Source of the DNA: Eledone cirrhosa
Taxonomy: Eukaryota
Length of the DNA: 64,000 nucleotides
Reading direction: 5' to 3'
Assembly (NCBI GenBank): GCA_964016885.1
Contig: OZ024740.1
Span: forward strand, 214,706,001-214,770,000
Part shown: piece by piece, positions 1 to 64,000 of the stretch
How positions within the stretch are numbered: the stretch's first letter is position 1
How the letters are laid out: the number at the start of each line of letters is the position of its first letter
The notes under the pieces: generated by a model
What the model was told of the DNA's origin: nothing
The model's input: the letters and a program-made list of their open reading frames with translations, nothing else
Databases searched by the model: none
Position numbers and translations under genes: made by a program

Positions 1-33
1 TCTTTGGATTTTAGTCTTCATATTTATTATTAT

Positions 34-85
<52 letters not shown>

Positions 86-89
<4 letters not shown>

Positions 90-315
90 AAAAGGTAAAC
101 GGAAACAACGAGGCAAACAAAACAGTATAATGTAGAAATATATTATATTAATGCCGCTTGATATACCAGGAAAAGATTTACGTTTCGGACATTGTTCCTT
201 CATTAGAAGATAGACTAAGAAATAAAAGTTGAATAGTTGAGAGAGAGAAGAGGAAGGAAAGGGAAAATAACTGTTTTGAGAAAAAGCGCGTGAGTGTTCA
301 GTCATCCATTTTGGA
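86..315 (-). mobile_element. PLE-derived pseudo-LTR fragment with degenerate minimal hammerhead core, between TA tracts
   Basis: Minus strand 176-210 reads CTAATGA-AGGAAC-AAT-GTCC-GAAAC-GTA. Homologous to 20091-20310. Confidence 0.55.
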
Positions 316-366
316 GAAATATATTTGTTTATGTAAGTATAAATTATGTATGTAAGTACTATGTAA

Positions 367-407
<41 letters not shown>

Positions 408-500
408 CATGTGTGTATATATATGTAGGTATAAATTATGTATTTGTGTATGTGTAAATATATATATATATTATACACAGACACGCACACACACATACAC

Positions 501-545
<45 letters not shown>

Positions 546-571
546 GAGAGAGAGAGTGAGAGAGAGAGAGC

Positions 572-623
<52 letters not shown>

Positions 624-949
624 AGAGAGATTTCATATGAGGAAAACACGAGTAACATTATATCATGTCTATTGATTCCTTCAGCAGAATTCGTAGATGA
701 AGAATTTCCAAAGATATTACAATGAGAATCAACAGAAAACATGTTGCAGAAGGTGTGTATGTGTGTATATACATACATACACATATGAGTATGTAAAGAA
801 GCTATACATACACACACATACACACATATGTGTGTGTGTGTGTGTATGTAAGTATGAATGGTCCGACTTTTTTCCATATAATTCAGGTTTTGGAAATTGA
901 AATTTATGGCATGCCCACATAAATGTGTATATATATATATAATTATATG

Positions 950-1020
<71 letters not shown>

Positions 1021-1068
1021 ATGTTGTATAATATACTATATATATATATATATATTGTATAATATAGA

Positions 1069-1109
<41 letters not shown>

Positions 1110-1119
1110 ATAATATAGA

Positions 1120-1153
<34 letters not shown>

Positions 1154-1276
1154 AAATACAGTTATATATCTTCTCTTTATACACTGTAAATATATAGACA
1201 ATTATTCGGATGTCATAAATTTCAATTTCCAACACCTGCATTGCATGGGGAAATAATTGCTGCATGTATATAGATG

Positions 1277-1355
<79 letters not shown>

Positions 1356-1473
1356 ATATATATACATATATATATATACATATATATATATGTATATATA
1401 TATGTATGTATGTATATGCACACACATATATAAATACATATATCTATATAGCTATATATGTAAACATATATAC

Positions 1474-1509
<36 letters not shown>

Positions 1510-1512
<3 letters not shown>

Positions 1513-1843
1513 AAGTAATTCCGTCGGAAAAGTCCAGGAAAAAAGAGTGCTCCATGTAGGTAACAGAGCTTAATAGTTATATAATAAACAACATAAGGCA
1601 ATTATTTCATTTACCAGTGGTTTCTTAAAAGCAAACAAATTTTGATTTCAATCATCATAATGAAAAAATCCTGGTGTATTTATTGGCATTGGATTTTAAA
1701 AACCAATCCAATTGGTTTTAAAATCCAATGCCAATAAATACACCACGATTTTTTCATTCTGATGATTGAAATCAAAATTTGTTTGCTTTTAAGAAACCAC
1801 TGGTAAATGAAATAATTGCCTTATGTTGTTTATTACATAACTA
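1510..1843. mobile_element. Fold-back PLE-derived element (about 133-bp inverted arms, 1574-1843) with one-sided tail 1510-1573
   Basis: Near-perfect inverted repeat centred near 1709, flanked by (TG)n and (TA)n, contains a hammerhead. Confidence 0.8.
1752..1812 (+). ncRNA. Type I hammerhead ribozyme motif
   Basis: TTTCATT-CTGATGA-[TTGAAA...TTTTAA]-GAAACC-ACT-GGTA-AATGAAA: 7-bp stem I, 3-bp stem III, GUA site. First stem II pair is U-A rather than G-C. The opposite-arm copy reads ATGATGA. Confidence 0.75.
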
Positions 1844-1886
1844 TATATATATATATAGTTATGTAATATATATATTGTTTATTACA

Positions 1887-1916
<30 letters not shown>

Positions 1917-1921
<5 letters not shown>

Positions 1922-2310
1922 TTAATACATAAGGAAATAAAGAATCACTGTTGTATCATATACATATTTAATTACATATTACATATGTTTCACTGTCGAT
2001 CGGCTTGAGAAACGGTCTATTAATGATCGAACCTAACTCTGGAATCTGAAGCTTCTCAGATATGATTTAACATGTTAAACCATATCTGAGAAGCTTCAGA
2101 TTCCAGAGTTAGGTTCGATCATTAATAGACCGTTTCTCAAGCCGATCGACAGTGAAACATATGTAATATGTAATTAAATAAGCATATGATACAACACTGG
2201 TTCTTTGTTCCCTTATATATTGATACTATTGAAACTCTGCTCCCCCAAGAGCATTGAGTGCTCATTCGGCATACCACCTATGGTAACGTAATTAATTTGC
2301 ACCTTAATAT
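1917..2310. mobile_element. Fold-back PLE-derived element (about 155-bp arms, 1917-2228) plus 3' tail
   Basis: Palindrome centred on TTAACATGTTAA (about 2067-2078). Arm has CATAT-CTGAGAAG...GAAAC-ATAT-GTA-ATATG (variant minimal hammerhead). Tail has TTGAGTGCTC. Confidence 0.75.
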
Positions 2311-2314
2311 ATAA

Positions 2315-2400
<86 letters not shown>

Positions 2401-2781
2401 ATACATTGGGAGCGTCATGTTGCCAATAAGAACACACGCACCAGTTGCTTTCACTCCAATTTATTATAAATTAAATTATAAATTTAAAAAATTTATATAA
2501 TTCCGGTTGGTTGGTTGGTTCCACAACCGGACGGTTGTTCATATATTGTCAAAGTTCTTTCGTCACACATTCTGTGACCTAATCGGTGACCAGGGATTCT
2601 TTTCTTCGTGCCTCTCCTTTGTTCTGTCCTACGCCATCTTGTTTTTGCGTGTGTTGTGTGCTTAGTTTGCGCATGTGTTATATCCGGGTGTCTGTCTGTG
2701 TCTTTATTTGTTTATTTATTTGTTTATTTACATGTTACTAGTTGGTTGTTTGTTCTATGTGTGTGTCTTTTCATTTTGTCC

Positions 2782-3368
2782 TTAATTGTAAGTTGTGATG
2801 TTGCTATTCCATTCATGTTTTCTATTTAATTTTGGTTGGAGTTCATTTATGTTTATTGCCTCTGTGATTTGTCTAAACATTGCGTCTTTTCTGTGTGTAG
2901 ATTTTATTTTGATTTCTATGTTCTCTAATTTGCCCTTATGTTCTATTTTAGCATGTTGGTGGAGTACAGATGATTCTTTACTATCTTGAAGGTCTCGCCA
3001 GTGTTCATTTAATCGTTCTCCTAGTCTACGAGCTGTCTCACCTATGTACATTATATTTTATCTTTACATTGTCCCTCAGTACATCTTATGCTATATACTA
3101 TGTTTCTAGTTTTGCAGTTAATATGGGGGCTTAGTTTACAGATTATGCATTTCTTATCTATACAGGGAGGTCTTTGAAAAGGGTATGTATTACTAATAAG
3201 TGTTTTTATGGAGGTACCTGGTCTTTCCACTATCTTAATATTTAGTTTAAGTTTATCTAGAGCTCTTCTAAATTTGTAAGCTAGTTCATCTCTAGGGGTT
3301 GTATTGATGAACATTACACTCTGGTATTTATTGCTATCATACCATGAGTTTATTCTATTAAACCAAAA
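2782..3368 (-). pseudogene. PLE ORF C-terminus: Cys-rich linker plus GIY-YIG endonuclease, frameshifted at about 3051
   Basis: SWY..KYQSVMFINTTP...VERPGTSIK..CIDKKCIIC...CKTRNIVYSIRC / YIGETARRLGERLNEH...RQITEAINI...PKLNRKHEW. Confidence 0.9.
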
Positions 3369-3612
3369 TTAAAGAGAAAAAATGAATGGAATAGCAACAT
3401 CACAACTTACAATTAAGGACAAAATGAAATTACACACACATAGAACAAACAACCAACTAGTAACATGTAAATAAACAAATAAATAAACAAATAAAAACAC
3501 ACACAGACACCCGGATGTAACACATGCGCAAACTAAGCACACAGCACACACAAAAAAAAGATGGCGTAGGACAGAACAAAGGAGCGGCACAAAACAAAGA
3601 AAAGAATCCCCG

Positions 3613-3655
3613 GTCACTGATGAGGTCACATAATGTGTGACGAAAGAACTTTGAC
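3613..3655 (+). ncRNA. Minimal type I hammerhead motif in PLE pseudo-LTR
   Basis: GTCA-CTGATGA-G-GTCACA(TAATG)TGTGAC-GAAA-GAAC-TT-TGAC. The mirror copy at about 2547-2590 has a mutated core (CCGATTA). Confidence 0.7.
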
Positions 3656-3865
3656 AATATATGAACAACCGTGCGGTTGTGGAACCAACCAACCAACCGG
3701 AAATTTATAATTTTTTAAAATTTATAATTTAATTTATAATAAATTGGAGTGAAAGCAACTGGTGCGTGTATTTCTTATTGGCAACATGACTCTCCCAAAG
3801 TATAACAATATCGGCTTCAACACACGTTTTCAGATAGAGAATCTTGCTAAACAAATTCAGAAATG

Positions 3866-3919
<54 letters not shown>

Positions 3920-3934
3920 AGGTCCTCAGTAAAA

Positions 3935-4055
3935 TTATTCCGATGAAATGACAGTTGATAATAACATTGAAATATTGAATGTCTGCATAACTAATACTTT
4001 GTAGATAGCAGCTGTTTTCAGGTTATGTAACTGTTATAGAAACACGTGTCAATAA
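3935..4055 (+). ncRNA. Hammerhead motif with long stem II (core variant CCGATGA) in a short TA-flanked insert
   Basis: TTATT-CCGATGA-aATGACAGTT...AACTGTTATa-GAAAC-ACGT-GTC-AATAA. Palindromic stem III loop is typical of PLE minimal hammerheads. Confidence 0.65.
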
Positions 4056-4089
4056 ATTCCTTTTAACTAAACTGTATCCATTAAAATCC

Positions 4090-4135
<46 letters not shown>

Positions 4136-4137
4136 TG

Positions 4138-4438
4138 TATTAAACTTAAGCCAAAATCTCAGTTGGGGCGTGGGGACGGGGGTATATAAGCTAGATCAAC
4201 TGAAATAGGTCGGCTTTTCAGTAAAAGCCAACTTATTTTAGCAGATCTACCTTATAACCCCCTCCCCGCTCCCAATAAGATTTTGGCTTAAGTTTAATAT
4301 AGTTTAATATTTCTCTGAGTAGATAATTTATTAATATATCTTATCCTTTCATTGAGATGTTGGCGTATTACAGTTAACTTTCTAAAGTTATAAATTAATA
4401 TATACATATATAAGCATTCAATTAGAAATCGATTGACA
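4138..4438. mobile_element. Fold-back element (about 80-bp imperfect arms, 4138-4299) plus tail
   Basis: TATTAAACTTAAGCCAAAATCT... / ...AGATTTTGGCTTAAGTTTAATA, centre GGCTTTTCAGTAAAAGCC, between TA tracts. Confidence 0.65.
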
Positions 4439-4446
4439 TATATATA

Positions 4447-4775
4447 TATAATAAACATACGAAACAATCACAGGGGATAATTGTAAAGAATGTAAGGATA
4501 TATAGCTAGGTAGGTAACTAATTAAAGTTTAACGAGAATTTCAAATATAGATACCTTTTAAAATGATTCTTTACTGACGATCCGGGATTTGACTACTGTA
4601 ATTTACGGATTGATGGTGAAATATATTTCTTTATTTAATGAAATATATACAAAGGAGATTAATCCTTTTAAAAGGTATCTATATTTGAAGTACTCGTTTA
4701 ACTTTAATTAGTTACCTACCTAGCTATGTGTGCTTCACTCTTTACAAGTTATCCCCTGTCATTGTTTCATATGTT

Positions 4776-4782
<7 letters not shown>
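4447..4782. mobile_element. Inverted-repeat element, about 115-bp arms and 100-bp spacer
   Basis: TAATAAACATACGAAACAAT...ATACCTTTTAAAA versus TTTTAAAAGGTAT...ATTGTTTCATATGTTTATTA, TA-flanked. Confidence 0.7.
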
Positions 4783-4862
<80 letters not shown>

Positions 4863-4864
<2 letters not shown>

Positions 4865-5549
4865 GAAATATATGGAGAATAGAAATGGCTGTGTAGTTGC
4901 TATTTAAGGTAACTTAAAATGCAGTGGTAATACGAAGAAAGCAAGAACAGGGGGGGGGGGGATTCCTCATCAGTTGTCTACTGGGGGTTTAGGATATTTC
5001 TACGCTTTAAAGACAATAACTGGATAAGTTATTGGGAAAACGAAGGAAGGAGGGAAGGAAAGCAAAGGGGAAGAAAAGAGAAACAGTAACAAAACAGTGA
5101 ATAAAAAACACAAACCTAGCAATGTATGAGCAACTATAGGTAGGAAATTCAAGACCACTCGATAATAGAACTTAAGTTCGAGACCGAGTAATCGAGAGAA
5201 ACAAGACACACGTCCGATCGCCGCAGTTGTAAGTGAGAAGTGAATTGCTAAATGGTCAGACGAGGGGGTGAAAGTGAGAGGGAGAAAGGGAGGGGAAGAA
5301 AGTGGGGTAAGAGTAGATAGGGAGAAAGGTAGGGGAAGAAAGAGGGTTGAGAGTAGAAAGTGGCGAAATAGGTAGGTAGAAGGGGAGAGGAGAAGGGTCA
5401 CAGCGAAAAACATGATGAAATATATGGAGATAGAAATGGCTGTGTAGTTGCTATTTAAGATAACTTAAAATGCAGTGAGAATACGAAGAAAGCAAGAACG
5501 GGGGGGGGGGTTCCTCATCAGTTGTCTACTGAGGGTCTAGGATATTTCT

Positions 5550-5551
<2 letters not shown>
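4863..5551 (-). mobile_element. Non-coding element with about 138-bp direct terminal repeats (period about 550 bp), PLE/retrozyme-like
   Basis: 4863-5003 matches 5415-5551. Each repeat has AGACAA-CTGATGA-GGAA on the minus strand. Confidence 0.7.
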
Positions 5552-5585
<34 letters not shown>

Positions 5586-5730
5586 GTATATATGTGTGTG
5601 TGTGTGTTAATCGATTTCTAATTGAATGCTTATAAATGCTCGGAGGTATCCATTAGAATCTTTGAGCATATTCTACAGAGATTATGGCGCATGTTCCTCA
5701 GAAATTACATCCTTAATTTAATTTTGGTTG

Positions 5731-5768
<38 letters not shown>

Positions 5769-5955
5769 GGAAAAGAGTCAGGACCCCGACGGCTGAGCTC
5801 CGGCCGTTTCGACAGCTAGATCCTAACTAAATCAGTAGTATTAGGACGGCAGGGACGTGGCTGAACTTATCAAGGGATACAGTCCATATGTGGACATGCA
5901 ATCAAAACAAAGTAGAAGTATCAAATCAAACAATCCTAAAAATTGTTGTTTTTCT
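5769..5955 (-). mobile_element. PLE-derived fragment related to 20327-20485
   Basis: Shares GGAAAA..GACCCCGACGGC.GAGCTC and GTCGAAACGGC, TA-flanked. Confidence 0.5.
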
Positions 5956-5985
5956 TATATATATATATATATATATACATATTAG

Positions 5986-6028
5986 ACCGAGCTGAGGATC
6001 CGTATAAGGTAAAACAGTTGTTCTCGGT
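5986..6028 (+). ncRNA. Degenerate minimal hammerhead in a tiny TA-flanked insert
   Basis: ACCGAG-CTGAGGA-TCC(GTATA)AGGT-AAAAC-AGTT-GTT-CTCGGT: perfect 6-bp stem I, GAAA mutated to AAAA. Confidence 0.6.
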
Positions 6029-6054
6029 ATGGTGAACTAACTGATGTGGAACTA

Positions 6055-6103
<49 letters not shown>

Positions 6104-6616
6104 TTTATATATACTCATTTATTTTTTGTGGTTCACTAATGGATAGAGCTGGTTATTCCGGTTAGTTAACCATGATGTAATAGTAAGAAAAGCACTCTAC
6201 ATTATGTAACTCATCCATCGTTGATGTTGCACCCTGTGGTTGGTGCAGGAATGGAGTTTGATTCAAATAACTGGTGATATACCTTCAAAGTTTTATTGTT
6301 GCATTAAAAAAACACTATATATATATATATATGTCAATGGTCTTGTTACATAGGTTGCTAGCGACATCATCAGGTGCAGGTTGCATCATAATTAGTTAAT
6401 CAATAAAAGGAATTACGACAAAGACAAACAGAGAATAGAGAAAATATTTGATCTGGAGATGGCTCGCAAAATTGTTGTTATTGTTGCGGCAGACCATTTG
6501 GAGGAATCTGCTGGAGAGAAGATGGGCTCCGTCAGGTTTTAAAATGCTCTAGAAACGCCGTATGTCAATATGGCACCTCTACGACTCCCTCGTGTGTTAT
6601 GAGAAAAAGAGACAAG

Positions 6617-6768
6617 AGTATTTAACTGGTACTTTATTTCATCGACCTAGAAAGGATGAAATGCAAAGTTAACCCCGGTGGGATTTGAACTCAAACGATA
6701 GAAAATCTAACTAAATACTGCAAGGCACTTTGTCCGACATTCTGCCGATCCTGCCAATCTCCCCGCCT
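6617..6768 (-). mobile_element. tRNA-derived SINE with Deu/Nin-like central domain
   Basis: B-box GAGTTCAAATCC followed by TTTCATCCTTTC..GGTCGATGAAATAAAGTACCAG on the minus strand. Confidence 0.8.
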
Positions 6769-7399
6769 TACACATGTAATACCAGGAGTTGAAGATGCCG
6801 ATTAATTTAAGAATATCGATACAATTACAGAACAAAAACTCTTTTGATATTTTCTAAAGTTGAATGTTTCAGTTTGTTTCGCTCTTTAAACTGAGATAAT
6901 GGCGACAATAATGCAAAATTAATAATTGTGTTTATATGAATATATTTTGGGAGGTATAATATAGGGAATATAGATGGATCCTAGCTGGGGGAGAGTAAAG
7001 ATAGCCATGCATCATTGTTGTCTAAATGTGCATAGGTTTAAAGAAACAAAGATTTCCATCGGTTATTTTGTGCAGATGATTTGTGTTCAATAACGACAAA
7101 TTAAAAAGAATTATTTGTCTTTGTTTTTTTTTGTTTTTTTTATTTATTTTATGCTAATGGTGAAATTAAAGAGTCTATCACCCTCACCCCTCCTCCCTTT
7201 TCTTTTCTTCCTTTGTCTAGTAATCCTTGCTCTTTCCCTCCTTTTCCCCTCTTTCATGGCATTTATAGTCCTTTCCATGGCATTTATAGTCCTTTCTTTT
7301 CCTGTGTTTAACCAATTTATATATTGATTGAAACATTCTTCATAAACAAGAGAATGTTTAAACTCCAGTCACACACAAAACAATTATGGCAAAGTTCCA

Positions 7400-7930
7400 C
7401 GTTTTTTATATGAGAGGTGAGATCGGTAATTGAGATTGGAATTGTTTCTCTTTTTGAAACCTGGGACGACATGCAGGGATAGAAACTATTGACGTATATA
7501 GCCTGCGTCTAGTGTTTTCTTCCAGCAATTAGTTAAAGAGGACACAAGTTAATGTTGACCATTCTTCAGGACACCAGCCATTAACCTACTGGGGCCAACT
7601 GCTGAGTTATGTTTCAATGTGTTTATTGCCGCTGTGATATCAGAGGGCGCTGAATGTCATATCACTGATATTGTCCAGATCATCTATATCAAGATTACTT
7701 AAGACAGACGATAGATGTTAGCCTATCAAATTATACTTTAAACAGATACCATTTTCAGCATTATTGTTTCTGTAGTATCTCACTCGTGATTTTAGTAACA
7801 TCCTGGAGAATGTTGTTTTCAACACTAAAAAGACCAACAGAGGAAACGCCGACTTCGTGTTTGTTGGCCAATGAGAACATTTTGAGGTTGATTTAAGTGT
7901 TTTAATGGTACAGTCCTCCTCGGGTGTCTT
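7400..7930 (-). pseudogene. Decayed CR1-like LINE ORF2 fragment (RT N-terminal region), may extend toward about 6800
   Basis: Manual translation: SSVGLFSVENNILQDVTKITSEILQKQ; DITAAINTLKHNSAVGPSRLMAGVLKN..LTNCWKKTLDAGYI..VVPGFKK..NYRS..LTSHIK, with stops and frameshifts. Confidence 0.65.
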
Positions 7931-8307
7931 TTGTTGTTGTGTTGGTTTTTTTATTATTATTTTCACCCTAACCTCAACTCACACAACTTATCTACATCTC
8001 TATCCTCACATATATGAACAATAAAACACAAAACGTTTACAGTTTTATCAAATTTTATCTCGTTTATTAGTTCCAACTACTTCTTCCTTACAGCTCCCTA
8101 TAACTCACTCCTCGCATCTCACGTCTAGCCTATCCCTCCATTACTCACTTTCTTAACACTGCCGTGGACTACACACAACTACAACGTCTACACAACCCAG
8201 CATACTTATAAACATATTGCTTTAGATACACCAACGCATTATATATGAATGTATGTATGTGTGTGCATACATACATAAATACAAACGTACGTACATACAT
8301 ACATAAT

Positions 8308-8374
<67 letters not shown>

Positions 8375-8884
8375 CAGGCTTGTATATTTGTATGTATAAA
8401 AGGGGGGAGGAGTATCTTATTTCTCAGTGCAATAAATAGAAATCTTTAAAAATTGTATTTTCTTTGATTTTAATGTATATTTAACCACATTAATTTGTTG
8501 CCATAAACATGTGTTGTAAAGTAGAAGAAAAATTGTAGAAGTGAATAATGTGAATGAATTTGTACTGAGTAACACATGTTTCATGTGGATAATTGTACTG
8601 ATAATGTCTGATATATTCCCACCATTGGAGTTCCACTAACTGGGAATGGTAGAGAAAATTATATTATGATTATTATCTGACGTTCTAGAAAAAAACTTGC
8701 TGAAGCTTTCAAGAACTAATCCAGTAATCCAAACGAACAGTATGCCCTCCAAGCAATGCGGAAAATAAACAAGAAAATAATGAGATAAACTTAGTTAATT
8801 ATGGAGAAATAATATCATTTGACAGAAACTTAAAACCTCTAAACATAAAATGAGATAGAGAGAATATAAAAATGTCCCAGCATC

Positions 8885-9042
8885 CATGTAAGGAAAAGAA
8901 GTTTACTTCATAATCAGTAGTTCGGCACTCGATACCACTACCTGGTGGTGGAATCTTGGGCCATTGTTTTCTACCGTAACCTTGTGTTGACCAATGCCTT
9001 ACGAGTATAATATGGTGGGCACAAACTGTGCAGATGCCCGTC
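8885..9042 (+). mobile_element. Diverged octopus-type tRNA-derived SINE 5' half
   Basis: AAGAAGTTTACTTC...CTTGGGC..TGTTTTCTAC..GACCAATGCCTT..GAGT...AAACTGTGCAGATGCCCGTC. Confidence 0.6.
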
Positions 9043-9059
9043 ATCTCTCTCCCTCTCTC

Positions 9060-9540
9060 TTTCTCTTTGTTAATTTTCTTAAGTTTATCTAAGCTTAAGT
9101 TTATGTAAGCCATTGCAATAAATGGGTGGGAGAAGAGATAAACACGTTCGTTACATTACTAATGTAACGAACGTGTTTATCTCTTCTCCCACCCATTTAT
9201 TGCAATGGCTTACATTTTTTAACACATCTTACTTTCTTGCATTTTTCTTACTTTTTTTTCTTTGTATTATTCATATCTCGTGCTATAAGAGGCACCACAC
9301 ATTTTCCCTGACGTCATATAAAATTATATGTGTACTTAGCTTAATTGCTATAAATTAGTGTTATGATTCTCACCTCTTACTCCACTGGACAGCATTTGGG
9401 TTATGTCAAATGCTATGACCCCGTGTGAACTAGCAGTGCCGTTGGTACGGGTCGAAACTGCCAAAATCCATCTCAACGGCCGATTACCCTGAAGTTCTGT
9501 GTCCTTCGTTTGTATTTTCTGTGGTTTTATTTTTTTTAAA
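9060..9540 (+). mobile_element. Non-coding repeat family copy with internal 53-bp fold-back (9104-9213) and hammerhead-like motifs
   Basis: Homologous to 27955-28583. Perfect hairpin TGTAAGCCATTGC...ACATT / AATGT...GCAATGGCTTACA. Confidence 0.7.
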
Positions 9541-9588
<48 letters not shown>

Positions 9589-9819
9589 GGGTGGAGGCTT
9601 CAAAAACATCATCTTTGTCCGTTCCTTTGTCGTTTTAGTTTGGATTGCCTCGAAAATGTAACCTTATTATGTAATGAAGCTGTCTGACGAGATCATGCCA
9701 ACGGTTACGCGAAATCACGTGGCCACTGTCGTCATGGAAATATGTATCACAGCCTTACCAATGAAGGACTTTAACATCTGAAACTACTTCGTATTTTGTT
9801 ATTATATGCTTTGGGGTAT

Positions 9820-9973
9820 TTGGTGCGGCTTTTTATGGGCGGAGTTCAAATCCTGTCGAGACCATAATGTATTTCTTGCGATAGAATAAAGTACCAGTCA
9901 TATATTGGTGTCGATTTATTCGACTTATTCTTCTTCCAAATTTCTAATCATTTGTCTAACTTAGAAATCATTA
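9820..9973 (+). mobile_element. Degenerate Deu/Nin-type SINE
   Basis: GAGTTCAAATCC...ATAAAGTACCAGT..TATTGGTGTCGATTTATTCGACT...TAGAAATCATTA. Confidence 0.6.
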
Positions 9974-10439
9974 AATCTGAAAGTTCAAAGTACGTTTACC
10001 TATAATAAGAAATCGATACTCAAGCGAATGACTGCTACCGTGCAAAAGGCAAGTTAATGGTGAATGAAATTTTAAAGTTGATTTCATAAACCGACTGGGA
10101 AAAGTCTAAGCCTGACAACATCGCATTCTCTCTCTTAATTGATTTAACTTTTAGCTATTAGTGCAAATAGACTTATATTAATAACTTGAACAATTAAGTT
10201 TACGACAAAGCGATTTCATATCACTTCTTATATACAAAGCTGTTTAATTTAAAGTGTGTATATATATTTACCAACCGTCCATCATAATTTTATGTAGGAG
10301 CCTTTGTTAAGCTATGTTTCAAACACCAACATAAATTGAGAAAGTTGGTTATTTTACTAACAATTCTTACAAATTCTTAATTATAATGAATAAATCTTTC
10401 TTAAGTTATGTCCCAAACACCAGCATAAATTCTTGATTA

Positions 10440-10932
10440 TCTATATACATAAATGGCAATTTCTGTCTGTTTGTTTGTGAACCTAAAACTCAAAAGCTAC
10501 CAAACCGATCTTGATGAAACTTGACACGTGTGTGGGGCTCATGCCCATTTGATTTCTTACGTATATTTCATTTTAATCAAAGGGCTCCCCGGGGCCTCAA
10601 GCCCCCGCTGAGAACCCCCGCTTAATTAGGTAAATGACAAGATATGATGACTATTCACAAAATTTCAGCAAATTTCAATAATATTAAGACACCCTAATGG
10701 GGATTCTATTTTTTTCCTTATAACAACACTCAACTTCTCTGACAAACATTTTTTCACCAGACCAATGCAATCAACAATATTTGTTTGTATTGTTGTTTCG
10801 TAAATGAATTTGTCTTCACTTTTGATTATCTGTCCTATATTTTGATTTCATTTTTGGTCTGAGAGGCATTGGGCATTTTAACGGAAACTGGGAACACCCC
10901 CATTCCCGGGTATTACCAGGTACCTTAGCTAT
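10440..10932 (+). mobile_element. Non-autonomous Helitron-like element
   Basis: 5' A|TCTATATACATAAA with GTCT/GTTT repeat. 3' hairpin CCCGGGTATTACCAGG followed by CTAT (CTAG variant). Confidence 0.6.
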
Positions 10933-11038
10933 TTTTCAATAATCCTATGCAGTGTTGTTTTATTTTATTCTCATTAGAAATATGGAAAAGAAATGGTTCA
11001 GAGATTGAAAGAAAATAAATCCAATAAAAGAATAAAAG

Positions 11039-11460
11039 AATAGTTGTTTCTACTTCAGGCACAAGGCCAGCAATTTGAAGGGGAGGGGAAAGTCGATTAA
11101 ATCGACCCAGTACATTACTGGTACTTTATTTTATCGACCCCGTAAGGATGAAAAGCAAAGTTAACCTCGGCGGGATTTGAACTCAGATCATAAAGGGCCG
11201 TAACTCTACGCTGCAAAGCATGACGTCCGATCCTCTGCCGATACTGTCAATACATCGCCGTAAAAGAATAAATAATTGTTTCTACTTTAGGCACAAGGCC
11301 AGCAATTATCTCAGTTTATTACTGGTACTTTATTTTATCGACCCCGTAAGGATGAAAGGCAAAGTTAACCTCGGCGGGATTTGAACTCAGAATGGCAAGG
11401 GCCGTAACTCTATGCTGCAAAGCATGGCGTCCGACCCCTACCGGTATTGCCAATCCAGCC
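11039..11460 (-). mobile_element. Two tandem Deu/Nin-type SINEs (11039-11260 full length; 11271-11460 with internal deletion)
   Basis: Each has ACTGGTACTTTATTTTATCGACCCCGTAAGGATGAAA.GCAAAGTTAACCTCGGCGGGATTTGAACTCAGA. Confidence 0.9.
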
Positions 11461-11850
11461 ATAAAAGAATAATTAATATCGTCAAGTCAGCCAGACGGAA
11501 CTGATTCATTTCCGAGGTAAGTCCATCTTAAAATATGGACTCAGCAGGGAGAAATGTGCAACACTTGTTGTACATATTTACAGCAAGATAACCTCTCTTG
11601 AAGGATCTACCTGGTCGCTCGACCTACTAGAAATAACAACCACATCTCCATTATATCAAACCCAACCATCTTACAAAAGAAGGACACAGTGTGTCTGAAA
11701 AACAACAACATAAAGTCTAAATAAGAACAACAACAACCACAACAACTTAATGCAGTATTAGTGATAAAATATGAATTATGGACATAAAATATAAAACAGT
11801 ATAAAATAATGTTCATTTTTATTTTTTTGTTTATTTGTTTGTTTGTTATA

Positions 11851-12017
11851 TGCGGTGAATTAGCAGAACAGTTAGGGTGCCGGATTAAATGAACTTTGAG
11901 TTCCATTCCGTCTGTTTTTACCGAAAAGGTGGTGACATTTCTTAGTTTCTTTGATCTGAATGGCTTCCCTCTCCTCCAAAATTGTTGGCCTTGTGCCTCA
12001 ATCAGAAACCATTATTA
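11851..12017 (+). mobile_element. Internally deleted SINE
   Basis: Head GCGGTGAATTAGCAGAACAGTTAG and tail GGCCTTGTGCCTCAATCAGAAACCATTATTA. Confidence 0.55.
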
Positions 12018-12207
12018 ACGGTCATGCATATATGGTCCCGTGACCCCTGGGGAAGATGTTAGGGTGCTGTATTGACATACAGCTTTTCTAGGGCATTTTA
12101 AAATCTGGCGTAGCCAATCTCCTCTCCAGGTGGGAATACAACAGATTTCTTTCAGAGAACGATAGAGAGAGTGAGGTAATGGAAACGAGAAAGAGATATA
12201 GAGGAAG

Positions 12208-12358
12208 AATCGACCCCAGTACTAGACTGGTACTTTTTTATTGACCTCGAAAGGATGAAAGGCAAAATTGACCTCGGCGGGATTTGAACTCAGAGAGCAG
12301 AGAACCGAAACAAAGCATTCTAACCGACGTTCTAACGACTCTGTCAATTCGCCGCCTA
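12208..12358 (-). mobile_element. Deu/Nin-type SINE
   Basis: ATCGACCCCAGTACTAGACTGGTACT...GGATGAAAGGCAAA..GACCTCGGCGGGATTTGAACTCAGA. Confidence 0.85.
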
Positions 12359-12682
12359 TTGACAGCCATATGCACTAGTAAATAAATAAATATTTTCCCC
12401 GCACTCTGGAATTAACTGCAGAGGCGTGAAGTAGAAAATGTGTTTAAAAGATACTCCTTTGTTAAATCCTGTATTCTATTAAGAAGGATTTTTTTGTTGA
12501 TTCAAATTTTCTTTATATTTGATTTCTCGTTTTAAGAAAAAACAACAAAAGAATAAAAATAAACATAACAAAACTAAAACCCAGCACATTTCTGGTTTCT
12601 TTTTCAGCTTCCTTAAAAAATATGAATAAAGACGTAAATAAAAAGAGGAAATATATTGTAGTATAAAGTATAAAATATATAT

Positions 12683-12757
<75 letters not shown>

Positions 12758-13254
12758 TAAATATATAAATATATATATAAACATATAATTATATAAATAT
12801 ATATATATATATAAATATATATATAAACATATATATATATATATATATACATAAATATGAAAGTATAAATATAAAAACATAAATATAAATATATAAAAAG
12901 TAAACTCTAAATAACAATATAAAATAAAAGAAGCTAAGATGTTATCGATTACACCTTACACATATATTAAAGATAAAGATATATTTGGGATTATTATGCA
13001 AGCTGAAAGAGAAAAGAAATTAGGTAAAATTGTCACGTTGCACACGCCATCATTTCCCGTTTTTCTACACCTCACTAACAACAGTGATCCGACCGTCTCT
13101 TACATCTTACCAAGGCAGACATCAACTGTTCTATTGCAGCATTGTTTTCTTCTAAATGTCACCATGTCTGTGCGTGATTACCTTCCTTAACAGGAATACT
13201 GCAGGAAATTCACGAGAAACGAATATCACTGCCAAGGAAACTGGCGAAACCTAA

Positions 13255-13553
<299 letters not shown>

Positions 13554-13829
13554 TGGGTGTGTACATATAGTGTGTGCTGTGTGTATGCCTGTGTGCGCAT
13601 TGTGTACATGCCTGAGTGCGCGTGTCTGCATGCCTGTGTGCACATTTGTCTGCATGCCTGTGATCACGCGTGTATGCATGCCTGTATGCATGCATGTGTG
13701 CATGTGTGTGTGCCTTTGTACGCATGTGTGCATCCCTGTGATCGCGCGTGCATTATTTTGCATTTTTAATAAGCATATCCGTTAATGGGCGTATCTAGCT
13801 ATCACTCCTCTCATATTGACTGTTTCAAA

Positions 13830-14010
13830 ACGAGGAGAATACGAGAACTCGAGAACACGAAGAGAACACGTGGAGAACACGTGGAAAACGCGAGGAGAAC
13901 ACGGGGAGGACACGAGGAGAATACGAGGAGTACACGTGGAGAACACGGGGAGAACACGGGGAGTACACGGGGGGGACACGAGAACACGAGGAGAACGCGA
14001 GGTGAACACA
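13830..14010. repeat. 11-bp minisatellite (GGAGAACACGN)
   Basis: About 15 imperfect copies visible. Confidence 0.85.
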
Positions 14011-14182
14011 AGCATGGCTTACCTCCGATAATATTCGTTTTGACTCCTTTGGTATTAACCAAACATTTTTCAGTGTAGCGAGAAATGTAGATTGTGGTAT
14101 CTATATATATCACAATGATGTTAGTGACGTCAACCAACTGAAAACATTTCAACTACCATTCAACACTGCATCGTTACATAAT

Positions 14183-14427
14183 GGTTAGGGTATTCGACAC
14201 ACAATCGCATGATCGTGAGTTCGATTCCCGATAGTGTGCTGTGTCCATGAGGCATACTTTATTTCATGATGCTCCAGTGAACTCAGCTGGAAAAAAAATG
14301 AGTTGTACCTGTAATTCAACGGATAATCTTGTACATACATTGTGTCACGTTGAATTTCCCTGAGAACTATGTTGATGGTGTACGTGTCTGTCGAATTCTC
14401 AGCCACTTCCATGTTAATTTCACCAGT
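14183..14427 (+). mobile_element. tRNA-derived SINE with Meta-like domain
   Basis: GTGAGTTCGATTCCC...GTGTCCATGAGGCATACTTTATTTCA..TGCTCCAGT.AACTCAGCTGG..AATGAGT. Confidence 0.75.
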
Positions 14428-14767
14428 CTATTGTTTTAAAATAACTGGAAGTCACCATAACTGACGTTAGGTAAAAGACCAGTAATTTGGGGGAAGAAAA
14501 CAATCAAATAAATCTACGCCAGTACATGACTGGTACGTATTGTTATCTCAAGCAATACAGTGAAACATGTAATCTAATGTGAGGCAGAGCAATGATTGCT
14601 CAAACCTATTGATTTCAAAGATTTAGGCCAAAGGTGTTGTGGAAGTCATGCCTTTCCATAATAGAATTATCAGTGTGAATGAGTTAGATCTCGGTGGTAT
14701 ATTTCTTTCCCTCTAAAAAAGAAATGAAAATTCCATCAAAATGACCTACGACTCGATTTTGAAATCA

Positions 14768-15645
14768 GATTGTACCCGTCATAGTTTATAACGAGAAGAT
14801 CTGGTTTTATTGTACCTATCATGGTAGTTTATAAGGAGAAGATCTGGTCTAATTGTACCAGTCATAGTTTATAAGGAGACGGCATGATCTAATTGGACCT
14901 GTCAGTTTATAAGGACAAGATCTGGTCTGATTGTACCTGTCATGGTTTCTGTCATAGTTTATAAGGAGAAGATCTGGTCTGATTGGACCTATCATAGTTT
15001 ATAAGAAGATCTCGTTTAATTGGACCTATCATAGTTTATAAGAAGATCTGATCTAATTGGACCTGTCATAGTTTATAAGGACAAGATCTGGTCTAACTGG
15101 ATCAGTCATAGTTTATAAGGAGAAAATCTGGTCTAATTGTACCTATCATAGTTTATAAGATCTGGTCTAATTGGACCAGTCATAGTTTATAACGAGATCT
15201 GGTCTGATTGGACCTGTCTTAGTTTATAAGGACAAGATCTGGTTAGATTGTACCTCGTCATAGTTTATAAGGAGAAGATCTGGTTTTATTGGACCTATCA
15301 TAGTTTATAAGATCTGGTCTAATTGTACCAGTCATAGTTTATAAGGACAAGATCAGGTCTGATTGGACCAGTCATAGTTTATAACGAGATCTGGTCTCAT
15401 TGGACCTGTCTTAGATTATAAGGGCAAGATCTAGTCATATTGTACCCCGTCATAGTTTATAGGGAGAAGATCTGGTCTTATTGGACATGTCATAGTCTAT
15501 ATAGATAAGATCTGGTCGGATTGAACCTGTAATAGGTTACAAGGAGAAGATCTCGTCTAATTGTACCTCGTCATAGTTTTATTGGACTTGTCATAGTCTA
15601 TAGAGATAAGATCTGGTCGGATTGGACCTATCATAGGTTACAGAG
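14768..15645. repeat. Degenerate minisatellite, unit about 35-42 bp
   Basis: Consensus ATTGGACCTGTCATAGTTTATAAGGAGAAGATCTGGTCTA, about 22 copies. Confidence 0.9.
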
Positions 15646-15693
15646 ATAAAACATCATCTAAACTTGCTTCTTCTACTTTAAAGCCCACATCAT

Positions 15694-15886
15694 TGGTGGA
15701 TTGGCAGTATCGGTAGAGGGTCGGGGACCATACTTTGACGCATAGAGTTATGGCTCTTGTCATTCTGAGTTCAAATCCCGCCGAGGTTAACTTTGTCTTT
15801 CATCCTTACGGGGTCGACAAAATAAAGTACCAGTAATACACTGGGATAATTGCTGGCCTTGTGCCTAAAAATAGAAACAATTATTA
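15694..15886 (+). mobile_element. Deu/Nin-type SINE (deleted subfamily)
   Basis: GGTGGATTGGCAGTATCGGTAGAG...GAGTTCAAATCCCGCCGAGG...GGCCTTGTGCCTAA..TAGAAACAATTATTA. Confidence 0.9.
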
Positions 15887-16099
15887 CGAACTAGGGGTTG
15901 TTTCTTTACGAGTTAACATCGTATAATGATATATTGGGGAACACAAACAAAACTGATTTATTATTAACACCAGTCTTTTGTATATTTTGAGTAGAAGAAA
16001 ACAGATTTAAACGAAAAGGGGCCACACTGACACGTCAACTGTATACATTTGGCTTAGAAACCACGGGCCTCTTTGCAAGTCTCTGAACACCCGAATTAT

Positions 16100-17246
<1,147 letters not shown>

Positions 17247-17968
17247 TGCACTACTTGGCTGTCATCAGCAAAAGACTGGTGAGTTATGACTGGTCATCAA
17301 GCCTATAGTATATAGATTATAGGTAGCTTCTCTAGCAGGTGTGTATACATATACCACTTAGATTTTAGTTCACCTTACATTCGACTCTTTTTTTCCCTTT
17401 CTTTTCCATATTTATTTATGTTTGATGTCATTAACGCCGATGTTTTACACTCTGCTCTGCAGATCACACATGATAATAGATGAATAGACGTTTGTTTTTA
17501 TTCTCTTTTTATCCATATTACGTGACATATCTATTTCTAAAGGTCACCACCTACCATTAAGATTTCTAACTCTTTCTATTGTCCCTTCCGTAAAATGTGT
17601 TGCTGCTTATGTATCCGAATAAAGCCTCTATAAAAACTCCAGATGGTACAGTCAAAAGAATTCAGTTTTTTAATTAATAACTATACCCGTAACGGAATAA
17701 AAAAATAAATTACACTTCCCTGTAATAGTACTTATATACTTATACATTTATATATACATATACATTTATATATACATATACATTTATATATACATACATA
17801 TATATATGTATATATTTATATATATATTTATATATATTATATATATATTTATATATATTTATATATATATTTATATATATTATATATATTTATATATATT
17901 TATATATATATTTATATATATATTTATATATATATTTATATATATTTATTTATATATATGTGTATATA

Positions 17969-18058
17969 TGTTTCGTTTCTGAATTTGTTTAGCAAGATTC
18001 TTTATCTGAAATCGTGTGTTGAAACCGATATTGTTATACTTTGGGAGGGTCATGTTGT
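17969..18058 (-). mobile_element. 3' terminal stub of the PLE family at 2396-3870
   Basis: Reverse complement of 3783-3870 (CAACATGAC.CTCCCAAAGTATAACAATATCGG.TTCAACACACG...CTAAACAAATTCAGAAA), inserted in a TA tract. Confidence 0.85.
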
Positions 18059-18099
18059 ATATATGTATATATATATATAGTGAAAAATGGAACGGGAAC

Positions 18100-18530
18100 A
18101 AAACAGAGAGGCAGTACGACCTTGATCACCTTGGCCGACCAGTCTGTCGGGCGCCATTCGGTGCCGCTGGTCACAGCACGTTGCTGTTTTAGCCACTGGC
18201 TGGGCAGGCAGGCCGTAAGTCTAAAGTCTGTCTTAAGCCAGAAGGCTCATTTGGCCGGTGCTTATCCCAGCTTCGTGACGTGAAGCGACTGAGAGCACAA
18301 TACTACCCCCTAGACAGGACGCCAGTCCATCGCAGAGTTAAACCTCCAGCTATTGCTGGTACTCATTTTCAGCTGAGTAAACTGGAGCAACGTGAAATAA
18401 AGTGTCTTCCTCAAGGAAACAACACATCACCTGTTGCGAGAATTGAACTCACAACCTTTCGATTGCAAGCCTACTGTTAGAGCAGTAGGCTTGCAATCGA
18501 AAGGTTGTGAGTTCAATTCTCGGATGTGTT

Positions 18531-18531
<1 letters not shown>
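18100..18531 (-). mobile_element. Meta-domain SINE whose tRNA head is duplicated in inverted orientation
   Basis: GGTACTCATTTTCAGCTGAGTAAACTGGAGCAACGTGAAATAAAGTGTCTT.CTCAAGGA. 39-bp perfect arms at about 18438-18476 and 18482-18521. Confidence 0.8.
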
Positions 18532-18586
<55 letters not shown>

Positions 18587-18738
18587 AAATGTGTGAGATC
18601 CTTGCTACAGTTAGGTATATTTGTAGTTCTAAGTAATTTTATAACATTATAGTATTATAAAATTAAATCAATTTATTTAGAACTTCAAGTGAAGTCATTC
18701 TTTTCCTTTTTTTCATATATATATATATACATTTATGA

Positions 18739-18806
<68 letters not shown>

Positions 18807-19490
18807 ATATATATACATATATGCGTGTATATATATATATATATATATAGTTGTTTGTATGGGAAAATATGACAATAAATAATATTAAAAGCGGTATCTG
18901 ATAAATTATAAAATAAAGGAAGCCTGTAGGCAAAACATAGAGATAACAAATATTTAATGAAATCCGTAAAGCAGGAAAGACGATAACGGTTTCAAAGATA
19001 AATGCTTGGAATATGCATTTACAAAAACGGTTGCGAACTAGCAAAGTCTCGGTGGTTGAGTGGTACAATCGCTGGATATATAATTGTGTAACTGTTAATT
19101 TTAAATGGCCAAGACTGCTCAGAGTTCAATCTCTCCCGAAAGAAGAAGAACTTTGTTTCTCGTTTTGCTAGTTAGAAGATAATAGAATGTAGAAGCATGA
19201 TTCGCACTTGGTGTTTCTTTCGACTCGGTGTCGATCTTTGTCTAGCTCGAACGTCCTTTGGCTTCGCTGAACCGTGCCCCGCTCACCTCGGCGTCGACAG
19301 TATGTGTGTGTGTGTGTGAGAGAGACATCTATGGGGCAGAACCTCTAAACAAGTGTGATACTTTATTATCTCTTTTGTTATCATATTTCTAATATGATGG
19401 AAGGATCTAGTAATGTAATATAAATGAAAGAGTGTAACTTTGTGTTTAGGGTTCATTAGATTGTGAGTTTGATCTTGACCAACAGACATT

Positions 19491-19860
19491 GAATTGGCAG
19501 TATCGGTAGAGGGTTGGACGCCATGCTTTCTAGCATAGTTACGTCCCTTTACGGTCTGAGTTCAAATCCCGCCGAGGTTAACTTTGCCTTTCATCCTTAT
19601 GGGATCGATAAAATAAAGTACCAGTAATGTACTGGGTTATTGCTGGCCTTGTGCCAAAACTAGAAACAATTATTTTATGTTGTTCTTGTCTACTCTGGAT
19701 TTCAAGGGTCAGCCTTGTCACTCTGTCATGCTGAATCTACTTAAGAATTACACTAAGGAGTTACACCAGTCTTTAGAATATTTAGCCAGACATTAACTTC
19801 ACGGCCAAGATGTTCCAAATAAATGGAACACTCATCATCAGGGCAGACGAAGGTCCAACA
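19491..19860 (+). mobile_element. Deu/Nin-type SINE (19491-19675) followed by a Meta-SINE 3' part
   Basis: Same motifs as 15694, then TTCAAGGGTCAGCCTTGTCACTCTGTCATGCTGAATC. Confidence 0.8.
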
Positions 19861-19947
19861 ACAACAGTAATATAACTATCTCATTATTTGTATTGAGTAC
19901 CTTACTTACTGTGGTTACCCCCGATTGAACCCGGGATACACACACAC

Positions 19948-20090
<143 letters not shown>

Positions 20091-20310
20091 AAAGGTAAAC
20101 AGAAATAACAACACAATCGGTACAGTATATGGAAGGAATATATTAGGTTAACGTTTGATATAGCAGGAAGAGGGTTTAACGTTTCGGACGCTAGTTCTTC
20201 ATCAGAAGAAAGAATGAGAAATAAGATAGATTGAGGGGGGGGGGGGTTGGAATTGGAAAAAATGTCTTTAGATAAAAATAACAGGTCCATTCATGTTGAC
20301 ATCGCTTGGA
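20091..20310 (-). mobile_element. PLE-derived fragment with minimal hammerhead-like core
   Basis: Minus 20176-20210: CTGATGA-AGAAC-TAGC-GTCC-GAAAC-GTTA. Stem I pairing is poor. Related to 86-315. Confidence 0.55.
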
Positions 20311-20326
20311 TATATATATATATATA

Positions 20327-20485
20327 GGAAAAAGTATGACCCCGACGGCAGAGCTCTGACGTCGAAACGGCTTGAGCTCTGCCGTCGGGTCATACTTTTT
20401 CCTATTTCCCACTCTACTACCCTAAGTATTGAGTACTCTGGTGCGTTATGGTCCATTTGGTTCCTTACCACAATTCCTTTAGTAT
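20327..20485 (+). mobile_element. Short fold-back PLE derivative (30-bp arms) plus tail
   Basis: GGAAAAAGTATGACCCCGACGGCAGAGCTC-TGACGTCGAAACGGCTT-GAGCTCTGCCGTCGGGTCATACTTTTTCC, then TTGAGTACTC tail. Confidence 0.7.
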
Positions 20486-20506
20486 ATATATATATATATA
20501 TATATA

Positions 20507-20776
20507 TAGTAATAATAATAAATTTGAAGACTAAAATCCAAAGAGAGCTCGATAAGAAATAACAGATTAAAGTTTAAGCAAAGAATCGGTGCTTTCACCC
20601 TTAACGGGATCTTCTGAAACTAACCAATGTCTCTTGGTCAAGGTCAAACTCACAATCTAATGAACCCTAAACACAAAGTTACACTCTTTCATTTATATTA
20701 CATTACTAGTTAGTTTCAGAAGATCCCGTTAAGGGTGAAAGCAGCGATTCTTTGCTTAAACTTTAATCTGTTATTT
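20507..20776. mobile_element. Fold-back element (68-bp arms 20557-20624 and 20709-20776) with captured spacer; terminal stubs of the same family at 1-40 and 26101-26150
   Basis: Arms differ by one base. Arm has CAGAAGA-TCCC(GTTA)AGGG-T-GAAAG (hammerhead relic). Terminal GAAGACTAAAATCC.AAGAG recurs at the stubs. Confidence 0.8.
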
Positions 20777-20797
20777 TAATAATAAATAAATAAATAA

Positions 20798-20857
<60 letters not shown>

Positions 20858-21338
20858 GCATATATCTAGTGAGATATTAGAATAGCTACAAGTGTGTATA
20901 TATGTATGTGTTTTCTGTCTCAGATGTGTGTCTGTAATATCCTAACATCGCTTTATCAGTTAATTCATAATTTAATTGCTCGTCTTATTTCTCCTTATAA
21001 ACATCGAATCATGTTAAGCTACCTTAAAACGGCGGACATGAATAAATGATATATGTTTGTCTATGGAGATTGGTCTACCTTCTTCATCTTCTTCTTCTTC
21101 TTCTTCTTCTTCTTCTTCTTCTTCTTCTTCTTTTTCTTCTTTTCTTCTTCTTCTTCTTCTGAGTGTGATAAACGAGCTACAAAATTAATCTCTGCGAGAT
21201 TTGAACTCAGCGATCAATGAGACTTACCAAATGCCGAGACATTCAATCCGTAGCTCTAATAACTGTAGTACTCTTAAACCATTGGTAAAATCCTTGAGTA
21301 AGATATTGACCAATCGGCCCTAGTTAACACTTATTTAA

Positions 21339-21542
21339 CCCTTTAGCATTCACATTACTCTATATATACTATTGTATTTTCATGGTAAACACTTTATCTC
21401 GCATAATATCGAATCTATGAGATTTTGATATTATATATTTTGAGAACAATACCTTAACATCAATATGAGCAGCCGGTTTCAACCGGTTTGCACAGAAAGT
21501 GGTGAGAGAATTCTGGCCGGATATGGTTTAAATGTTAAAGGG
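21339..21542. mobile_element. piggyBac-like MITE
   Basis: TTAA|CCCTTTAGCATT ... AATGTTAAAGGG|CTAA: terminal inverted repeats with TTAA-type target site. Confidence 0.75.
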
Positions 21543-21868
21543 CTAACTATTATTTCATTACTATCAGTCAAATTGGTTCTCCAGCACCGAGAATATATTT
21601 ATATTGCTGTATATCACTAATTCTGTATCTCTATTTTGATGTGTCTCTCTCTATTCCTTCCTTTTCTCAACTTTCATACGGCCATCTTTACTTTCACCTC
21701 TTCCTTCTTCTTGTTTCTCAATCCTACTTTCAAATATGTGTGCATATATATGTATACACACATACACACACACACACACATACACACACACACATGTATG
21801 TATGTATGGACAATTCTTCTTCGCTCTCAAAATCTGTCTCTATCTCTATGTGCAGGCATATTTATGTC

Positions 21869-21983
<115 letters not shown>

Positions 21984-22086
21984 GTGTATGCGTGTGTGTG
22001 TGTGTCTACATATATATACATAAACAAAAGCTTTGTATCGAAACAATTGTAAAGATTAAATGATTTTAGATCTATCCATCATCTTA

Positions 22087-22123
<37 letters not shown>

Positions 22124-22585
22124 ACAAGTTCAGCACGAAGCTAAGCCTAAGAGAAAAAAGACAATGGTTTTAATGTCTTACACTGCACATTAAACCACAG
22201 CCAACCTCTGGATATAAAAGAACTTCACGTCTCTTCACGATGTCTGCTTTTCTCATACACAGTAAATGAAAAACTCTTCAGAATTCTCATGTTGAACTTT
22301 CAATGGCAAATAGATAGGGACACGAGATTATATTTTATTTTATTTTGTTATGTTATATTTAATTTAATTTTATTAATTTAGTTTTGAATTGTATTCGGTG
22401 GGGAGGGGGACCATTTTATCGTTTGTTTTGTTTTTTTTTTGTTTTATATTTATATATTTTTGTTCACACCTCGTTGTAATCTGGTCCCACCAGTCAATTT
22501 ATCCACAGTTATGGGGCTAGCGATAAAATAATGAATGAAAAGAAAACAATATGTATATATGTGTGTGTGTGTGTGTGTGTGTATG

Positions 22586-22621
<36 letters not shown>

Positions 22622-22720
22622 TATACATATTGTATGTATATATATATATATACGTATATATATATATACATATGTATATGTATGTCTGTGTGTGTAGGTG
22701 TTTGTGTGTATGTGTGTGTA

Positions 22721-22783
<63 letters not shown>

Positions 22784-22893
22784 ATGTGTGTGTGTGTGTG
22801 AATAAATTAGGAAAACGTGAAAAATCCTTAAAAATAATCAAACTAGAGCACATTCATGTTTTAGATGTAAAATATTTGACAGAAAAACTATTA

Positions 22894-22946
<53 letters not shown>

Positions 22947-23068
22947 TGGTAATAGTGTGTATATATGTACGTGTGTATGTATTTATGTATGTATGTATTT
23001 ATATATGAATGTATATATGTATGTATATATGTACGTATGTATGTATGTATTTTGTATGTATATATGTA

Positions 23069-23120
<52 letters not shown>

Positions 23121-23202
23121 CGTATGTATGTATGTTTGTATATATGTATGTATATATGTACGTATGTAAGTATGTATGTATATATGTATGTGTGTATATG
23201 TA

Positions 23203-23266
<64 letters not shown>

Positions 23267-23365
23267 CGTATGTATGTATGTTTGTATATATGTATGTATA
23301 TATGTATGTATGTTCGTATGTATGTATATATTTTTTGTATGTATATATGTATGTGTGTATATGTA

Positions 23366-23423
<58 letters not shown>

Positions 23424-23639
23424 CGTATGTATGTATGTTTGTATATATGTATGTATATATATGTATGTATGTATGCATGCATCTATGTATGTATATCTAG
23501 TCAGTAATGGGTGAACACGTAAAAACATCAATCTTGTTAATGAACACAGCTTGGAGGGACTTGGGTGACTTGGCCTATGTTGTACATGTAGGACAGCTGC
23601 GGCACAAGTCTAAGGAGAAGGAAGAAATAATGTCTGCCT

Positions 23640-25020
23640 GCCTGGCTGTGTGCTTGTGTGTGTGTGTGTGTGTATGTATGAGTGTGGCTGTGTGGCTGTG
23701 TGTGTGTGTGTGTGTGGTTGTGTGTATGTGAGTGTGGCTGTGTAGCTGTGTGGTTGTGTGTGTGTATGAGTGTGGCTGTGTGGCTGTGTGGTTGTGTGTG
23801 TGTATGAGTGTGGCTGTGTGGCTGTGTGGTTGTGTGTGTGTGTGTGTGGCTGTGTGGCTGTGTGGCTGTGTGTTTGTGTGTGTGTATGAGTGTGGCTGTG
23901 TGGTTGTGTGTGTGTGTGAGTGTGGCTGTGTGACTGTGTGTTTGTGTGGCCATGTGGCTGTGTGGTTGTGTGGCCATGTGACAGTGTGGCTGTGTGGCTG
24001 TGTGTCTGCGTGAGTGTGTGATTGTGTGTGGCTGTGTGGCTGTGTGGCTGTGTGTGTGTGAATGTGTGGCTGTGTGTGTGAGTGGCTGTGTGGCTGCGTG
24101 TGTGTGGATCTGTGGTTGTGTATTAGTGTGGCTGTGTGTATGTGGCTGTGTGTGTGTGTGAGTGGCTGTGTGTGTGTGGCTGTGTGACTGTGTGGTTGTG
24201 TGGCTGTGTGGCTGTGTGTGTGGTTGTGTGTGTGCGAGTGGATGTGCGACTGTATAGCTGTGTGGCTGTGTGGCTGTGTGGCCGTGTGGTTGTGTGGTTG
24301 CGTGTGAGTGTGTGTGCGACTGTGTAGCTGTGTGGCTGTGTGGTTGTGTGGTTGTGTGGCTGTGTAGCTGTGTGTGTGTGGCTGTGTAGCTGTGTGTGTA
24401 TGTGTGTGGCTGTGTGTGTGTGGGGCTGTGTGTGTGTGTGTGGGGGGGGGTCTGTGTGGCTGTGTGGCTGTGTGTGTGTGGATGTGTGGCTGTGTGGTTG
24501 TGTGTGTGTGAACGTGTGTGTGTTGCTGTGTGGTTGTGTGTGTGTGGCTGTATGTGGCTGAGTGTGTGAATGTGTGTGTGCGTGTGTGTGTGTGGGTGTG
24601 AATGTGTCGCTGTGTGGCTGTGTGAACGTGTGTGTGCGAACGTGTGTGTGTTGATGTGTGGTTGTGTGTGGCTGTGTGTGTGGCTGTGGTTGTGTGGCTG
24701 TGTAACTGAATGTGGCTGTGTGTGTGTGTGGCTGTGTCTGGCTGTGTGTGGCTGTGTGGCTGTGTATGTGTGTGGCTGTGTGGCTGTGTGTGTGCATGAG
24801 TGTGTGGCTGTGTGGATGTGTGTGTGTGTGGCTGTGTGGCTGTGTTGTGTGTGGCTGTGTGGCTGTATGTGTGTGTGAGTGTGCGGTTGTGTGGCTGTGT
24901 GGTTGTGTGTGTGTGTGTATTTGTGTGTCTGTGTGGTTGTCTGTGTGTGTGTATCTGTGTGTCTGTGTGGCTGTATCTGTGAGTGTGTCTGTGAGTGTGA
25001 CTGTGTACTTGTGTGTGTGT
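23640..25020. repeat. Degenerate (TG)n-derived repeat with TGTGGC units
   Basis: GT-rich low complexity, recurring GGCTGTGT. Confidence 0.9.
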
Positions 25021-25077
25021 ATGTTTCTATATTCAATATATATAAGTATGTGTGTGCTGTACAGTATATATATAAAT

Positions 25078-25173
<96 letters not shown>

Positions 25174-25711
25174 CTATATATTAATTTCAACAATGTCAGT
25201 ATTCCGTCATAATCTCGATTATCATTGGTTCATAGGTTTCAAGCGACTCCGCCCACCTCAACGACGCCAAACTTAAATTAATATGCATAATGCCAATGAG
25301 GGAGTGAGAGGGGAGAGAGAGAGGCAAAGTGAACGCTGTGTTTGGATACACTATGTATATGTGTCAGTGTAGAGACATGTGTGTGTGTGGAAATAAGAAG
25401 GAAAGGAAAGCAATAACTATTAACATGTGTGCATGTGCATGTACGTGCACGTATGTTTATGTGTGTGTGCGTGCGTGCAGCGTTCCACAGAAAGTAAAAA
25501 CTATCAACATGTGTGTGTGTGTGTGCGTGTGTGTAAGTTTGCGTGCGTGTGCGCGTTTCCATGCGTGTATGTGCGTGTATGTGCGGCATCCCACAATCAC
25601 CACGCAGTTTACTTGTCTGTGTGCCTGTCTGTCAGTCTAACATACACAGAGTTGTGAAGGGAGTAAATAGGGACCTTTTTTTACATTGACAGACATCTTT
25701 TATATTAATTA

Positions 25712-26063
25712 TCTATATCTATATCTACATATAATATAAAAGATTGGAACTTCCATCCTCCTTTTGAGAAACGTGGAACAACCATGTCTATGCAATGATA
25801 CATGTTTTACAGGCAGAAGATGAACCATGTCCTAGAGGTCACTAGGTGGGAGCACCTAGAATTGTTCATATACTATGCACAAACGGTACAACGAAGAATC
25901 TGGTATATGTGGAAGATTTTTTTTTTTACTGTTTTTTGTATCACACAGACACCACGGACTCGCCTCATACTGTAACCAGACAAACATCCAATACAGTCAT
26001 TTTCTCTTTTACCTGTCTTCTCTTATCATCTGTTTACCCGGGCGAAGCTGGGTACGTCAGCTA

Positions 26064-26064
<1 letters not shown>
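25712..26064 (+). mobile_element. Non-autonomous Helitron
   Basis: 5' A|TCTATATCTATATCTACATATAATA. 3' hairpin ACCCGG-GCGAAG-CTGGGT then CTAG|T. Confidence 0.75.
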
Positions 26065-26104
<40 letters not shown>

Positions 26105-26416
26105 AATAATAAATGTGAAGACTAAAATCCGAAGAGGGCTCGATAAGGATTATATATATATAAATATATATATAAACCAGTATATATGTGTGTGTGTGTT
26201 TATGTGTGTGTTTGTGTGTGTGCATGGTGGTGGTGGTGGTGGTGGTGGTGGTGTATTTGTATATATATATATATATATATATATGTATTTGTATATAAAT
26301 GTGTTTATATATATACAACAAAAACACACATATACCTACAACTATATGTATATATATATATACATACAGTATACATATGTATATATACACACATATGTAT
26401 ATATATATATATATAG

Positions 26417-26508
<92 letters not shown>

Positions 26509-26679
26509 GTTATAGTTGAGTGAGCTAAATGCGGATGAGGGTGCAGAGGCTGCCGATGGAAAGAGTGTGGGAGTGGGAAGAGGTTCTATGGTGCTAGAGG
26601 AAGGGGGAGAGGTGGTAATACTATTAAAGTTGACGGCTGAGAAAGAAGAAAAGAAAAATAGAAGAGGTAATTGATTTGT

Positions 26680-27630
26680 CACCCCTCCACCCCATCACTG
26701 CCCCACCACCACTCCACCAACTCCCCCCACCAATACCCCCCCCCCCCCACACCACTATCCCCCACCTCCCAACCCCATCGCCACCACCATCAGTACCACA
26801 CTACCAACACCACCCCACCATCACACCACATCTACCCCCCCCCCCCCCCACTCCCTTCACACCCCCCCCCCCATCCTCCACCATTCCCCACCACCCTCAC
26901 AACGCCCCCACCATCCTTCACCATCCCACCACCATCACTACCACCACCCCACCACCCCATCGCCAACTCACCACCACCCCACCACCATTACTACCCCCCC
27001 CCCCACCTTCCGCCCACCCTACCCCCACCTCACCATCACCACCCTCACACTATATACATTTAATTCAATTTAACCATTGTCTAAAAGAGAAGTTCACTCT
27101 GGAGACCTTTTTATTGTTATTTTGTTATTTGCCAGTTTGAAGAGGTTGAACGGACAAACAAAAGGATTCCTCTCCCACAATAGAGCTGACATCCTGGTGG
27201 TGGTGGTGGTGGTGGTGGTGACTGTGGTGGTGGTGGTGGTGACTGCGGTGGTGTGATGGAAGAGAAGGAGGTGGTGGTGGTGGTGGTGGTAGTGTGATGG
27301 TGGGGGTGTGATGGAAGAGAAGAGGTGGTGGAGCTGGTGGTGGTGGTGTTGGTGGTGGTGGTGGTGGTGGTGACTGTGGTGGTGTTGGTGGTGGTGGTGG
27401 TGGTGGTGGTGACTGTGGTGGTGTTGGTGGTGGTGGTGATAGTGGTGACTGTAGTGGTGTTGGTTCTGGTGTGGTGGAAGAGAAGGAGGTGGTGGTGGTG
27501 GTGGTGGTGGTAGCAGTGGTGATGGTTGTATTGTTAGTGGTGTTCGAAGTTGTGTGTTATTACTGTGATGGGGATAGCCGTAGTGGCTGTCATGTTGTTG
27601 TTGTTGTTGTTGATAGTGGTGGTGGTAGAG
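26680..27630. repeat. C-rich (CCA)-type tract (26680-27050) facing a G-rich (TGG)n tract (27195-27630)
   Basis: Direct inspection. Confidence 0.85.
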
Positions 27631-27883
27631 GATGAATTACGCATTGAAATACACACACACACACATTATATATATATATATATACATACTCTCTATTTAT
27701 ATAATTTGAATATGACATAACTTTCTCTACCTGTTTTGTTATGTCCCAATGTGTACTGGAATGATTGGTATCGATCTTAAACGGACCAAAACCGCAGTGA
27801 TTTCCAAAAGTTGACTGAAGAGATGGGACTCTCCATCTTTCTATTGTTTTTTTCTATCGTCTTTGTCCTGTGTGCTCCCTATT

Positions 27884-27954
<71 letters not shown>

Positions 27955-27955
<1 letters not shown>

Positions 27956-28583
27956 CAGCACCGTTGGTAGGGGTCGAGCCTGCCAAAGTCCATTTCAACG
28001 TCTGATGACCCTGTAGTTCTGTGTCATTCGTTTGTATTTTTTTTTTTTTTAATCATTTTTAAAGGTTCCCCTTAAAAAACTTGTGTTTTGTTTTGCCTTG
28101 TTTTCGTTCGTTTGTCTTGCCTTGTCTTTGTTAATGTTCATAAGTTTATCATTAATAGTCTGTGCTGAACGTGTTTATCTCTTCTCCCACCTTAATTTAA
28201 ACGATTTACAATTTTTTTAAAACGATATCCTACTTTCTTCTTCATGCTTATTTGCTTTCTTTTTTTTTTTATTTATTTCATTCGTGACTTTCGTGCTATA
28301 AGAGACACCACACTTTTCACTTACATCACATTCAAATTCTATGTGTACTTGCAGCTTAATTGCTATAAATTAAAGTTTTCTCTCTCGTCTCTTCCTCCAC
28401 TGGACTACGTCTGGCTTGTATCAGACGCTGTGACCCCGGCTGGACCAGCAGCAACGCTGGTAGGAGTCGAGACTGCTAAAGTCAATATCAACGGCAGTCC
28501 TTCGTTTGCATTTTTAAAAAATATTTTTTATGGTTTTGTTTTGCCTGGTTTTCGTTCGTTCTCTCTTTGTTAATTTTCCTCAG
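27955..28583 (+). mobile_element. About 1.3 tandem units (period about 490 bp) of the family at 9060-9540
   Basis: CAGCA.CG.TGGTAGG.GTCGAG.CTGC.AAAGTC at about 27956 and 28449. TA-flanked, no ORF. Confidence 0.75.
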
Positions 28584-28662
<79 letters not shown>

Positions 28663-28907
28663 GTGCGTGTGCGTGTGTGTGTGTGTGTGTTAATGCGAGT
28701 CTGTCATGAATGTGTGTATATAATGTTAAATGAACCCCAAAATAAATAAATATATAAATGAATATGTAACATTTTAAAGGTGTATGTTGGGAGCTCCATC
28801 CTTTCTGAGGATGAGTATTCCAGTAGATTCTATCAACGGAACAGCCCTGGTCCTGAAACTAACAAGCATGTGGTAGGGTCTTACTCAGTCACATTAATGT
28901 AGTTAAA

Positions 28908-29255
28908 GGGCGGTGGATTGGCAGTATTGGTAGAGGGTCGGACGCCATGCTTTCCAGCATAGTTACGTCCCTTTACAATCTGAGTTCAAATCCCGCCGAG
29001 GTTGACTTTGCCTTTCATCCTTACGGCGTGGATAAAATAAAGTACCAGTAATGCACTGGGTTTTTGCTGGCCTTGTGCCTAAAGTAGAAACAATTCATGT
29101 AATTAAACTGTTCGACTCACAATCATAAGATCATGAGTTTGACTCCCGGTGGAGCGTTGTGTCCTTGAACAAGACACTTTATTTCATGTGGCTCTATCTT
29201 CAACTCAGCTGGAAAGAAAAAAGATTTCTACCTGCAATTCAAAAGGCTAGCCTTG
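28908..29255 (+). mobile_element. Deu/Nin-type SINE (28908-29095) followed by a Meta-domain SINE (29105-29255)
   Basis: B-boxes GAGTTCAAATCC and GAGTTTGACTCC; GTGTCCTTGAACAAGACACTTTATTTCA. Confidence 0.85.
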
Positions 29256-29685
29256 TCAGACAGCCTTGTCACATACTGTATCATACAGCCTTGTCACATT
29301 GTCTTGTCACACAGCCTTGTCACAGTGTGTCACACAGCCATGTCCCATACGGTATCACACAGCCTTGTCACACAGTGTCACACAGCCTTGTCACATACTG
29401 TATCACACAGCCTTGTAACACACTCTGTCACACAGCCTTGTCACATACTGTATCACACACACAGCCTTGCCACATACTGTATCACACAGCCTTGTCACAC
29501 AACCTTGTCACACAGTCATGTCACATACTGTAACACACAACCTTGTCACACACTGTCACACACTGTGTCACAGCCTTGTCACATACTCCGTCACAAAGTG
29601 TGTTGCACAGTGTGTTACACAGCCTTGACACACACTATGTCACAAACTGTGTTGCACAGTGTGTTACACAGCCTTGTCACACACA
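29250..29685. repeat. Minisatellite (CACAGCCTTGTCACA.ACTGT.T) expanded from SINE body
   Basis: Continues directly from the SINE at AGCCTTGTCA. Confidence 0.85.
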
Positions 29686-29877
29686 TTAATATAGAGAGAG
29701 ATCAATTCGATTCAATATTTCAGATGAGCCCCAGAATGGCCGTAACAGGACATCGATCTATCCTATATGATTAATTAAAGACGCTCGTATTTGACGATTT
29801 TCCATGCAATTCTCATCAACTAAATTTCACGCACAAGGATGAATTCAATGCTACGTAAACGACACCCAAGATACTGC

Positions 29878-31392
29878 AGATCTAGGTTGAACCCAGCACT
29901 ATGGGGCTGCAAAGTGGCGGATCTAGATTGATCCCAGCACTAAGAGGCTATAAAGTGGCGGATCTAGATTGATCCCAGCACTATGGGGCTATAAAGTGGC
30001 GGATCTAGATTGAACCCAGCACTATGGGGCTGTAAAGTGGCAGATCAAGATTGAACCCAGCACTATGGGGCTATAAAGAAGTGGATCAAGATTAAACCCA
30101 GCACTATGGGGCTGTAAAGTGGCGGATGAAGATTGAACCCAGCACTATGGGGCTGTAAAGTGGCGGATCAAGATTGAACCCAGCATTATGGGGCTATAAA
30201 GTGGCGGATCAAGATTGAACCCAGCACTATGGGGCTATAAAGTGGCGGATCAAGATTAAACCCAGCACTATGGGGCTATAAAGTGGCGGATCAAGATTGA
30301 ACCCAGCACTATGGGGCTATAAAGTGGCGAATCAAGATTGAACCCAGCACTATGGGGCTGTAAAGTGGCGGATCAAGATTGAACCCAGCACTATGGGGCT
30401 ATAAAGTGGCGGATCAAGATTAAACCCAGCACTATGGGGCTATAAAGTGGCGGATCAAGATTGAACCCAGCACTATGGGGCTATAAAGTGGCGGATCAAG
30501 ATTAAACCCAGCACTATGGGGCTATAAAGTGGCGGATCAAGATTGAACCCAGCACTATGGGGCTATAAAGTGGCGGATCAAGATTAAACCCAGCACTATG
30601 GGGCTATAAAGTGGCGGATCAAGATTGAACCCAGCACTATGGGGCTATAAAGTGGCGAATCAAGATTGAACCCAGCACTATGGGGCTGTAAAGTGGCGGT
30701 TCAAGATTGAACCCAGCACTATGGGGCTGTAAAGTGGCGGCTCAAGATTGAACCCAGCACTATGGGGCTATAAAGTGGCGGATCAAGATTAAACCCAGCA
30801 CTATGGGGCTATAAAGTGGCGGATCAAGATTGAACCCAGCACTATGGGGCTATAAAGTGGCGGATCAAGATTAAACCCAGCACTATGGGGCTATAAAGTG
30901 GCGGATCAAGATTGAACCCAGCACTATGGGGCTATAAAGTGGCGAATCAAGATTGAACCCAGCACTATGGGGCTGTAAAGTGGCGGATCAAGATTGAACC
31001 CAGCACTATGGGGCTATAAAGTGGCGGATCAAGATTAAACCCAGCACTATGGGGTTATAAAGTGGCAGATCAAGATTGAACCCAGCACTATGGGGCTATA
31101 AAGTGGCGAATCAAGATTGATCCCAGCACTATGGGGCTGTAAAGTGGCGGATCAAGATTGAACCCAGCACTATGGGGCTATAAAGTGGCGGATCAAGATT
31201 AAACCCAGCACTATGGGGCTGTAAAGTGGCGGATCAAGATTGAACCCAGCACTATGGGGCTATAAAGTGGCGGATCAAGATTAAACCCAGCACTATGGGG
31301 CTATAAAGTGGCGGATCAAGATTGAACCCAGCACTATGGGGCTATAAAGTGGCGGATCAAGATTGAACCCAGCACTATGGGGCTGTAAAGTG
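29878..31392. repeat. 41-bp tandem satellite, about 37 copies
   Basis: Unit GATTGAACCCAGCACTATGGGGCTATAAAGTGGCGGATCAA, period measured 30181 to 30222. Confidence 0.97.
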
Positions 31393-31454
31393 AACTTCTC
31401 CATTGAAGAGGCCTACATATCCACACATGTATGTGTAGAAATTTATGTGTGAAA

Positions 31455-34140
31455 GGGTTGTATGTGTGTGGGGAATAGTATGTACAAAGACTTTATATCT
31501 GTGGGGTTGTATGTGTGTGGGCGGCGGGGAGTATGTACAAAGACTTTATATCTGTGGGGTTGTATGTGCGTGTGTGTGGGGGGGGGAGTAGCATGTGCAA
31601 GGACTGCATATCTGCGGGGTTGTATGTGTGTGGGCGGCGGGGAGTATGTACAAGGACGTTATATCTGTGGGGTTGTATGTGTGTGGGCGGCGGGGAGTAT
31701 GTACAAGGTCGTTATATCTGTGGGGTTGTATGTGTGTGGGCGGCGGGGAGTATGTACAAGGACGTTATATCTGTGGGGTTGTATGTGTATGGGCGGCGGG
31801 GAGTATGTACAAGGTCGTTATATCTGTGGGGTTGTATGTGTGTGGGCGGCGGGGAGTATGTACAAGGTCGTTATATCTGTGGGGTTGTATGTGTGTGGGC
31901 GGCGGGGAGTATGTACAAGGACGTTATATCTGTGGGGTTGTATGTGTGTGGGCGGCGGGGAGTATGTACAAGGACGTTATATATGTGGGGTTGTATGTGT
32001 GTGGGCGGCGGGGAGTATGTACAAGGACGTTATATATGTGGGGTTGTATGTGTGTGGGCGGCGGGGAGTATGTACAAGGTCGTTATATCTGTGGGGTTGT
32101 ATGTGTATGGGCGGCGGGGAGTATGTACAAGGACGTTATATATGTGGGGTTGTATGTGTGTGGGCGGCGGGGAGTATGTACAAGGTCGTTATATCTGTGG
32201 GGTTGTATGTGTATGGGCGGCGGGGAGTATGTACAAGGACGTTATATATGTGTGGTTGTATGTGTATGGGCGGCGGGGAGTATGTACAAGGTCGTTATAT
32301 CTGTGGGGTTGTATGTGTGTGGGCGGCGGGGAGTATGTACAAGGACGTTATATCTGTGGGGTTGTATGTGTATGGGCGGCGGGGAGTATGTACAAGGACG
32401 TTATATCTGTGGGGTTGTATGTGTGTGGGCGGCGGGGAGTATGTACAAGGTCGTTATATCTGTGGGGTTGTATGTGTGTGGGCGGCGGGGAGTATGTACA
32501 AGGACGTTATATCTGTGGGGTTGTATGTGTATGGGCGGCGGGGAGTATGTACAAGGACGTTATATATGTGGGGTTGTATGTGTGTGGGCGGCGGGGAGTA
32601 TGTACAAGGTCGTTATATCTGTGGGGTTGTATGTGTGTGGGCGGCGGGGAGTATGTACAAGGTCGTTATATCTGTGGGGTTGTATGTGTGTGGGGGGCGG
32701 GGAGTATGTACAAGGTCGTTATATCTGTGGGGTTGTATGTGTATGGGCGGCGGGGAGTATGTACAAGGACGTTATATATGTGGGGTTGTATGTGTGTGGG
32801 CGGCGGGGAGTATGTACAAGGACGTTATATATGTGGGGTTGTATGTGTATGGCGGCGGGGAGTATGTACAAGGACGTTATATCTGTGGGGTTGTATGTGT
32901 GTGGGCGGCGGGGAGTATGTACAAGGACGTTATATCTGTGGGGTTGTATGTGTATGGGCGGCGGGGAGTATGTACAAGGACGTTATATCTGTGGGGTTGT
33001 ATGTGTGTATGGCGGCGGGGAGTATGTACAAGGACGTTATATATGTGGGGTTGTATGTGTATGGGCGGCGGGGAGTATGTACAAGGACGTTATATCTGTG
33101 GGGTTGTATGTGTGTGGGCGGCGGGGAGTATGTACAAGGTCGTTATATCTGTGGGGTTGTATGTGTGTGGGCGGCGGGGAGTATGTACAAGGACGTTATA
33201 TCTGTGGGGTTGTATGTGTATGGGCGGCGGGGAGTATGTACAAGGACGTTATATATGTGGGGTTGTATGTGTGTGGGCGGCGGGGAGTATGTACAAGGTC
33301 GTTATATCTGTGGGGTTGTATGTGTATGGGCGGCGGGGAGTATGTACAAGGACGTTATATATGTGGGGTTGTATGTGTGTGGGCGGCGGGGAGTATGTAC
33401 AAGGACGTTATATATGTGGGGTTGTATGTGTATGGCGGCGGGGAGTATGTACAAGGACGTTATATAAGTGGGGTTGTATGTGTGTATGGCGGCGGGGAGT
33501 ATGTACAAGGACGTTATATCTGTGGGGTTGTATGTGTGTGGGCGGCGGGGAGTATGTACAAGGACGTTATATCTGTGGGGTTGTATGTGTATGGGCGGCG
33601 GGGAGTATGTACAAGGTCGTTATATCTGTGGGGTTGTATGTGTATGGGCGGCGGGGAGTATGTACAAGGACGTTATATCTGTGGGGTTGTATGTGTATGG
33701 GCGGCGGGGAGTATGTACAAGGACGTTATATAAGTGGGGTTGTATGTGTGTATGGCGGCGGGGAGTATGTACAAGGTCGTTATATCTGTGGGGTTGTATG
33801 TGTATGGGCGGCGGGGAGTATGTACAAGGAGGTTATATATGTGGGGTTGTATGTGTGTGGGCGGCGGGGAGTATGTACAAGGACGTTATATATGTGGGGT
33901 TGTATATGTGTGGGGGGGGGTTAGTTGTGCAAGAGCTGTATATCTGCGGGGGTGGTATATGTGTGGAGGGGGAGTAGCATGTGCAAGAGCTGTATATCTG
34001 TGGGGGTTGTATGTGTGGGGGTGGGAGTGGTAGTATGTTTGGGGCTGTATATGTGTGGGGTTGTATGAGTGTGTGAGGGGAGTATATAAAGGGGGCGTAT
34101 ATCTGTGGGGTTGTATATATTATAGGGTTATATGTGTGTG
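31455..34140. repeat. 53-bp G-rich tandem satellite (homogeneous core about 31615-33905)
   Basis: Unit GTGGGGTTGTATGTGTGTGGGCGGCGGGGAGTATGTACAAGGACGTTATATCT, degenerate edges. Confidence 0.97.
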
Positions 34141-34162
34141 TGTGTACTCGCATTAATCTAAT

Positions 34163-34340
34163 ATAATTGTTTCTACTTTAGGCACAAGGCCAGCAATTAT
34201 CCAGTGCATTACTGGTACTTTATTTTATCGACCCCGTAAGGATGAAAGGCAAAGTCAACCTCGGCGGGATTTGAACTCAGATCATAAAGGGACGTAACTC
34301 TATGCTTCAAAGCATGGCATCCGACCCTTACCGATACTGA
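34163..34340 (-). mobile_element. Deu/Nin-type SINE (deleted subfamily)
   Basis: Closely similar to 11271-11460. Confidence 0.9.
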
Positions 34341-34423
34341 TATAACGAAATCTAATATAATGACATGAAACTAACTGAATATTTTTTAAATATGAAATAT
34401 ATACAGCAAAATAAATATATATC

Positions 34424-37400
34424 CTGTATTCCAATGTATTCCAATGTATATCAATGTATTCCAATGTATATCAATGTATATCAATGTATTCCAATGTATA
34501 TCAATGTATATCAATGTATTCCAATGTATATCAATGTATTCCAATGTATATCAATGTATATCAATGTATATCAATGTATATCAATGTATTCCAATGTATT
34601 CCAATGTATTCCAATGTATTCCAATGTATATCAATGTATATCAATGTATTCCAATGTATATCAATGTATATCAATGTATTCCAATGTAAATCAATGTATA
34701 TCAATGTATTCCAATGTATATCAATGTATTCCAATGTATTCCAATGTATTCCAATGTATATCAATGTATTCCAATGTATTCCAATGTATATCAATGTATT
34801 CCAATGTATTCCAATGTATATCAATGTATATCAATGTATATCAATGTATATCAATGTATTCCAATGTATATCAATGTATATCAATGTATATCAATGTATA
34901 TCAATGTATATCAATGTATTCCAATGTATATCAATGTATTCCAATGTATTCCAATGTATATCAATGTATTCCAATGTATTCCAATGTATATCAATGTATA
35001 TCAATGTATATCAATGTATTCCAATGTATTCCAATGTATATCAATGTATTCCAATGTATTCCAATGTATATCAATGTATTCCAATGTATATGAATATATA
35101 TCAATGTATTCCAATGTATTCCAATGTATATCAATGTATTCCAATGTATTCCAATGTATTCCAATGTATATCAATGTATATCAATGTATATCAATGTATT
35201 CCAATGTATATCAATGTATATCAATGTATATCAATGTATATCAATGTATTCCAATGTATTCCAATGTATATCAATGTATTCCAATGTATATCAATGTATT
35301 CCAATGTATTCCAATGTATATCAATGTATTCCAATGTATTCCAATGTATATCAATGTATTTCAATGTATATCAATGTATTCCAATGTATTCCAATAAATA
35401 TCAATGTATTCCAATGTATATCAATGTATTCCAATGTATTCCAATGTATATCAATGTATTCCAATGTATATCAATGTATTCCAATGTATTCCAATGTATT
35501 CCAATGTATATCAATGTATTCCAATGTATATCAATGTATTCCAATGTATATCAATGTATTCCAATGTATATCAATGTATATCAATGTATTCCAATGTATA
35601 TCAATGTATTCCAATGTATATCAATGTATATCAATGTATTCCAATGTATTCCAATGTATATCAATGTATATCAATGTATTCCAATGTATATCAATGTATA
35701 TCAATGTATATCAATGTATATCAATGTATTCCAATGTATTCCAAAGTATATCAATGTATTCCAATGTATATCAATGTATTCCAATGTATATTAATGTATT
35801 CCAATGTATTCCAATGTATTCCAATATATATCATTGTATTCCAATGTATTCCAATGTATATCAATGTATATCAATATATATCAATATATTCCAATGTATT
35901 CCAATGTATATCAATGTATTCCAATGTATATCAATGTATATCAATATATATCAATGTATTCCAATGTATTCCAATGTATATCAATGTATATCAATGTATA
36001 TCAATGTATTCCAATGTATATTAATGTATTCCAATGTATTCCAATGTATTCCAATATATATCATTGTATTCCAATGTATTCCAATGTATATCAATGTATA
36101 TCAATATATATCAATATATTCCAATGTATTCCAATGTATATCAATGTATTCCAATGTATATCAATGTATTCCAATGTATTCCAATGTATATCAATGTATA
36201 TCATTATATATCAATGTATTCCAATGTATTCCAATGTATATCAATGTATATCAATGTATATCAATGTATTCCAATGTATTCCAATGTATATCAATGTATA
36301 TCAATATATATCAATGTATTCCAATGTATTCCAATGTATTCCAATGTATATCAATGTATTCCAATGTATATTAATGTATTCCAATGTATTCCAATGTATT
36401 CCAATATATATCATTGTATTCCAATGTATTCCAATGTATATCAATGTATATCAATGTATAGCAATGTATATCAATGTATTCCAATGTATTCCAATGTATA
36501 TCAATGTAATCCAATGTATATCAATGTATTCCAATGTATATTAATGTATTCCAATGTATTCCAATGTATTCCAATGTATATCATTGTATTCCAATGTATT
36601 CCAATGTATATCAATGTATATCAATATATATCAATATATTCCAATGTATTCCAATGTATATCAATGTATTCCAATGTATATCAATATATTCCAATGTATT
36701 CCAATGTATATCAATGTATTCCAATGTATATCAATGTATTCCAATGTATTCCAATGTATATCAATGTATATCAATATATATCAATTTATTCCAATGTATT
36801 CCAATGTATATCAATGTATATCAATGTATTCCAATGTATTCCAATGTATATCAATGTATATCAATATATATCAATGTATTCCAATGTATTCCAATGTATA
36901 TCAATGTAAGCCAATGTATATCAATCTATTCCAATGTATTCCAATATATATCAATGTATTCCAATGTATTCCAATGTAGTCCAATGTATATCAATGTATA
37001 TCAATGTATTCCAATGTATTCCAATGTATATCAATGTATTCCATTGTATTCCAATGTATTCCAATGTATATCAATGTATTCCAATGTATATAAATGTATA
37101 TCAACGTATTCCAATGTATATCAATGTATATCAATGTATATCAATGTATTCCAATGTATTCCAATGTATTCCAATGTATATCAATGTATGTCAATGTATA
37201 TCAATGTATTCCAATGTATATCAATGTATTCCAATGTATATCAATGTATTCCAATGTATATCAATGTATATCAATGTATATCAATTTATTCCAATGTATA
37301 TCAATGTATTCCAATGTATTCCAATGTATTCCAATGTATATCAATGTATTCCAATGTATTCCAATGTATATCAATGTATTCCAATGTATATCACTGTATT

Positions 37401-40400
37401 CCAATGTATATCAATGTATATCAATGTATTCCAATGTATATCAATGTATATCAATGTATTCCAATGTATATCAATGTATATCAATGTATAACAATGTATT
37501 CCAATGTATTCCAATGTATATCAATGTATTCCAATGTATATCAATGTATATCAATGTATATCAATGTATTCCAATGTATTCCAATGTATATCAATGTATT
37601 CCAATGTATATCAATGTATTCCAATGTATATCAATGTATATCAATGTATATCAATGTATATATAGTATTCCAATGTATATCAATGTATTCCAATGTATAT
37701 CAATGTATATCAATGTATATCAATGTATTCCAATGTATATCAATGTATATCAATGTATTCCAATGTATATCAATGTATTCCAATGTATATCGATGTATAT
37801 CAATGTATTCCAATGTATTCCAATGTATACCAATGTATATCAATGTATTCCAATGTATATCAATGTATATCAATGTATTCCAATCTATATCAATGTATAT
37901 CAATGTTTATCAATGTATTCCAATGTATTCCAATGTATATCAATGTATTCCAATGTATATCAATGTATATCAATGTATATCAATGTATTCCAATGTATTC
38001 CAATGTATATCAATGTATTCCAATGTATATCAATGTATATCAATATATTCCAATGTATTCCAATGTATATCAATGTATATCAATGTATTCCAATGTATTC
38101 CAATGTATATCAAAATATTCCAATGTATATCAATGTATATCAATGTATATCAATGTATTCCAATGTATATCAATGTATATCAATGTATTCCAATGTATTC
38201 CAATGTATATCAATGTATTCCAATGTATTCCAATGTATATCAATGTATGCCAATGTATATCAATTTATATCAATGTATATCAATGTATTCCAATGTATTC
38301 CAATGTATATCAATGTATATCAATATATATCAATGTATTCCAATGTATTCCTATGTATATCAATGTATTCCAATGTATATCAATGTATTCCAATGTGTAT
38401 CAATGTATTCCAATGTATATCAATGTATATCAATGTATTCCAATGTATATCAATGTATATCAATGTATATCAATGTATTCCAATGTATATCAATGTATTC
38501 CAATGTATATCAATGTATTCCAATGTATATCAATGTATATCAATGTATTCCAATGTATATCAATATATATCAATGTATATCAATGTATTCCAATGTATTC
38601 CAATGTATATCAATGTATTCCAATGTATTCCAATGTATATCAATGTATTCCAATGTATTCCAGTGTATATCAATGTATTCCAATGTATATCAATGTATTC
38701 CAATGTATATCAATGTATATCAATGTATTCCTTGTATTCCAATGTATATCAATGTATATCAATGTATTCCTTGTATTCCAATGTATACCAATGTATATCA
38801 ATGTATTCCAATGTATATCAATGTATATCAATGTATTCCAATGTATATCAATGTATATCAATGTATATCAATGTATATCAATGTATTCCAATGTATATCA
38901 ATGTATTCCAATGTATATCAATGTATTCCAATGTATTCCAATGTATATCAATGTATATCAATGTATTCCAATGTATATCAATGTATATCAATGTATATCA
39001 ATGTATATCAATGTATTCCAATGTATTCCAATGTATATCAATGTATTCCAATGTATATCAATGTATTCCAATGTATATCAATGTATATCAATGTATATCA
39101 ATGTATATCAATGTATTCCAATGTATATCAATATATATCAATGTATTCCAATGTATTCCAATGTATATCAATGTATTCCAATGTATATCAATGTATATCA
39201 ATGTATATCAATATATATCAATGTATTCCAATGTATTCCAATGTATTCCAATGTATATCAATATATTCCAATATATATCAATGTATTCCAATGTATATCA
39301 ATATATATCAATGTATTCCAATGTATTCCAATGTATATCAATATATTCCAATGTATATCAATGTATTCCAATGTATATCAATATATATCAATGTATTCCA
39401 ATGTATTCCAATGTATATCAATGTATTCCAATGTATATCAATGTATTCCAATGTATATCAATGTATTCCAATGTATATCAATGTATATCAATATATATCA
39501 ATGTATTCCAATGTATTCCAATGTATATCAATGTATTCCAATGTATATTAATGTATATCAATGTATATCAATGTATTCCAATGTATATCAATGTATATCA
39601 ATGTATATCAATGTATTCCAATGTATATCAATGTATTCCAATGTATATCAATGTATATCAATGTATTCCAATGTATATCAATGTATATCAATGTATTCCA
39701 ATGTATATCAATGTATATCAATGTATTCCAATGTATATCAATGTATATCAATGTATTCCAATGTACATCAATGTATATCAATGTATTCCAATGTATATCA
39801 ATGTATATCAATGTATATCAATGTATTCCAATGTATATCAATGTATTCCAATGTATATCAATGTATTCCAATGTATATCAATATATATCAATGTATTCCA
39901 ATGTATATCAATGTATATCAATGTATTCCAATATATTCCAATATATATCAATGTATTCCAATGTATTCCAATGTATTCCAATGTATATCAATGTATTCCA
40001 ATGTATATCAATGTATTCCAATGTATATCAATGTATATCAATGTATATCAATGTATTTCAATGTATTCCAATGTATTCCAATGTATATCAATGTATATCA
40101 ATGTATTCCAATGTATATCAATGTATATCAATGTATTCCAATGTATATCAATGTATATCAATGTATTCCAATGTACATCAATGTATATCAATGTATTCCA
40201 ATGTATATCAATGTATATCAATGTATATCAATGTATTCCAATGTATATCAATGTATTCCAATGTATATCAATGTATTCCAATGTATATCAATATATATCA
40301 ATGTATTCCAATGTATATCAATGTATATCAATGTATATCAATGTATTCCAATATATTCCAATGTATATCAATGTATTCCAATGTATATCAATGTATATCA

Positions 40401-43400
40401 ATATATATCAATGTATTCCAATGTATTCCAATGTATTCCAATGTATATCAATGTATTCCAATGTATATCAATGTATTCCAATGTATATCAATGTATTCCA
40501 ATGTATATCAATGTATATCAATGTATATCAATGTATATCAATGTATTCCAATGTATTCCAATGTATATCAATGTATATCAATGTATATCAATGTATATCA
40601 ATGTATATCAATGTATTCCAATGTATTCCAATGTATATCAATGTATATCAATGTATATCAATGTATATCAATGTATATCAATGTATTCCAATATATATCA
40701 ATGTATTCCAATCTATTCCAATGTATATCAATGTATTCCAATGTATATCAATGTATTCCAATGTATATCAATGTATTCCAATGTATATCAATGTATACCA
40801 ATGTATTCCAATGTATATCAATGTATATCAATGTATTCCAATGTATATCAATGTATTCCAATGTATATCAATGTATATCAATGTATATCAATGTATTCCA
40901 ATGTATTCCAATGTATATCAATGTATATCAATGTATATCAATGTATTCCAATGTATTCCAATGTATATCAATGTATTCCAATGTATATCAATGTATTCCA
41001 ATGTATATCAATGTATTCCAATGTATATCAATGTATATCAATGTATTCCAATGTATATCAATGTATATCAATGTATATCAATGTATTCCAATGTATTCCA
41101 ATGTATATCAATGTATATCAATGTATTCCAATGTATTCCAATGTATATCAATGTATTCCAATGTATATCAATCTATTCCAATGTATTCCAATGTATATCA
41201 ATGTATATCAATGTATATCAATGTATACCGATGTATTCCAATGTATATCAATGTATATCAATGTATTCCAATGTATATCAATGTATATCAATGTATTCCA
41301 ATGTATATCAATGTATATCAATGTATATCAATGTATTCCAATGTATATCAATGTATATCAATGTATTCCAATGTATTCCAATGTATATCAATGTATATCA
41401 ATGTATTCCAATGTATTCCAATGTATATCAATGTATTCCAATGTATATCAATCTATTCCAATGTATTCCAATGTATATCAATGTATATCAATGTATATCA
41501 ATGTATACCGATGTATTCCAATGTATATCAATGTATATCAATGTATTCCAATGTATATCAATGTATATCAATGTATTCCAATGTATATCAATGTATATCA
41601 ATGTATATCAATGTATTCCAATGTATATCAATGTATATCAATGTATATCAATGTATTCCAATGTATATCAATGTATATCAATGTATTCCAATGTATATCA
41701 ATATATATCAATGTATTCCAGTGTATATCAATGTATTCCAATGTATATCAATGTATATCAATGTATATCAATGTATTCCAATGTATTCCAATGTATATCA
41801 ATGTATTCCAATGTATATCAATATATATCAATGTATATCAATGTATATCAATGTATATCAATGTATATAAATGTATTCCAATGTATATCAATGTATTCCA
41901 ATGTATATCAATGTATTCCAATGTATACCAATGTATTCCAATGTATATCAATGTATATCAATGTATTCCAATGTATACCAATGTATATCAATGTATATCA
42001 ATGTATTCCAATGTATATCAATGTATTCCAATGTATACCAATGTATATCAATGTATATAAATGTATTCCAATGTATATCAATGTATTCCAATGTATACCA
42101 ATGTATTCCAATGTATATCAATGTATATCAATGTATTCCAATGTATATCAATGTATTCCAATGTATATCAATCTATTCCAATGTATACCAATGTATTCCA
42201 ATGTATATCAATGTATTCCAATGTATATCAATGTATATCAATGTATTCCAATGTATACCAATGTATTCCAATGTATATCAATGTATATCAATGTATTCCA
42301 ATGTATATCAATGTATTCCAATGTATATCAATGTATTCCAATGTATACCAATGTATTCCAATGTATATCAATGTATATAAATGTATTCCAATGTATATCA
42401 ATGTATTCCAATGTATATCAATGTATTCCAATGTATACCAATGTATTCCAATGTATATCAATGTATTCCAATGTATATCAATGTATTCCAGTATATCAAT
42501 GTATTCCAATGTATACCAATGTATTCCAATGTATGTCAATGTCTTCCAATGTATATCAATGTATATCAATGTATTCCAATGTATATCAATGTATTCCAAT
42601 GTATATCAATGTATTCCAATGTATACCAATGTATTCCAATGTATACCAATGTATTCCAATGTATACCAATGTATTCCAATGTATATCAATGTATTCCAAT
42701 GTATACCAATGTATTCCAATGTATATCAATGTATTCCAATGTATATCAATGTATATCAATGTATTCCAATGTATATCAATGTATTCCAATGTATACCAAT
42801 GTATTCCAATGTATATCAATGTATATAAATGTATTCCAATGTATATCAATGTATTCCAATGTATATCAATGTATTCCAATGTATACCAATGTATTCCAAT
42901 GTATATCAATGTATTCCAATGTATATCAATGTATTCCAATGTATATCAATGTATATCAATGTATTCCAATGTATATCAATGTATTCCAATGTATATCAAT
43001 GTATTCCAATGTATACCAATGTATTCCAATGTATATCAATGTATTCCAATGTATATCAATGTATTCCAATGTATATCAATGTATATCAATGTATTCCAAT
43101 GTATACCAATGTATTCCAATGTATATCAATGTATATCAATGTATTCCAATGCATATCAATGTATTCCAATGTATACCAATGTATTCCAATGTATATCAAT
43201 GTATATCAATGTATTCCAATGTATACCAATGTATTCCAATGTATATCAATGTATTCCAATGTATACCAATGTATTCCAATGTATATCAATGTATATCAAT
43301 GTATTCCAATGTATATCAATGTATTCCAATGTATATCAATGTATATCAATGTATTCCAATGTATATCAATGTATATCAATGTATATCAATGTATATCAAT

Positions 43401-43710
43401 GTATTCCAATGTATATCAATGTATTCCAATGTATACCAATGTATTCCAATGTATATCAATATATATCAATGTATTCCAATGTATATCAATGTATTCCAAT
43501 GTATATCAATGTATATCAATGTATATCAATGTATATCAATGTATTCCAATGTATATCAATGTATTCCAATGTATACCAATGTATTCCAATGTATATCAAT
43601 ATATATCAATGTATATCAATGTATTCCAATGTATATCAATGTATTCCAATGTATACCAATGTATTCCAATGTATATCAATGTATATCAATGTATTTCAAT
43701 GTATATCAAT
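34424..43710. repeat. 10-bp satellite, about 9.3 kb, two interspersed unit types
   Basis: ATGTATATCA and ATGTATTCCA. Phase slips near 37661, 38731, 38771 and 42491. Confidence 0.99.
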
Positions 43711-44068
43711 AGATATACCTTGAGTTGTTATAAATTCATTCTACATAAACATTAATCTAAGTTACGTCTAATTGAATGAGATTCCTACGTAATATTATAT
43801 TAATTTATACAGTTCTACACACTTATGGAGCACTTTGGTAGATTTTGCATAAACATGTATTTCTGCGACATTTTAAGCTCCATAAAGTTGTACTTAAAGC
43901 TGTATAAATTAGTATAATATTATCTAGCTAACTGTATTAAAAGCTATTCTAGGAATATGCATTAAAATAAAAGTTTATGTGCACTAAATTAAGAGCAGCT
44001 GAAAGTACATACACACAAATGGATGACATATATATTTATTTCAATATACTTTCAGCTGATTTTGAGGT

Positions 44069-44115
<47 letters not shown>

Positions 44116-44132
44116 CGTGTGCGTGTGCGTGT

Positions 44133-44185
<53 letters not shown>

Positions 44186-44187
<2 letters not shown>

Positions 44188-45024
44188 CAATATGTTGAAA
44201 AGGTAACACACTGGAGAGAGATACGGTGCGCCATCAATAAAACAGTGAAAAACCACCAGTGTATGGAATCTATAACCTATGAAAGGCAGAATATAGACAC
44301 GATAATTAAAAATATAAATTAAAGCGTAAACAAATACCTCTATAACTATATAACACACGTACAAATCCAAAGTGATTTGTTTCGCCAGTAAGTTGTTGAC
44401 AGAAATGAAATAACCCAGGTTCATCAGCGTGTTTAAGGTTATACATTTCAGACAACTATGGCTCCGTTAATGTATCGTGATATTTCACTCCTTATAACAG
44501 TATTTCCTCTCTCTCTGTTTGGTTGAGCGCACTTCTCTGAGTGGTTTGGGGCTGCCCTTTCTAGCAGCTCGTCTCTCAGAGGCCACTGGTTCACTGCCCT
44601 TAAACACGCTGTGACTTCTCTCTCCCACGTGTAGTTGGACAGTCTCTTTAAAAATTCTCTTAGTGTTGTCTGAAATGTATAACCTTACACACGCTGATGA
44701 ACTTGGGTTATTTCATTTCTGTCAAAAACTTACAGGCGAAACAGATCACTTTGGATTTGTACGTGTGTTATATAGTTATAGAGGTATTTATTTACGCTTT
44801 AATTTATATTTTTAATTATCGTGACTATATTCTGCCTTTCATAGGTTATAGATTCCATACACTGGTGGTTTTTCACTGTTTTATTGATGGCGCACTGTAT
44901 CTCTCTCTAGTGTGTTACCTTTTCAACATATTGTATTTTAAAGAGCTCAGGATTTCCTCTCCTTTGAGCACATTATTTACAGGGAACGGCGAGAGTCTAT
45001 GGCCCCGTTAATGTATCGTGATAT
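44186..45024. mobile_element. Non-coding PLE/retrozyme-like element: 270-bp inverted arms (44186-44456, 44665-44935), each with a hammerhead
   Basis: Arms align throughout. 28-bp direct repeat at 44456-44483 and 44997-45024. TA/TG-flanked. Confidence 0.85.
44687..44768 (+). ncRNA. Type I hammerhead ribozyme (mirror copy at 44355-44432 on the minus strand)
   Basis: ACACACG-CTGATGA-aCTTG...CAGGc-GAA-ACAGATC(ACTTTG)GATTTGT-A-CGTGTGT: 7-bp stems I and III, GUA site after 44761. First stem II pair is an A/C mismatch. Confidence 0.85.
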
Positions 45025-45053
45025 GTGTATATATATGTGTAATTATATATGTA

Positions 45054-45087
<34 letters not shown>

Positions 45088-45228
45088 TATATATATATAT
45101 GTATATATGTATATATATATATCGATGCATATATGTGTGCGTGTGTGTATATATATATATACATATATACATGCATACATATATACATATATACATATAT
45201 ACATACATATACAAACACACATATATAC

Positions 45229-45267
<39 letters not shown>

Positions 45268-45339
45268 CATACATATATATATATATATACATACATACGA
45301 GTATATATGTGTATATACGTGTGAACGTGTATGGTTGCG

Positions 45340-45483
<144 letters not shown>

Positions 45484-45685
45484 TGATATGTTTAGTATGA
45501 TGTATATTAGAACCAGCAATGTCACAAATTGCTGCATTGAACATTATTTTGTCATAAACACGTGACTCTCATTAATCTAGAATCTCTTTTAACTTTTCTT
45601 CCACGGTCTCTATCGATCTGTCGTCTCCTTTATCTCTCACCATCACCCCTCACCTATATATTACTTTCTTTCTTTATATCTTCCC

Positions 45686-45774
<89 letters not shown>

Positions 45775-45827
45775 ATATATATATATATATACAAACCTGC
45801 CTGTTCATCAATCTATATATCTACCAG

Positions 45828-45868
<41 letters not shown>

Positions 45869-46090
45869 GTAGGTTGAGGAAAAAGAGGAAGAGAGGAAGG
45901 GAGTACTCACTCTTGGTGCTCCTGGAGATGAGGGTTGTATATTTTTTCGGGGTGTGTACAACATCCTCCCTATTAGGGATTTCAATTGTTATTTGTTATT
46001 GTATTAATAGTTATTTTTCATATACGTGTATGTAAACTCCCCATTTGTATTTGTCCCCTTCTTTTGTGCCCTTGTGGCTAATAAAGAAAT
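45869..46090 (+). mobile_element. 3' UTR stub of a related Tx1-type LINE in (TATC)n
   Basis: Homologous to 48885-49150 (TGTAAACTCCCCATT..TTGTCCC..TTTTG.TGCCCT.GTGGC.AATAAA). TATC repeats on both sides. Confidence 0.8.
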
Positions 46091-46108
46091 TTATCTATCT
46101 ATCTATCT

Positions 46109-49100
46109 GGTTGGCTATTCAGACCACAAGTTAGTGACCTGCATGGTCAACCTTGACAGAACTCATAGACAGGGACCCGGTTACTGGAAGCTCAACTTGT
46201 CCTTACCGGCAAGTAAGGCTTACAGGGACCGGATTAGCTCTTTAGTTAAGGAACGGTTGACGGGCGCCATCGTCAACAGCAGGTGGTGGGGATCTCTCAA
46301 AAGAGAGATTAGAGTAGTCTCTATAGAATTTAGTAAGGAGTTAGCCTCCAATAGAAATAGGAAGGAAAGGGAGTTGGTAGATAGTGTAGAAGAGGCAATT
46401 AGAAGCGGCGACGTGGCCAGAGTGCTAGCGTCGAGAACGGCCCTGGGCCAGTTCTTCGACGCGAAACACGAAGGCTGCATCGTCCGAATCAAAATACGTG
46501 CTCTGGGAAACGAGGGGACCAAAGCTGTTAGCTGGGCCCGCGTGACAGAAGCCAAAAGAGGGAGCAGATCCACTATCCGGTCTTTGCGAGACCAGGATGG
46601 ACGGGTGATCCTTGAACCTAAGCAGATGTGCGAGGCTTTTCAAAAGCACTTTGCCGGATTGTTCGGAAGGGGCGGGGGGCCGGTTGGGGATGTGGACTTC
46701 GGTCCATACCTCGACGGCCTGCCGCGTCTCTCGGACAGGGGGGCGAAGTCCTGCGAGGAGCCGATTTCAGCCGCTGAGATAGAGGACGTGCTGAGCCAAT
46801 GCGGCAAACGCAAATCCCCGGGTCTCGATGGTCTTCCATACGAACTATATCTAGCTATGCCGGACTTGTTCCCCGATCTCCTCGAGGCGGTCTACTGCAA
46901 CTGGCAACAGAACGGGAGAATTCCCTGTGCTGTGACCAAGGCGTAATCACGCTAGTGAGGAAGGACGAGAACAAGGGGACGATGTAAATAATTTCAGGCC
47001 CATAACTCTGCTAAATACAGAGTTACAGATTTTGTCCAAGGTGCTAGCAAAGAGGTTGGCGCTTGTCGTGGGCAACCTGGTGGGAGATGCGCAGACATGT
47101 GCTATCCCGTCCAGGTCCATCCACGATAACCTCCACCTCATGCGATACATCATAGAGAGGGTTGGGAACGAACCCGGCTTTGGTGGGGCCCTGATCAACT
47201 TGAATCAATCTAAGGCATTCGATAGGGTCGACCATGGTTACCTGGATGCGGTGCTAGCGGCGGCAGGCTTCGGACCCGTTTTCAGGGGCTGGATCAATGC
47301 CATGCACAGCAGCCGCATCTGCTCTAGGGTCAAGGTGAACGGCTACCTCTCGGAGCCGTTCGAAATTGCGCGGTCCATCCAACAGGGGTGCCCACTCTCC
47401 TCCCTTCTGTATGTAATGACTCTAGAGCCACTGCTGCGGAAGTTGGAGTTGTTGCAGGGCATCCCGTTGGAACCGGGATTGCGGAAAGCGGTGTCAGCCT
47501 ACGCCGATGACGTAACAGTAATGGTATCGACGGCCTCGGAAATCGGGGCGATCGGCACCTTACTGGAGGAGTACGAAAGGTTTACAGGGGCTAAGCTGAA
47601 CCGGGACAAGTCGATCGGTCTGCAACTCGGCACGTGGAGGGGAAGATCGATGCCCTTCGACGATGGCGTCGTCGGGCGCTGAACGGAGGGCCCGGTGAAG
47701 TTGCTCGGGGTCTGGTTCGGACCAGACCTCCAGGTGGAGAAGAACTGGGGTGAGGTGACGAACAGGGTGTTTGCACTGACCCAGAAGTGGGCCGAGTGCA
47801 AACTGTCCATGAAAGGTCGGGCGGAGGTGGCGAACACTTATATAGCGTCCGTCATCTACTACCGCCTGACCGTTGTGCCTTGCCCAGGGGAAACGCTCGC
47901 CAAAATGGAGCGCGCACTCTTCCAATTCCTTTGGAAGAAGCGGGCTCCTATGGTGAGGAGATCCATCTGCTGTCAACACCCTTCGAAAGGAGGGCTGGGG
48001 ATGCCGTGGCTAATGATACGTAAACACGCATTAAGGCTACGGCACCTTCAGGTATTCCTCTCCGGTCAACCGGTGTGGGCCCCGTTTGTGAGGCGAGCCT
48101 TTCCCAGACTCGTCTCACTCACCGAGCTGCAATCCTGGGTCAAGCAAAGACCGAGAAAACTGGGCGCCTGGCACACCGAGTGTGCCCAGGAGCTCACGGC
48201 TCTCTGACAGGCGGACCCGGCTGTCAGTGGAGAATCCACCTCGTCATTCTATAGAGGGCTGGTGGTTAGCAGGTGCGACGACGCCCTCGGAGAAGCCCTA
48301 GGCATTGAGGAAGACGAACTGGCCAACCTGTTCGGTAGGACATTCAGCCCGGGACCCATGGATAACTTCCAGAGGTCCCTGGCCTGGCAATGCTACAGAA
48401 GGGCTCTGCCCGTTCGAGAAAGGCTCTACAGACACGGGCGCCCGGGTAGGGACCCATCGAAAAAGATCTGTCCCAGATGCGTGTGCGACGAGGAAACCGT
48501 TGCACACGCATTGGTACACTGCTCGGGCATTGCCGATCTGTGGGGCTATGTCGAACAACTGCTGTCAAGGGTGGGACCGATCCGGTTGACCACCGAGTCT
48601 ATTGTAACGATCAAGCCGCCGCCCCCCTCTTCAAAAACGAAGGAGAGGCGGTGTTTCTGTGCGTAATAGCCATGGCGAAAGAGGTTGTATGGTGGACGCG
48701 TCTGAAAGGACTGAGGTCAGACACCTTTCTCTCTGGCCAACAACTGGTCCGTTTCTTCCGATATCATTTCGGAAGAAGGATCAGGATGGAGAGAGAGGTG
48801 CTGCACCCCAGCCGTTTCTATGAAAGATGGGTGAAAGTGGCGAGAATGGCCCGTGTGAATGGGCCTTCACTCTACATCAGACTATAGGTGAGGAAGATGA
48901 AAGACCAAGGGAGCACCCCTTCTCTGTGCTCCTGAGGAGAAGGGTTGCACACTTTTTTCGGGGGGGGTGTGCGACCCCCCAAGGCGCCTCTTCTCTAGTG
49001 AGGACTTTGTTATAAATTTTATTTTTTGTTATATTTTATTTTATTTTTATATATTGTTATTGCCTCCTCCTTATTGAGGACGCCTTGTTTTGTAAACTCC

Positions 49101-49152
49101 CCCCATTGTACTTGTCCCACTTTTGATGCCCTGGTGGCAAATAAAAGAAACA
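46109..49152 (+). mobile_element. 5'-truncated Tx1-clade (L1 group) LINE with disrupted ORF2
   Basis: APE end SDH, GPGYWKLN, KSPGLDGLPYELY, KAFDRVDH, QGCPLS, YADD (47500-47511), GGLGMP, CPRC..H...C. Frameshifts at about 46940-46985 and 48620, stops at 47680 and 48205. AATAAA then TATC repeats. Confidence 0.93.
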
Positions 49153-49384
49153 TATCTATTATCTATCCATCTATCTATCTATTATCTATCTATCTCGCCA
49201 ACTTTCGCTCCACATTCCCAAGTATTATTATTGCTATTCACTGACAACCTCCGCTGATCGAATCGTCTGCTTTGCTTTCTTTTCAATGAAAACTTTCACT
49301 TATCAAGTCGTCTGGCATTACATACGAACATGATTGGAAGAATTAATAAGTGAATTAATGAAGGCTGAAATTTTGAAAAGAAGA

Positions 49385-52170
49385 TTTTTCTGATACCCAG
49401 AATAACTGGTAAAACAGTTACTAGTTGATTTCTGATAGCCAGAATAACTGATATAACAGTAACTACTGTAATTGGAGCAGTGAATGTCTGATAACCAGAA
49501 TAACTGATATAACAGTAACTGGTGTAATTAGATCAGTGGTTTTCTGTTAGCCAGAATAATTGATATAACAGTAACTGTTATAATTAGAGCAGTGAATTTC
49601 TGCTACCCCGAATAACTGGTATAGCAGTAACTACTGTATTTAGAGCAGTAACTTTCTGATACCCATAATAACTGGTATAACAGTAACTGGTATAGTTAGA
49701 GCAGTGGCTTATGATACCCATAATAACTGGTATAACAGTAACTGCTATAATTAGAGCAGTGGCTTTCTGTTAGCCAGAATAGCTGGTATAACAGTAACTG
49801 GTATAATTAGAGCAGTGTCTTTCTGATATCCAGAATAACTGGTATAGCGGTAACTGGTATAATCAGAGCAGTGACTTTCTGATACCCAGAATAATTGGTA
49901 TAACGGTAACTGGTATAATTAGAGCAGTGACTTTCTGATACCCAGAATAACTGGTATAATGGTAACTGGTATAATTAGAGCAGTGGCTTTCTGTTACCCA
50001 TAATAACTGGTATAACAGTAACTGGTATAATTAGAGCAGTGGCCTTCTGTTACCAGAATAACTGGTATAACAGTAACTGGTATAATTAGAGCAGTGGCTT
50101 TCTGATATCCAGAATAACTGGTATAACGGTAACTGGTATAATCAGAGCAGTGACTTTCTGATACCCAGAATAATTGGTATAACGGTAACTGGTATAATTA
50201 GAGCAGTGAATTTCTGATACCCAGAATAACTGGTATAATGGTAACTGGTATAATTAGAGCAGTGGCTTTCTATTACCCAGAATAACTGATATAACAGTAA
50301 CTGGTATAATTAGAGCAGTTGCTTTCTGATACCCAGAATAACTGATATAACAGTAACTGGTATAATTAGAGCAGTGACTTTCTGATACCCAGAATAACTG
50401 ATATAACAGTAACTGCTATAATTAGAGCAGTGGCTTTCTGATACCCAGAATAACTGATATAACAGTAACTGGTATAATTAGAGCAGTGACTTTCTGATAC
50501 CCAGAATAACTGGTATAACGGTAACTGGTATAATTAGAGCAGTGGCTTTCTAATACACAGAATAACTGATATAACAGTAACTGGTATAATTAGAGCAGTG
50601 AATTTCTGATACCCAGAATAACTGGTATAACGGTAACTGGTATAATTAGAGCAGTGGCTTTCTGATACCCAGAATAACTGGTATAACGGTAACTGGTATA
50701 ATTAGAGCAGTGACTTTCTGATACCCAGAATAACTGGTATAACGGTAACTGGTATAATTAGAGCAGTGACTTTCTGATACCCAGAATAACTGATATAACA
50801 GTAACTGGTATAATTAGAGCAGTGACTTTCTGATACCCAGAATAACTGATATAACAGTAACTGGTATAATTAGAGCAGTGACTTTCTGATACCCAGAATA
50901 ACTGATTTAACAGTAACTGGTATAATTAGAGCAGTGGCTTTCTGATACCCAGAATAACTGATATAACAGTAACTGGTATAATTAGAGCAGTGACTTTCTG
51001 ATACCCAGAATAACTGATATAACAGTAACTGGTATAATTAGAGCAGTGACTTTCTGATACCCAGAATAACTGGTATAACGGTAACTGGTATAATTAGAGC
51101 AGTGACTTTCTGATACCCAGAATAACTGATATAACAGTAACTGGTATAATTAGAGCAGTGACTTTCTGATACCCAGAATAACTGATATAACAGTAACTGG
51201 TATAATTAGAGCAGTGACTTTCTGATACCCAGAATAACTGGTATAACGGTAACTGGTATAATTAGAGCAGTGACTTTCTGATACCCAGAATAACTGGTAT
51301 AACGGTAACTGGTATAATTAGAGCAGTGACTTTCTGATACCCAGAATAACTGATATAACAGTAACTGGTATAATTAGAGCAGTGACTTTCTGATACCCAG
51401 AATAACTGGTATAACGGTAACTGGTATAATTAGAGCAGTGACTTTCTGATACCCAGAATAACTGATATAACAGTAACTGGCATAATTAGAGCAGTGGCTT
51501 TCTGATACCCAGAATAACTGGTATAACGGTAACTGGTATAATTAGAGCAGTGACTTTCTGATACCCAGAATAACTGGTATAACGGTAACTGGTATAATTA
51601 GAGCAGTGACTTTCTGATACCCAGAATAACTGGTATAACAGTAACTGGCATAATTAGAGCAGTGGCTTTCTGATACCCAGAATAACTTGTATAACAGTAA
51701 CTGGCATAATTAGAGCAGTGGCTTTCTGATACCCAGAATAACTGGTATAACAGTAACTGGCATAATTAGAGCAGTGGCTTTCTGATACCCAGAATAACTG
51801 GTATAACAGTAACTGGCATAATTAGAGCAGTGGCTTTCTGATACCCAGAATAACTGGTATAACAGTAACTGGCATAATTAGAGCAGTGGCTTTCTGATAC
51901 CCAGAATAACTGGTATAACAGTAACTGGCATAATTAGAGCAGTGACTTTCTGATACCCAGAATAACTGGTATAACAGTAACTGGCATAATTAGAGCAGTG
52001 GCTTTCTGATACCCAGAATAACTGGTATAACAGTAACTGGCATAATTAGAGCAGTGACTTTCTGATACCCAGAATAACTGGTATAACAGTAACTGGTATA
52101 ATTAGAGCAGTGACTTTCTGATACCCAGAATAACTGGTATAACAGTAACTGGCATAATTAGAGCAGTGAT
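49385..52170. repeat. 56-bp tandem satellite, about 49 copies
   Basis: Unit CTGATACCCAGAATAACTGGTATAACAGTAACTGGTATAATTAGAGCAGTGACTTT with an internal TAACTGGTATAA doublet. Degenerate 5' edge. Confidence 0.97.
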
Positions 52171-52401
52171 CTCAGTTTCAACGATATTTCTTCGATTCAC
52201 ACATCCTGGGTTTTATAAAGTGAGCCATGAAAGTTTTTTCCTTCTCTTCCAACGTGTTTATCATGCCTATCTATATCGATCAGTATGATTCTGTCATCAC
52301 CCGCACACCTATATAATACTTTGATCACCTTTAAATAAATGAGGGTTGACATCTGCTGATTTTAATATCTAATCTGAACAGTTTTTGTTATGTTTTTTTA
52401 A

Positions 52402-52816
52402 TATCACCGTCATCACCATAATCATCACCGTCATCATCACCAACATCAACACCATCATCATCACCATCATCATCATCATCATCACATCATCCTTATCATC
52501 ATCATCACCATCATCATCATCAGCAGCAGCAGCAGCATCCTCACCACCCTCATCATCATCATCATCGCCATCATCACTATCATCATCACCATCATCACCA
52601 TCATCACTATCATCATCATCATCATCACCACCATCACTACCACCACCATCATCATCACCATCATCATCATCATCATCATTATCATTATCATTATCCACCC
52701 CCCACCCCCGCAATCATCATTATACCCCTCATCATCATCATCATCACCATCATCACCATCATCATCATTATCCCCCTCATCACCACCACCACCACCATCA
52801 CCATCATCATCATCAT
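52402..52816. repeat. (CAT/CAC)n trinucleotide tract
   Basis: Direct inspection. Confidence 0.95.
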
Positions 52817-53169
52817 TAGTCATATCTCTATTATGTGTTGTCACTACATTACCCAGCGGAACTCTCTACAGTTCAGTATGTGCAGCATTGTTGTCATAAT
52901 TCTATTGAAACCATTATTTATTATATGTATATATTACTTATTAGTGTTATGTTCTGTATGTTGTATATATTTCTATGTCCTGGAGTTTCCTGATTCTCAG
53001 AGCACCTTTTATTATAGAGATTAGTTGACCCATGCCAAATAAGTTCTCAGTGGTTTCCCTGCTCAAAGAACCAGTGTAAGCCCATCTTTTCCGGCGCTCC
53101 TGGATATGAGCAAATGTCAAGAGGGTAATTTTATTTTATAAAAAAGATGAACGTATGTAACTCTACAGT

Positions 53170-53600
53170 GATCTTAATGAGTTACATTACGTTATTTGTC
53201 ATTATCCTTCAATGAGTTATATTGGTACCTATAAGCTGTTTATCGCAGATACTCTATTATTTGGATTGAGCTCTGTGATTAAAATAAATTGCACTTGCCT
53301 ATAGTATTCTGTTCTAACCTTTTCTTTCCTGTGGGTATACTTATCCCTCCGCCTTCAGTGACGCCAAGATATTTGTAAATCTCTTGTTTTTCAAGTTTTC
53401 TTATTTTTGTTTTTATATCTCAGTTTATATTGGAACTTGTTGTTACTTTGCCTTTCTTCAAGGTCAATTTTGCACATTTATTAAGATTAAAATCCATGCC
53501 TATGTCATCGCTAAAATATTTTACTATCTTAAGCAGACTCTTTAATTTGTTATCATCTCTGGCGAAGAGCTTTAGATCACCCATGTAGAAGAGATGGCTG
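53170..53600 (-). pseudogene. R4/Dong-like non-LTR reverse transcriptase fragment
   Basis: HLFYMGDLKLFA..VKYFSDDIGMDFNLNKCAK; YKYLGV..KEKVRTEYYRQV..ILITELNPNNRVSAINSL. Confidence 0.75.
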
Positions 53601-53778
53601 GAAAAAGTAGTATTCCTTAGTTCATGAGAAAATAGGGTTGATGCTAGAAACAATTTTATTGAACTTTTTCCTGTACTTCATTCACGGCTCGCCATGTTTA
53701 TATTGTTGGCTCTTACAATCTTTTTTATTTCTATTTCTTGGGATACGACCCAAGCGACACCGAAGAAGCAGTCTTCGC

Positions 53779-53837
53779 TTCTTCTTCTTCTTCTTCTTCT
53801 TCTTCTTCTTCTTCTTCTTCTTCTTCTTCTTCTTCTT

Positions 53838-53868
<31 letters not shown>

Positions 53869-53990
53869 ACGCACTCGAAAGGGTTGTGGGACAGAGTCTT
53901 AAGATATGCCTTCCAAAGAAGCCTATCAATAGCAATCATTTCTAAATGATATGGCTGGATCCCCAAGTTAGACCAAACCATCTTATTTTG
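53779..53990 (-). mobile_element. RTE-like LINE 3' end with (GAA)n tail (53779-53867)
   Basis: LEMIAIDRLLWKAYLKTL resembles RTE C-termini (AxDRxxWR) and is directly followed by AAG repeats. Confidence 0.5.
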
Positions 53991-55445
53991 TTTTGGCAAA
54001 ATATTCAACACTAACAACGAAATTAAATAACAGCTAACCAGGAAATGAAGTTGGCTATGATGGACAGAGAATTGAGGAAAAGCGACCAGGTTGCCTTAGC
54101 TCGGGCGGAAGCCCAGTCGAACCAACTAACTAGCTAACCAAACAATTAACTAATTATCTAACTTATTATCTAACTAATTATCTAACTAACTAACAACTTA
54201 TTGAATACATTGTTGTACTTGTTGAACATTGAAGTATAATTGATGAGTTTGATAACAGATGGGTCTTATGTCTATAGCAAGGTGTGGTGCCAGTTGAGGT
54301 TCTACCTGTCACTGGTACCATCTAATCCAATATAATCTATCTCAGGGTCGAATGGTCAACACAACAGAATTAAATGTCAAAGAGTGAAAGAACTCTCTCA
54401 CAGAGAAGCCAACGGACTATCATAGCTGGAGAGGAGACAGGCGCCATCAGGTTTTCTGTTTATAGTAACAGTTCATGACATAGTGAAACTAGGTTTTACC
54501 TCCTGCTGTGCACATAAGCACCACTCCAGTCAATGAATATAGATTGATTGATAGATAAGTAGTAAGTTATCTACAATGTCCTCATCTACTACAAGGTGTT
54601 TCAATAAATAAAATAAACTCTGACATGATCCCTAAATAGGTACATAGAATTGTTATCTCTCATTGCTTATATCTAATATATCATGTGTCCCAATAAGCTG
54701 CCAAGTTTTCAATAAATATAATACACGTGTAATCATGACTTTGTAATCCTCATTTTGTGATTCTGATAAAAAGATTTCACAGACACGATGCCATTTATTT
54801 AAATCAGATAAAGAAAAAAATGATTGTGTGATATTCCTGCTGTTTGTAATTTTATTAGTGATGTACACGAAGAGAAATTATTGTTGTTGTTTAGTCCTAA
54901 GTCAGTTCTGATCGAGCAAACTTATGACCCCAAACGATCCAACTATGACATCTTATCTGTTTTTAATTAATTTCTAGGACTACATCGCCTAATATATACT
55001 TTTTTGTTTAAGATGAAGATGTTTGATTGGGGAGACGTGGGACAAATGTTTACAAATTCTAAATGGTTGAGTGACCTACTAATAATCAGAAATGGGGCGC
55101 CTTGAGCTTACATTTTATTTTACGGAACACACCACCATCATTAGTCATTTTAAGCTGGAGTGAAGCTAACACAAAATTTCAGCAAATTTATCAGGCGGTC
55201 ATTTGTTTAAACCCATTGACCGATTTATTAGCTACTACTTCATATTTCTATTTTCTATTTTCAGAACATTGACTGTGTAATAGTAACAATGGATGTAATA
55301 TTCACCAGTCCGGATAATTCCCTCAGGTAAACAAGTCAGTCAGGAATATCTCAGTCATCGCCTTCAGAATACATTCTTATTTAGACTTAGCAATCAAATA
55401 AGAAAACAAACACATCACATACACACACGTACACTTACACGTGTC

Positions 55446-55539
<94 letters not shown>

Positions 55540-56914
55540 CGTGTGTGCGTGTGTGTGTTTATGTGTGTCAGTGCATACAAACATATACGCACACACACAT
55601 ATGTACATACGTGCGAACACACACACACATACACACATGAATGCAATTCACAGAAATAAAATCACACGTACACACGTACACATGTACACACGTACACACG
55701 TACACATGTACACGCGTACACACGCACACATGTACACACGTACACACGCACACACGTACATGACACACACGCACACACGCACACACGTACACACTAAGTT
55801 ATTTTTCTTTCTTTTTCTTATCATATTGGTCACCTCAGCTGACAGTCATTCGCTTTGAATAGTAAAGAAGAGTCAATTTATATATATATATAATATATAT
55901 ATATACATATATATATATACATGTGTCTGTATTTGTATGTGTGTCTGTGTCTGTGTGTTGTGTTCCTACCTCAGGCGAGGCTACTCTGCTGGGCTCTGCA
56001 AGTAGTTCGCTACGCTCCACACGTCACCTACCACGTCATAACTGGCTGGCACGTGATCTGCTAGCCTTGTGACCTCGCAAATCAATATTGGAGGTTGACT
56101 GTAGACAATTAAATGAAATAAATAAAAAAGGTCGTTGGGTGGGTAGAACAGGTCAACAAGCTGAATCGTAGTCATATGCAATTTATCTTAACGGCTGGAG
56201 GGTGATGTTTGTTGTGTTGAAGAAACGAAATAAAGAACACTTACTCTAATCTTCAGGGTGCGGCTTTGATAAATAGTAGGGTCGTCAAAACCTAAGCAAC
56301 ATTTTGCTCGAATTGAAAAGGGCTGCATGAATTGGTAAGATATTTAATGATATTTATAGAACTATATCCAACAGGCCATTTTACATTATTAGACATAACA
56401 ATGACGATGTATTTAAAGACTGTCAAATGTACATAGCTTTCAATATTTTCAGATAGAAACGTATGGAGTGTTTGTTTATATGTAAACACAGTGTTATGTG
56501 TGCGCGTTTGATCAATGTGGTCTCAAGCTTGTTAATGTCCATGTACTACACACACGTCTCTATACACACACACGCACACTCGTGTGTATACACGAACATA
56601 CTCACATGTACTTATACACGCGTACACGAAACATGCGTTCATAAATAAATGATTGCTTCTAGTGAAATGTTCTACTTTTAATAATGATTTCTTAATTAGA
56701 CATGAGGTATATAAGATAAGTAGACTTAAGAGGTATCTCGCCTGCCGCAAGATACCAACCTTCCAACTAGGAGACAGATACTTTAAACCAATGTGACGAA
56801 CGATGACATTTGTTGTTTTTAAACCATTTGAGAAGTGAAGAACTTTCCTCTGGGAATCAAAATCGTAGACCTGGTTTATAGAGATGAAAGCTCCACTACA
56901 ACTTCGACATGTAT

Positions 56915-57543
56915 TAGCTTAACAGAATCGTTAACATGTCTGACCACGTGATTCGTGATATTTGATCCGACACTTTACGTTCTGAGTTCAAATCCCGCCA
57001 AGGTCAACTTTGCCTTTCATCGTTCCTGGGTCAATAAAATAAAGTACCAGTAAAGTACTGAGATCGATTTAATCGACTTTCCCCTTCCCTTGAAATTGCT
57101 GGCCTTGTTCCAAATGTAGAAACAATTATTATATGTGGGTGGTGGGTTGGCAGAATCGTTAGAGCGTCGGACAAAACGATTTGTGACGTTTAAATATGGC
57201 TCTTTACCTTCTAGCCTTCTGGTAAGGATGTGATGGGTTATGTGTTGTGTTCTTGAGCAAAACATTTCATTTCGTGTTGCTCCAGTATATTCAGCTAAAC
57301 ATGAGTACCATCAATAGCTGTGGGGTTTAACCCTGCGATGGACAGGATAAGCACCGGTCTGATGAGCCTCCTGGTTTGAGACATACTTTAGACTTAGACT
57401 TCCAAACCCGACAAGATCAATTCTGCTTTTCTTCCTTCTGGAGTCGATAAAATAAACTACCAGCGGGATACTGGGGTAGATATAATCGACTTTTCTCTCC
57501 TTCTAAGTTGATGGCCTTGTGTCAATATTAGAAAGAATTATTG
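56915..57543 (+). mobile_element. Cluster of three SINEs (Deu/Nin 56915-57131; Meta-type 57137-57400; Deu/Nin 3' part 57405-57543)
   Basis: GAGTTCAAATCCCGCC; GTGTTCTTGAGCAAAACATTTCATTTC; GGAGTCGATAAAATAA..TACCAG. Confidence 0.8.
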
Positions 57544-57610
57544 TATGCCTGGATGGAAATAGATGAATACATTCTTTTATTCTTTTACGTGTTCCAGCCG
57601 ATATATATTA

Positions 57611-57797
57611 TGTTTAATATAGAAATGGCTTCTACAGGACTAGAACTGTTTCATTCAAAAGAATCATCCTGATGATTTCTTTTGAATGAATCAGTTCTAG
57701 TCCTGTAGAAGTCATTTCTAAATTAAACAAGATGTTTACACTCTATTAATGTATTGAGTACCTTACTAGCTCTGGTTACCTCCGATTGAACCCGGGT

Positions 57798-57800
<3 letters not shown>
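57611..57800 (+). mobile_element. Fold-back PLE derivative (58-bp arms) pivoting on the hammerhead CTGATGA
   Basis: Arms 57611-57668 and 57671-57729; CTGATGA-TTTC(TTTT)GAAT-GAA(T/A)C-AGTT-CTA. Tail GTATTGAGTACCTTAC...CCGATTGAACCCGGG is also present at 19890-19935. Confidence 0.8.
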
Positions 57801-57830
<30 letters not shown>

Positions 57831-58965
57831 TCGCACTTCCACTCACTCACTCTCTGTTTCTCCCCTTCTCACTTCCTCCCGTTTGGATAGTAGTGGGTTC
57901 TCTTCTTGCTCACACTCACGTCGGACGGTCTGTATCTTGATCGCTCATGAAATCCACCCAGCTTATGCTGACCGGATAACCATGTTGCTTGTTCATTCCC
58001 ATCTTTGCGTTGCTTTCATCCTTCTATGTTGTTTACTTGTCTCACTCGCTTTACACGATTTACTTGTCCCAATACCTTGTTTTAGTTATTGCTCGCACCA
58101 ACCTGAGGTATATGATTTTTAATGCGATGAAATATTAATGATGGTTGGCAAATCACTGACGAAGGACTAATTTTATCATATGTAACCCATGTGCAACCAC
58201 GCAGTATTCTTTTTTCTTCTCATGTTTTATATATATATATATATATATATTCGGTTGACTTAAGAAGCATTTTGAAAATTAGAAAATTAAAATGTAGTCG
58301 TCCCAACACAAATGATTATAACAATATGTGATACTGATTGATTTTTGTTATAGTCACTTTTACATTGGGACAACTATAATTAAAAAAATCGATATCAAGT
58401 TATGGAATTGAACAATATCGTTTTAAAATGAACTTCCACAAAGCCATATATCGGCGTTGGTGATCATCACGAATCGATTATTCTACTCTTAATGAATGAT
58501 ACAATCTATTACGATAATTCGTTTAACAAATATCACAGAGCAAGTAATTAATGGTATTCTATACCCTTGCAAAATATCCGTCAGATATAACGATAATGTT
58601 TAGATAAATGAGATCTAATGATCCCTTTGTTGTTACCATGGAAACTCATGACTCTGCTGAATACAACGAATTCGTTGGCCCCCTACATACTGTACTAAAT
58701 CAGAGCCTACTTTCCTCTTCTTATCACTGGCTGTCTTTATTTCGATCAGGGCTTTTGAATCTTAACCAATATCAACAATATCAACCCACGATAGATTCGA
58801 AAAAAAAATCTCAACTTTTTAAAGAACTTTGATTCCAGATTAATCATCGACGCTCCTCCCACAAAAGTGAAACAATGGCTCAAGTCTTAAGTTCCTTAAG
58901 AATCATTTCACTTAAACTATAAATAACACGAGATCTGTTGACAAGAAAGCTATCAAACTTTCATG

Positions 58966-59175
58966 TTGAAATAGAAATAGCTTTCGCTATAAAATGTTTC
59001 ACTATAATACAGTCTAATAATGGGGTGAATAAAGCCACTGAACGGAAAATGATGGGTATCAGCACACATGGGAGTTGAACCCACACCTCTCCCATGTTTA
59101 CTGGTTTATACACCCCATTATCAGACTGTATTATAGTCAAAAATATTACAGCGAACGCTTCTATTTCTATTTCAA
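58966..59175. mobile_element. MITE-like imperfect inverted repeat (about 78-bp arms)
   Basis: ACTATAATACAGTCTAATAATGGGGTG versus CACCCCATTATCAGACTGTATTATAGT. Confidence 0.7.
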
Positions 59176-59217
59176 TTCTAAACCTCACAAGCTACGTTCC
59201 AAACATCATTTGGTATT

Positions 59218-62200
59218 TAATGTCCCCAGTATTTGACCATTAATTAGTATATTATAATACCACCAATGTCCCCAGTATTTGACCATTAATTAGTATATTA
59301 TAATACCACCAATGTCCCCAGTATTTGACCATTAATTAGTATATGATAATACCACTAATGTCCCCAGTATTTGACCATTAAAATATTTTATTACCACTAA
59401 TGTACCCAGCATTTGATTATTACTTAGTATATTATAATATCACTAATGTCCCCAGTATTTAACTATTACTTAGTATATTATAATACCACTAATATCCCCA
59501 GTATTTGACCATTACTTAGTATAATATAATATCACTAATATCCCCAGTATTTGACCATTACTTAGTATATTATAATACCACTAATGTCCCAGTATTTGAC
59601 TATTACTTAGCATATTATAATATCACTAATGTCCCCAGTATTTGACCATTAGTATATTATAATACCACTAATGTCCCCAGTATTTGACCATTAGTATATT
59701 ATAATACCACTAATGTCCCCAGTATTTGACCATTAGTATATTATAATATCACTAATGTCCCCAGTATTTGACCATTAGTATATTATAATATCACTAATGT
59801 CCCCAGTATTTGACCATTAGTATATTATAATACCACTAATGTCCCCAGTATTTGACCATTAGTATATTATAATACCACTAATGTCCCCAGTATTTGACCA
59901 TTAGTATATTATAATACCACTAATGTCCCCAGTATTTGACCATTAGTATATTATAATACCACTAATGTCCCCAGTATTTGACCATTAGTATATTATAATA
60001 CCACTAATGTCCCCAGTATTTGACCATTACTTAGTATAATACCACTAATGTCCCCAGTATTTGACCATTACTTAGTATAATACCACTAATGTCCCCAGTA
60101 TTTGACCATTAGTATAATACCACTAATGTCCCCAGTATGTGACCATTACTTAGTATAATACCACTAATGTCCCCAGTATTTGACCATTACTTAGTATAAT
60201 ACCACTAATGTCCCCAGTATTTGACCATAATTATTATAAAACCACTAATGTCCCCAGTATTTGACCATTACTTAGTATAATACCACTAATGTCCCCAGTA
60301 TTTGACCATTACTTAGTATATTACCACTAATGTCCCCAGTATTTGACCATTACTTAGTATAATACCACTAATGTCCCCAGTATGTGACCATTACTTAGTA
60401 TAATACCACTAATGTCCCCAGTATTTGACCATTACTTAGTATATTACCACTAATGTCCCCAGTATTTGACCATTACTTAGTATAATACCACTAATGTCCC
60501 CAGTATTTGACCATTACTTAGTATAATACCACTAATGTCCCCAGTATTTGACCATTACTTAGTATAATACCACTAATGTCCCCAGTATTTGACCATTACT
60601 TAGTATAATACCACTAATGTCCCCAGTATTTGACCATAATTATTATAAAACCACTAATGTCCCCAGTATTTGACCATTACTTAGTATAATACCACTAATG
60701 TCCCCAGTATTTGACCATTACTTAGTATATTACCACTAATGTCCCCAGTATTTGACCATTACTTAGTATATTACCACTAATGTCCCCAGTATTTGACCAT
60801 TACTTAGCATAATACCACTAATGTCCCCAGTGTTTGACCATTACTTAGTATAATACCACTAATGTCCCCAGTATTTGACCATTACTTAGTATATTACCAC
60901 TAATGTCCCCAGTATTTGACCATTACTTAGTATATTACGACTAATGTCCCCAGTATTTGACCATTACTTAGTATAATACCACTAATGTCCCCAGTATTTG
61001 ACCATTACTTAGTATAATACCACTAATGTCCCCAGTATTTGACCATTACTTAGTATATTACGACTAATGTCCCCAGTATGTCACCATTACTTAGTATATT
61101 ACCACTAATGTCCCCAGTATTTGACCATTACTTAGCATAATACCACTAATGTCCCCAGTGTTTGACCATTACTTAGTATAATACCACTAATGTCCCCAGT
61201 ATTTGACCATTACTTAGTATATTACCACTAATGTCCCCAGTATTTGACCATTGCTTAGTATATTACCACTAATGTCCCCAGTATTTGACCATTACTTAGT
61301 ATAATACCACTAATGTCCCCAGTATTTGACCATAATTATTATAAAACCACTAATGTCCCCAGTATTTGACCATAATTATTATAATACCACTAATATCCCC
61401 AGTATTTGACCATTACTTAGTATAATACCACTAATGTCCCCAGTATTTGACCATTACTTAGTATATTACGACTAATGTCCCCAGTATGTCACCATTACTT
61501 AGTATATTACCACTAATGTCCCCAGTATTTGACCATTACTTAGTATATTACCACTAATGTCCCCAGTATTTGACCATTACTTAGTATATTACCACTAATG
61601 TCCCCAGTATTTGACCATTACTTAGTATATTACCACTAATGTCCCCAGTATTTGACCATTACTTAGTATATTATCACTAATGTCCCCAGTATTTGACCAT
61701 TACTTAGTATAATACCACTAATGTCCCCAGTATTTGACCATAATTATTATAAAACCACTAATGTCCCCAGTATTTGACCATTACTTAGTATAATACCACT
61801 AATGTCCCCAGTATTTGACCATTAGTATAATACCACTAATGTCCCCAGTATTTGACCATTACTTAGTATAATACCACTAATGTCCCCAGTATTTGACCAT
61901 TACTTAGTATAATACCACTAATGTCCCCAGTATTTGACCATTAGTATAATACCACTAATGTCCCCAGTATTTGACCATTACTTAGTATAATACCACTAAT
62001 GTCCCCAGTATTTGACCATTACTTAGTATAATACCACTAATGTCCCCAGTATTTGACCATTAGTATAATACCACTAATGTCCCCAGTATTTGACCATTAC
62101 TTAGTATAATACCACTAATGTCCCCAGTATGTGACCATTACTTAGTATAATACCACTAATGTCCCCAGTATTTGACCATTACTTAGTATAATACCACTAA

Positions 62201-63782
62201 TGTCCCCAGTATTTGACCATTACTTAGTATAATACCACTAATGTCCCCAGTATTTGACCATTACTTAGTATAATACCACTAATGTCCCCAGTATTTGACC
62301 ATTACTTAGTATAATACCACTAATGTCCCCAGTATTTGACCATAATTATTATAATACCACTAATACCCCCAGTATTTGACCATTACTTAGTATAATACCA
62401 CTAATGTCCCCAGTATTTGACCATTACTTAGTATATTACGACTAATGTCCCCAGTATGTCACCATTACTTAGTATATTACCACTAATGTCCCCAGTATTT
62501 GACCATTACTTAGTATAATACCACTAATGTCCCCAGTATTTGACCATTACTTAGTATATTACCACTAATGTCCCCAGTATTTGACCATTACTTAGTATAA
62601 TACCACTAATGTCCCCAGTATTTGACCATAATTATTATAAAACCACTAATGTCCCCAGTATTTGACCATAATTATTATAATACCACTAATATCCCCAGTA
62701 TTTGACCATTACTTAGTATAATACCACTAATGTCCCCAGTATTTGACCATTACTTAGTATATTACGACTAATGTCCCCAGTATGTCACCATTACTTAGTA
62801 TATTACCACTAATGTCCCCAGTATTTGACCATTACTTAGTATATTACCACTAATGTCCCCAGTATTTGACCATTACTTAGTATATTACCACTAATGTCCC
62901 CAGTATTTGACCATTACTTAGTATATTACCACTAATGTCCCCAGTATTTGACCATTACTTAGTATATTACCACTAATGTCCCCAGTATTTGACCATTACT
63001 TAGTATAATACCACTAATGTCCCCAGTATTTGACCATAATTATTATAAAACCACTAATGTCCCCAGTATTTGACCATTACTTAGTATAATACCACTAATG
63101 TCCCCAGTATTTGACCATTAGTATAATACCACTAATGTCCCCAGTATTTGACCATTACTTAGTATAATACCACTAATGTCCCCAGTATTTGACCATTACT
63201 TAGTATAATACCACTAATGTCCCCAGTATTTGACCATTAGTATAATACCACTAATGTCCCCAGTATTTGACCATTACTTAGTATAATACCACTAATGTCC
63301 CCAGTATTTGACCATTACTTAGTATAATACCACTAATGTCCCCAGTATTTGACCATTACTTAGTATATTACCACTAATGTCCCCAGTATGTGACCATTAC
63401 TTAGTATAATACCACTAATGTCCCCAGTATTTGACCATTAGTATAATACCACTAATGTCCCCAGTATTTGACCATTACTTAGTATAATACCACTAATGTC
63501 CCCAGTATTTGACCATTACTTAGTATATTACCACTAATGTCCCCAGTATTTGACCATTAGTATATTATAATACCACTAATGTCCCCAGTATTTGACCATT
63601 ACTTAGTATAATACCACTAATGTCCCCAGTATTTAACCATTACTTAGTATAATACCACTAATGTCCCCAGTATTTGACCATTACTTAGTATAATACCACT
63701 AATGTCCCCAGTATTTGACCATTACTTAGTATAATACCACTAATGTCCCCAGTATTTGACCATAATTATTATAAAACCAGTA
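59218..63782. repeat. 41-bp tandem satellite (37, 42 and 46-bp variants), about 110 copies
   Basis: Unit TAATGTCCCCAGTATTTGACCATTACTTAGTATAATACCAC, period measured 60481 to 60522. Confidence 0.98.
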
Positions 63783-64000
63783 ATAATAATAAACAAAACA
63801 AGACCAGCAACTCACGAAACTCCATTATACAACTGACATTGAGAAAAGATTCCAAACTGTATTTACAGAAAATATTAGTCACATATATTTGTGCAGCCAA
63901 CTATATTCCCCCCATATTGATAACAATAGCCTATATGTCTATATACATGTCAATATTATATGATAAAAATAAACTCCTTCATTTTACATTTCTTATACAT

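Follow-up and report, generated by a model that had tools for sequence, protein, structure and literature searches.

The window analysed here, a 64,000-nucleotide stretch of the 3.0-Gb, microsatellite-rich genome of Eledone cirrhosa, holds three related motifs, all of them dead copies of one dispersed, non-coding Penelope-like repeat with a true unit length of 476 bp. On balance, the founder of this decayed repeat probably folded into a self-cleaving hammerhead with a rewired backbone and a predicted cut after a GUA triplet. In the supported fold the end of the catalytic strand, A9, is not covalently joined to G10.1 of stem II, and two further helices, P0 and the hairpin H1, bridge the gap. 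These pairings are present in the family majorities and are accompanied by covariation, and the occurrence of three such motifs in the window is far beyond chance.

Read from 5′ to 3′, the strands of the fold follow in the order P0, H1, stem II (beginning with G10.1), joining helix, block S, a 3-nt linker, block G, the partner of the joining helix, the stem I strand with C3-A9, and the partner of P0 (Table 1). No base is left over in the bridge, as A9 leads into P0, P0 adjoins H1 and H1 adjoins G10.1. In the family majority stem II consists of six Watson-Crick pairs, with G10.1-C11.1 as the first, directly before GAAA. Stems I, II and III close the core, with the pairs 1.1-2.1, G10.1-C11.1 and A15.1-U16.1 in place, and the nested part of the model reaches -37.6 kcal/mol. 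The predicted cut would fall after window position 9438, the last base of the triplet at 9436-9438 that corresponds to GUA. The weakest element in this genome is P0, which forms 2-3 pairs beside A9. We also note a predicted 18-bp AT-rich hairpin at about unit positions 148-188 (window about 28030-28080), downstream of the ribozyme and ahead of the unit's 3′ end.

Table 1. Window coordinates of the predicted fold and of the two repeat insertions (motif numbering counts window position 9380 as 1)
Feature	Window position	Strand	Motif numbering	Remarks
Predicted split-block hammerhead fold, decayed copy	9380-9494	+		
P0 clamp, 5′ strand	9380-9388	+	1-9	Pairs with 9487-9494; 6 of 8 pairs here; 7-10 bp in metagenome families
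P0 clamp, 3′ strand	9487-9494	+	108-115	Directly after A9
Hairpin H1	9389-9416	+	10-21/26-37	Lies between P0 and stem II and contains the strands of the nested type-I fold discussed in the text; 10 of 12 pairs here, 12 bp in family
Stem II strand starting with G10.1	9417-9422	+	38-43/69-74	Pairs with 9448-9453; five of six pairs here, all six in the family majority
Helix joining the ends of stems I and II	about 9424-9430	+	44-51/87-94	Pairs with about 9466-9472; 4 of 7 pairs here
Block S	9433-9444	+	Stem III 54-58/78-82; H17 59; stem I 60-65/95-100	Stem III strand 9433-9437; H17 9438 (A in family, G here); stem I strand 9439-9444
Block G	9448-9461	+	GAAA 75-78	Stem II strand 9448-9453; GAAA 9454-9457; stem III strand 9457-9461
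Stem I strand and core strand C3-A9	9474-9486	+	C3-A9 101-107	Stem I strand 9474-9479; core strand 9480-9486, CCGAUGA in family, G8 mutated here
28-bp tail copying the repeat 3′ end, upstream of insertion 1	9062-9089	+		100% to family majority
Inverted, 5′-truncated repeat piece	9103-9164	-		Forms the 9103-9215 palindrome
Forward copy of the 476-bp repeat	9154-9545	+		3′ end incomplete, then (TA)n; 84% to family majority; motif 9380-9494
5′-truncated copy after (TA)n tract	27956-28157	+		Blocks S, G and core strand only (27955-28016); U16.1, A14 and A15.1 mutated
Second, near-full unit of insertion 2 (partial tandem)	28161-28588	+		Motif 28395-28497, core strand deleted after 28497; then (TA)n/(TG)n

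A test of the fold comes from an older family (family 2), which was found in this genome by a relaxed pattern and of which 24 copies were aligned. The initial annotation had proposed covariation of the helices as a check. The repeat of the window (family 1) and family 2 differ at 16 positions, yet none of 39 pairs is broken and three changes are double-sided (two in H1, one in stem I). Random placement of the differences breaks 8.1 pairs on average and leaves all pairs whole in 1 of 200,000 trials. The two families were aligned by sequence over motif positions 8-109, outside of which lies the outer part of P0, with a register shift of 1 nt. Within family 1, the differences between subfamilies sit in loops or preserve pairs, with P0 positions 5 and 110 as the exceptions, and the variable joining-helix pair 46-92 appears as G-U (47), A-U (38), G-C (17) and A.C (4).

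Further relatives were found in metagenomes, where a core-only pattern matches at least 119 loci, 38 of which form two repeat families (X and Y). The majorities of both families agree with the full fold descriptor although their helix sequences differ, and 7 of the 38 single copies agree with it strictly. The descriptor is matched by none of 81 unrelated metagenome loci among the matches listed, by none of 50 viral pattern matches and by 1 of 20,000 core-fixed shuffles, and the family 1 pattern itself has 0 matches in metagenomes. In all six family majorities the core positions are in register together with G10.1-C11.1, A15.1-U16.1 and the GUA triplet. Double-sided changes across these six majorities occur in five of six paired columns in stem I, two of six in stem II, three of five in stem III, four of six in H1 and one of three in P0, counts that arise partly by construction, with registers taken from the descriptor and the majorities representing two lineages only. 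The weight of the argument is carried by the comparison of families 1 and 2 and by the viral and shuffle controls. The complete hammerhead core is found in family 2 and in families X and Y; family 1 departs from it by a U4C change, and the three window copies have lost it. Indeed, the copies are mutated, as the initial annotation observed, with catalytic positions lost in all three: in copy 1, H17 has become G and G8 has become U, and copies 2 and 3 carry changes at U16.1 and A14. The window copies are dead relics.

The window motifs belong to an old and widely dispersed family. A search with a window copy gave 1455 candidates in the 3.0-Gb genome, 40 of which were scored, with 39 other places 84-87% identical to the query; a better copy gave 2776 candidates, the best other copy being 90% identical. 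Family 1 was aligned from 127 distinct copies, 116 of them spanning the motif, a set enriched for intact cores as many loci were picked by core patterns. Median divergence from the family majority is 10.2% and the minimum is 4%, which marks the family as old. No coding sequence was found in the 476-bp unit.

The initial annotation counted three copies of the motif. The three related motifs are real, but those at 27955 and 28420 lie in a single partial-tandem insertion flanked by microsatellites, the former missing the motif's 5′ half, the latter its CUGAUGA strand, and the motif placed at 9400 begins 20 bases earlier, at 9380. The anatomy of the insertions is Penelope-like, combining 5′ truncation, partial tandem, a tail, an inverted 5′ copy, a microsatellite target and no ORF, the features of a non-autonomous Penelope-like element. 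Tails of 30-40 bp are described for Penelope-like insertions (PMC8557442). Across a sample of 30 loci, chosen by the 3′ part of the repeat, a microsatellite directly follows the repeat 3′ end in 27, partial tandems occur in five and most insertions have one full motif. The 5′ ends are scattered from unit position -140 to 221; a pile-up at the predicted cut, sought in these 30 loci, is absent, with five of the 5′ ends at unit 47-71. The inverted 5′ piece seen in the window occurs in none of the 30.

An autonomous partner with matching sequence was sought in this genome and not found. At L013, L046, L081, L033 and L035 the repeat 3′ end is immediately followed by a 5′-truncated Penelope ORF, and several Penelope families are represented. 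Those just downstream at L013, L046, L081 and L035 were considered as partners and rejected, as they come from more than one family and are not themselves followed by a repeat copy; the downstream ORFs probably inserted later at the same AT-rich target. Remnants of Naiad-like motifs are present in this genome (L193, L196-L198), with no linked ORF found, and the exact octopus-Naiad motif pattern has 0 matches in it. Small shares of sequencing runs gave no copy of the repeat in four of four runs, and then none in three of four; the remaining run, which ranks best in content of the repeat, is of unrecorded kind, possibly the source sample, and is not independent. None of the RNA runs contained the element. 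Elsewhere the window contains an array of more than 900 copies of a 10-bp unit (34265-43750), a broken non-LTR retrotransposon ORF on the forward strand (46011-48663) with RVT_1 (E 6.5e-24) and zf-RVT, and long inverted repeats (2431-3772 and 44185-44936) with arms of 179-272 nt that are 94-97% complementary and are possibly fold-back elements or inverted Penelope insertions.

Core position 4 merits separate consideration, as it lies in a CpG. Among 28 copies picked regardless of the motif, position 4 is C, with C>T in four and G>A in four, and neither rate is higher than at seven other CpGs. Exact core patterns number 55 for CCGATGA, 27 for CTGATGA and 8 for CCAATGA, so that in some copies a genuine U4 may be inherited. 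Two letters of the consensus given in the initial annotation, the T at this position and a stem I letter of the nested type-I fold considered below, are minority states at CpG sites. U4C is present in all three family 1 subfamilies and is likely derived, since family 2 has the canonical CUGAUGA. This substitution reduces hammerhead activity in vitro, yet a viroid that carries it stays infectious (PMC3088659).

Hammerheads with permuted strands have been described by Eckert et al. (2023), who define blocks C, G and S in a scheme of six permutations that takes the blocks to be uninterruptible; cleavage was shown for types SGC, CSG and GCS, with none from an animal genome in the available text (PMC10085705). 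The order S-G-C is therefore already published as type SGC (PMC10085705), while a split of block C was not found in print. The literature searched, with few subscription papers among it, yielded no description of a split block C or of a permuted hammerhead in Naiads, and the available part of PMC10162972 contains no extra-helix hammerhead.

Type SGC (HRIMA-1 and variants) shares with the present motif the order of block S, block G and the CUGAnGA strand, the double pseudoknot, a linker of about 3 nt between stems I and II, and a helix joining the ends of those stems (7-10 bp here); a short linker and a joining helix are features of the tested SGC and CSG ribozymes (PMC10085705). The motif differs in that block C is split, with the stem II strand upstream and P0 and H1 bridging A9 and G10.1, whereas the 5′ and 3′ ends of SGC are joined by 2 nt, and in that it resides in an animal retroelement, whereas SGC is reported, in the text available, from metatranscriptomes only (PMC10085705). 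Published descriptors demand CUGAUGAG or CUGAUGAUG before stem II (PMC10085705), a sequence that the motif lacks at that place, and a contiguous block C (CUGAUGA, then G or UG and stem II) is absent from all six majorities. Since the register adjacent to A9 mismatches in all six, the motif is not a member of type SGC, though it is predicted to work like one. With type CSG, known from two metagenome sequences (PMC10085705), it shares the cyclic order and the joining helix, and can be described as a CSG opened between A9 and G10.1: CSG has CUGAnGA and stem II contiguous, without P0 or H1, whereas here block C contributes just its stem II half ahead of block S. An extra base between positions 9 and 10.1 is known from Penelope hammerheads (PMC4209133). 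Non-LTR retrozymes (PMC7229834; 10.64898/2026.07.22.740005) and minimal Penelope hammerheads (PMC4209133) resemble the repeat as short non-coding, Penelope-linked units with a hammerhead, but theirs are nested type-I forms in tandem arrays, whereas the present motif is pseudoknotted and mostly single. A retrozyme carries a type-I hammerhead in every tandem unit and is expressed as circular RNA; here the fold is pseudoknotted and tandems occur in 5 of 30 loci.

A further link is to the Naiads, which were reported without canonical hammerheads, some being marked 'HHR_core' or 'HHR_half_core' (Craig et al., 2021, PMC8557442). By eye, a matching architecture is recognisable in at least 9 of 54 Naiad consensuses, from six unrelated sequence families, at the places in File S5 (PMC8557442) that were covered (CTGATGA 55 of 62, TCGAAAC 17 of 17, GCCGAAA 12 of 23, GTCGAAA 12 of 13). 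These are Naiad_Bfor, Naiad_Amil, Aacu, Anas, Naiad_Obim and Ovul, together with one record each in the Clytia part, part 12 and part 19, placed by file part only. In these nine, P0, H1 and stem II abut with 0-1 nt between them, again by eye, and the two metagenome families closely resemble the Acropora Naiad motif. Three further records (Naiad-3_Nbra, a nematode record in part 15 and Naiad_Smim) read by eye as intact type-CSG hammerheads with a joining helix, a type for which two sequences only are published in the available text of PMC10085705. The 3′ ends of Naiad-1_Skow and Naiad-1_Pfla carry a different common motif with GAAA and were not parsed as the split fold. The insertions, too, resemble those of Naiads in 5′ truncation, partial tandems, an inverted 5′ piece, the tail and (TA)n targets, and the nine consensuses end in the fold. 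Unlike Naiads, the repeat here has no ORF, and the likeness rests on the motif and the insertion anatomy. We consider it quite likely that the fold is a seventh natural hammerhead wiring, in which catalytic strand and stem II are non-contiguous and bridged by two stacked helices; that Naiads from ctenophores to molluscs have it, alongside the intact type-CSG forms, as their missing ribozyme; and that animal genomes are accordingly rich in non-circularly permuted ribozymes, which change into one another within a single retroelement lineage.

Other readings of the same sequence were considered. The initial annotation had proposed an interleaved double hammerhead, whose first, nested type-I fold would cut at GUC (window 9466-9468 region). 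A CUGUGA word, the GUC and a 3-bp stem can indeed be read in the sequence, but the full CUGAnGA and open stem I of a nested type-I hammerhead are not found there: the core is one base short, its strand and the short core are swallowed by the 12-bp H1 hairpin (pair probability 1.0; -17.8 kcal/mol as a duplex), and the fold reaches -3.6 kcal/mol (-8.0 with the T assumed in the consensus) against the far lower value of the supported model, with a pair probability of 0.0 for stem I. Of the 116 full-span copies, 83 have C.A and 25 have U-A at a stem I pair of this fold, the U arising at a CpG, and neither family 2 nor the metagenome families keep the fold, which leaves this reading scarcely credible. 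The second proposed fold fared better, in that the hammerhead core and stems I and III stand, while stem II uses the upstream GACCCC strand and not the strand after the core; this stem's first two pairs account for the supposed extra bases ahead of GAAA. Its strand order, outside the circular permutations and pseudoknotted, is retained in the supported model. Twister, HDV-like and pistol folds were rejected on what we take to be their strand orders. No Rfam ribozyme family appears among the 150 of 293 window matches listed, nor among the four for the better copy; Rfam models cannot express this strand order. A plain type-SGC hammerhead would result if stem II came from the strand that immediately follows the core, possibly alternating with the upstream strand in the manner of a switch; in subfamily 1a the downstream strand does form six pairs with the stem II strand. 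Those pairs, however, consume G8 and A9 and so represent an inactive alternative in family 1, the A9-adjacent register mismatches in all six majorities, and the pairing fails wholly in families X and Y. This arrangement is very improbable, and a switch is unsupported as a conserved feature.

The main rival to a single folded RNA keeps the same pairings and chemistry in a strand-swapped dimer: the long hairpin of stem III and the joining helix in one copy would pair through its loop with the flanks of another copy, either a tandem neighbour or a second RNA. In its favour, the joining helix and stem III are connected on both strands, by 2 and 4 nt in family 1, and in families X and Y, with a stem III of 8-14 bp, one strand has 0 nt at this place; the 14-bp stem III of family Y continues straight into the joining helix on that strand. 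Stem III in some relatives is presumably too long, at the helix dimensions we assume, for easy fold-back in one RNA. Partial tandems are common, and minimal Penelope hammerheads act as dimers (PMC4209133). Against the dimer, cleavage is known for SGC-2, whose 8-bp joining helix and 2-nt linker come close to those of family 1 (PMC10085705), most insertions have one full motif, and two octopus Naiads show, by eye, a kink-turn pattern at the junction that would aid fold-back of a single RNA. This pattern places a 3-nt bulge and tandem G.A where stem III meets the joining helix and is seen at the 3′ ends of Naiad_Obim and Naiad_Ovul; family 1 has a 2x4 loop at that site. We regard the dimer as unlikely. 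It is less probable still that the fold was conserved for another job, such as reverse transcriptase binding, without cleaving, or that family 1 is a crippled U4C passenger. The presence of U4C in the three family 1 subfamilies, the broken A9-G10.1 link and the missing pile-up of 5′ ends at the cut would fit such a role, but the core letters, G10.1-C11.1 and the NUH triplet remain fixed while the helices turn over completely (for Naiads by eye), and cores are canonical in family 2 and the Naiads.

For the self-cleaving, single-RNA hammerhead that we favour, P0 and H1 would stack end to end and keep A9 beside G10.1 without a covalent link, and the RNA would fold on itself as type-SGC and CSG ribozymes do. 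Predicted cleavage of tandem or read-through transcripts would then release unit-length RNA, possibly circularised, which a Naiad-type reverse transcriptase would copy in trans into (TA)n tracts. We infer that a Naiad was the mobiliser.

If the fold cleaves, it would break the assumption, on which the six permutations rest, that CUGAnGA and its stems are uninterruptible, and would explain why descriptor searches missed it. The break between A9 and G10.1 would offer a new insertion point for ribozyme engineering, and the series from CSG to split forms would be a natural system for studying the evolution of RNA permutations. Non-circular permutations would pass from unknown environmental RNAs to animal genomes, in thousands of copies. 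Cleavage would also overturn the view that Naiads lack hammerheads, which has been the basis for regarding such ribozymes as perhaps dispensable passengers of Penelope-like elements.

Follow-up and report, generated by a model that had tools for sequence, protein, structure and literature searches.

A dispersed non-coding hammerhead repeat of Eledone cirrhosa whose copies carry the insertion signature of PLEs

Animal non-LTR retrozymes and endonuclease-bearing PLEs are the described systems closest to the repeat reported here. The circular RNAs of animal retrozymes are predicted to leave the ribozyme free, unlike those of plants (Cervera 2020, PMC7229834); a ribozyme switched off within the circle is seen in viroids and plant retrozymes and is not known to have been reported for animal ones. 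According to Li 2026 (10.64898/2026.07.22.740005), only 1 of 9 tested retrozyme dimers was cleaved. Cervera & de la Pena 2014 (PMC4209133) describe the canonical type I motifs of metazoans as having a short helix III of 1-2 bp and report a long helix III for the PLEs of fungi and protists. In Craig 2021 (PMC8557442) and Arkhipova 2013 (PMC3846280), PLE insertions are partial tandems that carry a truncated copy in inverted orientation and, at one end, a tail. In the account of the Poseidon element PAc by Frangieh 2024 (PMC11167929), both AT-rich DNA strands are nicked and extended from two internal RNA starts, the tail is the stretch between these two internal RT start sites, downstream of the hammerhead, and the ribozyme is dispensable for insertion, with uncut RNA as the substrate. 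PLE mobilisation of animal retrozymes has so far been argued from co-occurrence and sequence trees.

We analysed a hammerhead-bearing unit in a stretch of 64,000 nucleotides of the Eledone cirrhosa genome (assembly GCA_964016885.1, contig OZ024740.1, positions 214,706,001 to 214,770,000, forward strand; hereafter the window), together with its copies elsewhere in the genome. We observe that the unit is a member of a dispersed non-coding hammerhead-bearing repeat family and that the copies carry the PLE insertion signature, namely, 5' truncation, partial tandems, an inverted copy, an optional tail, and a (TA)n target. The reading that we hold to be fairly probable is that such a repeat is copied in trans by a PLE RT/GIY-YIG enzyme from a circle likely made by the ribozyme. 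An earlier note on this DNA had called the unit retrozyme-type, non-coding, and hammerhead-bearing with a period of 541 nt, a description that holds and to which the PLE insertion marks of the copies are now added.

The region of interest (44185-45024; Table 1) is set between (TG)n/(TA)n microsatellites. Unit coordinates (u) count positions within the 541-nt unit, with u1 at 44456. The same 28-mer, with 1 mismatch, stands at both ends of the unit at a spacing of 541, as the earlier note had it, so that the unit is terminally redundant in the literal sense. Since a unit is preceded by another unit, the 28-mer is merely the part of the next unit that reaches to site B, and the redundancy is a head-to-tail tandem overhang, not a fixed terminal repeat. 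The inverted copy with a second ribozyme on the other strand was likewise borne out; the two inverted arms (44185-44456 and 44665-44936) are 272 nt each and 97% identical. The copy would thus consist of a B-primed cDNA of 569 nt (one unit plus 28) and an A-primed cDNA of 272 nt. GTGTATATAT occurs on both sides of it, and flank repeats were found in 10 of 81 A/B copies compared with 6.6 after permutation (P = 0.09); for this reason, we do not claim a target-site duplication. Elsewhere in the window there are large satellite arrays with periods of 41, 53, 10, 56, and 41 nt (29879-43710, 49429-52169, and 59218-63784), as well as a frameshifted non-LTR retrotransposon ORF2 with an RVT_1 match (46011-48887, + strand), which we take to be L1/Tx1-like and which is unrelated to the hammerhead unit.

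Table 1. Features of the hammerhead-bearing copy and its flanks (window coordinates)
Feature	Position	Strand	Details
Left target flank	44079..44184		(AT)n/(TG)n microsatellite
Inverted arm	44185..44456	-	Unit positions 481 to 210; 3' end 44185 = site A, adjoins TG/TA microsatellite
Second type I hammerhead	44353..44434	-	Core 44427, predicted cut after 44360; stem I with one mismatch
One complete non-coding 541-nt unit	44456..44996	+	GC 0.39
28-mer at 5' truncation point of direct arm	44456..44483	+	Overlaps inverted arm by 1 nt
5' leader complementary to loop II	44665..44684	+	Covaries between families A and B
Type I hammerhead	44687..44768	+	CTGATGA 44694-44700, GAAA 44738-44741, predicted cut after 44761
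104-codon hydrophobic open frame	44697..45011	+	ATG inside ribozyme core; judged non-functional
Loop II part complementary to leader	44706..44728	+	Duplex prediction, covariation
Site A	44926..44936	+	Unit ~476-485; first fixed 3' end, putative reverse-transcription start
"Tail" from site A to site B	44937..45024	+	88 nt
Next unit's start (28-mer)	44997..45024	+	Ends at site B, 45024, second fixed 3' end
Right target flank	45025..45480		(TA)n/(TG)n microsatellite

The absence of a credible ORF, as stated in the earlier note, holds with a single correction, the 104-codon ATG frame. This frame is intact in 14 of 53 copies, is broken by shared stops in one subfamily and also in sister family B, and has no Pfam match; frames of 104 codons are reached in 150 of 5,000 shuffles (3%). 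On these grounds we rejected it as a gene.

Across the 3.0-Gb genome, the unit yielded 2,735 first-look candidates, 40 of which were scored, and the ribozyme part alone 1,220 candidates. A 23-mer at u459-481 has 2,163 exact matches genome-wide (reversed control, 0), and our main sample was taken from its first 100 matches in genome order, which gave 76 loci after 4 duplicate loci had been dropped. The identity of the copies to the window unit ranges from 82 to 98%, and subfamilies can be distinguished among them. With a relaxed pattern we recovered a sister family, family B, that is ~70-75% identical, has 1,866 candidates, and shows the same build. In contigs from three sequencing runs, all of a single sample of unrecorded kind, the unit is present with 3'-biased depth and a 541-nt go-back joint. 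Among the papers listed for octopus/cephalopod Penelope elements, hammerheads, and microsatellites, we found no description of the family. Some copies are rearranged internally: a family copy at L160 (G000:C1:74008600-74013500) has an 87-nt internal tandem with three identical copies of about u411-497, and at L207/L233 a family-B copy has a tandem junction that links the CT repeat near u450 directly with the one near u55, giving a shorter permuted unit.

With respect to the ribozyme, the claim of a near-canonical type I hammerhead was upheld for the motif and its 7-bp stem III (closing A-U pair included, with GTA before the predicted cut) and not for stem II, which is weak, nor for the fold, which is not the minimum-energy structure. 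Stem I has 7 bp (44687-44693 with 44762-44768), loop II is 27 nt long, and stem II consists of an A.C closing pair, seen in most copies, plus 2-4 further pairs. The motif was found in 0 of 3000 dinucleotide-type shuffles (descriptor scan). Rfam scans returned no hammerhead family here, neither at gathering score nor at E ≤ 10, probably because loop II is 27 nt. The hammerhead is conserved in 59 family-A and 39 A+B sequences, with core positions 95-99% conserved among copies (except U7, 86%), stems I and III holding in 90-99% of cells, and stem II in 71-73%, its closing pair being A.C or A-U. In one subfamily, read by eye, stem I is changed on both sides. Cleavage of the unit RNA by itself is predicted after 44761. 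The long stem III had been taken as a mark that sets the unit apart from minimal PLE motifs; this does not stand, since PMC4209133 places long helix III in fungal and protist PLEs. Three other hammerhead-like motifs with short stem III, at 1759, 3617, and 9684 of the window (+ strand), are unrelated to the unit; the 3617 type and the 9684 type recur in other loci (L040 and L073; L050) and probably belong to other PLE-related repeats.

The RNAfold minimum-energy fold differs from the hammerhead for both window copies (+ and -), and in 11 of 11 copies the hammerhead fold lies 1.1-8.3 kcal/mol above the minimum, staying above it when the leader is left out. The leader (u210-229) and loop II (u251-273) have complementary sequences; the predicted duplex energies are -11.7 to -17.8 kcal/mol for 10 of the 11 copies, the remaining one having -6.3. 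Across families A and B, one pair of this helix is A-U in 16, G-C in 18, and G-U in 4 sequences, a second pair is C-G in 14 and A-U in 6, and the covariation score was reached by 0 of 500 shuffles. Support within family A alone is marginal (6-19 of 500 shuffles), and independent covariation events are few because the counts come from two related families. Judging from the predicted pairing, the helix may lock or support the ribozyme, or may be a pseudoknot contact.

The 3' ends of the copies fall at two sites, A at u474-487 (44936) and B at u555-569 (45024), 88 nt apart, and 97 of 105 arm 3' ends adjoin (TA)n. The 5' ends are scattered, with arm lengths of 33-1,305 nt; 26 of 105 arms are longer than one unit, and most loci hold less than 1.5 units. 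At least two consecutive head-to-tail units with complete hammerheads, the criterion of Li 2026, occur in the family at L012, L020, L187, and L328, and the window copy itself has just one direct and one inverted hammerhead. With regard to the tandem arrays and permuted copies for which the earlier note had suggested a genome search, the loci sampled contain tandems (three units at L328) and lend no support to free circular permutation, the 3' ends being fixed at two sites and the 5' ends alone varying.

The 76 loci comprise 52 head-to-head inversions, 21 single-orientation loci (11 ending at A, 9 at B, and 1 elsewhere), and 3 complex ones. Among the 52 inversions, 44 were scored A/B, 8 had one end scored elsewhere, and 0 were scored A/A or B/B; by eye, L119 reads as A/A, L151 as B/B-like, and L165 as A/B. 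Similar counts were obtained in a second set of 69 loci (25 of 37 inverted copies A/B, 12 other) and in 28 family-B loci (10 of 13 A/B, 3 other), again with none scored A/A or B/B, so that 79 of 102 inverted copies are A/B in the three samples pooled. Two fixed 3' ends and their A/B pairing are a property of the family, and we consider it probable that they stem from twin priming, one priming per target strand, at A and B.

The account given in the earlier note was that an RT went once around the template and then inverted: a single enzyme would copy one turn plus 28 nt and then fold back or switch to its own cDNA, with the inverted arm arising by self-priming. Such a single-cDNA fold-back requires the inverted arm to lie within the first arm, as it does in the window copy (210-481), where fold-back is feasible, and junction palindromes have been argued to indicate self-priming in the rotifer PLEs treated by Arkhipova 2013 (PMC3846280). 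Arm pairs ending within 25 nt of each other, which would also suit it, number 13 of 59 compared with 8.6 after permutation (P = 0.07). Among the 59 simple A/B copies, however, fold-back is feasible in 34, close to the 31.0 obtained by permutation (P = 0.22), and impossible in 25, where neither arm could have templated the other, with the caveat that post-insertion deletions at inverted junctions could mimic such cases. In addition, the outer end of the inverted arm is the fixed site A, paired with B, and nothing would make a fold-back product end precisely at the second of the two start sites; moreover, either site heads the longer or the shorter arm. Two primings thus fit better than one turn followed by inversion, and we regard the latter as improbable. 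Overlaps of 1-17 nt at 30 of 47 junctions, as well as subfamily variants shared by both arms of a locus (558 of 615 diagnostic cells, 349 expected), together with the fold-back failures, point to one priming at A and one at B, both on RNA from a single source. A satellite or foldback element amplified at the DNA level by recombination, with the hammerhead a chance occurrence or a relic, would agree with a neighbourhood rich in microsatellites and repeats and with the segmental duplicates among the loci; it is refuted by the 3'-anchored, 5'-truncated pattern of dispersed single insertions with 3'-biased depth, and with the motif absent from the shuffles mentioned above its probability is negligible. 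That the unit is instead the pseudo-LTR (pLTR) of an autonomous PLE, the copies being 5'-truncated coding elements, agrees with an architecture identical to that of PLE pLTRs, and at one locus (L168/L394) a nearly complete Poseidon-type ORF is joined directly to the unit. What lies upstream of the unit in 146 tandem pairs is nevertheless the previous unit (period 541), no ORF-like upstream flank is shared among 65 flanks, and the ORF is joined in just 1 of 313 family loci, where it breaks off mid-domain and meets the unit midway, so that this reading is largely refuted and, in our view, highly improbable. The same count bears on the expectation that copies might always be attached to a PLE ORF, which is not what we found.

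As regards the template, the same kind of non-autonomous, twin-primed element could be copied from an uncut tandem transcript, or through RT jumps, with no circle and with a hammerhead that is mostly off or has another role. This is unlikely in our estimate, yet to be reckoned with, because PAc inserts from unprocessed RNA and its ribozyme mutants leave insertion unaffected, as described in PMC11167929, and because the leader helix shifts the energy minimum to a fold other than the hammerhead. We counted 989 copies with intact read-through of the cut site, whereas patterns with a changed base just upstream of it gave 25, 255, and 41 matches, of which 2 of 25, 2 of 30 (one exactly there), and 7 of 30 (one an internal deletion) loci examined were flagged as 5' ends at the cut. 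Scaled up, ~20 of ~1,310 copies (<2%) end at the cut site compared with ~1% expected from the general truncation rate, indicating that a cut linear monomer is not the main template; a search across copies showed no clear accumulation of 5' ends at the cut. In the unbiased sample, 52 of 105 arms cross the cut site and 4 of 105 end at u306-309, a possible small excess and a weak hint that some cut linear RNA is copied. Read-through in about 98% of copies fits a circular template and an uncut tandem transcript equally well. Against the uncut template, most loci are shorter than 1.5 units, and the first 100 position-ordered read-through matches contain same-strand pairs at ~541 without any longer run; tandems would be worn down by repeated 5' truncation if nothing regenerated them, and the core and stems I and III have been kept across families A and B, which are 25-30% apart. 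The persistence of tandems in two old families in which most loci have less than 1.5 units favours a circle, and a circular RNA template is, on balance, likely. In 146 tandem pairs, some of which may come from the same locus, no change is fixed between the upstream and the downstream unit (top change, 5 of 33-58). Long source arrays may exist beyond the loci sampled.

The genome is rich in PLEs, of Neptune type by their linker cysteines and apparently also of Poseidon and Hydra type, to judge from a reading of the sequences. In the search for an autonomous parent, the unit showed no similarity to 50 GIY-YIG (PF01541) loci; a profile of families A+B against the same 50 loci gave one strong match, which is a separate unit insertion in L035, and 30 Poseidon-type loci share no sequence with the unit. 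These 80 loci sample some of the PLE families of the genome. Two further candidates were set aside, namely, widely spaced copies, which are segmental duplicates, and an AT-rich similarity to the 3' UTRs of Neptune-type elements, which is weak (E = 0.013) and lies on the opposite strand. A PLE protein match is found near 34 of 313 family loci. It is upstream, on the same strand, and within 900 nt at 5 loci, and at 4 of these either an inverted arm or (TA)n or other DNA intervenes between it and the unit. At L394 (G000:C1:84943500-84953000, - strand)/L168, the Poseidon-type ORF joins the unit at u383 with a few-base microhomology and no (TA)n; it is a nearly complete RT/GIY-YIG frame, frameshifted and broken off in the endonuclease domain, and about 55-58% identical to a young Poseidon-type family. 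From its sequence, this chimera could be either a template switch or a later deletion, and in the former case the mobilising PLE family would be identified. Autonomous PLEs of the genome, examined by eye, have two ends about 55-65 nt apart. Loci L364-L393 represent a very young Poseidon-type family (96-98% amino-acid identity, many open frames of ~900 aa); it targets (TA)n, its two 3' ends are separated by about 55-60 nt, and its ORF begins within the tail. Several Neptune-type families (L031-L080) end in (TA)n and have, close to the 3' end, a palindrome resembling GAAACCGGT, and hammerhead-unit copies often share a TA run with Neptune-type PLE ends (L125, L153, L166, and L284).

Under the reading we favour, in which a PLE enzyme copies the repeat in trans, the type I hammerhead would cleave a tandem or read-through transcript to 541-nt monomers, ligation would close these into circles, and the leader:loop II helix would prevent re-cutting of the template or make a pseudoknot contact. 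A PLE enzyme, probably a dimer, would then nick both strands of the (TA)n target, for which the copies display the preference; cDNA synthesis would be primed by one nick at B and by the other nick 88 nt further upstream, at A, on one RNA or on RNAs of the same source. Each cDNA would run a variable distance, past the cut site and, if processive, beyond one unit, as the arms do, and the two cDNA ends would join by 0-10 nt of microhomology, the overlap seen at junctions, to give the head-to-head inversion. Going further, the unit might be a self-locking circular-RNA parasite, a 541-nt circle with a helix-silenced ribozyme and one dimeric PLE enzyme priming both strands. We put this forward as a tentative and rather doubtful extension; if true, coupled twin priming would have left a genome-scale record in the A/B pairing, and the insertions would provide direct evidence for PLE mobilisation of retrozymes.

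In this family, the insertion signature of PLEs is displayed by a hammerhead unit that codes for no protein, and it recurs through thousands of copies; the near-absolute A/B pairing at opposite ends of inverted copies and the many arm pairs that fold-back could not produce bear on the open question of how PLE inversions and tails originate. The unit is also a small natural substrate on which circle-templated, two-site TPRT could be studied, as could the regulation of a genomic hammerhead by a long-range helix. By its sequence features, it appears to behave like a non-autonomous PLE and at the same time to qualify as a non-LTR retrozyme; this broad class has been described before, and no indication of a host function emerged.

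Compared with the non-autonomous PLEs of the Chlamys type, such as MRC1 of Chlamydomonas (as described in PMC8557442), the unit is likewise non-coding, with pLTRs and multicopy head-to-tail insertions shared. Chlamys PLEs are there said generally to resemble the autonomous family at the 3' end and to form a clade without canonical hammerheads; the present unit differs in its animal host, its full hammerhead, and the lack of a parent among the 80 PLE loci sampled. The leader:loop II helix resembles the pseudoknotted hammerheads in the account of Perreault 2011 (PMC3088659) in its Watson-Crick pairing of the stem I side with loop II, although here it can be extended to about 18 bp, too long for full coexistence with stem II; as in the self-blocked plant retrozyme and viroid hammerheads covered in PMC7229834, the pairing would sequester part of the ribozyme. 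With the animal non-LTR retrozymes, as portrayed in PMC7229834 and by Li, Clavereau & Pollet 2026 (10.64898/2026.07.22.740005), the family shares non-coding head-to-tail hammerhead units with a GC below 50%, monomers to short multimers with a type I hammerhead in each unit, and coexistence with PLEs. Its 541-nt unit exceeds the usual 150-450 bp given by Cervera and lies within the 51-972 bp given by Li, and cleavage and circles are here predicted from sequence. Unlike what these sources describe, the copies are mostly dispersed insertions of 0.1-1.5 units with inverted arms and two fixed 3' ends, and the hammerhead has a long stem III, a 27-nt loop II, and a self-pairing helix that could block it. 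Relative to the endonuclease-bearing PLEs (Poseidon PAc, PMC11167929; Neptune/Naiad, PMC8557442; rotifer Penelopes, PMC3846280), as far as these sources describe them, the family has no ORF, a monomer-type instead of a minimal dimer-type hammerhead, and no detectable homology to the sampled PLE pLTRs of the genome, and its 88-nt tail is longer than the 30-40 nt of published PLEs, which counts against the reading we favour. In line with these same PLEs, its copies combine 5' truncation, partial tandems, and an inverted 5' copy with an optional tail at one end, a hammerhead upstream of two RT start sites, and AT-rich or (TA)n targets.
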